From IMG/VR virus record IMGVR_UViG_3300017649_000200, positions 1-44,579 of that record: a DNA stretch of 44,579 bases, one strand, 5' to 3'. Under the pieces are notes generated by a model. It saw nothing but the letters and a program-made list of their open reading frames with translations. It was not told the DNA's origin and ran no database searches. The number at the start of each line of letters is the position of its first letter. Position 1 is the first letter of the stretch. The stretch comes from a virus (taxonomy: Duplodnaviria; Caudoviricetes). Both the position numbers and the translations under genes were made by a program. Below, in pieces: positions 1-44,579 of this stretch.

Positions 1-471
1 ATGAGCACCCTTGAACGAGCTATCGCGATTGCTGCCGAGGCGCATTCCGGTCAGGTGGATAAGGCCGGCGCTCCCTACATCCTGCACCCGCTCCGAGTGA
101 TGCAAAAGGCTTTCCGGGTTGACGAGCCCGATGTCGGGGTTGTCGCCGTCCTTCATGATGTCGTGGAAGATTGCCCGAGGTGGCCCATCGAGAGGCTGTC
201 CTGTGCGGGCTTCAGCCCTGCGGTCATCGAAGCCCTAGACGCCCTCACTCGGCGTAAGGGGGAAGCCTATCAGGACTTCGTGGCCCGCTGCGGCAAGAAC
301 CGGATCGCCACCATCGTGAAGCTGGCAGACCTAGAGGACAACATGGACCTTGGGCGGCTCACCATCATCACGCCGCGGGACGAGGCCCGGCAGGAACGCT
401 ATCGAAAGGCTCGCGCCGCCCTCACCTCTCCCCTTGCTCTGGATGGGAGGGCGGAAGCCCCGCCAGCCTGA
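1..471 (+). CDS. HD-domain RelA/SpoT-type small alarmone hydrolase-like protein
   Basis: AH.GQ.DK.G.PYI.HP, HDVVED and KLAD..DN motifs of the (p)ppGpp hydrolase HD domain; no synthetase domain. Confidence 0.8.
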   Translation: MSTLERAIAIAAEAHSGQVDKAGAPYILHPLRVMQKAFRVDEPDVGVVAVLHDVVEDCPRWPIERLSCAGFSPAVIEALDALTRRKGEAYQDFVARCGKNRIATIVKLADLEDNMDLGRLTIITPRDEARQERYRKARAALTSPLALDGRAEAPPA

Positions 472-599
472 GCCAGCGGGGCATGAGGTCCAAGTGATGT
501 GCCGCATCTCCTGGGAAGGGACGACATAGAGTCCGGCAGCTTGGCGGCAAGCCGTGATGGACGCTCAGAGGCAGTTGACGGGGGGCCCAGAATGCTGAT

Positions 600-932
600 C
601 TACCGCCCCCGCATCTGATCCAGCATCCGGCCGAGCAGGCTCTCGATCCTTTGATGGCTCTCCTTGATGGCCTTCAACTCGTAGAGGATTTCCGTGTCAT
701 GCTCCCGGTGATCCCGGGCAACGCGGTTTGCCTCCCGCAGCGTATCGGCCATGTGAGTGATCGCCGCATTGTCAGCGATGGCGAGGGATGGAACCACGAC
801 ATCCTTAGAGGGTGCCGGGGCGCTCTCCTTCCGCCTCCCGAACCATTGCCCGAAGGCTGCCACCACGCCGAGGAAGCCAAGCCCGAGGAATTGCAGGAAG
901 GCAATCGTGTTCGGGGAGGTGAAGTCGATCAT
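600..932 (-). CDS. Lysis-module membrane protein (one N-terminal TM helix plus coiled coil)
   Basis: ATG at 932 overlaps the upstream stop (ATGA); hydrophobic IAFLQFLGLGFLGVVAAFG. Confidence 0.6.
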   Translation of the reverse strand: MIDFTSPNTIAFLQFLGLGFLGVVAAFGQWFGRRKESAPAPSKDVVVPSLAIADNAAITHMADTLREANRVARDHREHDTEILYELKAIKESHQRIESLLGRMLDQMRGR

Positions 933-1405
933 GTGCCACGAGCCGCCTTGATGGCCCCAACATCGACCCACGCCCGGAGCAGGTTCCACGTCTCGAGCAG
1001 CATGAACCCGCTATACGCCCAGAACCCGGTCATGACGCCGCCGTTGTTGGCGACAGAGACCAGAATGCCGAGGGTGATCTGACCCCAGAAGATGCAGATC
1101 ACGAGCGAGGCCAGCCCCCGGAAGTGCGGCGAGTAGGGGAAGCGGGCCTTGAAGGTGCCGTTCACGGCAAGGGCCACCAGACGCAGGAAGGCGGCGCCGT
1201 AGCAGATCCACGACCATGTGGTTTCGTCCGCCCACCGGGCCATTTCAGCGAAGGAGGACGACTTGTCGAAGGTCAGGGGGTCCAGGGCCAAGGTCGACGC
1301 CCATCCCAGGAGCGGAACGAGCATGATCCATTCCGAGACCCGGACAGGGAAGTGCTCGGCAATCCCCTGCCCGACGCGAAGGACGATCCGGTGCGGCAAG
1401 ATCAA
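929..1405 (-). CDS. Multi-pass membrane protein, holin-like
   Basis: About 4 TM segments; TTG start at 1405 overlaps the HNH stop (TTGA) with a purine-rich RBS. Confidence 0.6.
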   Translation of the reverse strand: MILPHRIVLRVGQGIAEHFPVRVSEWIMLVPLLGWASTLALDPLTFDKSSSFAEMARWADETTWSWICYGAAFLRLVALAVNGTFKARFPYSPHFRGLASLVICIFWGQITLGILVSVANNGGVMTGFWAYSGFMLLETWNLLRAWVDVGAIKAARGT

Positions 1406-2232
1406 GCCCCCTTTCCAGCAACCTTCGGCAGGAGCGTCTCGGCAATCGCCCGCACGGAGTCGCCGCTGCGCTTCATGTGCGGCCATGTCGCCCCACGGCG
1501 GAGCGAGTACATTGCCCGCTTGGTGGTGCCGTATTCTTTAGCGAGCGCAATGGGGCTCTCTCCTGCCTCCATTCTTGTCAAGGCAGTGATTGCGTCCTGT
1601 TCCGTCATCGGATTTCTGCGCGGCTCTTGGATGGCATCGAACCCTTCTGGGCGTTTGACATGTTCCCAGGTAGTCCCTAGCCGAATGCGGGTGACTGTTG
1701 TCCTCCCCACCCCATAGACGGCCGCAATTGACGCTTCGTCCTCGCCGGCCATTAGCCTTGAGATGATGGCAATCACGTCCGTTTCAGTTATCCTAGACAT
1801 TCCATGACGGCTGCCCTTGTTGTGGGTGCCGTGCTCGGTGCGATCTGCTTGGTTTTCTTCTGGAGATGCCCAGCGAAGGTTCCCGGCGCGATTGTCGAAT
1901 GAGTACCCATTGTTATGGGCTGCCTGATGTCGCTCGGTTGGCGCTGGCCCATGGAATGCTTCGCAAACGATACGATTGACAAGGACGTTCTTCTTGATCC
2001 GCTTCTCTGCGTCATAGAGCGAAACGGCCTTATACTGCTTTATGAGCTTAGACCCGTCGCGCCTCTTGAATGGAGTTCGGAGAACCCATTGCGGCACGAT
2101 ATGCCCAGCAGGTAACGAGTTCTTCAAACGAGAATGCGGGACGCGGCGCCTGATAACGCCTTGGTCCGAAACTTCGTAATCAGGGAATGATTGAATCACG
2201 CGCCATTCTGCGCTTCTATTCTGCGTAGCCAT
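1402..2232 (-). CDS. NUMOD4-HNH homing endonuclease with C-terminal HTH repeats
   Basis: EWRVI..FPDYEVSDQG (NUMOD4); VNRIVCEAFHG...AAHNNG..DNRAGNLRW (HNH_3); GGAGG RBS before ATG 2232. Confidence 0.85.
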   Translation of the reverse strand: MATQNRSAEWRVIQSFPDYEVSDQGVIRRRVPHSRLKNSLPAGHIVPQWVLRTPFKRRDGSKLIKQYKAVSLYDAEKRIKKNVLVNRIVCEAFHGPAPTERHQAAHNNGYSFDNRAGNLRWASPEENQADRTEHGTHNKGSRHGMSRITETDVIAIISRLMAGEDEASIAAVYGVGRTTVTRIRLGTTWEHVKRPEGFDAIQEPRRNPMTEQDAITALTRMEAGESPIALAKEYGTTKRAMYSLRRGATWPHMKRSGDSVRAIAETLLPKVAGKGA

Positions 2233-2360
2233 GGGGCCTCCGACACAGGCTCTTTCGGTTAGGAGGGGGCGGCGTTCGCAGCGCCTCCCCTCTCCGTTTA
2301 ATATAGCGTCGCTTGCAGCGTCCCCAAATACAGATTGGGCTATCTTCCTGTGCAGCATGG

Positions 2361-2840
2361 TCATTTTGCCCCCATGATGCTCTTGATCGTGTGCCCGCCG
2401 CCATAGATCGCGAGCCAGAGGCCGGAGAACGCTAGCAAGTGCTCCCAAGGGATGATGGGGACCGGGATCCGAGATAGGATTTGGATCGTCCAGCCAATGC
2501 AGACATTCCAGAGCCACATGAAAATGAGGAGCCAGGAGAGTGCCGGCCGCCAGCCGGAGTGCCAGAAGCTCTTCTCGACTTCAGCCATCGCGAGCGCGGC
2601 TTGCGCCTGGTTCGCCTGAGTCATGTAGGCAATCTCTGCCCTCGCCTTTTCCACAAAGGCCTTGGCGAGTTCCGGATTTGCCTCGATCTGCTGCTGAGCC
2701 AGCTTTGGATCATCCGTCCCGAAGACGACCTTGGCGGCATCGGCCACCTTCCCGGCCGCCGTGCCAGCCTTCGCGCCGGCGAAGACGCCGATCAACTCGG
2801 GAGCATATTGGAGAAGCAGTCCAATGATGGGAGGCATCAT
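2361..2840 (-). CDS. Holin, GTA 3TM family-like
   Basis: SGWRPALSW motif followed by two TM helices; directly downstream of the endolysin. Confidence 0.7.
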   Translation of the reverse strand: MMPPIIGLLLQYAPELIGVFAGAKAGTAAGKVADAAKVVFGTDDPKLAQQQIEANPELAKAFVEKARAEIAYMTQANQAQAALAMAEVEKSFWHSGWRPALSWLLIFMWLWNVCIGWTIQILSRIPVPIIPWEHLLAFSGLWLAIYGGGHTIKSIMGAK

Positions 2841-3601
2841 GCTTTCCTTCCGAACAGGGCCTCAAGGAGGTTCTTGAGAGCGGCATAGAAAAACCCGCCT
2901 GAAGCGGCGGGCTGGGAAACGGGAACCGGAGGAGGTTCGATCTCAGGTGGTGGCGGGATCGGAACATCGGCAACAGGGGCTTGGGTTTGAGCCGCAGTGA
3001 GTGCCGCCAGGAACTTGCGGTAGTAGTCCGCTATCTCGCTCGCCCTGTCCGTGCCGTTGATGATCCGACGGGCGTTGTAGGGATCTTCGAGACCGGGGCG
3101 GAAGTAGTCAGAGAGTTTCTTGCCGGTGAACCAGCCCGCCGTCATGCCGGAATACATGATGACTGCCGCGATCCCTGGCTGCATGGCGAGGTCGGGGCTC
3201 GCGACCAGATCGAACCCGATCTCCTTTGACGCGCGGGCATAGTTCGCCTTGCCCGTTAGCTGGACATATCCCCTGCCCGCGAACCTGACGCCATCGCCAG
3301 GGGTCAGGTTGCCAAGCTCCCGCGCCTTCGCCGGCCGGCTCCCCTCGATGTCGTACATGCGCTTGTAGTAAGCCGCGCCGCCGAACTCCTTGATCGGCTG
3401 CATCGTCCGGGCTGTCTCATGGTAAGCGGTCGCGAGGCAGTAGGCCAGATGCTCCAACGGCATGTCGGCCGGCGCTGCATCGAGCAGGGCGTCGAGGCCC
3501 TCCACCTGGCTCTGGTTCAGGCGCCCGCCGAACAGGCTCGCCCGCACAGCCGCGAAGAAGGCGGCGCGATCAAGCGCCCGCCCGAAGGTGTCGGTGGTCA
3601 T
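2837..3601 (-). CDS. Endolysin, glycoside hydrolase family 19
   Basis: LATAYHET, GRGYVQLTGKANY and ARRIING motifs. Confidence 0.9.
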   Translation of the reverse strand: MTTDTFGRALDRAAFFAAVRASLFGGRLNQSQVEGLDALLDAAPADMPLEHLAYCLATAYHETARTMQPIKEFGGAAYYKRMYDIEGSRPAKARELGNLTPGDGVRFAGRGYVQLTGKANYARASKEIGFDLVASPDLAMQPGIAAVIMYSGMTAGWFTGKKLSDYFRPGLEDPYNARRIINGTDRASEIADYYRKFLAALTAAQTQAPVADVPIPPPPEIEPPPVPVSQPAASGGFFYAALKNLLEALFGRKA

Positions 3602-3687
3602 GGTGTCCTCGTGATTAGATAAAAAGTCCTTGTCGCCCCAAGCAACTTAGGGAACGATGCGCACCGCGAAAAAATGGAGGGGCAAGC

Positions 3688-4578
3688 GTGCCGACCAGCA
3701 GCCTAAGAACGATGATACTGAAGCACGGGTATCCTGATTTGGATCCCGATGGGCCGCTCCCGGACTACGTCGCCAGAGACGTTGAGCACCATTTGACCGG
3801 CCGTTTTGAGGATTTCGCCGCCAGGTACATCCCCTGGATGGAAAGCTTCCGACCCATTAAGGGGCTCCGCATCCTAGAGATTGGCGCTGGCACAGGCTCC
3901 TCAACGCTTGCAATGGCGCAACGCGGGGCGCATGTCGATGGCATCGACGTTGACCAGCAGGCCCTTGAGATTGCGCGGGAAAGGTTGGCGCGCCACCCTG
4001 ATACGTCAACAGACCTGTTCTACATGAACGGCACAGACATCGACACGCTCAGCGCCGAATATGACATGATCCTGTTCTTCGCGACCTTGGAACACATGAC
4101 GCACAGCGAGCGCAAAACCTCTCTCGCCAAGGCATGGGCCAAGCTGCGTAAGGGCGGCATATTGGGCGTCTTCGAGTGCCCTAACCGGCTCTGGTTCTTT
4201 GATCAGCATACAGCCCTAGCAAACTTCTTCCACTGGCTGCCTGACGAAGTTGCGAAAGACTACAGCCGCTTTACGGAGCGCCCCGTGTATAAGGATGCCT
4301 TCCTTGAAAGGCAGGACGACGACGAGGTGAGACTTGCTCGCTGGGGGCGCGGGGCAAGCTATCACGACATCGAAATCGCGCTGGGATGCAGAATTGGTGA
4401 CCTTAAAGTCCTGCCATCCCTAGAAGACTTCACCTCCGCTCGCGACCAGGGGCGAGCTGATTGGTGGCGCCTGTCGCGGGATGGCAGATTTCGTCAGCTC
4501 CTCCTTGAGATCGAGCCCACGCTCCCACTGGCATTTACCTATCCGTGGCTGGATCTGCTCATCGTGAAGGATAGCTAG
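3688..4578 (+). CDS. Class I SAM-dependent methyltransferase (moron)
   Basis: ILEIGAGTG motif I, GIDVD, YDMILFFATLEH; opposite strand to flanking genes; GGAGG RBS. Confidence 0.85.
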   Translation: MPTSSLRTMILKHGYPDLDPDGPLPDYVARDVEHHLTGRFEDFAARYIPWMESFRPIKGLRILEIGAGTGSSTLAMAQRGAHVDGIDVDQQALEIARERLARHPDTSTDLFYMNGTDIDTLSAEYDMILFFATLEHMTHSERKTSLAKAWAKLRKGGILGVFECPNRLWFFDQHTALANFFHWLPDEVAKDYSRFTERPVYKDAFLERQDDDEVRLARWGRGASYHDIEIALGCRIGDLKVLPSLEDFTSARDQGRADWWRLSRDGRFRQLLLEIEPTLPLAFTYPWLDLLIVKDS

Positions 4579-4594
4579 TCTCGGCAAGACCGGC

Positions 4595-6559
4595 TTATTG
4601 GATCTGGTAGCCCTCAAAGCGGCTTTGATCGGCAGACACATCCGCAGCCGACTCCGCATAGGCATAGACCGCGTAAACATCGGTCCCCGATGCCATGTCC
4701 ATCACGGAAACTGAGCGGTCCCCCCCTCCTGTGCCGGCATTCGATTGGAGCGCGATTTTGAGGGCTGTCCCGTTCTTATAGATCGCGATGCCGTAAGTGC
4801 CGTAGTTGCTCACAGGGGTAAACCGCAGCTGCGCCTCTATCCTGACCAACCCGCGCGGAGGGGTCCACTGATTGCCTGAGAAGCGCGAGCTGCCGTCCGT
4901 GAAGAAGCCGCCCCGGTCAAAACGTTTCGTCTCCCAAGTGACTAGCGTATATGCGGCCGCTGGGAGAGTCTGCGCTGCGCTTTTGACCGCTGCAAAGGCC
5001 GCGGGGCCGTTCTGGTCGTCAGGCGTGTTGCCCCGGATCAAGAGGTTTTCGTACTTGGTACCATCGGAACGCATATAGATTTTTGCTTGGCCGTGGAAGG
5101 TGTTGCCCTCAATCACACCCGAGAAGATCCCTGCACCGCCCGCAACCCCAAGATAGACGCCGCCCGGGCCACTGCTGCCCTGATCGTAAATCGAGTTCCC
5201 GCAGATCGTCAGGCCTTTGAAGTTCGATGTGGTGTTGTCAAGCGTGATTGAGTTAGCAACAGCCCCTTCGATCCAGTTGTTCTCGATGTGGAGGTTGTTG
5301 CAATCCATGACGCCAGTGCTGAAGGCGTTGATCTGATAGCGGCTATATTCAAAGTCGTTCTTGGTGATCCAGACGCCCGAGCAATCCTTGACGGTGATCG
5401 CCCGGCCGTCGGTCGGGGTGTCGTCGTAGCCCGCAAAACGGTTGCCCTCGATCAGAAAGGCGTTGGAGTTGTTCTGGATGATCAGCGCCGTCGCAGGCCC
5501 GCCAGAGAACCAACAACTTTTGACCCAAGCATTGGACCAGGCACTGTCGATCAAAAGGCTGCACGATGTCCCATAGTTGAACGCGCACTCCTCAAACCGC
5601 ACCGTGCGAAGGCCGACAGACCGAACGCACATCTCATGACCGGTGAACTTGAAAGTGATGCGCCGAACGATGACCCGGTAATAACCCTGGCTTGTCTCGG
5701 TCAGGTAGGTATTGCTGCCGATGAACAGGCCGTGCCGAACGCCGACCGCCAACCCGGACAGGTTGCCGGTAAACACCGTGTTCCCGTCGCCTTCGATCGT
5801 CAGGTTCTTGTTGATGGTGAGTCGCTGCGTAATCCGGTACGTGCCTGTCGGCACGGCCAGAACCCCGCCCCATTCCAGATCCACCGTGGAGTTCGGCATG
5901 TAGTCGATCGCCGCCTGGAGCGCCGCGTAATCGTCAGCCACTCCGTCGCCCTTGGCGCCGAACATTTTGACGTTCGGGCGGCTCTCGGCCAGTTCCCACC
6001 AAGCACCATCCGCTGACTGAAAGTGCCAAGCCTTCGGGACTGAAGGCGCGGCAATCTTTTTATAAAGCGCACCGCCGCCGTCACCTATGGCCGCATATCC
6101 TGCTGTGCGAATATACAAGGCCTCAGGTGGGATGATGGCCGCTGCCGCAGCCGTCTTCGTGTCGCGCAACGCCGTAGCAGCGCCTACCACGCCGTTAATC
6201 TGAGCCAGCGCACTTGCAAGGGCATCCTCGATTTCCCCCGGGATGCTCTTGAGCCGCGTCAGATATTCCGACACCCTGATCGCATAGACCTTCGGGTCCG
6301 TGTGCTTGACCCATCGCAGCATGAAGTAAGGAACATCCGTCAGGGTCGGGCCTGTCCAGGGTTTGGCCAGCCGGATCTGATTGACCGACAGCACTTCCTT
6401 GATGACGGTCATGCCGTCCGTGCCGTTATTGGGGAACACAAAGTCGAACGGCAGCACGGCCGGATCCCAGACGACCATGTCGCCAGTGGCGATGTCCGAC
6501 CCGTGGGTCAGAGTGATCGTGCCGTCCGAATAGAAGAAGTATGAAGGATCGAGGGCCAT
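4595..6559 (-). CDS. Tailspike / receptor-binding protein with pectate-lyase-like beta-helix and C1q-like C-terminus
   Basis: NVKMFGAKGDGVADDYAALQAAID, GDGGGALY, repeated I.GN beta-helix turns; GGAG RBS before ATG 6559. Confidence 0.85.
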   Translation of the reverse strand: MALDPSYFFYSDGTITLTHGSDIATGDMVVWDPAVLPFDFVFPNNGTDGMTVIKEVLSVNQIRLAKPWTGPTLTDVPYFMLRWVKHTDPKVYAIRVSEYLTRLKSIPGEIEDALASALAQINGVVGAATALRDTKTAAAAAIIPPEALYIRTAGYAAIGDGGGALYKKIAAPSVPKAWHFQSADGAWWELAESRPNVKMFGAKGDGVADDYAALQAAIDYMPNSTVDLEWGGVLAVPTGTYRITQRLTINKNLTIEGDGNTVFTGNLSGLAVGVRHGLFIGSNTYLTETSQGYYRVIVRRITFKFTGHEMCVRSVGLRTVRFEECAFNYGTSCSLLIDSAWSNAWVKSCWFSGGPATALIIQNNSNAFLIEGNRFAGYDDTPTDGRAITVKDCSGVWITKNDFEYSRYQINAFSTGVMDCNNLHIENNWIEGAVANSITLDNTTSNFKGLTICGNSIYDQGSSGPGGVYLGVAGGAGIFSGVIEGNTFHGQAKIYMRSDGTKYENLLIRGNTPDDQNGPAAFAAVKSAAQTLPAAAYTLVTWETKRFDRGGFFTDGSSRFSGNQWTPPRGLVRIEAQLRFTPVSNYGTYGIAIYKNGTALKIALQSNAGTGGGDRSVSVMDMASGTDVYAVYAYAESAADVSADQSRFEGYQIQ

Positions 6560-6620
6560 AGAAAAGCTCCCGGCCAAGCAGTGCTTGGTCGATGGTGGCG
6601 GGCGTGGATTGTGAGAGGGC

Positions 6621-6983
6621 TTAGCGAGCGTTCGGGAGGCTGATGCCGCGCTCGGTCAGGATGAGCAACACGTCGGCATGGTTCTTCGCAGCTCGGATGG
6701 CGGTCTTTACCTGGATGCGTTCGAGCTCAAGATCGACGGTTGCAGCGGCAGCGGCAATCACTGTATCGGCCTGCGCCTCGGGCGTGATGCCATGGATGCG
6801 GGCTTCCTCTTCGATCAGGCGGGACGGCTCACCGGCAAGAACCTTCTGGGCCTCGGCCCGCTTGAAGGCGTCCATGGAGGCCTGAGACGCAGGTCGCGCA
6901 CGGAGGGCACCTGCCCAACCATCAACCGCAGAAAGAGCGGCTTCCTTATAGGCGTCGAGGTCGGGAGCGACGAATATTTTCAT
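6621..6983 (-). CDS. Putative tail fibre assembly protein
   Basis: Position before the tailspike; ATGA coupling. Confidence 0.5.
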   Translation of the reverse strand: MKIFVAPDLDAYKEAALSAVDGWAGALRARPASQASMDAFKRAEAQKVLAGEPSRLIEEEARIHGITPEAQADTVIAAAAATVDLELERIQVKTAIRAAKNHADVLLILTERGISLPNAR

Positions 6984-7381
6984 GCGGAGACACTCACTCG
7001 GAAAAGCGCGTCGAGATATGGGAAGACGTCAATCTGGATTTCATAGTCGCCGGGCAGCGCGAACGTCAGTATGATGTCACGGCCAGTCGCCTCTGCCGTA
7101 TGGCGTGTCGATGGCCCGGTGATCGTCACCCGCGCCCCCTTCTTGACGCCCGACAGGGTTGCCGACTCCTCAATGGTAATCGCCGCCTTGTCCAGCACGA
7201 TGTCGGCATCGGGCCGCGGTACGATCACGCCGTCCTTGACATAGTATCGCTGCCCGTCGATCCCGAGACGAACGCCGCCCTGCCCGTGCTGTTTGAGCAA
7301 CTCGATATAGGCGTTCTCATCGCCAGCATGTTCATGAGCGCCGGTGATGCGCCCGGTTGAAAGGTCGTAGGATACAATCAT
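6980..7381 (-). CDS. Tail-associated hypothetical protein
   Basis: Closely packed ORF in the tail-tip operon. Confidence 0.6.
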   Translation of the reverse strand: MIVSYDLSTGRITGAHEHAGDENAYIELLKQHGQGGVRLGIDGQRYYVKDGVIVPRPDADIVLDKAAITIEESATLSGVKKGARVTITGPSTRHTAEATGRDIILTFALPGDYEIQIDVFPYLDALFRVSVSA

Positions 7382-7384
7382 GCG

Positions 7385-7798
7385 TTAACCCATTGCCCAG
7401 AGTCGGATCGTGGTAGTGGCGGTGCTGTTCAGGCGCTTGATGCGGTAGAAGACGCGGCTGATGGTGGCCGAGATCACGAAATATTCGCTGCTATTCACCC
7501 AGGACGTATTGGAATTGACGTCACTTAGGGTCGAGAGCGAATAGCCGTAAGGATAGAGAATGGTGCCGTTTGCTACGGCAACGCCAAAGCAGGCCGGCGC
7601 GACCGCATAATTGTGCCCGAGCCAAAAATCGCCTGCAACCTCGGTCGTCCCGACCGTGATCGTGGTCACGAAACTTTCGATCAGGCTTGACCGGTATTTC
7701 GAAGAAAACAGCACGCGCGGATCGAGATCGGCCGCCACATAGGCGTCGCCGCTCATCAGGCGCATCGCATCCCCGTTCTGGGCGAATTGCAGCAGCAT
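7385..7798 (-). CDS. Tail-tip hypothetical protein
   Basis: Beta-rich ORF in the tail operon. Confidence 0.6.
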   Translation of the reverse strand: MLLQFAQNGDAMRLMSGDAYVAADLDPRVLFSSKYRSSLIESFVTTITVGTTEVAGDFWLGHNYAVAPACFGVAVANGTILYPYGYSLSTLSDVNSNTSWVNSSEYFVISATISRVFYRIKRLNSTATTTIRLWAMG

Positions 7799-7801
7799 GG
7801 A

Positions 7802-8266
7802 TCAGCTCGTCAGCGGCTTACGATAGATCACATAGACGAGCCAGGCCGGGTACCATTCCGGCCCGTCGCCAAAGTAATTCAGTTCTGGCGCGGCGACCAT
7901 GACGCACTGGCTGCTGGTCATCGTGCAGGATTGGACCTTGCACATATTATAGAAGGTCGTCTGGTTGGTGCTGGGCGTCGTGCGGGTAAAGCCGGCATGG
8001 GCATAGGACATACCGTTACCCATGACAGGGTAGAGAAACAGGTCGGGCGTGCGGTCGAACGGGCCGTAATTGATCACGGCCTGAAACGGTCCTGGGAAGT
8101 TCGGGTTCGTGCCGATATTGGTAAAACCCACCTGTCCCGAGCCCAGGATCTGCCCGACGCGCTGCTCGGCACTCAGCACGAGGTCGCGGAGGATGGCCGA
8201 GCTCACATCAATGCCCGGTTTCGACACGCGGATCGTGTTGTCTGTGATCAGGACGCGGTTCGTCAT
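7802..8266 (-). CDS. Tail-tip hypothetical protein
   Basis: IRVSKPGIDV motif typical of small proteins downstream of J. Confidence 0.6.
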   Translation of the reverse strand: MTNRVLITDNTIRVSKPGIDVSSAILRDLVLSAEQRVGQILGSGQVGFTNIGTNPNFPGPFQAVINYGPFDRTPDLFLYPVMGNGMSYAHAGFTRTTPSTNQTTFYNMCKVQSCTMTSSQCVMVAAPELNYFGDGPEWYPAWLVYVIYRKPLTS

Positions 8267-8718
8267 CCAAGCACGCTCATGTTGAAAAGCACATAGCGGA
8301 ACACGGCATCAGCTGCGCCGCTATCGGTGTAGCCTCCAGGGGAACGCACGATCGTGAAGCCGCTGGATCCTTGGCTGCACAGCCAACGTGAGCGGTGTTC
8401 CTCCTGAACGGTGAACGGGCCGCCGCGGTAGATCTGCGTCAGAAACACGGCGGTCTCGTGCGTGTCGTAGCCCGTCGACAGAAGGCGGTTGAACTGCACA
8501 TACGGCAGGAACCCCGACACCACGCTCGGGTAGGGCACAAAAGCGCCGAGGGCGCACAGCCCCGATCCAACCACGCAGGCGACCTGCGGCCAATCGCTCG
8601 ACAGTGACAGCCCGTCGCGAGCGGTAGGGTTGTACGCTGCCACGTCCTGCCCGGGCAGCGCGATATAAATGCCGGTCCCGGCTGCCACTGGATGGCGCCC
8701 GATCACAACGCGAGGCAT
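8263..8718 (-). CDS. Tail-tip hypothetical protein
   Basis: GIYIALPGQDV motif; coupled to the J stop (TGATG). Confidence 0.6.
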   Translation of the reverse strand: MPRVVIGRHPVAAGTGIYIALPGQDVAAYNPTARDGLSLSSDWPQVACVVGSGLCALGAFVPYPSVVSGFLPYVQFNRLLSTGYDTHETAVFLTQIYRGGPFTVQEEHRSRWLCSQGSSGFTIVRSPGGYTDSGAADAVFRYVLFNMSVLG

Positions 8719-11700
8719 CAGTCAGACACCGTAATCCGGTTGTTGTCGAGGTCGATCAGCATCTTGCCGTTGGCGCTTGCGATCTTGCCCGCCGACAGCG
8801 TGCCCGTCACTTTTGCGGTCAGGGCCGTGAGATTAAGCGCATTGAGCTGGTTGGTGTTGATCGATCCGTCCGCGATGAAGTCGCCGCGCATGGTCACGCG
8901 AGCGACACCGTTGCGGGTGGAGACGGCGAAGACCGCCTCCTCCCCGAACCCGGACCCCGGTGCCCCGATCAGGAAATCATCGACTGCGATCTTCAACTCG
9001 GACTGGAAGCCGCCCGGTCCATTCTGCCCGATCAGCTGGAGCCCCGCGAAGTAGCCTGCGGAGTCCACTGTCACCTTCCAGGCCCCAACGAGTTGCCCGG
9101 TGACATCCGCCACGGCCGTGAAGCGCTCGCCCACCGTGACGCCGCTCTCATCGAATTCTGCCGTGACATCAGTGCCGAAGATCGCCAGCGCCTTGTCGGC
9201 CGTGACCTGCACCTCGGCCACCTGAGTAATCGCCGCCCGTGCCCGCTCATCGGCCTCTTCGGCCACGACCCGTCCCTCCCCGGCAAGATCGGCCACCTGG
9301 TCGAGAAGCCCGAGCCCATCGAGATCCCGCGCCAGTTCCGGCACGAGGTCATCCGGCCGGATCTCCATCATGAAGAAGTCGTTCTTCATGACGAGGGGCG
9401 GCGGGTTAACAACCACGATGCTGAACGCGCCGATTACGTTTGCGGGCGTGATGCCCGCCACGCGCAACCGAATGGTCTGAGCACTCGCGACGATGGCCTC
9501 GAATGTGGTCTTGTCGCCCTCGTAGGCACGAACCCATGTCTCTCCGTTATCATAGGATACGTCCGCGATGTAACTGATGGCACCCCGCGCCGGCTGCCAG
9601 CCCGCCTGAAGGATGAGATTGAGCCCGCGCTGATAGACATTTGCCCCGAGCGTGGTGATGATCGGCATCGCACGCGAGAAGACATCGGGCACGCTCGGGA
9701 GAGGCGCAACGCCGTCCTCCGTGATGTCATAGACGCCAGGGTCGTCCACCACGCCCGAGAGGGTGATGTGCTCCCCGTCCGTGTCGGGCGTGCCTTCGGT
9801 GATGAGCACGCGGAAGGTGCGGGGTTGCCCTGGCGAGAATGCGGCGGTCGGGCGGTCGGCCAGATCCGAGCGGGCGACTGCATCAGCAAGGCTCATGCCC
9901 TGACGCGTGGCCTCGGCCGCCATGTCGGAGGCGTTGACGACGGCAAGGCGGTCGGACGCGCCCCGAGTAACACGGACTGGCCCCCAGGGCTGACCGTCCC
10001 GGCGCCGGATCTCGATATAGTGATTTCCGCTCTCGTTCCAGTCGAGATCATGGTCGAAGGTGAGCGTGCGTGAGCTGTCGTTGTAGCCGACGATCTCGGC
10101 CGACTGCCCCCAGGTCTCGGGCTCCTCGCACGACAAGAGCACGAGGTCGCCACGCTTCAGCAGACGGCCTTCTGCCCGCGCCGTCCATGTCACGGTGACA
10201 CGCCTCAGCAGGTTCTCCGCCGCCATGAAGCGCACAAGACCAGTCGCCTGTGAGCGCTTCTGGACGCCCTGGAGCTGCACGCGGGCAGGCTTCGCCAGCG
10301 TCACCCCACTCGGGGCGCTGGACACTTCCGCCAGCCGGAACGTGGTCTCATCGATGTATTCGCCCACGATGCCGTCCGCGATGTCGTCGTCGGCCAGCGT
10401 GTAATCGATGGTGAGCGAGTCCTTCACGATGTCATAGTCGGTGAACATCATGCGCGGGATGCCCCGCGGCTCGTCACGGACGATGGTCAGCCGGTCGCCC
10501 ACGGGAGCCGGGACCGCCCTGCCCGCCTTGAGGATCGTCTCGAGCGCGTCATCGAGCGTCTGCGGTTCCTTGAAGACGTGATCGAAGGTATGACCCAGCG
10601 ACGACCAAAGCTGATCGTAGGCATAGAATGACTGGAAGTCGATCTGATCGAGCGGGAGGCCCGCGCCATAATCGGCATTGCGCCACATATCAAGCGCGGC
10701 CCAGGCGATGGATCGAGACGGCTGCTCGACAAAGCCGCTGCCGTTCCAGACCGGAACCATGCGGGTCGCGATCACGCCGAGTTGCCCGTTGGTGATACCC
10801 TGTAGGGCCTCGCTCGCCTTGGCGCGCACGGCAATGGTCGTCACACGCGGGAAGGCGTTCGGGCCATCGATATGCGCCCGCAGCGCCGACCAAATCAGAT
10901 CATCCATGCCCGAAAGGCGCGGGTCGGGCGGCATGTCCTTGATCGGGATGCTCGTGCGCCGTGCCCTAACTTCGTAGCGCCCTGCGGGGACGGAGATGCG
11001 CTCGGTCATACGGATCTGTGACTGCTTGGAAAAGGTGTAGGTTTTGCCCCAGATCCCAAACCATTCGCTGGTCGGAGCTCCGGCTTCGTTGATGGTTCGG
11101 GCCTGGACTTCGACACCGACCGAGTGCGCCCGCAGTTCGCCCTTCCACATCCAAAAGCAGCCGGAGGGGAAGATGAGATCGAGCAAAAGCGTGGTAGCCT
11201 GCGTCCCGGCAGCATTGGCGCTGAAGCCGGCCGTAAAGGTCGTACTGAGTTCCAGCCCCGAGACTTCGGTCGCCGTGACCACATTCACGGGGAAGAGCGT
11301 CACCTTTTGACCAGGCGGAACAATCTGGATGTCAACGCCGGGGAACGACGGGTTATAGCCGCCGGTCTTGGTCCAGATCGTTGTATCGGAGATGCGCAGT
11401 TCCTCAACGTCGTAACGGCCGCAGCCGAGCGCGAGCAGTGCATATTCCGTCATATTGTCGCCGTCGAACTCGGAATATTTCGGTGCGGCGAAATCGGGGA
11501 ATGACAGGGTTCGGCCATAGCCGACCGGGATCGGCTGAAGCGGGCGGGCTTGGTTGCCGCCAAAGCCGAAAGAATAAAGGTTGTCCTTCGCGTCAGTCTG
11601 CCCGCCAGCCTTGGGCTTGAGGAAATGGCTGATCGCCATCGCCCCGCCTGCGATGAGCAGGGAGGCGCCAATGCTTGCCGCCGTGCCCGTCAGGCCAATT

Positions 11701-12026
11701 GCGCCCATGGCCCAAGGAGCGAGCGCGGTGAGTGCCACCAAGGCGATAATCGCGCCGATGCTCTTGCCGGTCGCGCCGCTGTTGCCGCCACCGAGCGGAC
11801 GGCTGATGAACTCGACATTGTCATTGGCCGCGAGGTGATAGGCCGACCACTCTGCACGGCTATAATAAAGACCGTTGACGCGGCAGACCGTGAGCAGGCC
11901 GTCGAAGCGCCAGCCAGTGCGGGAGAGGAACCCTTCGATGGTTTCACCCATCGCGGCTTCCGTCTCCCTAACCGGCAGAAGCAGTTCTTCATCGGCTTGG
12001 AGTTGATGCTTAATCGCGAGTTTCAT
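8718..12026 (-). CDS. Host-specificity / central tail tip protein (lambda J-like with N-terminal I-like segment)
   Basis: ARPLQPIPVGYG, FnIII-like region, DUF1983-like C-terminus; true start probably ATG 12026, overlapping the NlpC stop. Confidence 0.85.
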   Translation of the reverse strand: MKLAIKHQLQADEELLLPVRETEAAMGETIEGFLSRTGWRFDGLLTVCRVNGLYYSRAEWSAYHLAANDNVEFISRPLGGGNSGATGKSIGAIIALVALTALAPWAMGAIGLTGTAASIGASLLIAGGAMAISHFLKPKAGGQTDAKDNLYSFGFGGNQARPLQPIPVGYGRTLSFPDFAAPKYSEFDGDNMTEYALLALGCGRYDVEELRISDTTIWTKTGGYNPSFPGVDIQIVPPGQKVTLFPVNVVTATEVSGLELSTTFTAGFSANAAGTQATTLLLDLIFPSGCFWMWKGELRAHSVGVEVQARTINEAGAPTSEWFGIWGKTYTFSKQSQIRMTERISVPAGRYEVRARRTSIPIKDMPPDPRLSGMDDLIWSALRAHIDGPNAFPRVTTIAVRAKASEALQGITNGQLGVIATRMVPVWNGSGFVEQPSRSIAWAALDMWRNADYGAGLPLDQIDFQSFYAYDQLWSSLGHTFDHVFKEPQTLDDALETILKAGRAVPAPVGDRLTIVRDEPRGIPRMMFTDYDIVKDSLTIDYTLADDDIADGIVGEYIDETTFRLAEVSSAPSGVTLAKPARVQLQGVQKRSQATGLVRFMAAENLLRRVTVTWTARAEGRLLKRGDLVLLSCEEPETWGQSAEIVGYNDSSRTLTFDHDLDWNESGNHYIEIRRRDGQPWGPVRVTRGASDRLAVVNASDMAAEATRQGMSLADAVARSDLADRPTAAFSPGQPRTFRVLITEGTPDTDGEHITLSGVVDDPGVYDITEDGVAPLPSVPDVFSRAMPIITTLGANVYQRGLNLILQAGWQPARGAISYIADVSYDNGETWVRAYEGDKTTFEAIVASAQTIRLRVAGITPANVIGAFSIVVVNPPPLVMKNDFFMMEIRPDDLVPELARDLDGLGLLDQVADLAGEGRVVAEEADERARAAITQVAEVQVTADKALAIFGTDVTAEFDESGVTVGERFTAVADVTGQLVGAWKVTVDSAGYFAGLQLIGQNGPGGFQSELKIAVDDFLIGAPGSGFGEEAVFAVSTRNGVARVTMRGDFIADGSINTNQLNALNLTALTAKVTGTLSAGKIASANGKMLIDLDNNRITVSD

Positions 12027-12442
12027 TTGCGCCTGAAGAAACGGCAGTAGTTGAAGCCAGAGGCCCGTAGGGCCGGCAGATCGTCCACGACCACGCCGGC
12101 GGCCTTGTCGATGTGGATCACGGCTGGAGCCGTGACCGGGACAATGTAGGTGCCGAGGTGGAAGTCGCGCTTGGCGACATTGCCCATCAGCACGAGATCG
12201 AGCTCCCGCGCCTCGCCTTCGGGCACTTCCTCCCAAGCCTGACGCTCTGGGTGCGAGAGCATGGCCTCGGCTTGCGCCCGGGTCGTCGGCTCGGCAAAGG
12301 CGACATCCGGCATGTCGATGCCGGCCAACTCCAACTGGATATGGCGGGCGAGCCCGTAGCAATCGAAGGCTTCCGGCCCCCGTGCACCGATCTGGTACGG
12401 CATGCCGATAAGGCTCTCAAAGAAGGCGAGACGATCAGTCAT
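12023..12442 (-). CDS. NlpC/P60 tail assembly protein (lambda K-like)
   Basis: GMPYQIGARGPEAFDCYGL and HLG catalytic motifs. Confidence 0.85.
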   Translation of the reverse strand: MTDRLAFFESLIGMPYQIGARGPEAFDCYGLARHIQLELAGIDMPDVAFAEPTTRAQAEAMLSHPERQAWEEVPEGEARELDLVLMGNVAKRDFHLGTYIVPVTAPAVIHIDKAAGVVVDDLPALRASGFNYCRFFRRK

Positions 12443-12454
12443 CTAGTGCCCTGT

Positions 12455-12486
12455 AAAAAAGGGCAGGCCACCGAAGCGGCCTGCCC
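12455..12486 (-). terminator. Intrinsic terminator closing the GGYNN RNA
   Basis: GGGCAGGCCGC-TTCG-GTGGCCTGCCC followed by TTTTTT on the minus strand. Confidence 0.9.
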
Positions 12487-12585
12487 ACCATGCCGAACCA
12501 CGCCGCACCAGACCAGACCCAGCCGGGCCAAGCCCGACCAACGTCATGGCTCGCCTAGCCACGCCTCGCCTTGGCGTGTTCGCAA
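12455..12585 (-). ncRNA. Putative guide-like ncRNA made of tandem GGYNN pentamers
   Basis: Minus strand: GGCGA GGCGT GGCTA GGCGA (GCCATGACGTT) GGTCG GGCTT GGCCC GGCTG GGTCT GGTCT GGTGC GGCGT GGTTC GGCAT GGTGG, between the RAMP-like gene stop and the terminator. Confidence 0.75.
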
Positions 12586-13155
12586 TCACAGCCTTTCGAC
12601 TGTGAACCTTCCGAACTTCGGTCGCCAATCGCCTATCCCAACGATAGCGCCCGCCGTTCTAAACATCTCCTCGACTTCGCCCGGGTTCAGTTGATCCGGC
12701 AGGAAGTCCACGGAAACCTCACACGACCAATCCCGAAAGATGGGCCTCGTCCGCATTATCCGGTTGCGCTGGACTTTCACGCCCGCAACCAATCGAAACT
12801 TCTGATCAGCCCAAAGCTCGTCGGGGTTCCTCGGCCCCTCATATTGCAGAGGGAACATCCCGTCAGAAAGAAGGCCTGCCTTTGCCTGTTGTCCTCGCCG
12901 GTTTTTCTTGGCCGCTTCCGTCAGCGTTGCTTCAATTAGCGTCCCAGGGATGCAAGGCTCTCCGTCATGAAGGTAGAGCCCGCCGAGAAATTCAAGCCGC
13001 GCCAGTTCCTCAAAATCCGCTTCCGTCTTCGCCCGCTTCTGAGACACCTTCCGCATTGCTTTGGCTATCGGGTTCAGAGGGTCGGCCAATTGCCCATTGT
13101 GCACGACCAGGGGTGATACGCTGGAAAGACGAAACCTCAACGTTTGGTAGTTCAC
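12586..13155 (-). CDS. Solitary RAMP/Cas7-like protein
   Basis: N-terminal beta strand with SPLVVH, PCIPG..I motif, RTRPIF..W.CEV.V strand, C-terminal glycine loop GAIVGIGDWRPKFGRFTV; GTG start with GGAG RBS. Confidence 0.7.
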   Translation of the reverse strand: MNYQTLRFRLSSVSPLVVHNGQLADPLNPIAKAMRKVSQKRAKTEADFEELARLEFLGGLYLHDGEPCIPGTLIEATLTEAAKKNRRGQQAKAGLLSDGMFPLQYEGPRNPDELWADQKFRLVAGVKVQRNRIMRTRPIFRDWSCEVSVDFLPDQLNPGEVEEMFRTAGAIVGIGDWRPKFGRFTVERL

Positions 13156-13444
13156 TGCTGATCTCCGTCCGACCCGGCGTGACGCGCTTTGCATCGCCAA
13201 TCTGGACGGAACTCAGTTTGTAGCGCCGCCGCCGGATCAAGGTTGTGATGGCCTCATGGCACTCGCGGCAGAGCGTGGTCAGATCGTCCACAGTCTCTGT
13301 CCCGAGCGTTGCGGGGTAGCGGCGATGGTGGACCTCAAGATCCTCGGCCCTATCGCATGCCCTGCATCGGAACCCGTCACGGGCCAAAGCCTCCTGTCGA
13401 AGCTCTGACCACCTCAGCGACCGAATGTACTCCTCGTATGTCAA
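13010..13444 (-). CDS. HNH endonuclease (Zn-binding, McrA-like)
   Basis: W..LR..AL.RDGFRCRAC, LEVHHRRY, LTTLCRECH; probable TTG start at 13444 after AAGGTGG. Confidence 0.75.
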   Translation of the reverse strand: MTYEEYIRSLRWSELRQEALARDGFRCRACDRAEDLEVHHRRYPATLGTETVDDLTTLCRECHEAITTLIRRRRYKLSSVQIGDAKRVTPGRTEISSELPNVEVSSFQRITPGRAQWAIGRPSEPDSQSNAEGVSEAGEDGSGF

Positions 13445-13491
13445 TTGCGGTCCACCTTGCCGTGTTCTCGATTTTATGGTTGCATATAAGG

Positions 13492-13680
13492 ATGATTTCT
13501 GCAACCAAAAAATCAAGAGGCAGACCATCAACAGGGGTTGGCACCCCGGTTCAGGTTCGTCTCAACAGTGCCGATCTCGCCAGCCTCGACCGGTGGATCA
13601 GTCAGCAACCCGACCCCAAGCCTTCGCGGCCTGAGAGTATTCGCCACATCCTCCGAGAGTGGCTAGCTAATCGCAAGTAG
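13492..13680 (+). CDS. Ribbon-helix-helix (CopG-like) regulator
   Basis: RGRPSTG..TPVQVRL....LASLDRW....SRPESIRHIL; divergent from the HNH gene. Confidence 0.75.
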   Translation: MISATKKSRGRPSTGVGTPVQVRLNSADLASLDRWISQQPDPKPSRPESIRHILREWLANRK

Positions 13681-14199
13681 TGCCGGGAACCTCTGCATGT
13701 CATAAACCTCGCGCATGACCCGCATATTCTGCGGCCGGGCGATGGCGAGCTGTCCCTCAAGCTGCCGCGCCGTGCGCTTCACGTTGCGCAGGATCAGCTT
13801 GTAGGGCCCCTGCCCGACCGTGTTGGGGTCGGAGGCCAGATAGCCGCGGAAGATCGCCTGAATGGGCGTGTTCAGCTTCACGGCTTCCTCGAGATAGCGA
13901 GAGGCCTCGCGGTTGATGTTGTCGAGCCGGATCGTGGCCTCGGCGCCGAGATTGCCGATGCGGGGATAGTCGATTTCGAACGGGATGGCCTTGAAGAGCA
14001 CCGTCTGCCCGCCGCCGACAGGGGCGCTGTCTTCCAGTCGGAGGTTCATGTCCTCGGTATTCCTCACGGCCCGGATCGGGGCCGGCTGGCCACCCTCGAC
14101 AAAAACCGGGTGGATCAACTCGATCGTGATGAGCATGACCTCATCCTTGGGCGCGGAGGCGGCGGCCTCGGCCCAGGCTTGGGTAGCGGAAATCGGCAC
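13663..14199 (-). CDS. Minor tail protein, DUF1833 family
   Basis: TIELIHP, F.AIPFEI..P, IRLDNI, Y...FPAL; usual position before NlpC/P60. Confidence 0.8.
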   Translation of the reverse strand: MPISATQAWAEAAASAPKDEVMLITIELIHPVFVEGGQPAPIRAVRNTEDMNLRLEDSAPVGGGQTVLFKAIPFEIDYPRIGNLGAEATIRLDNINREASRYLEEAVKLNTPIQAIFRGYLASDPNTVGQGPYKLILRNVKRTARQLEGQLAIARPQNMRVMREVYDMQRFPALLAIS

Positions 14200-14568
14200 T
14201 TAGAGATCCCAAACGTCGAGGGAGAAGGAAACGTTAATGCGAGAACCGGCGCGGCTCGCCGTGTACTTGCCCCCGTTGCGGAGGCGAACGCGCCTGTCAG
14301 TGCAGCCGGTCAGATCGAAAACCGGCATGGTGAAGTCAGCAGCCCCGTGCGAGAGCGTGTCCCGCACGAAGGCCTTGAAGGTCTCGAATTGCGCCGTGGT
14401 CATGCGGAGGCTCATCTCGACTACGCCGATCACGGCCGTGAACTGGCGGCGCGAGCGGGTGTTACCCGCCGTCATCTCGCTTTCGAGAACAGATCGGTGG
14501 GGCTCCGCAATACCGGAAGGAGCCAAGGGCGCATGGGGAAGCGCGGAGGGCCAGACAGGAAGGGCCAT
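14200..14568 (-). CDS. Distal tail-like minor tail protein
   Basis: WPSALP...SEM.AG..RSRRQFT; follows the tape measure gene. Confidence 0.75.
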   Translation of the reverse strand: MALPVWPSALPHAPLAPSGIAEPHRSVLESEMTAGNTRSRRQFTAVIGVVEMSLRMTTAQFETFKAFVRDTLSHGAADFTMPVFDLTGCTDRRVRLRNGGKYTASRAGSRINVSFSLDVWDL

Positions 14569-16580
14569 CAGCGCCCCCTCATCGGAGAGACGCCAAAGCG
14601 GCCCTTGAGAGGCTTGTCGAGTTTCCCGCCTGCGATCATGCCGCTGAGCATCTGCTCGATCTGCACCTCAAGCCGTGGCCCCTGCGGGCCCTGCGTCTGC
14701 CGCGTGGACACCTGCGCCCCTGCGTTGTTGTTGATGACGACCTGCATGCCGCCGCCGCCGAATTTGCCATTGGGCACGATCCGCCCGGGCGTCGTTGGTA
14801 CGAACAACTCCCGCCCGCTCTCGCCCACGGTATATGGCATGCCTGCCTTAACCATGCCGCCCGCCGCCTTGCCCGGCATGAAGGCCTTGAACAAGTTGCC
14901 GATGAGCCCGCCCACGCTGCCATTGGTTCCGGCGTTGCCAAGCAATCCGGCCAGCGGCCCCTGACCCAGCAATGCCGCCTGCAACGCCATGTCGGCGAGG
15001 CGCTTGGTCAGGTTCATGAGAGCTTCTTCGGCATTCTCGCCGCCAGAGATGATGTCGGAGAAGAAGCCGCTAATCGATTGGCCGATGAATTGCTGCAACT
15101 CGACAAAACTTTCCTGGGTCTGCCGCGCTTCTTCCAGCTTTTGGGTCGCCTCGCCGTAGGCTGTCGCGAGCTTCTTGATGTCGGCCTCAAGGGCCGGGGT
15201 GAGTTTGACGTTCGCCTCTTTAGCCGCGGCGAGTAACTCAAACTCAGCCTTCGCTGCGGCAACCTGTGCCGCCGACTGCCCGACCGTCGTAGCTTCTTGC
15301 TGGAGCGCCGCCGTGCGCTCCTTAATAGCCTTGATCTCCTGCTGGAGGTCGTTCAGTTTCTCTTTTCGTGATTTCCCATCATCGGTAACGGCGTAGTCAT
15401 CCAGCGAAATCGGCTTGATGGGTGGAAGATCCATGCCCGCCATCGAGGGCAGCGAAGACTTTGAAGGCGCTGGCGCGGGCTGCCCTGAACGAGCATTCGC
15501 ACGCTGTTGCTCTAGCAAGCCTTGGAGTTCACTCTCCCAATCTGCGGTAAGGCTATTACGGCGCCCATTCTGACGGGACAGGAGCCCTTGAAGCTGTTGG
15601 ATGCGCTGCGACCGCTGGAATTCCTGGGGATCAATTACAGGGGCGTTCGCGCCTCCAGGCAGACTGTCGCGGTAAGCCTTGTTCGCTCTAGCGGCATTCA
15701 AAACAGCAGCGGAAATTCCATCAATGGCTTCAGCGATTTTCCCAAGTGCAGTCGCCGTGCTGCCTGAGTAGTTAACGACCTTATCGAGCTCCCCGACGAG
15801 GTTCGTCATGGATGTCTTGACATTCTCCCACGCCTGCCCCGTTGTCGACGCAGCGCTCGCGGCCTGACGCTCAAGCACAGGCAGTCCGGCTAGAAAGGCA
15901 CGGAAAAAGGCTTGGGAGGAAACCTTCCCGTCCTTCACCAGTTGGGTCAGCTTTGAGACAGAGCCGCCCGCCTCAACGAGACCCGCCGCGACCGCCTGCA
16001 GGACAGGACGTGCCCCGTCAAGAAGGCTGTTATACTCCTCTGCCTGGATCTTGCCCCCGCTGAGGGCCTGCCCAAGCTGGAGAAGAGCACCGGAGGCTTC
16101 AGAGGCTGATGTCCCCTGTACCTTCAGGGCCATAGCAACCCCTTCTGTGACCCTGAGCATCTCCGGCCCGGTAGCGCGTAGATCGCTCTGCGCCTGACTC
16201 AAGCGCCCGTAGAGTTGCGCCATTGCCTCCAGCGGAGCGCCCTGGCGCTGAGCGATCGCGAATATTGCCTGATAGGTTGACCGCAGGCGCTCCCCTTCTA
16301 GCCCCGCAACCTTCAAAGCGTTCTGGACCCGAATGAAGCTATCAGCGAACTGTGTCACTTGCTGGACAGAGAGCCCGGCAAGTACCCCAGCGAAGGCCCC
16401 TTTGATGCTGTTGCCGATCCCGCCCATGATCGCATCGAGCCGCCGCATGGAATTCTGCGTGCGCCGCTCGACATCACGCATGGCCCGGTCCGTCACTTGA
16501 CGGGTGCGGGCCATTTCGCGCTCATACTTCTTGATGTTCGCCTCAAGGACAACCGTAAGGCGTTCGATGTCTGTTGCCAT
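14568..16580 (-). CDS. Tail tape measure protein
   Basis: Tape-measure N domain (ALLQLGQALSGGKIQAEEYNS), coiled coils, C-terminal GGMV..G.PYTVGESGRELFVP. Confidence 0.9.
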   Translation of the reverse strand: MATDIERLTVVLEANIKKYEREMARTRQVTDRAMRDVERRTQNSMRRLDAIMGGIGNSIKGAFAGVLAGLSVQQVTQFADSFIRVQNALKVAGLEGERLRSTYQAIFAIAQRQGAPLEAMAQLYGRLSQAQSDLRATGPEMLRVTEGVAMALKVQGTSASEASGALLQLGQALSGGKIQAEEYNSLLDGARPVLQAVAAGLVEAGGSVSKLTQLVKDGKVSSQAFFRAFLAGLPVLERQAASAASTTGQAWENVKTSMTNLVGELDKVVNYSGSTATALGKIAEAIDGISAAVLNAARANKAYRDSLPGGANAPVIDPQEFQRSQRIQQLQGLLSRQNGRRNSLTADWESELQGLLEQQRANARSGQPAPAPSKSSLPSMAGMDLPPIKPISLDDYAVTDDGKSRKEKLNDLQQEIKAIKERTAALQQEATTVGQSAAQVAAAKAEFELLAAAKEANVKLTPALEADIKKLATAYGEATQKLEEARQTQESFVELQQFIGQSISGFFSDIISGGENAEEALMNLTKRLADMALQAALLGQGPLAGLLGNAGTNGSVGGLIGNLFKAFMPGKAAGGMVKAGMPYTVGESGRELFVPTTPGRIVPNGKFGGGGMQVVINNNAGAQVSTRQTQGPQGPRLEVQIEQMLSGMIAGGKLDKPLKGRFGVSPMRGR

Positions 16581-16627
16581 CAGGGGCTCACAAAGTAAGA
16601 TGCCGCCCCAACGTGAGGGGAGGCTTC

Positions 16628-17041
16628 ATGGCAAAGGGCTTGTTGCGGTTTTTCGGCTTTATCAGCGTTCTGGCTGGGTTCTGCGCGCTAGCCTTCAGCA
16701 TTCTGGCAGGACCTCTAGTTTTCACGGTCGCTGCATGGGGCATCGGAATGCTCCTGGCGGGGGCGCCAATTCTCGGATTTGCTTACGCCCTGGACCTGCT
16801 GGAGCAAATCGCCCGGAACACATCCCCACCCCAGCCCGACAGCCATGAACCGCCACCGACCGAAGCCCCCGCTGTAACGCCGGCAGAACTTTTCCGCCCA
16901 ACAGGCACCTATCGGGGCATCCCATATGCCCAGTACGCAGGGAGTGGCGTCATAGCTATCGTTGAGGGCCAGCGCAGAAGTTGGAGAAGCCTTGCTGAGT
17001 TCAAGGCCGAAATTGACCAGCAACCGGATCAGGTGGTCTGA
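16628..17041 (+). CDS. Membrane protein moron (2 TM helices)
   Basis: GGAGG RBS; two hydrophobic helices; opposite strand, between chaperone and tape measure genes. Confidence 0.65.
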   Translation: MAKGLLRFFGFISVLAGFCALAFSILAGPLVFTVAAWGIGMLLAGAPILGFAYALDLLEQIARNTSPPQPDSHEPPPTEAPAVTPAELFRPTGTYRGIPYAQYAGSGVIAIVEGQRRSWRSLAEFKAEIDQQPDQVV

Positions 17042-17196
17042 TCCGGGAAGGCATCGTAAGTGCGGCTCGCGACCTCGAATTCCGCGTCGGTCATTTCCTT
17101 GCTCTGCTCACCGCCGTTGGCTGCGTTCCAGCCATCCAGGCAGGCGAAGAACTGCCACAGGCTCATTGCGTCCACCTCTCGGGGCGGGAAGCCCAT
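17029..17196 (-). CDS. Tail assembly chaperone, T-like segment (55 aa; also reachable by -1 frameshift)
   Basis: MGFPPREVDAMSLWQFFACLDGW; TAATG overlap; not in the ORF track. Confidence 0.7.
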   Translation of the reverse strand: MGFPPREVDAMSLWQFFACLDGWNAANGGEQSKEMTDAEFEVASRTYDAFPDQTT

Positions 17197-17597
17197 TACG
17201 GCTCCTGTTCCGTAGAGGGCGGCGAACTCGATGAAGGTGCGCTCGTCGCCGCTTCGGGCGCTTCCTCTTTTCCCGGCTGGCCCTCCTGATCGGTGCCATG
17301 GAGAGCAGCGCCGAGCACCAGCATGGCCGGGGCCTGGGCTTCGACCAGCGGGCGGGCGTCCACGTAGCGCTGGACCAAGCGCAGGGCCTGGGCTGGCTCC
17401 ATGCCGCCGCCGATCAGGCCGAGGCGCATGACCTCGCGGGCGTCATCGACCATCCACGATCCGTCCATGAGCCGGTGCAGGAGACGCAGAGGGCCGACGC
17501 CCGTCTTCTCCTGCAACTCCCGCAATTGGCCGATCGGCAGGCGGAAGGTGTGGTGACCATCCGCCCAATCGAAATCAATCGAAGCGTCCCGAGACAT
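17196..17597 (-). CDS. Tail assembly chaperone (GTA gp10-like, lambda G equivalent)
   Basis: WADG.H.FRLPIGQLRELQEKTG..P, RLGLIGGGM; start ATG 17597. Confidence 0.8.
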   Translation of the reverse strand: MSRDASIDFDWADGHHTFRLPIGQLRELQEKTGVGPLRLLHRLMDGSWMVDDAREVMRLGLIGGGMEPAQALRLVQRYVDARPLVEAQAPAMLVLGAALHGTDQEGQPGKEEAPEAATSAPSSSSPPSTEQEP

Positions 17598-18055
17598 TAG
17601 GCAGCCGCCACGTCGGAGCGGAGGAGCTCGCCGTCGCCCGTCACGGTAACACTGACCTGCCACTTCTCGCCGCGGGTGCCTGTGATCGAGTGATTGATGT
17701 GGGCACGGCCGGCATATCGCTTGTTCGGTGTACCAGCGGCAGCACCAGCCCCGGCCAAGTCAAGACGGACATTGGACGCGGCCGAGGAGAACGTCGCGTC
17801 CTCAAGAAGCGGAAGAGCTTCCTTGGCGAGCACGCCCGAGAAGGTCATTGACCACGCCAATGCAACAACATCCCTCTCTGTCCAAGAGGCATTGTCCGGC
17901 GAGTCGCAGTCTGGAACCGTCGTATCGTTCGTTTCCTTGTCGATGGTGAGCTCCATCTCCGTGAAGCCGCAGATCTTCGAGAAGACCTCGGTCTCCGCGC
18001 CATCGCCAATGTAGAATGCGCCCGCGCCAAAGCGGAGCGTCTGGGGAGCAGCCAT
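17597..18055 (-). CDS. Major tail tube protein
   Basis: IGDGAETEVFSKICG, VPDCD.PD, W.VSVTVTGDGE. Confidence 0.85.
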   Translation of the reverse strand: MAAPQTLRFGAGAFYIGDGAETEVFSKICGFTEMELTIDKETNDTTVPDCDSPDNASWTERDVVALAWSMTFSGVLAKEALPLLEDATFSSAASNVRLDLAGAGAAAGTPNKRYAGRAHINHSITGTRGEKWQVSVTVTGDGELLRSDVAAA

Positions 18056-18098
18056 AGTATCGCCCTCAGTTGAATTGCTTCCGACCGGGAAGCGCGGG

Positions 18099-18494
18099 TT
18101 AAAGCGGGTCGATCAACGCCCGGAAGGTAAGGACAGCGTGTGAGGTGATCCCGTCCGGATCATCCATCGTGCGGGTGTCCTGATGTTCATGCTCCACGAC
18201 ATGGAAACCGGCGAGTTCAGGAAGCCATCCGTGCAGAGCCGTGCGGGCTGATGCCGCAAGCCTGCGGGCCTCCACTTGCCCGACAGCCCGCGACCAGATG
18301 TGCAAGGTCACATAGACCTCGGTCGCGTCTAGGCAGTCGGCGCCGTCCGAGATCGTCTGAATGTCCCCAACGTTGAAATATGGGAAAGTCGCCGCTGCCG
18401 GGATGCTGTCATAGACGCGCCCCCCGACTTCAGAGATCTCCGACTTGAGCCGCGCCACATAGGCCCCCTGCATCGGCAAGGAAGGATCGCTCAT
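18099..18494 (-). CDS. Tail completion/terminator protein (DUF3168)
   Basis: GRVYD..P...FPY, HIWSR..G, DPDGITSHAVL. Confidence 0.85.
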   Translation of the reverse strand: MSDPSLPMQGAYVARLKSEISEVGGRVYDSIPAAATFPYFNVGDIQTISDGADCLDATEVYVTLHIWSRAVGQVEARRLAASARTALHGWLPELAGFHVVEHEHQDTRTMDDPDGITSHAVLTFRALIDPL

Positions 18495-18997
18495 TGACCG
18501 GCTGCCTTCTTGATTGACTTCGTGGTTGCTCGGCTGATGCGGGACTTCACGCGCTTGCGGGTCGCTCGCCAGCCGGGAAAGAAGAAGGGTTGCGGCGTGG
18601 CGCCGGGATGGTTCACGCTGGTGAGCAAGCGCCCGTAGACGTTCAGGAGCCCACCGGGACGCTTCGGGCGGATCTCGTGGGCGGAAGTGCCGAACTCCAC
18701 AAAGGCCGCATAGAACGCCTTGGCATCGCCTGCGTGGATGGTGACGGTCAGATCATTGTCCCCGCCGCCGCTGCTTGCCGTCATGCCGCGGACGTTGGAA
18801 TTTTCCGGCCGGTAGGTGCCGAAGGTGTAGCCGATGCTATCCCGCAGATCGCCGCTCTTTCGTGGCGCGAGGCGCTTTTGCATCGCCGTGACTTCCTCGG
18901 CTCCTTGCCTGAGAGCGTCGTGGATTGCTTCCCGAGGCGCTCCCTGGATTTTCGCTAGCCGCTTCACGAGCCTGTCGCGGTTCTGAACCTTCGTCAT
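18491..18997 (-). CDS. HK97 gp10-like neck protein
   Basis: APRKSGDLRDSI, YAAFVEFGT, PQPFFFP. Confidence 0.85.
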   Translation of the reverse strand: MTKVQNRDRLVKRLAKIQGAPREAIHDALRQGAEEVTAMQKRLAPRKSGDLRDSIGYTFGTYRPENSNVRGMTASSGGGDNDLTVTIHAGDAKAFYAAFVEFGTSAHEIRPKRPGGLLNVYGRLLTSVNHPGATPQPFFFPGWRATRKRVKSRISRATTKSIKKAAGQ

Positions 18998-19136
18998 AGG
19001 TCGCAGCTCCTGCCTCTACAGCCGCCTTGGCGTGCGCTGTGGTGATGAGAATGCCAGCCTGCCCTTTCTTGTTGGCGAGGATCACGCCAGGGGCGGCCCT
19101 GAAATCGAAGTCGCGCTTGAACGTGACGCGGGGCAT
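18837..19136 (-). CDS. Small hypothetical head-tail region protein
   Basis: Start coupled to the upstream stop (TGATG); C-terminal tail overlaps gp10. Confidence 0.5.
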   Translation of the reverse strand: MPRVTFKRDFDFRAAPGVILANKKGQAGILITTAHAKAAVEAGAATYDEGSEPRQAREAASENPGSASGSNPRRSQARSRGSHGDAKAPRATKERRSAG

Positions 19137-19486
19137 CAGCTTGCTCCTCCAAGGGTGCAGGACAGGAGGCGGAACTGCCTCCGATACTCTTCCGGGTCTG
19201 TGACGGAGAGGATGGCGAAGACGCGGGACGGGTCTCTTGCGTCAATGGCTCGCCACTCGGTCTGAATTTGTGCCGTCTGCTCAGACCACCTCACCCACAC
19301 ATCGACAGGGTTGATGCCTTGCAGGCGTTGAGCGGTGACGGTCTCTCGGCCAGGGGATGCGGTCACACGAGCGGAGACGGTGAACTTGTCCTCCCAAGGG
19401 CCGGAGACCTCGTTCCCATAGCCGTCGTCAATTTTGCTGCGTGCCTGAAACGTCACGCGGTCGCGGAGTTGGCCAGTAGAGGGCAT
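19136..19486 (-). CDS. Head closure / head-tail adaptor protein
   Basis: GQLRDRVTFQ...DDGYGN. Confidence 0.85.
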   Translation of the reverse strand: MPSTGQLRDRVTFQARSKIDDGYGNEVSGPWEDKFTVSARVTASPGRETVTAQRLQGINPVDVWVRWSEQTAQIQTEWRAIDARDPSRVFAILSVTDPEEYRRQFRLLSCTLGGAS

Positions 19487-20067
19487 CAGATCCTCCGCAC
19501 GCGATAAGGCGCTAGAAGAGCATCAATAGCGGGCTCAGCCACGCTATCCCCGCGGATTTTCTCGCCCCGATTGGCGTAGAGATCCCCAATCATGAGCAGC
19601 ATGGCATGTTTGATGGGAGCCGGAACGGCAGCTGCATCCCCATAGCCTGCAACGAAGGTCACGCGCACGGCGTCAGCGCGGTTATAGAGCCCAGGCCAAA
19701 GGGCACCGCCGCTGAACAAGATGACCGGGCCGAAGCTATTGATGTGCAGGCTGTAGGCGCTCGTGGCGAGTGTCTGATCGGCGTTAAGGGCATCCCAGTA
19801 ATTGATGGCTGAGATCGCTTGGACCGGAAGCAGAGGTAAGCGGAGTTCCCTATCACCCGGGAAGCGCCTCAGATCCATGCGCCAAGTCTGAGTGACGAGC
19901 GCCCGCCCAAGAATGCCGCTATAGCCGTCCAGATGGTCAGTCACGACTTGGATAAGCGCCCTCAGATAGGTGTCATCATCGGTATGCTCTACCTTCAGAT
20001 GAGCCTTCACCTCGTCCAGAGAGACAGGCGTTTCAGCAGGCGGCATGACACGGACAGGTGCGAGCAT
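19486..20067 (-). CDS. Head-tail connector protein (gp6-like)
   Basis: PVSLDEVKAHLKV, VPAPIKHAMLLMIGDLYANR, LLAPYRV. Confidence 0.9.
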   Translation of the reverse strand: MLAPVRVMPPAETPVSLDEVKAHLKVEHTDDDTYLRALIQVVTDHLDGYSGILGRALVTQTWRMDLRRFPGDRELRLPLLPVQAISAINYWDALNADQTLATSAYSLHINSFGPVILFSGGALWPGLYNRADAVRVTFVAGYGDAAAVPAPIKHAMLLMIGDLYANRGEKIRGDSVAEPAIDALLAPYRVRRI

Positions 20068-20119
20068 TGATCAAGCCTTGCACGAGGGAGAACCGGGGCA
20101 GTCGCCCGCCCCGGTCTGA

Positions 20120-20362
20120 TTACTTCTGCCTTTTGAGATTACGTTCGACGGCCTCCTGGCCGCTGAGGTTCGGGTCGTTGAAGTCGATCCGGTTCTGCTC
20201 CTCGGTTGTGTTCTCACGAGGATTGTCGTCCACGGCCGGATGCGCCGGGTCGACATCAGGAACAGTCTGGATCGCGGCGCCCGAAGGGGCGAACTCGGTT
20301 GCAGGAGCGACGTTCGCCTTATTCTCTTCGGTCGAGGTCGCGGTCTTTTTCTTCTGAGCCAT
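20120..20362 (-). CDS. Hypothetical protein downstream of capsid
   Basis: GGAG RBS; DPAHPAVDDNPR..T...QNRIDFNDP. Confidence 0.6.
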   Translation of the reverse strand: MAQKKKTATSTEENKANVAPATEFAPSGAAIQTVPDVDPAHPAVDDNPRENTTEEQNRIDFNDPNLSGQEAVERNLKRQK

Positions 20363-20404
20363 ATCTTTCATCTCCTATGGAGCGTGCGAATGATCTTCCC
20401 CTAC

Positions 20405-20430
20405 AAAAAGGGCCGCACGCGGCGGCCCTT
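20405..20430 (-). terminator. Intrinsic terminator after the capsid gene
   Basis: AAGGGCCGC-CGCGT-GCGGCCCTT followed by a T-run. Confidence 0.8.
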
Positions 20431-20453
20431 CTCGCAGTCACTCAGGATGCGGC

Positions 20454-21698
20454 TTAAGCGCCGGTGCCGATCCGCATCAGCTTCATGGAAGCCGGGTTCT
20501 TCACGCCGCCGCCGACACGCTTCGTCGTATAGAAGTGGACAAAGGGCTTGTTGGTGAAGGGGTCGCGAAGGACACGAATGCCCATGCGGTCGATGACGAG
20601 ATAGGTCTCGGCCATGTCACCGTAGGCCAGCGCCAGGTTGCCGGCAGCTGCAGCTGGCATATCCGGCACGTCAACCAGCGGTACGCCCGCCAGCGTGGAC
20701 GGCTCGCCCGCCTGATAGGACGGCTGCCAGAGGTAGTTGCCCTGGCCGTCCTTCAGCTTGCGGATACCCCCGAAGGACAGGCGGTTAGCGAAGAACCGGG
20801 CGTTCCCAGCGTACTCGGACGGGAGCGCATAGATCATGTCGATCAGTGCATCGGAGGTGAAGGCTGCAGCCGCGCCGCTGTTGATGACCTCGATAGCGCC
20901 CCAAGGATGGCGGGCAGCAGCCGTGCCACCGGTGGCGTAGTTCAGGAAGCCGAAGGGCTTGTTGACGCCATCGCCAGATAGGAAAGCGATGCCCTCCTGA
21001 CGAGCGAACTCAGTGTCGACCTCGTTGGCGAGCCACTGTTCAATGTTCACCTCAGAGTCATCGAGAAGCTGCTGAGAGGCGGCCGGATTGGCGTAGATCT
21101 CGCCTGGGGTGAAGTCGAGCTGGCCGAGCTGCGGCGTGGAGGTCTGCGGACGGGCAGCCGTTTCACCGACCCAGCCAGAGCCAACGGCGCGATCGTTGAA
21201 GAGCTTCTTGAAGCCCGCGCCGGAGATGGCCTGCACCGTCGCATAGCGGCGAATGGGTGAAACCAGCTTGAGCTTGTCGGTGATGGTGCGGTCCCACTCC
21301 ATCGGAGCGAGATAGCCGCCATCAGCATCCGAGCCCTTGGTGAGAGCCGCCTGCACGTCACCCTTGCGGAAGTGAGCGTTGAAGGCTTTGGCATACTCGA
21401 CCTGCTCGGGCGTCTGACCGGGCTTGCCGCCGGCACCGAGGCTGGCCGCTGCCAGCTTGGAGTTCATCTCATCGACCGCCGACTGGAGATCGGTGATCGC
21501 GGAGTTGATGCGCTCGACCTTCTCGTTGCGCACAACGTCTTCCTGCCCCTTCTTGAGAGCCTGGACCTGCTCGCTGTGCTCGTCCTTGAAGGCCTTGAAA
21601 GCCGTCTGGAGTTCGGCAATCAGCGCCTTGGGGTCGCCGCTGGTATCGGCGCGCACGGAAATGAGGCCCCGGCGACCGGGGATCAACTGCGTATTCAT
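20454..21698 (-). CDS. Major capsid protein, HK97 family
   Basis: DGGYLAP, WVGETAARPQT, LKDGQGNYLWQP, LRDPFTNKPFVHFYTTKRVGG. Confidence 0.95.
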   Translation of the reverse strand: MNTQLIPGRRGLISVRADTSGDPKALIAELQTAFKAFKDEHSEQVQALKKGQEDVVRNEKVERINSAITDLQSAVDEMNSKLAAASLGAGGKPGQTPEQVEYAKAFNAHFRKGDVQAALTKGSDADGGYLAPMEWDRTITDKLKLVSPIRRYATVQAISGAGFKKLFNDRAVGSGWVGETAARPQTSTPQLGQLDFTPGEIYANPAASQQLLDDSEVNIEQWLANEVDTEFARQEGIAFLSGDGVNKPFGFLNYATGGTAAARHPWGAIEVINSGAAAAFTSDALIDMIYALPSEYAGNARFFANRLSFGGIRKLKDGQGNYLWQPSYQAGEPSTLAGVPLVDVPDMPAAAAGNLALAYGDMAETYLVIDRMGIRVLRDPFTNKPFVHFYTTKRVGGGVKNPASMKLMRIGTGA

Positions 21699-21711
21699 GG
21701 TATAGTGTTCC

Positions 21712-22557
21712 TTACGAACGGAGGGTGTTGATCAACTGACGGATGTCAGCACTCAGGTCGCCAGCTACGGCTTGGCGGTCACCACCAGCTACGGCTTGGT
21801 GGCCGTTTAGCGCCCCGATGAGGCTACGGCGTTCATTCCGGGGCAAACCTTGCCGCGCTAGGGCGGCTTCGACGCGCTGCACGGCGGCTCTGGCCTTCGT
21901 GCCCTTGTCGTCAATCTCTTTGACTTCGGAGGACGGCAGCAGGCTATCCGCAAGGCCGTTCTCGATGGCCTGGGAGCCGTTCATCCACGTTTCGGCGTCC
22001 ATCCACTTGGCGGCCTGCTTCTTGTCCACACCCGCCCGGGCCGCATAGAGCGCAGCCATGGCGTCATCGAAGGGCTCAAGGGTGCTGGCCGCCTCGCGCA
22101 TGTCATGGCGATTGCCGACCGCGACAGCCCAGGCATTATGCACCATCAGGAAGCCGATCTCGGAGATCTGGATTTCGTCGCCGGCCATGGCGATGATCGA
22201 AGCGGCCGAAGCAGCGAGCCCCATCACCTTCACGGTGACCTTGTGCGGGTGCTCGCGCAGGAGGTTGTAAATCGCGATGCCTTCGAAGAAGTCGCCGCCC
22301 GGGGAATTGACGTTCACGACGACATCCTGGCCGCCGATCTTGCGCAGCGCCGCGGCGACCCGCTTGGAGGTCACGCCCTCGCCGGTCCAGAAATCCTCCC
22401 CGATCACGTCGTAGACGGAGATAACATTGTCCTCGCTCTCGACGGCGGCATGAACGCCGGGTTTCCACCGGGCCAGGGCATGATCTGCCGGGACCGGCGA
22501 AAGATCGTCCGATAAACGGTCGAGAGCCTTGATCTCAGGCAGCTTGCGGAGGGTCAT
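21712..22557 (-). CDS. Prohead maturation protease, ClpP type
   Basis: VNSPGGDFFEG, GLAASAAS, LMVHN, ETWM. Confidence 0.92.
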   Translation of the reverse strand: MTLRKLPEIKALDRLSDDLSPVPADHALARWKPGVHAAVESEDNVISVYDVIGEDFWTGEGVTSKRVAAALRKIGGQDVVVNVNSPGGDFFEGIAIYNLLREHPHKVTVKVMGLAASAASIIAMAGDEIQISEIGFLMVHNAWAVAVGNRHDMREAASTLEPFDDAMAALYAARAGVDKKQAAKWMDAETWMNGSQAIENGLADSLLPSSEVKEIDDKGTKARAAVQRVEAALARQGLPRNERRSLIGALNGHQAVAGGDRQAVAGDLSADIRQLINTLRS

Positions 22558-23812
22558 TCTCGCTTCCTTCCGTAGTCCGTGCGGCCATGGCGCTCTGTCC
22601 GAGCTTGTCGCCGTCCGGGTCTTCCTTGAGGTTCATGAGGCCGCGGACCTCGTTGACCTTCATCCATGGGGCATGTCCGCCGGCGCCGAGCGCCTTGGCA
22701 AAGAAGTCGGCCTGATCCTTCATGGATCCGCGCAGCAGGGCGCCCTCGTTGAACTTGGGCTTGTAGGTTTCTTTCTCTTCGCGCTTCAGAAGCGTGCGCC
22801 GGATGGCCTGCTCCCAGGCCACAAACCAAGGGCTGAGCGAATAGCGGACGAAGCCGATGCCGAGTTGTTCAATGCCAGAGCCCCAGCTCGTATCGTCTAC
22901 GCCTAGGAGGGGGCGCGGAACGCCGAAGATGCGGCCGATTTCCTCAATCTGGTGCTTGCGGGTTTCCAGATGCTGCGAGTCCGAAGCGGTAGGGGCAAAA
23001 GGCTTCGGCTCCATACCTTCTTCGGTCACCATCCATCGATGTGCGTTCTCAGCACCCTCGTGGCGCTCCGCAAGGCTGGTCTTAATCCTCTCGTAAGCCT
23101 CTGGCGACAGCTTGTTCGGGTGGACCATCACGCCCCCGACCAGCATACCGTTCTTGAACAACCGCGCCGCGGCAACTTCCGTCTGAATGGCGAGCCCGAT
23201 GGCCTCTGCCGCCTGCTTCACCAGAGACAGGCCGCGAATGCCGTCCATGGACAGCCCGCGAAGGTGGAAAACGTCTTCAGGAGCAAGTTCAACCCGGCTC
23301 CCGTCCGGCCGCTGGTAGCGATAGGACACCGACCAATCGGCATTCTGCACCGGCTCAGTCTTTGTCGGGTCCATCGGCACAAGCCGGATGACCTGACCAC
23401 GCGACCGGATCACCCGAGCGTAAGCGTCCCCGTGCACAAGAGCATTGAGCTGCATGTGACTACGGAAGTCGAAAGCCGTCTGCCAGTTGTTCGGCTCCGC
23501 ATAAAGGAGGTCATACAGCGGGTGATCACTCGCCTTATCGCTGTCGAAGTCGTCACCGCGCAGGAGATGCAGCGGCAGCATGCCGATGGAGTATGAAACC
23601 AAGCTCACGCAACGGAAAACCGTCGTGTTTCGCATAGCTTCAGAGACGCCAACGACGGCACCTGAATGCGTCGAACGCCCCGACCTCAAGAACTCGGCAA
23701 GCGCCGGGTCATCGAGGCTGTAGAACACCGCTCCTTCGGCTCGTGGGCGCATATCTGGCGCCGCCACTGCCTGCGGTTGGTCCTGGCGGCGCCAGAAGTC
23801 GAAAAGGCCCAT
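22535..23812 (-). CDS. Portal protein, HK97 family
   Basis: PN.WQTAFDF, VFHLRGLS.DGIRGLS, EEIGRIFGVP, SWGSGIEQ, NEVR. Confidence 0.95.
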   Translation of the reverse strand: MGLFDFWRRQDQPQAVAAPDMRPRAEGAVFYSLDDPALAEFLRSGRSTHSGAVVGVSEAMRNTTVFRCVSLVSYSIGMLPLHLLRGDDFDSDKASDHPLYDLLYAEPNNWQTAFDFRSHMQLNALVHGDAYARVIRSRGQVIRLVPMDPTKTEPVQNADWSVSYRYQRPDGSRVELAPEDVFHLRGLSMDGIRGLSLVKQAAEAIGLAIQTEVAAARLFKNGMLVGGVMVHPNKLSPEAYERIKTSLAERHEGAENAHRWMVTEEGMEPKPFAPTASDSQHLETRKHQIEEIGRIFGVPRPLLGVDDTSWGSGIEQLGIGFVRYSLSPWFVAWEQAIRRTLLKREEKETYKPKFNEGALLRGSMKDQADFFAKALGAGGHAPWMKVNEVRGLMNLKEDPDGDKLGQSAMAARTTEGSENDPPQAA

Positions 23813-23816
23813 GCCG

Positions 23817-25691
23817 TTACACCATCAGGATACCGCGCGCCTCATAGACGGACGGTGTGTTCACTGGTTTCGCGTTCGATGTCGCCGCGCCGACGGCCAT
23901 TGCCAGAGCCACCGCGCAGTCGATGCGCTGGGTGGCCTTCGCCTTCACGAACCACCGGTTGTCGAGAGGATCCTTGTCGAACGCGACCGACATCAGGGCC
24001 GAGATCAGGACCGGGCTCTTCCGAAGACGGATGCGGCCCTCAAGGATCAGGGTTTCCAGTTCCAAGATCGATCCGGGCATCCAGAGGCCTTGCGGCGGCT
24101 CCTTGCCCTCTCTCTTGGCAGCCTCGATCACCTCTTCCGGTGGCCGCGCTCTGCGCTTGCCGCCTTGGGGGTGCTCGACAAAGTTCACTTCAAGGCCCAA
24201 GGCCTCGCATTCGTCCTCGAACTTGCGGAACGTGTGCCGGTCGTATGCCGCGGCCACCACGTCATACTCAGAAGCCACTTCGGCGAGCCGTGAGGCCACG
24301 AAGTCGAACCGGACCCGCTTGCCCTCCGTCGCCGTAAGCCAGCCCTGCTTCTCCCAGACATCGTAAGGGGCCTTGTCGCGTTTCGCCCGCTCCACAATGC
24401 CCTCCTTCGGCACCCATGCCTCTACCCAGGCGTCAAAAGTCGGCAGAGTCGCGACTGATCCATCTGGTCGCTCGCGTTCAACGGTGCCTGTCTGCACCAT
24501 GAACGCCATCGCCGTCATGTCCTGCGTGGATCCAAGGTCGATACCTGCGCAGACCTCCTTGCCTACATGCTCAGCAGGATCGAAATCCGCGAGAACTGCC
24601 TCAAGAGTCGGGCGCGGCATCCAAGCCATTTCCGAATCCGTCCACTTGCAGAAGTGCAGCCGCAGGATGCCATTGAGCTTCCCCGGCATGGACTTCGCCT
24701 GAGCCACGACATCCGCGAGATATTGCGGCTGCAGGATCACGCCCAGAAGCGGGTTCGCCTTTACCCAGCAGGACGGATCCTCAAGCGGGTCGTCGTCCTT
24801 ATCCAGCGAGCAAACGAACGAGAACGTCGTGTCGTCTATGACCTCGCCCACGAAGGTGAAGTCGTCGTCCGGTGTCTGAGTGCCTGCCGCGACCCGCACT
24901 GCGTGCTCGTGTTCCTCCCAACAGACCGAATTTCGATCCGAACCGGAGTTCGTGATCATCAGCAAGAGCGGCTGGCGCCTGAACTTGAAGCCGCGCTCGA
25001 GCATTTCCATCACTGTGCGGTCTGGGTGCTCGTGTACCTCGTCGCAAAGGGCGAAGTGCGGACGCGGGCCCGAACCTGAACGCCCTGCCTCTCGCGAGAT
25101 GGGCTTGAAGAAGGAACCCGTTTTCAGGTCCGCCAGATTCCAGACCGGGTTCACGCCAGAGGTCGTGATCCTCTTCTTCAGTGGCGGCGACCGGTCGACC
25201 ATGTTCACCGCGTCCTGAAACAGGACTTGCGCCTGCTCTTTGCGAGCTGCGGCGGCATAGATCTGCGCTCCCGGCTCGCTGTCAGCCATCATGCCGTAGA
25301 TGCCGATCCCGGCCGCCAGCGGAGACTTACCGTTCCCCTTCCCTTCCTCGATGTAGGCGCGGCGAAAGCGCCTGGTCCCGTCTTTCCGCTTCCAGCCGAA
25401 CAGCGACCCAATCTTGAAGGCCTGCGACGGATGCAGATGGAACGGCAGCCCGTCGAATTGCCCGTCCTTCAGCCGCAGGACATCCGGAAAGAACTTGATT
25501 GCCCGCTTGGCTGCATCCTGATCCCAGATCAGCCCACGCTTAGGCCCCTCGACCAGATCGAGGAGATGGCGCCGGCAGGCATTCCGAACGTGCGGGCCCG
25601 CGATCACCTTGCCTGAGACGACATCCTCGGCCCAAGCCGTCACCACATCATCCGAAGTAGGCTTCCGCGGGGTCCTCTTCCTGCTCGCCAT
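23817..25691 (-). CDS. terL: Terminase large subunit
   Basis: Walker A KGNGKS, Walker B LCDEVHEH, nuclease GIDLG..D and RIDCAVALAMA. Confidence 0.95.
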   Translation of the reverse strand: MASRKRTPRKPTSDDVVTAWAEDVVSGKVIAGPHVRNACRRHLLDLVEGPKRGLIWDQDAAKRAIKFFPDVLRLKDGQFDGLPFHLHPSQAFKIGSLFGWKRKDGTRRFRRAYIEEGKGNGKSPLAAGIGIYGMMADSEPGAQIYAAAARKEQAQVLFQDAVNMVDRSPPLKKRITTSGVNPVWNLADLKTGSFFKPISREAGRSGSGPRPHFALCDEVHEHPDRTVMEMLERGFKFRRQPLLLMITNSGSDRNSVCWEEHEHAVRVAAGTQTPDDDFTFVGEVIDDTTFSFVCSLDKDDDPLEDPSCWVKANPLLGVILQPQYLADVVAQAKSMPGKLNGILRLHFCKWTDSEMAWMPRPTLEAVLADFDPAEHVGKEVCAGIDLGSTQDMTAMAFMVQTGTVERERPDGSVATLPTFDAWVEAWVPKEGIVERAKRDKAPYDVWEKQGWLTATEGKRVRFDFVASRLAEVASEYDVVAAAYDRHTFRKFEDECEALGLEVNFVEHPQGGKRRARPPEEVIEAAKREGKEPPQGLWMPGSILELETLILEGRIRLRKSPVLISALMSVAFDKDPLDNRWFVKAKATQRIDCAVALAMAVGAATSNAKPVNTPSVYEARGILMV

Positions 25692-26115
25692 CTGCCTTCA
25701 CGCGCGACCTGGCGCTCGGTGTCATGCCGAACTCGGCAAGCCAGCCACGAATGCGCCGATCTGCGTCCTGTTTCTTTGCGAGCGCAGGGTGCGCCCGGTA
25801 CATGGTCGAACCGGATTGGTTCGTCGTCTCGTAATAATCCGACCCGAGTTCCTTCAGGGTCGCAGAGGCCGCCAGGAAATCCGCGTAGGCCTCGCACAGC
25901 ATCTCAAGGGCCAGCGCATCGACCTCAGTCAGGATGCCCATGCGATCGAGGAGACCGGTAACATAGCCCCAGGTCTCGCGGGCCTTGTCGCTCATGTGGC
26001 TCGGAGCCGAAGGCCTCGACCTCTTGGCCTTGGGCTCAGCCGGATTGATGGCCCGTTTGCCGGGATTACCGGTCACCAGCTTGAGGTGCGTCGGCTTGGG
26101 CTTCCTGCCCTTCAT
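25648..26115 (-). CDS. terS: Terminase small subunit, P27 family
   Basis: GRKPKPT.LK...GNPGKR, HPA, EFGMTPSARSR. Confidence 0.92.
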   Translation of the reverse strand: MKGRKPKPTHLKLVTGNPGKRAINPAEPKAKRSRPSAPSHMSDKARETWGYVTGLLDRMGILTEVDALALEMLCEAYADFLAASATLKELGSDYYETTNQSGSTMYRAHPALAKKQDADRRIRGWLAEFGMTPSARSRVKADGEQEEDPAEAYFG

Positions 26116-26119
26116 GACT

Positions 26120-26222
26120 GAAACCAGTTTTTCTTTTCAATTTCGCGGTTGCGCGAGTTTTGGGTGGGGCGCCGGTCCATGGCGGAAAGGCGCTAGAGTT
26201 TCAGATACCCCCCTGGGGTCAC
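26120..26222. other. Putative cos packaging region
   Basis: Non-coding gap upstream of terS with CCCCAGGGGGGTATC...ACCGGCGCCCC...CGCGAAA, as usual in HK97-like phages; the exact cut site is not determinable. Confidence 0.45.
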
Positions 26223-26410
26223 TCAGGCCGGGCGATCTCGAACTCTTGGATGTCTCGATAGTCCTTGTTCACCTCGAACCGGACTGCCTGTGTCTGGTCA
26301 TCGACACATGCAGCAAGTGCCGCTTCCTTGGTGTCATAGACGCCATCGAGTTCCCATGCATCGGGGCTCTGGTGAGGAAGGAGACGGGCAACGACCCAGA
26401 CTTCCTTCAT
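26219..26410 (-). CDS. Hypothetical protein
   Basis: ATGA-coupled to the upstream HNH gene. Confidence 0.55.
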   Translation of the reverse strand: MKEVWVVARLLPHQSPDAWELDGVYDTKEAALAACVDDQTQAVRFEVNKDYRDIQEFEIARPE

Positions 26411-26904
26411 ATCGTGCAGCCCTCGTGATAGGCGCGCTTGGCCGTCAGGTATGCGATCTGTGCTCTCTCGACCGTATCGAACCGACCTAAGTGGACCTTC
26501 TGCCCACTCACTGTGATGTTGGCCTCGTACTTCTTGCGCGAGGGCACATAGGATACGCCAAGCACGCCCGTGCTGTGATTGTTCTTCCTTGCCCGATGTT
26601 CGTTCTGGGCGTTGATCTCGTGCGGCACATCCCGCAGGTTGGTGATGGCGTTGTTCAACCTATTGCCGTCGATATGGTCGATCTGACCCTTTGGCCACTC
26701 GCCATAATGGAGGAGCCATACGAGGCGGTGCAGATAGACCCGACAGCCCGCAAAGACGACGCGAGAGTAGCCATCACCATTGTCGTTGCTGACGGGGCCC
26801 GCTTCTCCACGTGTGCTCTTGACCCTGCGAGAGACGATGCCCGTCATAGGGTCATACGAAAAAACCGCCCGAGCTTGGGCGGCTGTGATGTCTCGATATC
26901 CCAT
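26407..26904 (-). CDS. HNH homing endonuclease with AP2-like domain
   Basis: HRLVW...GEWP..QIDHIDGNRLNN...NLR; HLGRFDT.E.A. Confidence 0.85.
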   Translation of the reverse strand: MGYRDITAAQARAVFSYDPMTGIVSRRVKSTRGEAGPVSNDNGDGYSRVVFAGCRVYLHRLVWLLHYGEWPKGQIDHIDGNRLNNAITNLRDVPHEINAQNEHRARKNNHSTGVLGVSYVPSRKKYEANITVSGQKVHLGRFDTVERAQIAYLTAKRAYHEGCTI

Positions 26905-26907
26905 GGG

Positions 26908-27255
26908 TTAGCTCTCTAGGGGCCAGCCATCCAGCCCTACAGCCTGGAAGCGCCCTCGCTCCTCTCGCTGCTTGTCCCTATCGTGATGGGGCTTGCACAA
27001 GGCCTGCCAGTTGTTCTCGGTATCCCAGAAGAGGGCAGTGTCGCCCTTATGCGGGATGATGTGGTCAACCACGGTAGCCGCAGTCACTCGCCCTTCCTTC
27101 TGGCACATCACGCACAGGGGATTGCGCATCAGGTAGGTCTTGCGGGCTTTCTCCCATCGGGAGTTGTAGCCTCTCTCTCGGGCTGAGCCTCTGCGCTCGT
27201 CGTATTCCCTGTTACGGGCTCTGCGTAGTTCAGGACGAACGGGCGAACTCACCAT
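26908..27255 (-). CDS. Terminase-associated HNH endonuclease (HK97 gp74-like)
   Basis: RGY..RWEKAR..YL..NPLCVMC, VVDHIIPHKGD, NWQALCKPHHD; start uncertain. Confidence 0.85.
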   Translation of the reverse strand: MVSSPVRPELRRARNREYDERRGSARERGYNSRWEKARKTYLMRNPLCVMCQKEGRVTAATVVDHIIPHKGDTALFWDTENNWQALCKPHHDRDKQREERGRFQAVGLDGWPLES

Positions 27256-27733
27256 GCAACCTTTCGGCGGCTCTCTTGTAAGCCTCATGCGCCTCCTCGG
27301 CAGTGTCGAACATGCCTAGGTGGTGGTACTTACGGTTCACAGTGATCTGAGCTACCCAGCGCTTGTCGCGGTTATTGAACGACGCTCCCTTTAAAGGGGA
27401 CGCGCTGTTAGTCCGGTGCCGTGAGTTGCGGGAATTCTCGGCTATTGAGGCCAGCCGCAAGTTCTCCCACCTGTTATCCTGCGGGTCACCGTTGATGTGA
27501 TCTACAACCCCGACAGGCTCCTCACCTGTCATCATCAGCCAAATGATGCGGTGCGCCTTATAGAGGCGGCCTAGTATTCTGATTTGGCGATGGCCTCCAG
27601 CAATCGGAGTTCCCGCTTCATCGCCGGGGTTAATCGTGCCCTTGCGGCCAGGGCGTTCTTTCCAAGTCAACCGGCCTGTCTCTGGGTCGTAGGACAGGCA
27701 CCTGTTAAGGAGAGCGAGATCCGGATATTCCAT
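27230..27733 (-). CDS. HNH homing endonuclease with AP2-like domain
   Basis: YDPETG, AHRIIW, VDHINGDPQDNRWENLR, HLGMFDTAEEA. Confidence 0.85.
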   Translation of the reverse strand: MEYPDLALLNRCLSYDPETGRLTWKERPGRKGTINPGDEAGTPIAGGHRQIRILGRLYKAHRIIWLMMTGEEPVGVVDHINGDPQDNRWENLRLASIAENSRNSRHRTNSASPLKGASFNNRDKRWVAQITVNRKYHHLGMFDTAEEAHEAYKRAAERLHGEFARSS

Positions 27734-27781
27734 GGACCGATTCTCCCTTTCTGAAGCCGAATTGTCTAGGGGCTTGGGCAT

Positions 27782-28051
27782 TCAGGCTGCGGCGCGGATG
27801 ATATGAAGCACCTGCTTGGAACTCAACTTGCGGGCTTCGTTCGGCGCGATCCCAAGACAGGACATTGCCTGATAAACCTCTGGCCCGTGCTCCCCTACGA
27901 GGTAGGGTTTACCGTTCACATACCCACCGCAATGGCGGATAGGCTGCGGCCAAGGATAGACGGTTGTTGGCCTCGCCGAGGGCACAGCAGCCACAGCAGC
28001 TACACCCACAGGGGCGAGGCCAAGGAAGCGAAGGAAGACACGACGGTTCAT
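27782..28051 (-). CDS. Hypothetical protein with twin-arginine-like N-terminus
   Basis: MNRRVFLRFLGLAP. Confidence 0.5.
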   Translation of the reverse strand: MNRRVFLRFLGLAPVGVAAVAAVPSARPTTVYPWPQPIRHCGGYVNGKPYLVGEHGPEVYQAMSCLGIAPNEARKLSSKQVLHIIRAAA

Positions 28052-28061
28052 GTTCGGTCTT

Positions 28062-28376
28062 TCAGGCCAGGTGAATGTCTCGGGCAATCATGAGGATCTG
28101 CCGCTTCAGCATCTCGGAACGGAGAAGCTCTTCCCTGTTCTGGGAGAGCGTTAGGGTGAGAAAGCGGAGCAGGATGTCCATGGCTAGCCCAAGTAGCGGT
28201 GGACGAGGAAGCCAGCCAAGAAGCAGACGATAAGGTAGAGAACTAATCCGAAGTCCATCACTCTACCTCAGCCAGCCGTTTCGCTCGGCAATGGCCATCT
28301 GCACATAGATGCCGGGAGAAACCTCGACCATCACAGTATCATCAAGGCTGCGGATGTACGTTTTGCGCTTGGACAT
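28062..28376 (-). other. Three tiny tandem ORFs (28263-28376, 28184-28258, 28062-28181)
   Basis: Closely packed ATG-started ORFs of 37, 24 (hydrophobic) and 39 aa filling the gap. Confidence 0.4.
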
Positions 28377-28379
28377 GGT

Positions 28380-28889
28380 CTAAGCGGCGAAAGAAAATTC
28401 GCCATGGTAGCGGCGAGAAGCTTCGATATAGGCTTTCTCGGCATCTTCTAGGCGGCTGAACCGACCGAGATACTTGGGCCTGCCGTTAACGGTGATGTTG
28501 GCCTCATAGACGCCATCCTGTTTCCGCAGCTTCACGCCCTTGACGCCGGTCTTGGACGTAGATCGTACAGGGCGATTAGCCTTGTTCTGCGAGTCCGTGG
28601 CCTGCCGAAGGTTCTCCCATCGGTTGTCGTGCTTCACGCGGTTCTTGTGATCCACCTGAAGAGACGGCCATTCGCCGGTCATGTAGAGCCAAGCAAGCTG
28701 ATGAGCACAGCACATGCGGCCATCAACCTTAATCATGATGTAGAAGTCGCCGTCTCGGTCGTAGCGGCGGCATCCAGCCACATCACCTGCCTTGACCTTC
28801 ATATAGGAGACGCGCCAGCGGAACTCTCCGGTTGCAGGGTCATAAGACAGCAACTCGCGAACCCGCTCAGCAGTGGGGGCTGCTGGCAT
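28380..28889 (-). CDS. HNH homing endonuclease with AP2-like domain
   Basis: YDPATG, AHQLAWLY.TGEWP, VDHKNR...DNRWENLR, YLGRF. Confidence 0.85.
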   Translation of the reverse strand: MPAAPTAERVRELLSYDPATGEFRWRVSYMKVKAGDVAGCRRYDRDGDFYIMIKVDGRMCCAHQLAWLYMTGEWPSLQVDHKNRVKHDNRWENLRQATDSQNKANRPVRSTSKTGVKGVKLRKQDGVYEANITVNGRPKYLGRFSRLEDAEKAYIEASRRYHGEFSFAA

Positions 28890-29021
28890 GAGGCACCTGA
28901 TTTTTAGGGATTGCCGTGGCGTAGTAGGGAACGCCTAACGGACAGCGGGTGTCCGGGCGCTGCCTCAGTCATCCACTGTCCTTGTGTTGATATAACTACC
29001 GTGAAAGGCCTCTGGTTTCAA
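28889..29021 (-). promoter_or_regulatory. Putative late promoter and structured leader
   Basis: TTGAAA-17 nt-TAGTTATAT followed by nested stems; the only sizeable gap between the antiterminator block and the late genes. Confidence 0.5.
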
Positions 29022-29041
29022 GAGTCTGGGAAGGTTATCCC

Positions 29042-29701
29042 CTACGGATGGAGGACGCCCATCCAATCCGGGGGTGGCTCCTTAACTGCTGATCGTTTTC
29101 TAGGCGAAACGCGTAGATAATCCGCCACGACCGACCACTTGAGATAGAGAGAGCCATTTGTTTCAAGCCACTTGTCTTTGCCCTCGTGGGTGTTGGCATA
29201 GAGGCGTAGGTTCTCAGGGTCGCGCAGCCGAAGGTTCTCCTCCAGCAGTTCGCAGATGCGTCCGTTCTCGCTCTCAATGGTGGCCGCGTGAGCCTCGGCG
29301 GTGATCTGCCAATCGGTTGCTCTGCTGGCGAACTCGTCGCGTTCTGCCCTCAGCGCATCGATCTCGCTCCAAGCTTGCTTGAGTTGCGCCTCTGCCTCGT
29401 CAAGCTGTCGCCGGAACAGGTCGCGCTCGGCTTTCAGATGCGCGATGTCTTGTTGCACCCGTTCAACGTAGTCCTCGAATTGCCGCTTGAGGCGCTCGAT
29501 CTTACCGGCAAGCCGCCCATTCTCTGCCTCTGCGATGCTGTAGAAGCGGTTCGCTTCGGCCAGTTGTTCCTTCAGGGCCTCGATCTCGTCAGCAGCGCGG
29601 CTGGCCGTCTCCGCTCCCATCTCAACCGCCTTGATCATGTTCGGGAGGTTCGCCTTAGCGTGTTCCGCGTCAGCCCGAAGTCGTTCAACAATGTCGCTCA
29701 T
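29042..29701 (-). CDS. Coiled-coil hypothetical protein
   Basis: MSDIVERLR...AADEIE.L phage motif; ATGA coupling. Confidence 0.6.
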   Translation of the reverse strand: MSDIVERLRADAEHAKANLPNMIKAVEMGAETASRAADEIEALKEQLAEANRFYSIAEAENGRLAGKIERLKRQFEDYVERVQQDIAHLKAERDLFRRQLDEAEAQLKQAWSEIDALRAERDEFASRATDWQITAEAHAATIESENGRICELLEENLRLRDPENLRLYANTHEGKDKWLETNGSLYLKWSVVADYLRVSPRKRSAVKEPPPDWMGVLHP

Positions 29702-29946
29702 TCGGGCAACTCCCCAACGCCGACCATGACGGGCGGATGGGCCGTGCCGAGCACCGTGAGCATGATCGGCGCACCGGCAACAATAGCCGCAATCTCGTCG
29801 GGGGTCGGCTCCCAAACGGTTTGCATGGCAGGCGTGCCAGGACCATTCACCGTGTCGTGCAAGAGCACGTCTCGGAGGGGGAGGCCGAGATAGCCTTGGC
29901 TCTTGCCGAGCACACGGGTGCATCCCTCAATTCGTCCGATCTGCAT
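29698..29946 (-). CDS. Hypothetical protein
   Basis: Coupled ORF; WEPTPDE..AI..G motif. Confidence 0.65.
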   Translation of the reverse strand: MQIGRIEGCTRVLGKSQGYLGLPLRDVLLHDTVNGPGTPAMQTVWEPTPDEIAAIVAGAPIMLTVLGTAHPPVMVGVGELPE

Positions 29947-30197
29947 CAGGCTCTCCCTGCCGTTTCGATGTCGCCGAGGCGCTTCTCGGCAAGGCGCTCC
30001 TTCACTCTCGCAACCACCGCGTCGAGCACGACTTCATCGCCTCCGATCCGGGCCGTTACGAGCATCACACCCATGATGACGCTTTCCAAGACGACCAGCA
30101 CATCCTTGAAGTCGCCGCCCGCCTCAATAGGAGGCAGGACGATGGATGCCACGATCTCGCCTGCGATCTTGTTGTGTAGTTCTGCCTGATTGCTCAT
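29946..30197 (-). CDS. Hypothetical protein
   Basis: GGAGG RBS; coupled ORF. Confidence 0.55.
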   Translation of the reverse strand: MSNQAELHNKIAGEIVASIVLPPIEAGGDFKDVLVVLESVIMGVMLVTARIGGDEVVLDAVVARVKERLAEKRLGDIETAGRA

Positions 30198-30655
30198 TCT
30201 GCTGTCCTCCTTAGATGGGGCCAATTCCTACCCGATTTGATCATGGCGACTGTCGAAGTAGAGACACCATATTGAGCTGCTATGACTTTCTGCGTTCTCG
30301 TATCTTGCAAGATCGCAACGGCGTCGCTCTCCGATAAACGAGCGCGAGGGTTCATTTCTCCGCTGGTCGGTGGCCTGCGTCCCTTTTGGATCGAGTCTCG
30401 CTGGTTATCAGTATTCGTCCCCAGGAACATATGATCCGGGTTCACACAGGTTCGCGTGTCGCACCGGTGGCAGATCATCAACCCACCGGTGCCCCTCCGT
30501 TTATGGATGAGCCATGAGGCACGGTGGGCGGTCATGAGTTTCCCGTCCAGGGAGAAGGAGCCGTAGCCCTTGCTATTGACTGCGCCTGTCCAAAGCCAGC
30601 AACCGCTGTTCGGCTCAGGCAGCACCTTGTCGAAGAAACGCTCTATGCTCGTCAT
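30194..30655 (-). CDS. HNH endonuclease with C-terminal HTH
   Basis: SGCWLWTG, AHRASW, ICHRCD...CVNPDHMFLGT..DN. Confidence 0.85.
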   Translation of the reverse strand: MTSIERFFDKVLPEPNSGCWLWTGAVNSKGYGSFSLDGKLMTAHRASWLIHKRRGTGGLMICHRCDTRTCVNPDHMFLGTNTDNQRDSIQKGRRPPTSGEMNPRARLSESDAVAILQDTRTQKVIAAQYGVSTSTVAMIKSGRNWPHLRRTAE

Positions 30656-31359
30656 TACTCAGCCGCCTCGAGTCGCTCCAACTCACTCGCCTTCACCTGG
30701 ACCTTGGTCATTCGCCCCATGAACTCGACCAACACATCTACCCTGCCCTTTGACAGCATGGCCGCCACTTGCCCTTGGATGGCCGAGAGCGTTGCCGAGG
30801 CGATCCGCACGGCCTCTCCCGGCTGATACTGCGGCCCCAGGTCAGGCAGGCGGGTGAAGTCGAATTCGCCGGCCTGTTCCCTCTCTAGGATGCGTGCGAG
30901 AGGGTGCGGGCGATCTTCCGGCGCTGGGATGCGGGCAGGCACGCCATAGCCATCACGCACCACGCCCTCAACCCCATCCACCCCACGGAGCTTGTAGAAG
31001 TCCTGATCAGGGCGCAGACCAATGAACAAGTACCTCGGGAACAACGGGTTCTCCCGTTCCTCCTTCTTCCTGGCATGGACGACCCATCTCTTGGTCTGGG
31101 GCAGATAGGTCTGATACCCGGCACGACGGAGGCCGAGCTGCGCCCTCCTCTCGCACTTGGGATTGCAGACGACTACGAACCATTGCATCCCGTCGAAGGT
31201 CTCGGGCGGATCATGGTTCGGCAGCTCTGTGCCGGTGAAGTGATATTCCTTGCCGGGGCTGTCGCTCTTCCCCTCAAGGAAAGCCCGAGCCTCCGGCGAA
31301 AGCAACTCGAGCCAGTTGGGATCGGCAGAGAGGGCGAAGCGGGGGAGGTTCGTGCTCAT
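30655..31359 (-). CDS. NusG/RfaH-family transcription antiterminator
   Basis: WFVV...P..E, PLFPRYLF, GVEGVV (NGN domain), KOW-like PGEAVRI...V.VLVEFMGR; occupies the lambda Q position. Confidence 0.85.
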   Translation of the reverse strand: MSTNLPRFALSADPNWLELLSPEARAFLEGKSDSPGKEYHFTGTELPNHDPPETFDGMQWFVVVCNPKCERRAQLGLRRAGYQTYLPQTKRWVVHARKKEERENPLFPRYLFIGLRPDQDFYKLRGVDGVEGVVRDGYGVPARIPAPEDRPHPLARILEREQAGEFDFTRLPDLGPQYQPGEAVRIASATLSAIQGQVAAMLSKGRVDVLVEFMGRMTKVQVKASELERLEAAE

Positions 31360-31550
31360 GCCTTGGCCCATCCATTCAGGCGTTCAATCCGGTCGAGATA
31401 CTCGCGGAGCTCAGCGATGGGCTCTGGCTTGTCCCGTTTGAACGCGTCTGCCGCGACAAGGTGAGCGAAGCCTGCCATCTCGGCCCATAGTTGCCTCCGC
31501 AGGTGCTCGGCAGCATTGCGCCGCTCTTGCTCTTCGGTCGGGACACTCAT
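31356..31550 (-). CDS. Hypothetical protein
   Basis: ATGA-coupled on both sides. Confidence 0.55.
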   Translation of the reverse strand: MSVPTEEQERRNAAEHLRRQLWAEMAGFAHLVAADAFKRDKPEPIAELREYLDRIERLNGWAKA

Positions 31551-31867
31551 GCTGCTGCCTTCCATTCCATGCGGGCGGTCTCGGTTTGGCGGATTGAGCG
31601 AAGGGCTCGGCGGATGGAGTTCTCGTGGACGCCCATGCGCTCCGCGATCATGGGGGGCTTGAGCCCCGCGTCTCGCAGGCGGGCGGCCTCGGCATAATCG
31701 AACGCCCGACGCTTGCCCGGTCGCCGTCCGCTCGGAACGCCCTTTACGATCTTCTCGAGCGACGTCTGCCCGATGCCGAACTCAATCTGAATGTCGAGCG
31801 GGTTGGTGCCAGCCTGCCAAGCCTTGAGGATAGCGGCCTTCATCTCGTCGGTGATCCGGCGCCTCAT
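31547..31867 (-). CDS. Double-HTH DNA-binding protein
   Basis: Two HTH-like segments (IQIEFGIG, IAERMGVHENSI). Confidence 0.65.
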   Translation of the reverse strand: MRRRITDEMKAAILKAWQAGTNPLDIQIEFGIGQTSLEKIVKGVPSGRRPGKRRAFDYAEAARLRDAGLKPPMIAERMGVHENSIRRALRSIRQTETARMEWKAAA

Positions 31868-32034
31868 GCTGCCATCCTCTTGATCGATTTCGTGACGGCC
31901 GAGCTGGTCACGCCGTAGTGACGAGCGATGTCCGCTTTCTTCAGCCCCTCTTCCAGCATGCGGAGAAGCTCCCGTTGGTCGATGATGACCTTGCCGGTGT
32001 TGGCATAGCGTTTCCTTTCGGGCTGGGCGCTCAT
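31864..32034 (-). CDS. Small HTH protein (56 aa)
   Basis: MSAQPERK...KKADIARHYGVTSSAVTKSI; ATGA-coupled; below the ORF-track cutoff. Confidence 0.6.
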   Translation of the reverse strand: MSAQPERKRYANTGKVIIDQRELLRMLEEGLKKADIARHYGVTSSAVTKSIKRMAA

Positions 32035-32342
32035 GCGGCGGCCCTCATGCGCTCGGAACGGAGTTCACGCATCACCTTGTGAATGTGGCACCGGGTCACG
32101 CCGAACCGCTCTGCAAGTTCGACATCGCGGAAGCCCTGATCCTTCAACTGCGCGACCTTGGCGTAATCGATCGAGCGGCGGCGGCCTCGCGGCGGGGCGT
32201 TCTCCCGCTTCAGATCCTTGACGTGGTACCAGATGGCCTTGGGGCCGACACCGTGCTCGGCAGCCAGATCGTAGAGGCTGGCACCGGCGAGCCAATCGGC
32301 CTTGATCTTCGCCACTGCGCGGGCTTTCAGCTTGTTGCTCAC
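32031..32342 (-). CDS. Double-HTH DNA-binding protein
   Basis: LAAEHGVG, LAERFGVTRCHI. Confidence 0.65.
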   Translation of the reverse strand: MSNKLKARAVAKIKADWLAGASLYDLAAEHGVGPKAIWYHVKDLKRENAPPRGRRRSIDYAKVAQLKDQGFRDVELAERFGVTRCHIHKVMRELRSERMRAAA

Positions 32343-32560
32343 GCGGCCGCTCCCTTCTTCATGCCTGCGAGGATCTTGGCGAGGCCGGGGCCGATCACGA
32401 CGGGCTTGCCTGCTTCTGCCTTCAGACGCTCCAGCGCCTGCCAGGGTGTTTCTTTCGGCTTGGTTGCTTCGCGGGTGTTCATCTCGGGTCTCACAACTTC
32501 CTCCCAGAACCGGACGGCTCGCTCGCGCTCTTGGGGTGTCGCTTCATCGCTGGGCTGCAT
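32339..32560 (-). CDS. Hypothetical protein
   Basis: MQPSDEAT... start with GGAG upstream. Confidence 0.5.
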   Translation of the reverse strand: MQPSDEATPQERERAVRFWEEVVRPEMNTREATKPKETPWQALERLKAEAGKPVVIGPGLAKILAGMKKGAAA

Positions 32561-33326
32561 TTTCCGACTCCTGGAGTTCGCGCAGGCCCGCGAGGATCCC
32601 CTTGCCGGGGCTCTTGAGGATCTGCTCCTTGCGGGTTTGCTCTTCGGGCGTCTCCGGCCGGCGCTTGGGCTTGCCGGGGCCGCGATCCTCGGGGCTCGCC
32701 GTGGTGGCGATGTTGTGCACGAGTTCATCGAGACGGGCCCGGCGCTCGGCCATCTCTTCCTCGCTCAAGGGCTGGTAGCCCTCCGCGTCGAGGATCAATT
32801 GCAGCCCGACCTTCTGCCCGACCGCGGCGAGAGTGAGGTTCTTGGCGCATTCGTGCAGGACGCGCTCGGGCGGCGGGAAGGACGCGTCATGCTCGCGGCC
32901 GATCTCGCCCTTGAGCCAGCGGGCGTAGGCCTCACGGACGGCCCAGGCCGGGAAGTCCCGCAGGACGATCCGGTAGCCCTCCATGCGAGCCCGCATCATG
33001 TCGTCGTCCTGGCGGGCGGTGGCATAGCGGACGATGATCGCGCCGATGGTCGCGTCGATTTCCTTCGCCGGGCCCGGCTGCGTCATCAGGTCGAGTTCTG
33101 CGACCCTACGCTCGATAAACGCCCGCTGCGTCTGGCTCGGCATCGAGGAAGCCGGAAGCGTGACGACCTTTCGGCCATGCGTCCCGATCCGGTACGCGTC
33201 GTTCTTCCGAAGGTCCATGCACTTCTGGTTCATCGTCATAGCCCATGAGGGCAGCGACTCGAGCCGCGGTGCCTTCAGGTCGAGCGGCGGAATGGGTTCG
33301 ACCGTTGCGAGCTGATTGCTGGCCAT
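32544..33326 (-). CDS. Replication-associated protein (helicase-loader position)
   Basis: Follows the initiator; Y..VL.DFPAWAV..A...W...FPP motif. Confidence 0.55.
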   Translation of the reverse strand: MASNQLATVEPIPPLDLKAPRLESLPSWAMTMNQKCMDLRKNDAYRIGTHGRKVVTLPASSMPSQTQRAFIERRVAELDLMTQPGPAKEIDATIGAIIVRYATARQDDDMMRARMEGYRIVLRDFPAWAVREAYARWLKGEIGREHDASFPPPERVLHECAKNLTLAAVGQKVGLQLILDAEGYQPLSEEEMAERRARLDELVHNIATTASPEDRGPGKPKRRPETPEEQTRKEQILKSPGKGILAGLRELQESENAAQR

Positions 33327-33981
33327 TGGTGTTTTCCTCTTCGTTGCGCTTCTTCCAGCGCAGGACCCACGTTCTCCAGGCGCCGTGCCAGTCGACCATG
33401 AGCGAGCCGTTTTTCAGGTGGTAGGCGATGAAGGCTTCCCACTCGTGCCAAGCCGACTTCCCGGTGAGGCCGCGCTCGGCAGCGAACTCCCGGTCCCGAT
33501 CTTCGGGCTTGCGGTCAGGATCGATCGGGGTCTCGTTAGCGATGACCCGAGGCTTGCGACGAGCAGGTTTGGTTTTCGTCGGGAGGGGGCCAGCGCCGTC
33601 AGGCGCGCCTCCCTCTCTCGGAGCGTTAGCGGAGAGAGAGGTTTTAGGGGTTGAGTTATTATATCTTGGGGACCTTTGGACGAGCGGCAGATTTCCGTCA
33701 TTTCCGTCGAACTTTCCGTCGTTTCCGTCGGTATCCTGAACTTCGCTATTTCCGTCGTTTCCGTCGCTTTTTCCGTCGCCCACTGAAGAAAAGGACTGTC
33801 GTGCTTTAACCTTCGCGATCTTTTCCTCGCGGTGGTTCTCGTAGTAGCGACGGTCCCGAAGCTGACGCTTGGTAAGAGCCGGCTGCGAAGCCGCTTCGAT
33901 CCGTTCAAGAGCGGCAATAAGAGCATCGCCTTCCAGGCCGGCGACCATAAGTTCGCGGACGATTGCGGATGTGATGCTCAT
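33106..33981 (-). CDS. Replication initiator protein (lambda O / DnaT-like)
   Basis: Internal iteron cluster; C-terminal EWEAF..Y......DW.GAWRTW. Confidence 0.7.
   Translation of the reverse strand: MSITSAIVRELMVAGLEGDALIAALERIEAASQPALTKRQLRDRRYYENHREEKIAKVKARQSFSSVGDGKSDGNDGNSEVQDTDGNDGKFDGNDGNLPLVQRSPRYNNSTPKTSLSANAPREGGAPDGAGPLPTKTKPARRKPRVIANETPIDPDRKPEDRDREFAAERGLTGKSAWHEWEAFIAYHLKNGSLMVDWHGAWRTWVLRWKKRNEEENTNGQQSARNGRTHSAARPEGTAARVAALMGYDDEPEVHGPSEERRVPDRDAWPKGRHASGFLDAEPDAAGVYRA
33641..33777. repeat. Iteron cluster, putative replication origin
   Basis: TTTCCGTC at 33692, 33701, 33713, 33722, 33749, 33758 and 33770, next to the AT-rich GAGTTATTATATCTT. Confidence 0.8.
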
Positions 33982-34175
33982 TGCTCGCCCCGCTTTCCGA
34001 GAGCAGCCTGATACCGCTCTGCATGTGGGGCCTTGCGAGCCTGGACAGGCTTCCGCCTTCCGACGCACGACCAGCCCGACCGAGCGCCACAGCGAGGGCA
34101 AGCGACCTTCAAAGCGTGCTCGCGTCCGATGCCGGCTTCTCTGACCGTTGGATAAATGGTTGACCAAGTGCTCAT
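33978..34175 (-). CDS. Small zinc-finger protein
   Basis: CPRCGA..G..C...H..R. Confidence 0.6.
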   Translation of the reverse strand: MSTWSTIYPTVREAGIGREHALKVACPRCGARSGWSCVGRRKPVQARKAPHAERYQAALGKRGEQ

Positions 34176-34435
34176 GCTGCACCTCGCTTGCTGGCGATGA
34201 AGGCGCGGATCTCTTCCTCGTTGGCCTTGAGCCAGCGGAGGGTTTCAACAGCGGCCTCAAGCGCGGGCTGCGACTTCAGGGTGTTCATGCGATCAAGCTC
34301 GATCGTCTGGCGCTCGCTGTCCTTCAGGCGCGGGCTCTGGAGGCGGCGCTCGGACGCCTCGAGGAAACCACGGCGCGAAAGCATGTCGCTGGCCACGGCG
34401 CTGATTTGAGCGTCGAGGGTGGGCTTATCGCTCAT
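34172..34435 (-). CDS. Hypothetical protein
   Basis: Coupled ORF; TL..QI..V...TLRWL. Confidence 0.6.
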   Translation of the reverse strand: MSDKPTLDAQISAVASDMLSRRGFLEASERRLQSPRLKDSERQTIELDRMNTLKSQPALEAAVETLRWLKANEEEIRAFIASKRGAA

Positions 34436-34872
34436 CAGCGAACCTCGCTAAACTTGATGCGAAGGCACCCCCAGCCGTTCAGGGTCTCGACTGCATCCTT
34501 GAAGGTATCGACCGTGGCGACGTTCCAGCCGTGCGCCTTGGCGTGGGCGTGGAACTCGCTCTGATCGTCGTTCAGACTGCCGCCCTCGCGCTTCAGCTCC
34601 AGGCCGTAGAACACGCCGTCGGGCGACACGAGGATGAAGTCGGGCCAGCCCGGCTTGAGCCCCATGCGACGGAGCTTCTCGCCTGTCTTGGCATCGCGCT
34701 TCTCACCCGCCGGGAAGTGGCTCCACTGCCAATCCTTGCGCGCGAAGTCCTTCAGGCACTTGGCGACCGAGAAGTGCAGTCGGATCTCCTTGGGAGACGG
34801 CAGCTTCTCGCGCGTGATCACCTGGCCGGTGAACAGCGGAAGGCGCGGACGAGGCTTCCTGGCGGCGCGCAT
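34435..34872 (-). CDS. VRR-NUC domain nuclease / resolvase
   Basis: MGLKPGWPD, LELK...G.L...Q..F. Confidence 0.8.
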   Translation of the reverse strand: MRAARKPRPRLPLFTGQVITREKLPSPKEIRLHFSVAKCLKDFARKDWQWSHFPAGEKRDAKTGEKLRRMGLKPGWPDFILVSPDGVFYGLELKREGGSLNDDQSEFHAHAKAHGWNVATVDTFKDAVETLNGWGCLRIKFSEVR

Positions 34873-34874
34873 GG

Positions 34875-35168
34875 TCAGATCATCCCGAGGGCTTGCATGT
34901 AGGTTTCGAGGATCGCGTCCTCTTCCTGGCGCTCAGCGTGGTCCTTCTTGCGCAGGGAGATGATCTTGCGGATGGCCTTGGTGTCGAACCCGTTGCCCTT
35001 GGCCTCGGAATAGACATCCTTGATGTCTCCCGAGATGCCGGCCTTTTCCTCTTCGAGGCGCTCGATCCGCTCAATGAAAGAGCGGAGTTGATCGGCGGCA
35101 ACGTCTTCGGAGCGGAAGAGATTGACGGCGCCCTCGGCCGCCTCGTGAATGGCTTGATCGTTGAACAT
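34875..35168 (-). CDS. GapR/DUF2312 nucleoid-associated protein homolog
   Basis: [16 protein letters not shown]...[28 protein letters not shown]. Confidence 0.92.
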
Positions 35169-35470
35169 TAGGCGGAAGCCTTTCCAGTCTTGAGGGTGCG
35201 GTGGACGTTGGAGACGGCGCAGCCTAGGCGAGCGGCGATCGCGCGATAGGTGAGCCCCTGATCCTTCAGAGCCTTGCAGACGTTGAAGGCGATCTTCTTC
35301 CGAGGCCCGCGCTTGAGGGGTCCAAAAGGAAGCCGGATCCCCTGCGTGTGGCGGTGGATCGATCCCCTGCCCTTCACCTTGGTCAGAGCCGACACTTCGC
35401 TGATGCTGTGGCCTTTGGCGCGAAGGGCTTTGATGTTCGCGATTGTCTCGTCAGAGAGGGGGCGGGCCAT
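35168..35470 (-). CDS. Double-HTH DNA-binding protein
   Basis: [11 protein letters not shown]; [18 protein letters not shown]. Confidence 0.65.
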
Positions 35471-35976
35471 TATGCAGCCCCCATGATCACGACACGGCCA
35501 CGGCCCTGGATCTGCTCGAGGCGGACGCGGGCGGCTTCCTCAACCGCTGCGTAAGCCTCGCGCCCTTCCCTCGCTTCCTTGATGAGCTTGCGAAGGCTTT
35601 CTTCGCAGTCGGCACCACCGGAAACGACACCGGAGAGAACCGTCAGAACATCACCCGACTCCTTGGCGACGGAGGACAGGTGAGCCAGCATGTCGGAGGT
35701 TCCGGCTTTCTCGACCTTCTTCACCAGGAGATAGCCGCCCATGTCTGCGAGCTGCTTCGTGACGATGGGCTCACCGACCACGCGCTCAAGATCCGCGATC
35801 ACATCGATCGGTGCATGGCAGTCCGGCTCGTTCTGGTTGCCGTAGCGGTTCAGCGTCTGGTGCTTGCCGCGGGTGAAGTTCTCGGCGGCTTCCTGCCCGC
35901 CAGCCAGCTTCAGCAGCATGCGGAAGACCGTCTTGAGGGCCGAGCGTTCGATGTCATTCGTGGGACGGAGGTTCAT
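35470..35976 (-). CDS. CII-like regulatory protein
   Basis: LK...R.L....GGQEAA, PIDVIADLE...G.P.VT..LA; located after cro. Confidence 0.6.
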   Translation of the reverse strand: MNLRPTNDIERSALKTVFRMLLKLAGGQEAAENFTRGKHQTLNRYGNQNEPDCHAPIDVIADLERVVGEPIVTKQLADMGGYLLVKKVEKAGTSDMLAHLSSVAKESGDVLTVLSGVVSGGADCEESLRKLIKEAREGREAYAAVEEAARVRLEQIQGRGRVVIMGAA

Positions 35977-36315
35977 GTGCAAACAATCCTAGCGGTGCAC
36001 GGTGACGCTTGCCCCGCCCTCTGCGAAAACAGGAGCCGTGGAAGCGGGGGCTGAAACATGGGTGAAGGAAGAAAAGGCGCGGGCGACCAAAGACGGTTGC
36101 ACAAGGCCGCCCGCGCAGGTGGCACCGGCGAGGGGCGGGAAGCCGGTGCGGGAGGACACGGAATGCACGGAAGGGGTACTCGCCAGAGGTACTCCACGTT
36201 CGCAGGAGCCTCGGCAAATCACCTGTGTTTCAATATGATTGGGGGAGTCCATTGTGCTGCTCGCACCATCCGAAAAAACAACAAGTGGTCTCGTGCGCTG
36301 TCGGAGCTGCGTAAA

Positions 36316-36588
36316 TTACGCGGCTTCAACGACGGCGCTTGCCGGGACGTGGTCCTGAAAAGGGGGCGTGGGCTTCTCAAAGAAGTCAGCAGGCTCAAGA
36401 GGTATGCCCTCTTGCCTTGCTCTTTCGAGAAGAGCCGATTGGTGCTTTGTCGGCACCAGCCCGCCCGTTCCTCCGCGCTCACGCGGATAGGTCCACCGAT
36501 AAACGCGGGTGACATCGACGCCGAGCCAATCGGCCACGACCTGGTGCCCACCACATTTGCGAATGACGTTTTCTGCCGGGTTGCTCAT
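36316..36588 (-). CDS. cro: Cro-like repressor
   Basis: VIRKCGG...VADWLGV....VYRW.......GLVP; divergent from cI. Confidence 0.8.
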   Translation of the reverse strand: MSNPAENVIRKCGGHQVVADWLGVDVTRVYRWTYPRERGGTGGLVPTKHQSALLERARQEGIPLEPADFFEKPTPPFQDHVPASAVVEAA

Positions 36589-36682
36589 AGCGCAATAATT
36601 TGCGCTTTCCGCAAGAGATAGTCAAGAGCTGTTTGCGATATTTGCGATTGCGCTTTTCGCAACACCCGGGAATCCATTAAGT
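36589..36682. promoter_or_regulatory. OR-like operators and divergent promoters
   Basis: TTGCG-N5-CGCAA at 36600-36614 and 36648-36662 plus half-sites; TTGACT -35 on the minus strand at 36620-36625. Confidence 0.75.
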
Positions 36683-37438
36683 ATGAATATCGAGGCAATC
36701 CGTCGAGCGTTAACGAAACCCGGCAAGTCGCGCGGCGGCTTGGCGGAGGCGATGCATGTGCATCAATCCCAGATCACGCGCCTTTTGAACGGGACACGCT
36801 CTCTCAAGACGGAAGAGGTGCCTCTCGTTGCAGAATACCTCGATCTGCCAGAGCATGTTCTTGTCTCACCCCAGGCTTCCTCGGAGGCAGGTATAGATCT
36901 CGGGGGAATCTCGTCTGTGGCAGTCCAAGGCGGACCCAGCTTTGAGCAGAGGGTCGGGCGAGTCGAGCGCACTATCCCGGAAATAGATCTGAGAGCGGGA
37001 GCCTCCTACAGCGGCGGGGTTGACGAGCAAGAATGGAATATCCCGATAGGTCCGAATGAGGCCATCAACGGGCACCAGGCCATAGCAATATGGGGACTTC
37101 CTGAAGCGTTCGTGGAGCGAGAGCTAGGATTGTCATTCGGGCATGCAGACATCATCCAGATCCGAGGCGACTCGATGGACGATGGGACCGTGCACGCACT
37201 CGTGTCCGGCGACAGAGTAATCATTGACCGGCGGGACACCGATCCGCGGCAGGGCGGCGTCTTTGCTGTCTGGGACGGCGATGGAGTGATCGTTAAGCAG
37301 GTCGAGCTCGTGCGCGGGACGGAACCCGCCGAGATTATCTGCAAGTCACGCAACAAGAACTACGATCCAATTCGGCTGATGATCGACGGCAACGTCCATA
37401 TCATTGGTCGAGTCGCAGGGAAGATTTCACGAATGTGA
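36683..37438 (+). CDS. cI: CI-like repressor (XRE HTH plus S24 peptidase)
   Basis: LAEAMHVHQSQITRLLNG HTH; RGDSM and IVK catalytic motifs; AG cleavage site. Confidence 0.9.
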   Translation: MNIEAIRRALTKPGKSRGGLAEAMHVHQSQITRLLNGTRSLKTEEVPLVAEYLDLPEHVLVSPQASSEAGIDLGGISSVAVQGGPSFEQRVGRVERTIPEIDLRAGASYSGGVDEQEWNIPIGPNEAINGHQAIAIWGLPEAFVERELGLSFGHADIIQIRGDSMDDGTVHALVSGDRVIIDRRDTDPRQGGVFAVWDGDGVIVKQVELVRGTEPAEIICKSRNKNYDPIRLMIDGNVHIIGRVAGKISRM

Positions 37439-37461
37439 TCTGCGATTTCTCAGGGGGCAAA

Positions 37462-38037
37462 ATGAAACGACTTTTTGCGGCAGCTGCTATACTGGCAACA
37501 GCGGGCTGCGCCGCACCGCATCAAATCGTGGACCGAAGCGATTTCTTGGCCGAGGGGACCAGAACCTATAAGGGCATTCCACGAGAGCGCGTCATAGAAG
37601 CAGCGCGATTTGTCCTGCAATACTCCGACCCCACAGATTTCGAGTTTCGGGACTCGCTGACCGGCTTTACTGGCTTGAGGCGCTATATGGTCTATGCCGT
37701 CCTAACTACGGCTCAAGGTCGCGAGAAGTGGGAATTCACGACAGAGGCCAGCGGCAAGGATGTCCGCGCCAGTGTCGCCATTTCCGAAGCCGGACACGCG
37801 ACTGGCAGCTTTGGCAGCACGATCCCATACGATGGCAAGATGGCGAGCATCCCTCTCTACCGCCTCTTCTGGGATCGGGTGGACTACATGCTCGGCAAGC
37901 GGCCTGACTGGGTGACTTGTGGGCAGGCAACAGCCCAACTCAGCGCAACAAATACCAACACCGTAGAGGCGCTTTCTGGCCTCTGCGGGCCAACGAGCGA
38001 CGGGCGGGATAGACCCGCCCCGCCTCCCTTGGTGTGA
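37462..38037 (+). CDS. Lipoprotein (possible superinfection exclusion)
   Basis: MKRLFAAAAILATAGC lipobox; directly downstream of cI. Confidence 0.65.
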   Translation: MKRLFAAAAILATAGCAAPHQIVDRSDFLAEGTRTYKGIPRERVIEAARFVLQYSDPTDFEFRDSLTGFTGLRRYMVYAVLTTAQGREKWEFTTEASGKDVRASVAISEAGHATGSFGSTIPYDGKMASIPLYRLFWDRVDYMLGKRPDWVTCGQATAQLSATNTNTVEALSGLCGPTSDGRDRPAPPPLV

Positions 38038-38039
38038 TC

Positions 38040-38270
38040 ATGGCAAAAGAACTATTCGACAAGACCAAGATCGGGATACTGTGCCCGGATTGCGGCCATA
38101 AGACTGAAAAAACGATCAGTTGGCTCAAGGCGAACGATCAGTTCAGTTGTGCCGGGTGTGAAGCTGTCGTCGCTCCTGACCGTGAAAAGCTCCTCAAGGG
38201 GCTCAAGCAAGTCAATAAATCGATTGGTGATTTCCGGGCGTCGCTCAAGCGCTTCGGCAAGCGCCGCTAA
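38040..38270 (+). CDS. Small zinc-ribbon protein
   Basis: CPDCG...CAGC. Confidence 0.6.
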   Translation: MAKELFDKTKIGILCPDCGHKTEKTISWLKANDQFSCAGCEAVVAPDREKLLKGLKQVNKSIGDFRASLKRFGKRR

Positions 38271-38442
38271 AGCCTGGTTCATCGGTTGGATGTCGGGCTT
38301 CAGCGTGACCCTTAGCGCCTCGACCGGCATCGGGCTCTCTGTCATGACCCGACCGTAGTTCTTAGGCTTCTGCCCATCCATAGCTTTCTCCACAGCCCGG
38401 CCCAGTGCCGGGCATTTCATTTTAGCACGACGCCGAACTTGA

Positions 38443-38520
38443 TTTGCGGTCTCATTTGCGGCTATTTCGCGTAAATCGCAAATCACTCGTTGACATTCTT
38501 TGCGATTTGCGCAAATATCC
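38443..38520 (+). promoter_or_regulatory. OL-like operators and pL-like promoter
   Basis: TTGACA (38490)-17 nt-AAATAT; TTGCG-ATTTG-CGCAA between the boxes; TCGCG-TAAAT-CGCAA upstream. Confidence 0.75.
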
Positions 38521-38664
38521 ACTCATTCGAGTTACCCACCCGGATGAGCCCCATGCAAACCCTCCCTCAATTCGCCCTTGAAGCTCTTCGCGATGGCGTC
38601 GTGTGCGCCTTCGTGATCGGTGTTGTGTATCTCGCCTGTGTGGCTCTCGGTGGGAGCTACTGAG

Positions 38665-38967
38665 ATGGCGCAGCACCAGCAATTCAGCGCCCAAGGCGAG
38701 AGCATCTGGGTCGAGCCTTCCCACAACGTGAGTGGCGACCGGTCCCGTACCATCACACTTGGCTTCGAACTCTGCCGGATGACGGAAGCTGGCCAGGGCA
38801 ATGCGGAGGCTGTGGCTCAAATGCTTTCTCTGCACGGGCCGATGCTAGACGCGCTGAAGGGTCTGTATGCCCTTGTGGGCGATGGGAACGGCTTGAGCGA
38901 TGCCGATCCAGAGGAGAGCGCAATCGCCTTTGCTCGATCAATCATCGAGAAAGCGGAGGCTGTCTAA
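38665..38967 (+). CDS. Hypothetical early protein
   Basis: GGGAG RBS; C-terminal ARSIIEKAE phage motif. Confidence 0.55.
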   Translation: MAQHQQFSAQGESIWVEPSHNVSGDRSRTITLGFELCRMTEAGQGNAEAVAQMLSLHGPMLDALKGLYALVGDGNGLSDADPEESAIAFARSIIEKAEAV

Positions 38968-39167
38968 TGCGCCAGCGTTTCATTGACTGGAATGCGGCCG
39001 TGCGCGACATGCGCCGCCATCGCGATCCTGTCCGGCTTCTGACCGCCGAGACTCTCCAGGCCATCAAGGACGCCGACCAAGCTCTCGGAACTCTTGGCGT
39101 CGGCACGGCGGACGATCTGCGCCGCCGTCTTTACGACCTCACGAAGAAGCTGGAGGCGCGGGTATGA
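38967..39167 (+). CDS. Hypothetical early protein
   Basis: TAATG coupling. Confidence 0.5.
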   Translation: MRQRFIDWNAAVRDMRRHRDPVRLLTAETLQAIKDADQALGTLGVGTADDLRRRLYDLTKKLEARV

Positions 39168-39451
39168 CACAGCACACTCCGGGGCCATGGACCATCGGAA
39201 GCCGCACAGACGGCGGTTGTTGGCGGGTTATCGATGCACCAACCTGGGACGCTTTCGCCAAGGTCGTGATCAAAATGACCGATGCCAAGGCTGACAGCGA
39301 GCAGGGGTTAGCCAACGCCCGTCTTATCGCCGCCGCTCCTGAGATGCTGGAGATGCTGAAGCGCCTGGATAACAGCCTTGAAAGTCTAGGGCGCTCCTAC
39401 CGGCTTCAGATCCGCGAAGTCATCGCCAAAGCGGAGGGCCGCGATGTCTAA
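39164..39451 (+). CDS. Hypothetical early protein
   Basis: HTPGPW...ANARLIAAAPEML phage family motif. Confidence 0.7.
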   Translation: MTQHTPGPWTIGSRTDGGCWRVIDAPTWDAFAKVVIKMTDAKADSEQGLANARLIAAAPEMLEMLKRLDNSLESLGRSYRLQIREVIAKAEGRDV

Positions 39452-39686
39452 CGTCCTCTCCTTCCGTCGCCGCTCGCCGGTCATCTGCACTGAGACGACA
39501 GAGGCGCAGGCTGCGGACATCCAGGCGCTGTTGTCTCGGGTCATGACCGCCTGCCCTGCCTGCACAGGGCGCGGCGTGTTCCCGCACAAGAACCGCATCA
39601 CCGGCCTGATCGACTTCTCCCCCTGCCCTTGCGGCGGGACGGATGAGGATCGGATCGACCTCAACGACTTCGGAGGGGCTGCGTGA
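39444..39686 (+). CDS. Small zinc-finger protein
   Basis: CPACTGRG...CPC. Confidence 0.55.
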   Translation: MSNVLSFRRRSPVICTETTEAQAADIQALLSRVMTACPACTGRGVFPHKNRITGLIDFSPCPCGGTDEDRIDLNDFGGAA

Positions 39687-39813
39687 TGACCTTCCGCCTC
39701 CCCTCATGCCGAGCCTTCAGCCGTTTGGCCTACAACCTCACGCTGATCCTATTGGGGGCCGTGACCCTCTTAGCCTTTGGCGTCCTGCTTCATTCGGTTT
39801 GGGTTCTGCGTCC

Positions 39814-39957
39814 ATGAAGCAGGTCGTCATCACTCCCCGCTGGCGAGGCCCTGAAACCAAGCGCATCGCCCGCCGCAAGATCGAAACCACCGCACGGCTC
39901 TGCAAGGAGCTGGGGCTTCCGAAGCCCATTCTGAAGCTGCCGAAGGACAAAGCCTGA
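39814..39957 (+). CDS. Small basic hypothetical protein
   Basis: MKQVVITPRW...; TGATG coupling to the next gene. Confidence 0.4.
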   Translation: MKQVVITPRWRGPETKRIARRKIETTARLCKELGLPKPILKLPKDKA

Positions 39958-40232
39958 TGCAATCGTTCAACCATCTCGCCTTTGGCGCTGCCGTCACCAG
40001 CATCAAGCGCGAGGTCGACCAGATCGCCCGCGATGCTCACATGGCTCGGGTCTATGTCGACGACACTGCCGAGAGCATGGGGCAGGCGGATTATGATCTG
40101 CTCTATGCCGCGAAGTGCCTTGAGCTTGCAGCCCGCGATCTGCGCCTGCTCCACGCCCGTCTTCAGGAAATGCGCGGAGAGCCGAAGAATCCGGCCACCA
40201 TCCCCGTTCTCACCTTCGGACATTCCGCATGA
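39957..40232 (+). CDS. Hypothetical protein
   Basis: Coupled ORF. Confidence 0.5.
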   Translation: MQSFNHLAFGAAVTSIKREVDQIARDAHMARVYVDDTAESMGQADYDLLYAAKCLELAARDLRLLHARLQEMRGEPKNPATIPVLTFGHSA

Positions 40233-40735
40233 CCAATCCCCTCACAGTTGCCGCTCTTGAGCGACAGATCGAAGACCTGATCGCCTCTTACCCGGAACTC
40301 GCCGAGGACGAGACCCTCCGCGCCGACATGGTTTCCGGCTCGACCGACGCCGAGGAGATCCTCTCCAAGGTCGTTGACCGGATGCAGACGGCCGAGGCCA
40401 TGGTTTCCGCCATCACGGCCCGCAAGAACGACCTCGACGCCCGCAAGAGCCGCTATGAGCGCGAAGCCGAGGCTATGCGCTCGCTCGCCTTCCGCATCAT
40501 GAACGCGGCCAATCTCCGCAAGATGCCGCTGCCGGAAGCAACGCTGTCCATCCGGTCGGTTGCGCCTTCCGTCACCATCACGGATGCAAGCCAGCTGCCG
40601 TCCGAGTTCGTCGTCACCAAGACGGAAACCCGCCCCGATCGGCAGAAGATCAAGGAGGCTCTGCAAGAGGGGAAGATCATCCCCGGCGCCTGCCTGTCGA
40701 ACGGCGGCGAAACCATCAGCATTCGGGTGAAGTGA
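40229..40735 (+). CDS. Siphovirus Gp157-family protein
   Basis: Coiled coil, TLSIR..APSV.I.D...LP.EF, PD...IKEAL..G..IPGA.L. Confidence 0.8.
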   Translation: MTNPLTVAALERQIEDLIASYPELAEDETLRADMVSGSTDAEEILSKVVDRMQTAEAMVSAITARKNDLDARKSRYEREAEAMRSLAFRIMNAANLRKMPLPEATLSIRSVAPSVTITDASQLPSEFVVTKTETRPDRQKIKEALQEGKIIPGACLSNGGETISIRVK

Positions 40736-41406
40736 TGAGCAATCTGGATATTTGGAACTCAGTCGGCAAGACCGACCCGGCTTACACGAAAGCCTTCAGC
40801 CGTGGCGGCGGGTTCCGCGGAACGGCCACCAATGCCACTTGGCTCGCCAAGAGGGCGACGGAGATGTTCGGCCCCATCGGTATCGGCTGGGGGATCAAGG
40901 TTCTGGACGAGCGCGTGCTTGACGGGGCCGAAGGCGAAAAGGTCCACCGGGTTCATATCTGCCTCTGGTACAAGTGGGATGGCGAACTCGGCAAGGTCGA
41001 ACACTTCGGCCAGACAACCTTCGTCGGCAAGAACAAGCACGGCTGGTTCACCGACGAGGAAGCCCCGAAGAAGTCCCTCACGGACGCCATGTCGAAGGCC
41101 CTCAGTCTGCTCGGTTTTGCTTCTGACGTTCACCTTGGCCTGTTCGATGACAACAAATACGTCAACGACCTGAAGCGCGAGTTTGCCGAGCGCGAACAGA
41201 CGGCTGCCAATGACCAGCGGCAGGGCGTTGCGGACGAGCTCGTGAAGGCTATCACGGCGGCGGGCACCATCGCAGACCTAGATCGGGTCAAGCAATCCAC
41301 CCTGTTCAAGCGTGACTTCGCCTCTCTGGATGATGATGGCAAGGCCCGTGTGGTTCGTGCTGGAGTTGATCGTCGGGCCGAGATCGAAGGCGGGGTGGCG
41401 GCATGA
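40735..41406 (+). CDS. Single-strand annealing protein, Rad52/Sak-like
   Basis: ATEMFGPIGIGWG, EAPKKSLTDAMSKALS.LGFASDVHLG. Confidence 0.7.
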   Translation: MSNLDIWNSVGKTDPAYTKAFSRGGGFRGTATNATWLAKRATEMFGPIGIGWGIKVLDERVLDGAEGEKVHRVHICLWYKWDGELGKVEHFGQTTFVGKNKHGWFTDEEAPKKSLTDAMSKALSLLGFASDVHLGLFDDNKYVNDLKREFAEREQTAANDQRQGVADELVKAITAAGTIADLDRVKQSTLFKRDFASLDDDGKARVVRAGVDRRAEIEGGVAA

Positions 41407-41837
41407 CCACCCGCGTTGTCGCCACCGAAGCCGACCGGCAAGGGCTGATGCGCTTGCTCCAGTCCCGCGAGCTGCCGTTCACGGTTGAGATTGTGAAGGG
41501 CAAGCGGCGCTCCGTCGATCAAAACCGGTTGCAACGTCGGCTCCTGAACGAGATCGCCGAGCAGACCGGGCAGACGGCCGAGGAGGTTCGCGCCTACTCG
41601 AAACTCACCATCGGCATCCCGATCCTGCGGGCCGAAAGCGAGCTGTTCGCCCAGAAGTATGACGAGCACATTCGCCCTCTGCCCTATGAGACCAAGCTGG
41701 CGATGATGGCAGAGCCGTTCGACTTCCCCGTCACGCGGCTGATGACCACGGCTCAGAAGACCCGTTACCTCGATGAGATCCAACGGCACTTCGGCGCTCA
41801 AGGCGTGGTCTTCTCGTCCCCGCTGGAGGCTGCGTGA
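41403..41837 (+). CDS. NinB-like recombination protein
   Basis: RRSVDQNRL, T..MT......YLDEI. Confidence 0.65.
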   Translation: MTTRVVATEADRQGLMRLLQSRELPFTVEIVKGKRRSVDQNRLQRRLLNEIAEQTGQTAEEVRAYSKLTIGIPILRAESELFAQKYDEHIRPLPYETKLAMMAEPFDFPVTRLMTTAQKTRYLDEIQRHFGAQGVVFSSPLEAA

Positions 41838-42214
41838 TGGCTGAAGATGTCGGCACAACCCCACGCAAGGCTCTCACTCCTACGCAGCGCCTGAAGCTGT
41901 TCGAGTCCTTCGGCGGCCGCTGCGTCCTCTGTGATCGCAAGATCGAGGCTGGCGAACCGTGGATCGATGAACACCTTCGCGCTCTCGGCCTTGGTGGCAC
42001 CAATGCAGCCGAGAACCGCGGGCCCGCTCACAAGGCCTGCGCTGACGCCAAGACGTTCGGCAAGGACGGCGACCTAGCCCGGATCGCGAAGGCTAAGAGG
42101 GTGAAAATGCGCCACCTAGGCATCCGCCTGCGCAAAGGCCCGCCCATCCCCGGCAGCAAGGACTCGCCGTGGAAGCGGAAGATGGATGGCACGCTCGTCA
42201 GGAGGGGACGATAG
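41837..42214 (+). CDS. HNH endonuclease
   Basis: GRCVLC, EH...LGLGGTN...N..PAH..C. Confidence 0.75.
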   Translation: MAEDVGTTPRKALTPTQRLKLFESFGGRCVLCDRKIEAGEPWIDEHLRALGLGGTNAAENRGPAHKACADAKTFGKDGDLARIAKAKRVKMRHLGIRLRKGPPIPGSKDSPWKRKMDGTLVRRGR

Positions 42215-42216
42215 CA

Positions 42217-42654
42217 ATGAGAGCGCAAGCAGCACACCCGCTTCCACCGTCGTTGCCGCCGCTGGGTCTGAGCCGGGTCGAGGCCGCCGCTTATATCGGC
42301 GTCTCCCCGTCCATGTTCGACCTGATGGTGAAGGACGGGCGCATGCCTGGCCCGAAGCGCATCGGTGATCTGAGATTGTGGGACCGAGCCCGGATCGATC
42401 AAATCACGGGCTGGGTCTACGTCATGGAGTTCGAGGGATACGTCAAAATCGGCTGGTCGCGGAATGTCGCGGGCCGGCACAGCGCGATCCAAGACGGGCT
42501 CCCCGAAGAACTCCGTTTCCTCTGGTGCACCCCAGGCACCCAAGCACGGGAGCGGGCCCTGCATAGGCGCTTCGATGCCTACAGGACCAGAGGCGAATGG
42601 TTCCGCCATGAGGGCGAACTGGCAGAATGGATCAAGGAGGGCTGCCCTCTATGA
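42217..42654 (+). CDS. AlpA-like HTH fused to a T5orf172/GIY-YIG domain
   Basis: GLSRVEAAAYIGVSPSMFD.MVKDGRMP plus VYVM...YVKIGWS...ERALHRRF..YR.RGEWF. Confidence 0.7.
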   Translation: MRAQAAHPLPPSLPPLGLSRVEAAAYIGVSPSMFDLMVKDGRMPGPKRIGDLRLWDRARIDQITGWVYVMEFEGYVKIGWSRNVAGRHSAIQDGLPEELRFLWCTPGTQARERALHRRFDAYRTRGEWFRHEGELAEWIKEGCPL

Positions 42655-42932
42655 GCGCCGTTCCTAAGCCTGAGGCCCGCCTACTGAATGAGACAGAAGC
42701 CGCAGGCTATTGCGGCTTCTCAGTTCCCACGTTCAAGCGCATCTGCCCCGTCCGCCCCCATAGGTTCGGAGAGGGTAAGCGGGCGCTTCTTCGCTACGAC
42801 CGGCAGTCCCTCGATGAATGGATTGACCGGTTGAATCAACCCACAGCATCATCCGGCCCGCTGTCGCCACAAGAGGCGCTGGAACGGATGAGGCTCACAC
42901 ATGGTCGCGCGGGTTCCCGTGAAAGGCATTAA
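42651..42932 (+). CDS. xis: Excisionase-like HTH protein
   Basis: RLL...EAAGYCG.S..TF...RYDRQSLDEWID directly before the integrase. Confidence 0.7.
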   Translation: MSAVPKPEARLLNETEAAGYCGFSVPTFKRICPVRPHRFGEGKRALLRYDRQSLDEWIDRLNQPTASSGPLSPQEALERMRLTHGRAGSRERH

Positions 42933-43980
42933 ACGGTTCAAAGACCGCCATGGAAAGTGGCGATGCTATCACCGGAAGACCGGGAAGCCGATCCAGGCCG
43001 AATATGGCACAGCCGCATTCATTCTTGAGGTGGAGGCTCTGGACAGGCTCGTAAAGAGCCAGGAGCCCCTTCCCGGCTCCCTTGGCGCGGCCATCAAAGC
43101 CTATCTGGCATGGGACCACTTCAAGGGGCTGGCAGAGGCCACACAGGCCGGATACCGCCGCTATCTCAGGTTTCTCGACCCGATGACCACCATGCCGCTC
43201 AAGTCGATTGAGGCGCCGTTCCTGGCCGAAATGCGGGATCTGCTCGCCCGAGAGCGGGGGCAGCGTCAAGCGAACTACGTGCTATCGGTCCTGCACAACG
43301 TCTTCGAGTTCTCGATTGAGAAGGGATGGGCCCGGAGCAATCCGGTTCCCCATGTGAAGAGGGCCAAGCGCCCCAAGGGCAAGCGGAAAGCTAACCGGCC
43401 CTGGACCCTGGACGAGCGGCGGACAGTCCTGGAGGAGGCCCCCTGGCAGATTAAGGTGCCGTTGGCTCTGGCCATGTTTACGGGCCTGCGCAAGCGGGAC
43501 TGCCTGACCCTGCCGAAAGCCGCCATTCGCGATGGCGTGATCCACCTCGATACATCCAAGACGGATGAGGACATGGGTATCCCGGTCCATCCCGGCTTGC
43601 AGATGATTCTTGAGGCAGCTCCGGCACACGAAGCCGAGACTGTCGCCGCGACGACGCGCGGGACGCCCTGGACAGAGAGCGGCTTTAATTCGGTTTGGGA
43701 CCGCTTCAAGGATGATTTGGAGAATGAAGGCCGGATTGGGCCGCACCTGACCATTCACGGCCTGCGGCATACGGTCGGCGACATGCTGGCCGAGTCGGAA
43801 GCAAGCCTCGACGACATCAGGCGGGCACTGGGCCAGAAGACCCTTGCCATGGCTCAACACTATTCGGAGCGGGCCAAGAAAAGGGCGGCGGTTCGACGGG
43901 CTGTGGAAAAAATCGACCCTCTGGGAATGCGAGAGGTGTCAAACCTTGTCGATAAAGTGTCTAAGCCATTGATTAACTAG
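42901..43980 (+). CDS. int: Tyrosine integrase
   Basis: TGLRK.D, HGLRHT, LGQKT..MAQHY; N-terminal KDRHGKWRCYHR arm domain. Confidence 0.92.
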   Translation: MVARVPVKGIKRFKDRHGKWRCYHRKTGKPIQAEYGTAAFILEVEALDRLVKSQEPLPGSLGAAIKAYLAWDHFKGLAEATQAGYRRYLRFLDPMTTMPLKSIEAPFLAEMRDLLARERGQRQANYVLSVLHNVFEFSIEKGWARSNPVPHVKRAKRPKGKRKANRPWTLDERRTVLEEAPWQIKVPLALAMFTGLRKRDCLTLPKAAIRDGVIHLDTSKTDEDMGIPVHPGLQMILEAAPAHEAETVAATTRGTPWTESGFNSVWDRFKDDLENEGRIGPHLTIHGLRHTVGDMLAESEASLDDIRRALGQKTLAMAQHYSERAKKRAAVRRAVEKIDPLGMREVSNLVDKVSKPLIN

Positions 43981-44003
43981 CCCAATCACGCATACTGCTC
44001 TGT

Positions 44004-44579
44004 ATGAGTGATTTGCCATACGCAAAAAAGTTCATCGGCAAGAACGGGAAGGAATACATCTACTTCCGCCCTACCCCCATCATGCGAGAGAACGGGCTCC
44101 TCCCTCGGAGGCTCACCCCAGAGGAGGCTCCTGCTTTCCTGGCGAAGATCAAGGAGGAATGGGGTGACGTAAAGCGCCAGCCCATCTCCTACTCAGCCGA
44201 GGACATCCGGCGTTGTGCAACGGCGATGTTCCGTAATGCGAAGGGGCGGGCCACTCTCAGGGGTATCCCCTTCACCATCACAAAGGAATGGCTTGAGCGG
44301 CGCATGGAGATCTGTGCGGCCCGGTGCGAGGTGAGCGGCATCCCGTTCGACCTATCCTCCGCGCGCAAGGGCTACCGCCGCCCGTGGGCTCCAAGCATCG
44401 ACCGTATCAACCCCAAAGGCCCATATTCGCCGGGCAATGCGAGGCTCGTTTGCTCGGTCGTGAATTACGCTCGTTCAGATTGGCCGGATGAGGTGTTCTG
44501 GCAGATGATTCATGCCTGCTACGAGGCCAGAGCCGCCAAAGGGTTGACAAACCTACCCCTGAAAAGCGGCAAACCGTAA
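44004..44579 (+). CDS. Hypothetical protein with His-Me/HNH-like nuclease domain
   Basis: C.VSG.PF...PSIDRINP..PY..GNARLVC..VN. Confidence 0.6.
   Translation: MSDLPYAKKFIGKNGKEYIYFRPTPIMRENGLLPRRLTPEEAPAFLAKIKEEWGDVKRQPISYSAEDIRRCATAMFRNAKGRATLRGIPFTITKEWLERRMEICAARCEVSGIPFDLSSARKGYRRPWAPSIDRINPKGPYSPGNARLVCSVVNYARSDWPDEVFWQMIHACYEARAAKGLTNLPLKSGKP

Follow-up and report, generated by a model that had tools for sequence, protein, structure and literature searches.

The GGY-NN repeat found in a 44,579-nucleotide stretch of viral DNA (the window) is the guide RNA gene of a VIPR system. The balance of the sequence comparisons leans slightly towards the cassette that carries it, placed at the end of a tail gene, acting as an RNA-guided homing element. 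VIPR was described in 2026 as a system with a GGY scaffold, NN dinucleotides that carry the information and one skipped target base, usually at the wobble position; its tracts comprise 9–16 GGY/NN repeats, and a match of at least 80% of the NN bases is the mark used for a target (bioRxiv 10.64898/2026.04.26.720920). For the SUSP1 system, the available part of a second preprint describes a Vipr filament on the guide and a gapped pairing with the target (bioRxiv 10.64898/2026.04.26.720927).

The window corresponds to a temperate tailed phage, with genes for integrase, repressor, terminase, portal, capsid, tape measure, tail and lysis proteins. We infer a Microvirga-like host, since Microvirga supplied the closest named homologues for Vipr as well as for the DUF1833 minor tail gene; the best holders were soil metagenomes. 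The cassette is an insert of 1,224 nt between the DUF1833 gene and an NlpC/P60 gene, which overlap directly in many relatives, and it contains, in this order, a divergent 62-aa gene, a 19-nt inverted repeat, an HNH gene, vipr and the guide array (Table 1). No nucleotide match to the cassette was found in annotated phages. One contig of depth 2 joins position 12436 to 13696 and would represent the empty allele; its short side is 28 nt, and it was too weak to be counted.

The matches of the 62-aa ORF were weak (a PHROG repressor, E = 0.007; RHH_1, under the cut-off; atlas values of 0.95–0.96 to CopG/RHH clusters), and a comparable divergent ORF was observed in loci L035, L040 and L048. The inverted repeat is placed between the starts of this divergent regulator and of the HNH gene. 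No sigma-70-like promoter was found within 12400–13750, and no Rfam family was matched in the window. Elsewhere in the phage, two antisense insertions were noted on the plus strand of the late operon, a methyltransferase-like gene and an unannotated membrane-like ORF (3688–4578, 16574–17041).

Table 1. Features of the VIPR cassette and its flanks (positions in the window)
Feature	Position	Strand	Remarks
NlpC/P60 tail gene	12023..12442	minus	downstream flank; abuts the DUF1833 stop in many cassette-free relatives
3' tail, terminator-like	12455..12486	minus	11-pair GC-rich hairpin and U-tract (pattern match, prediction)
Last two pentamers	12485..12494	minus	scaffold-like; unmatched by the target
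Informative vrRNA guide	12495..12570	minus	15 GGY-NN-type units, one of 6 nt
Degenerate first unit	12571..12575	minus	unmatched by the target; alleles CG (n = 27), AG (n = 2)
vipr	12586..13155	minus	189 aa, RAMP (Cas7-like) guide-binding protein
HNH nuclease gene	13010..13444	minus	~144 aa, TTG start inferred; candidate Vap effector
Inverted repeat, candidate operator	13466..13518	.	19 nt, 89% complementary, 15-nt spacer
62-aa divergent ORF	13492..13680	plus	likely ribbon-helix-helix/CopG-type regulator
DUF1833 minor tail gene	13663..14199	minus	upstream flank; target gene in cassette-free relatives
Own target allele	13666..13710	minus	last 15 DUF1833 codons; 22/30 guide bases matched

The 189-aa protein matched the SUSP1 Vipr structure (PDB 36PP) with E = 1.1e-34 over residues 6–187, and the top folds for its structure model (pLDDT 94) were Csm and type VII RAMPs; no Pfam family was matched. 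The functional residues H17, R39, K82, R138, D177, W178 and R179 of SUSP1 Vipr were aligned with H19, R41, K83, R137, D176, W177 and R178, while the steric E71 (T72 here) was not kept, nor was K88 (Q89 here). The conserved Vipr residues are reported to grip the GGY scaffold and the non-target strand. The locus combines a stand-alone RAMP (RRM core, thumb, G-loop) with an adjacent noncoding GGY/NN tract of variable NN, followed by a structured 3' tail predicted as a hairpin and a U-tract. It is a minimal locus, flanked by tail genes, in which the HNH neighbour stands as the candidate vap and no CRISPR array or other cas genes are present. A genome-contig scan with the single protein query returned one locus. 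Arrays were found at 74 of the 82 related Vipr loci, and an HNH gene lay upstream in 72 of the 82. Two loci, L009 and L010, carry distant Vipr homologues (30%) with neither an HNH gene nor a nearby GGY array; pyrimidine-rich repeats downstream of their vipr could represent a non-canonical, opposite-strand array.

The HNH assignment relied on PF01844 (E = 2.8e-6), and the CxxC, VHH and LC-x-CH motifs were invariant in all 19 aligned sequences. In the ~144-aa protein no DNA-binding domain was recognised, the HNH core alone being detected. Its gene overlaps the start of vipr by 146 nt here (13010–13155), and such an overlap was observed in 72/72 HNH-bearing loci (median 131 nt); since the frames differ, this suggests translational coupling or a possible frameshift product. 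Twelve longer homologues (up to 328 aa) were considered as HNH-Vipr fusions and rejected, as they had no Pfam domain and resembled mis-called starts in the overlap. The predicted complex of HNH and Vipr scored 0.01, which was taken as evidence neither way. One RNA-library contig spans 13027–13339 (HNH/vipr), with the guide outside it; it may be DNA and was too weak to count.

The sequence-only reading had listed eleven GGY-NN pentamers, and all of them were present on the minus strand, from 12539 to 12485. Simulating the window 200 times with a second-order Markov model gave longest GGY-NN runs of 3 units in 136 cases, 4 units in 62 and 5 units in 2, and never of 6 or more. The exclusion of a microsatellite and of a protein-coding origin was also upheld, since the tract is intergenic, lying 46 nt past the stop of the 189-aa ORF, and its NN are variable. 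Both boundaries had to be redrawn: six more units are found on the 5' side (12570..12541), four of them perfect and two with one scaffold change each, and on the 3' side the last two NN are uninformative. A single additional T at 12540 separates the upstream units from the eleven-pentamer run, making a 6-nt unit, and the guide NN read, 5' to 3', GA GT TA GA AT GT, extra T, CG TT CC TG CT CT GC GT TC. When compared with the cassette-free alleles described below, the six 5' units matched 11.7/12 bases if the register was carried on through the extra T, and no more than 3.9/12 if it was shifted; therefore, the extra T leaves the target register unmoved. A 6-nt unit was also present in 22 of 157 related guides.

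At the 3' end of the tract, the penultimate pentamer (AT) lies opposite the target stop codon, with 0/2 bases matched in 29/29 alleles, and the final GG is within the terminator stem (12486..12461). Shuffles yielded on average 1.3 sites with a terminator-type hairpin and U-tract, so the argument for a terminator is one of position and not of rarity; hairpins also come after the arrays in related loci. Two other loci (L049 and L104) have long multi-guide arrays with very short linkers in place of hairpins, which resemble the staggered arrays of the VIPR paper.

The idea that GGY is a protein-bound scaffold, that NN carries the information and that one base, at the wobble position, is skipped per unit matches the published VIPR rule and holds here. 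When the 17-unit guide was placed on 29 cassette-free alleles, 23–29 of 34 bases matched with one skipped base, against at most 22 with skips of 0, 2 or 3. In 157 related guides, with 2,194 units altogether, the information was 1.44, 1.26 and 0.87 bits at the scaffold positions and 0.05 and 0.00 bits at the NN positions, a contrast that is partly circular because the caller itself selects GGY. The one-base-skip code is therefore correct, but it had been described previously, as follows from the match of the 189-aa protein to the solved SUSP1 Vipr. For the proposed target, the skip-1 reading stood and the string itself did not, as it needs the six upstream units and has to lose the final AT. 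Used as sole query, the eleven-unit string gave 14 and 9 matches in two 16-base scans of viral contigs, none of them common to both scans and none reaching the upstream units. The best string-only match (L028, 21/22) was rejected, being about what chance gives from 23 seeds and having only 2/14 upstream bases in register.

The guide targets the adjacent DUF1833 tail gene, of which it spells the last 15 codons. Thirty related phage loci were fetched via this gene, of which one (L113) had the same cassette and 29 lacked HNH and vipr at the site. In all 29 cassette-free loci the best skip-1 site was the DUF1833 gene end, where the skipped base falls on the third codon position. The 15 informative units matched 23–29 of 30 bases in these alleles (median 27; 29 for the L114-type allele), and 28 of the 29 reached 24/30, the 80% mark of the VIPR paper; the chance of at least 27 matches at one position is ~6e-14. 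A blind scan of all viral contigs with units 2–10 gave 28 matches, 24 of which were DUF1833 ends, none with vipr within 1.5 kb, on contigs that largely overlap the set fetched via the DUF1833 gene. The full 28-base pattern had 0 matches in metagenomes, and an 18-base pattern had 11, comprising two DUF1833 ends on contigs already known and nine matches without extension. No perfect target was present in the data, and this was counted against the homing reading. Guide unit 11 (NN = TG, in the region of 12529–12525) half-matches both serine AGY (21 alleles) and TCN (8 alleles), a possible compromise or relic.

That the RNA spells the neighbouring gene argues against the HNH gene being an independent, protein-guided homing endonuclease with the VIPR genes as passengers, and so do its ~144 aa lacking a recognised DNA-binding domain and its presence beside vipr at unrelated insertion sites. 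Such an origin is highly improbable, even in a phage rich in free-standing HNH genes and with free-standing homing genes known to target neighbouring genes (PMC2988022, in the part available). At least seven further HNH/endonuclease genes were noted in the phage (1402–2517, 26407–28889, 30194–30655, 44004–44579), several of them clustered before the terminase, and they were weighed against the homing reading.

No convincing self-target had been found by eye in the window; a near-self target exists at the 3' end of the neighbouring tail gene. It matched 22/30 bases, below all 29 cassette-free alleles, and in the continuous 17-unit register the best self match was likewise there (22/34 at 13713). 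At codon positions 1–2, the own allele showed 9.6 differences in the target bin, compared with 3.7 among alleles; the two bins preceding it had 1.2 and 2.0 differences, and one far-upstream bin had 5.9. Among the changes are synonymous swaps that a wobble-skipping code does see (CGN to AGG for Arg, TCN to AGC for Ser), along with the replacements V to Q, S to A and V to I. Because the last 18 nt of the 62-aa regulator ORF overlap the 3' end of the tail gene, part of the DUF1833 gene end appears to come with the cassette. The two occupied copies known at this site (the window and L113) are identical over the region, so that movement between backgrounds is not demonstrable here. Resistant-looking alleles were also observed in phages without the cassette (L119 matched 23/30, and L118 has the same CAG AGG change), and these were counted against homing. 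The DUF1833-NlpC junction is, moreover, an insertion hot spot in L114–L142, with inserts of 84–954 nt in many cassette-free phages; that of L142 contains three ORFs and no array. The hot spot was also counted against the homing reading.

If the cassette homes, each pentamer of the guide would be covered by one Vipr subunit, and each NN would pair with two of every three DNA bases, as the papers show for SUSP1. The HNH protein would be recruited to the DUF1833 end of a sister phage and would nick or cut it when the two phages co-infect a cell or when the sister phage superinfects a lysogen. With the cassette-bearing genome as repair template, the cassette would then be copied together with the recoded, presumably resistant gene end, a joint copying suggested by co-conversion-like tracts in a second phage group (L102). 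The small divergent gene may autoregulate the cassette.

For the L102 group we retrieved 80 flanking-gene alleles and dropped 11 (short upstream sequence, or an array without a visible vipr). The five alleles with vipr matched 19–20 of 24 bases and the 64 without it 20–23, of which 30 were at 23; nine of these 64 matched only 20/24, which was counted against homing. The cassette-bearing alleles were 42–44/45 identical to L143 over the first 45 nt and 30–41/45 over the remainder, whereas the cassette-free alleles closest to L143 were 31/45 identical in the first 45 nt and 37–45/45 elsewhere. Judged from these alignments, the cassette and the recoded target appear to have moved together among gene backgrounds, since the cassette-bearing alleles are alike only over the first 45 nt and the cassette-free ones differ just there. 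A further locus, L039, was mixed (own allele 24/28, cassette-free alleles 26 and 23) and was also placed against homing.

The sharing of a recoded end by otherwise different backgrounds does not favour the idea that the guide was templated from the neighbouring gene at the arrival of the cassette, as a by-product of guide writing, with the own allele later drifting or being selected to escape self-targeting and with no spread. The acquisition of vrRNA is unexplained in the available text of the VIPR papers, and many arrays contain a single neighbour-matching guide among several, as templating would allow; nevertheless, the guide follows the present-day majority allele of the cassette-free phages at most units, and we regard this origin as unlikely.

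Among the 157 related guides, an own-locus match that beat all 60 unit shuffles was obtained for 21 with one skipped base, for 1 with skip 0 and for none with skip 2; with other masks and shuffle counts, 18 and 20 guides matched. Most of these sites belonged to a flanking gene and had their skipped base at the third codon position of an ORF; 12/20 lay at most 350 nt from the cassette, compared with 15% in shuffles (p = 6e-6, p-values here being optimistic because related loci are not independent). The remaining 136 guides had no own-locus match, and neighbour-matching showed no tie to HNH (17/52 HNH-bearing loci and 2/8 loci without a detected HNH); both results were counted against homing. 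In other phyla, the cassettes of L042/L043 and L001 are located beside head-tail genes, and the L042 guide finds its match on the opposite strand, in the gene lying upstream of its HNH.

Neighbour-matching in the loci without a detected HNH would also be expected if the cassette served to exclude sibling phages without homing, a tentative explanation that we consider possible but somewhat improbable. The prophage Vipr and its guide would attach to the tail operon of superinfecting relatives and either silence or destroy it, and the guide would adjoin the resistant allele because linkage holds weapon and immunity together. Silencing of a competing phage is the VIPR activity already demonstrated, and the target belongs to a late structural operon, with NlpC and the central tail gene coming shortly after it, where a roadblock would presumably be polar. 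Selection acting on ordinary recombinants would also make the cassette and the resistant allele travel together; however, the ~45-nt tract common to cassette-bearing alleles in three gene backgrounds is what conversion by break repair predicts. An intact HNH overlapping vipr in 72/82 loci also speaks against exclusion alone, and silencing needs no target near the cassette, yet 12 of the 20 sites were within a few hundred bases of it.

The RNA-guided homing element proposed here was compared with known systems. The SUSP1 and P. fulva type II VIPR systems, as far as covered by the available parts of their preprints (bioRxiv 10.64898/2026.04.26.720920, 10.64898/2026.04.26.720927 and 10.64898/2026.10.15.759431), share with it a Vipr with conserved GGY-binding residues, a GGY/NN guide with a structured 3' tail and the wobble skip, and they are likewise phage-borne and aimed at other phages, with their own genome under the 80% mark. 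They differ in having a DNA-binding Vap1 in place of the HNH nuclease accessory, and in their targets, a satellite or a lysogeny switch there and the sister-phage homologue of the gene adjoining the cassette here; the single guide with 15 informative units, a 6-nt unit and a hairpin-terminator tail is also particular to the present locus. VIPR types III–V have a predicted nuclease Vap, and single-vrRNA systems have been described (bioRxiv 10.64898/2026.04.26.720920); the legend of Fig. S21 of the same preprint lists an HNH Vap among types II, III and VII. Types III and V are placed by that paper in host defence islands as anti-phage immunity, a placement enriched in type III though not absolute, whereas the present locus lies in the tail module of a temperate phage and is aimed at sibling phages.

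In intronless homing, free-standing endonucleases cut the neighbouring gene of related phages and co-convert the flanks (PMC2988022; PMC10448857, in the parts available). The free-standing homing endonucleases of T4-like phages (seg, mob) resemble our cassette in the intergenic location of a nuclease gene between conserved genes and in including the HNH class (mobE), according to the portion of PMC2988022 available. The choice of target would be alike as far as the sequence pattern goes, and co-conversion-like tracts were seen in the L102 group. They differ in using a protein DNA-binding domain, where the cassette is proposed to use a reprogrammable RNA through Vipr, with wobble skipping. The cassette would work like a classical homing endonuclease gene but is not filed as one, since only an HNH core was detected in the ~144 aa, where the classical enzymes take their specificity from their own DNA-binding domain, and the site is spelled by RNA. 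In the OMEGA systems TnpB and IscB, an RNA guide points to the empty site of the element itself. The homing spacer of CasMu, as described in the available part of PMC10910872, is also an RNA guide aimed at the empty site of its element; the present cassette has no transposase, has a class 1-like RAMP filament with a gapped code, and would spread via homologous repair between phages.

No link between VIPR and homing was found in the literature searched; subscription journals and the target tables of the VIPR authors may already hold one. The word 'homing' is absent from the defining VIPR preprint and its supplement PDF (10.64898/2026.04.26.720920), and from the available parts of the VIPR satellite and mapping preprints. 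The code and the VIPR system are already known.

VIPR has so far been demonstrated only to silence DNA. The candidate natural VIPR nuclease of this locus would consist of two small proteins, of 189 and ~144 aa, and a single short RNA; with its natural target decoded and a probably resistant natural allele at hand, RNA-guided cutting can be tested directly. The locus also indicates that the target register can stay in place despite a 6-nt unit, and its matched guide-target pairs are material for work on how vrRNAs come to be written. If homing is confirmed, it would give the proposed class 1 CRISPR ancestor a role as a selfish element, parallel to that of TnpB/IscB for class 2, and would offer a compact editor that is PAM-free. 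Whether RNA-guided homing endonucleases of this kind are widespread in phages, with a VIPR-recruited HNH cutting the cassette-free allele of the adjoining gene and retargeting by rewriting of its NN, appears to us evenly balanced. If true, they would represent a natural programmable gene drive between phages, derived from the proposed class 1 CRISPR ancestor and blind to escape at wobble positions.
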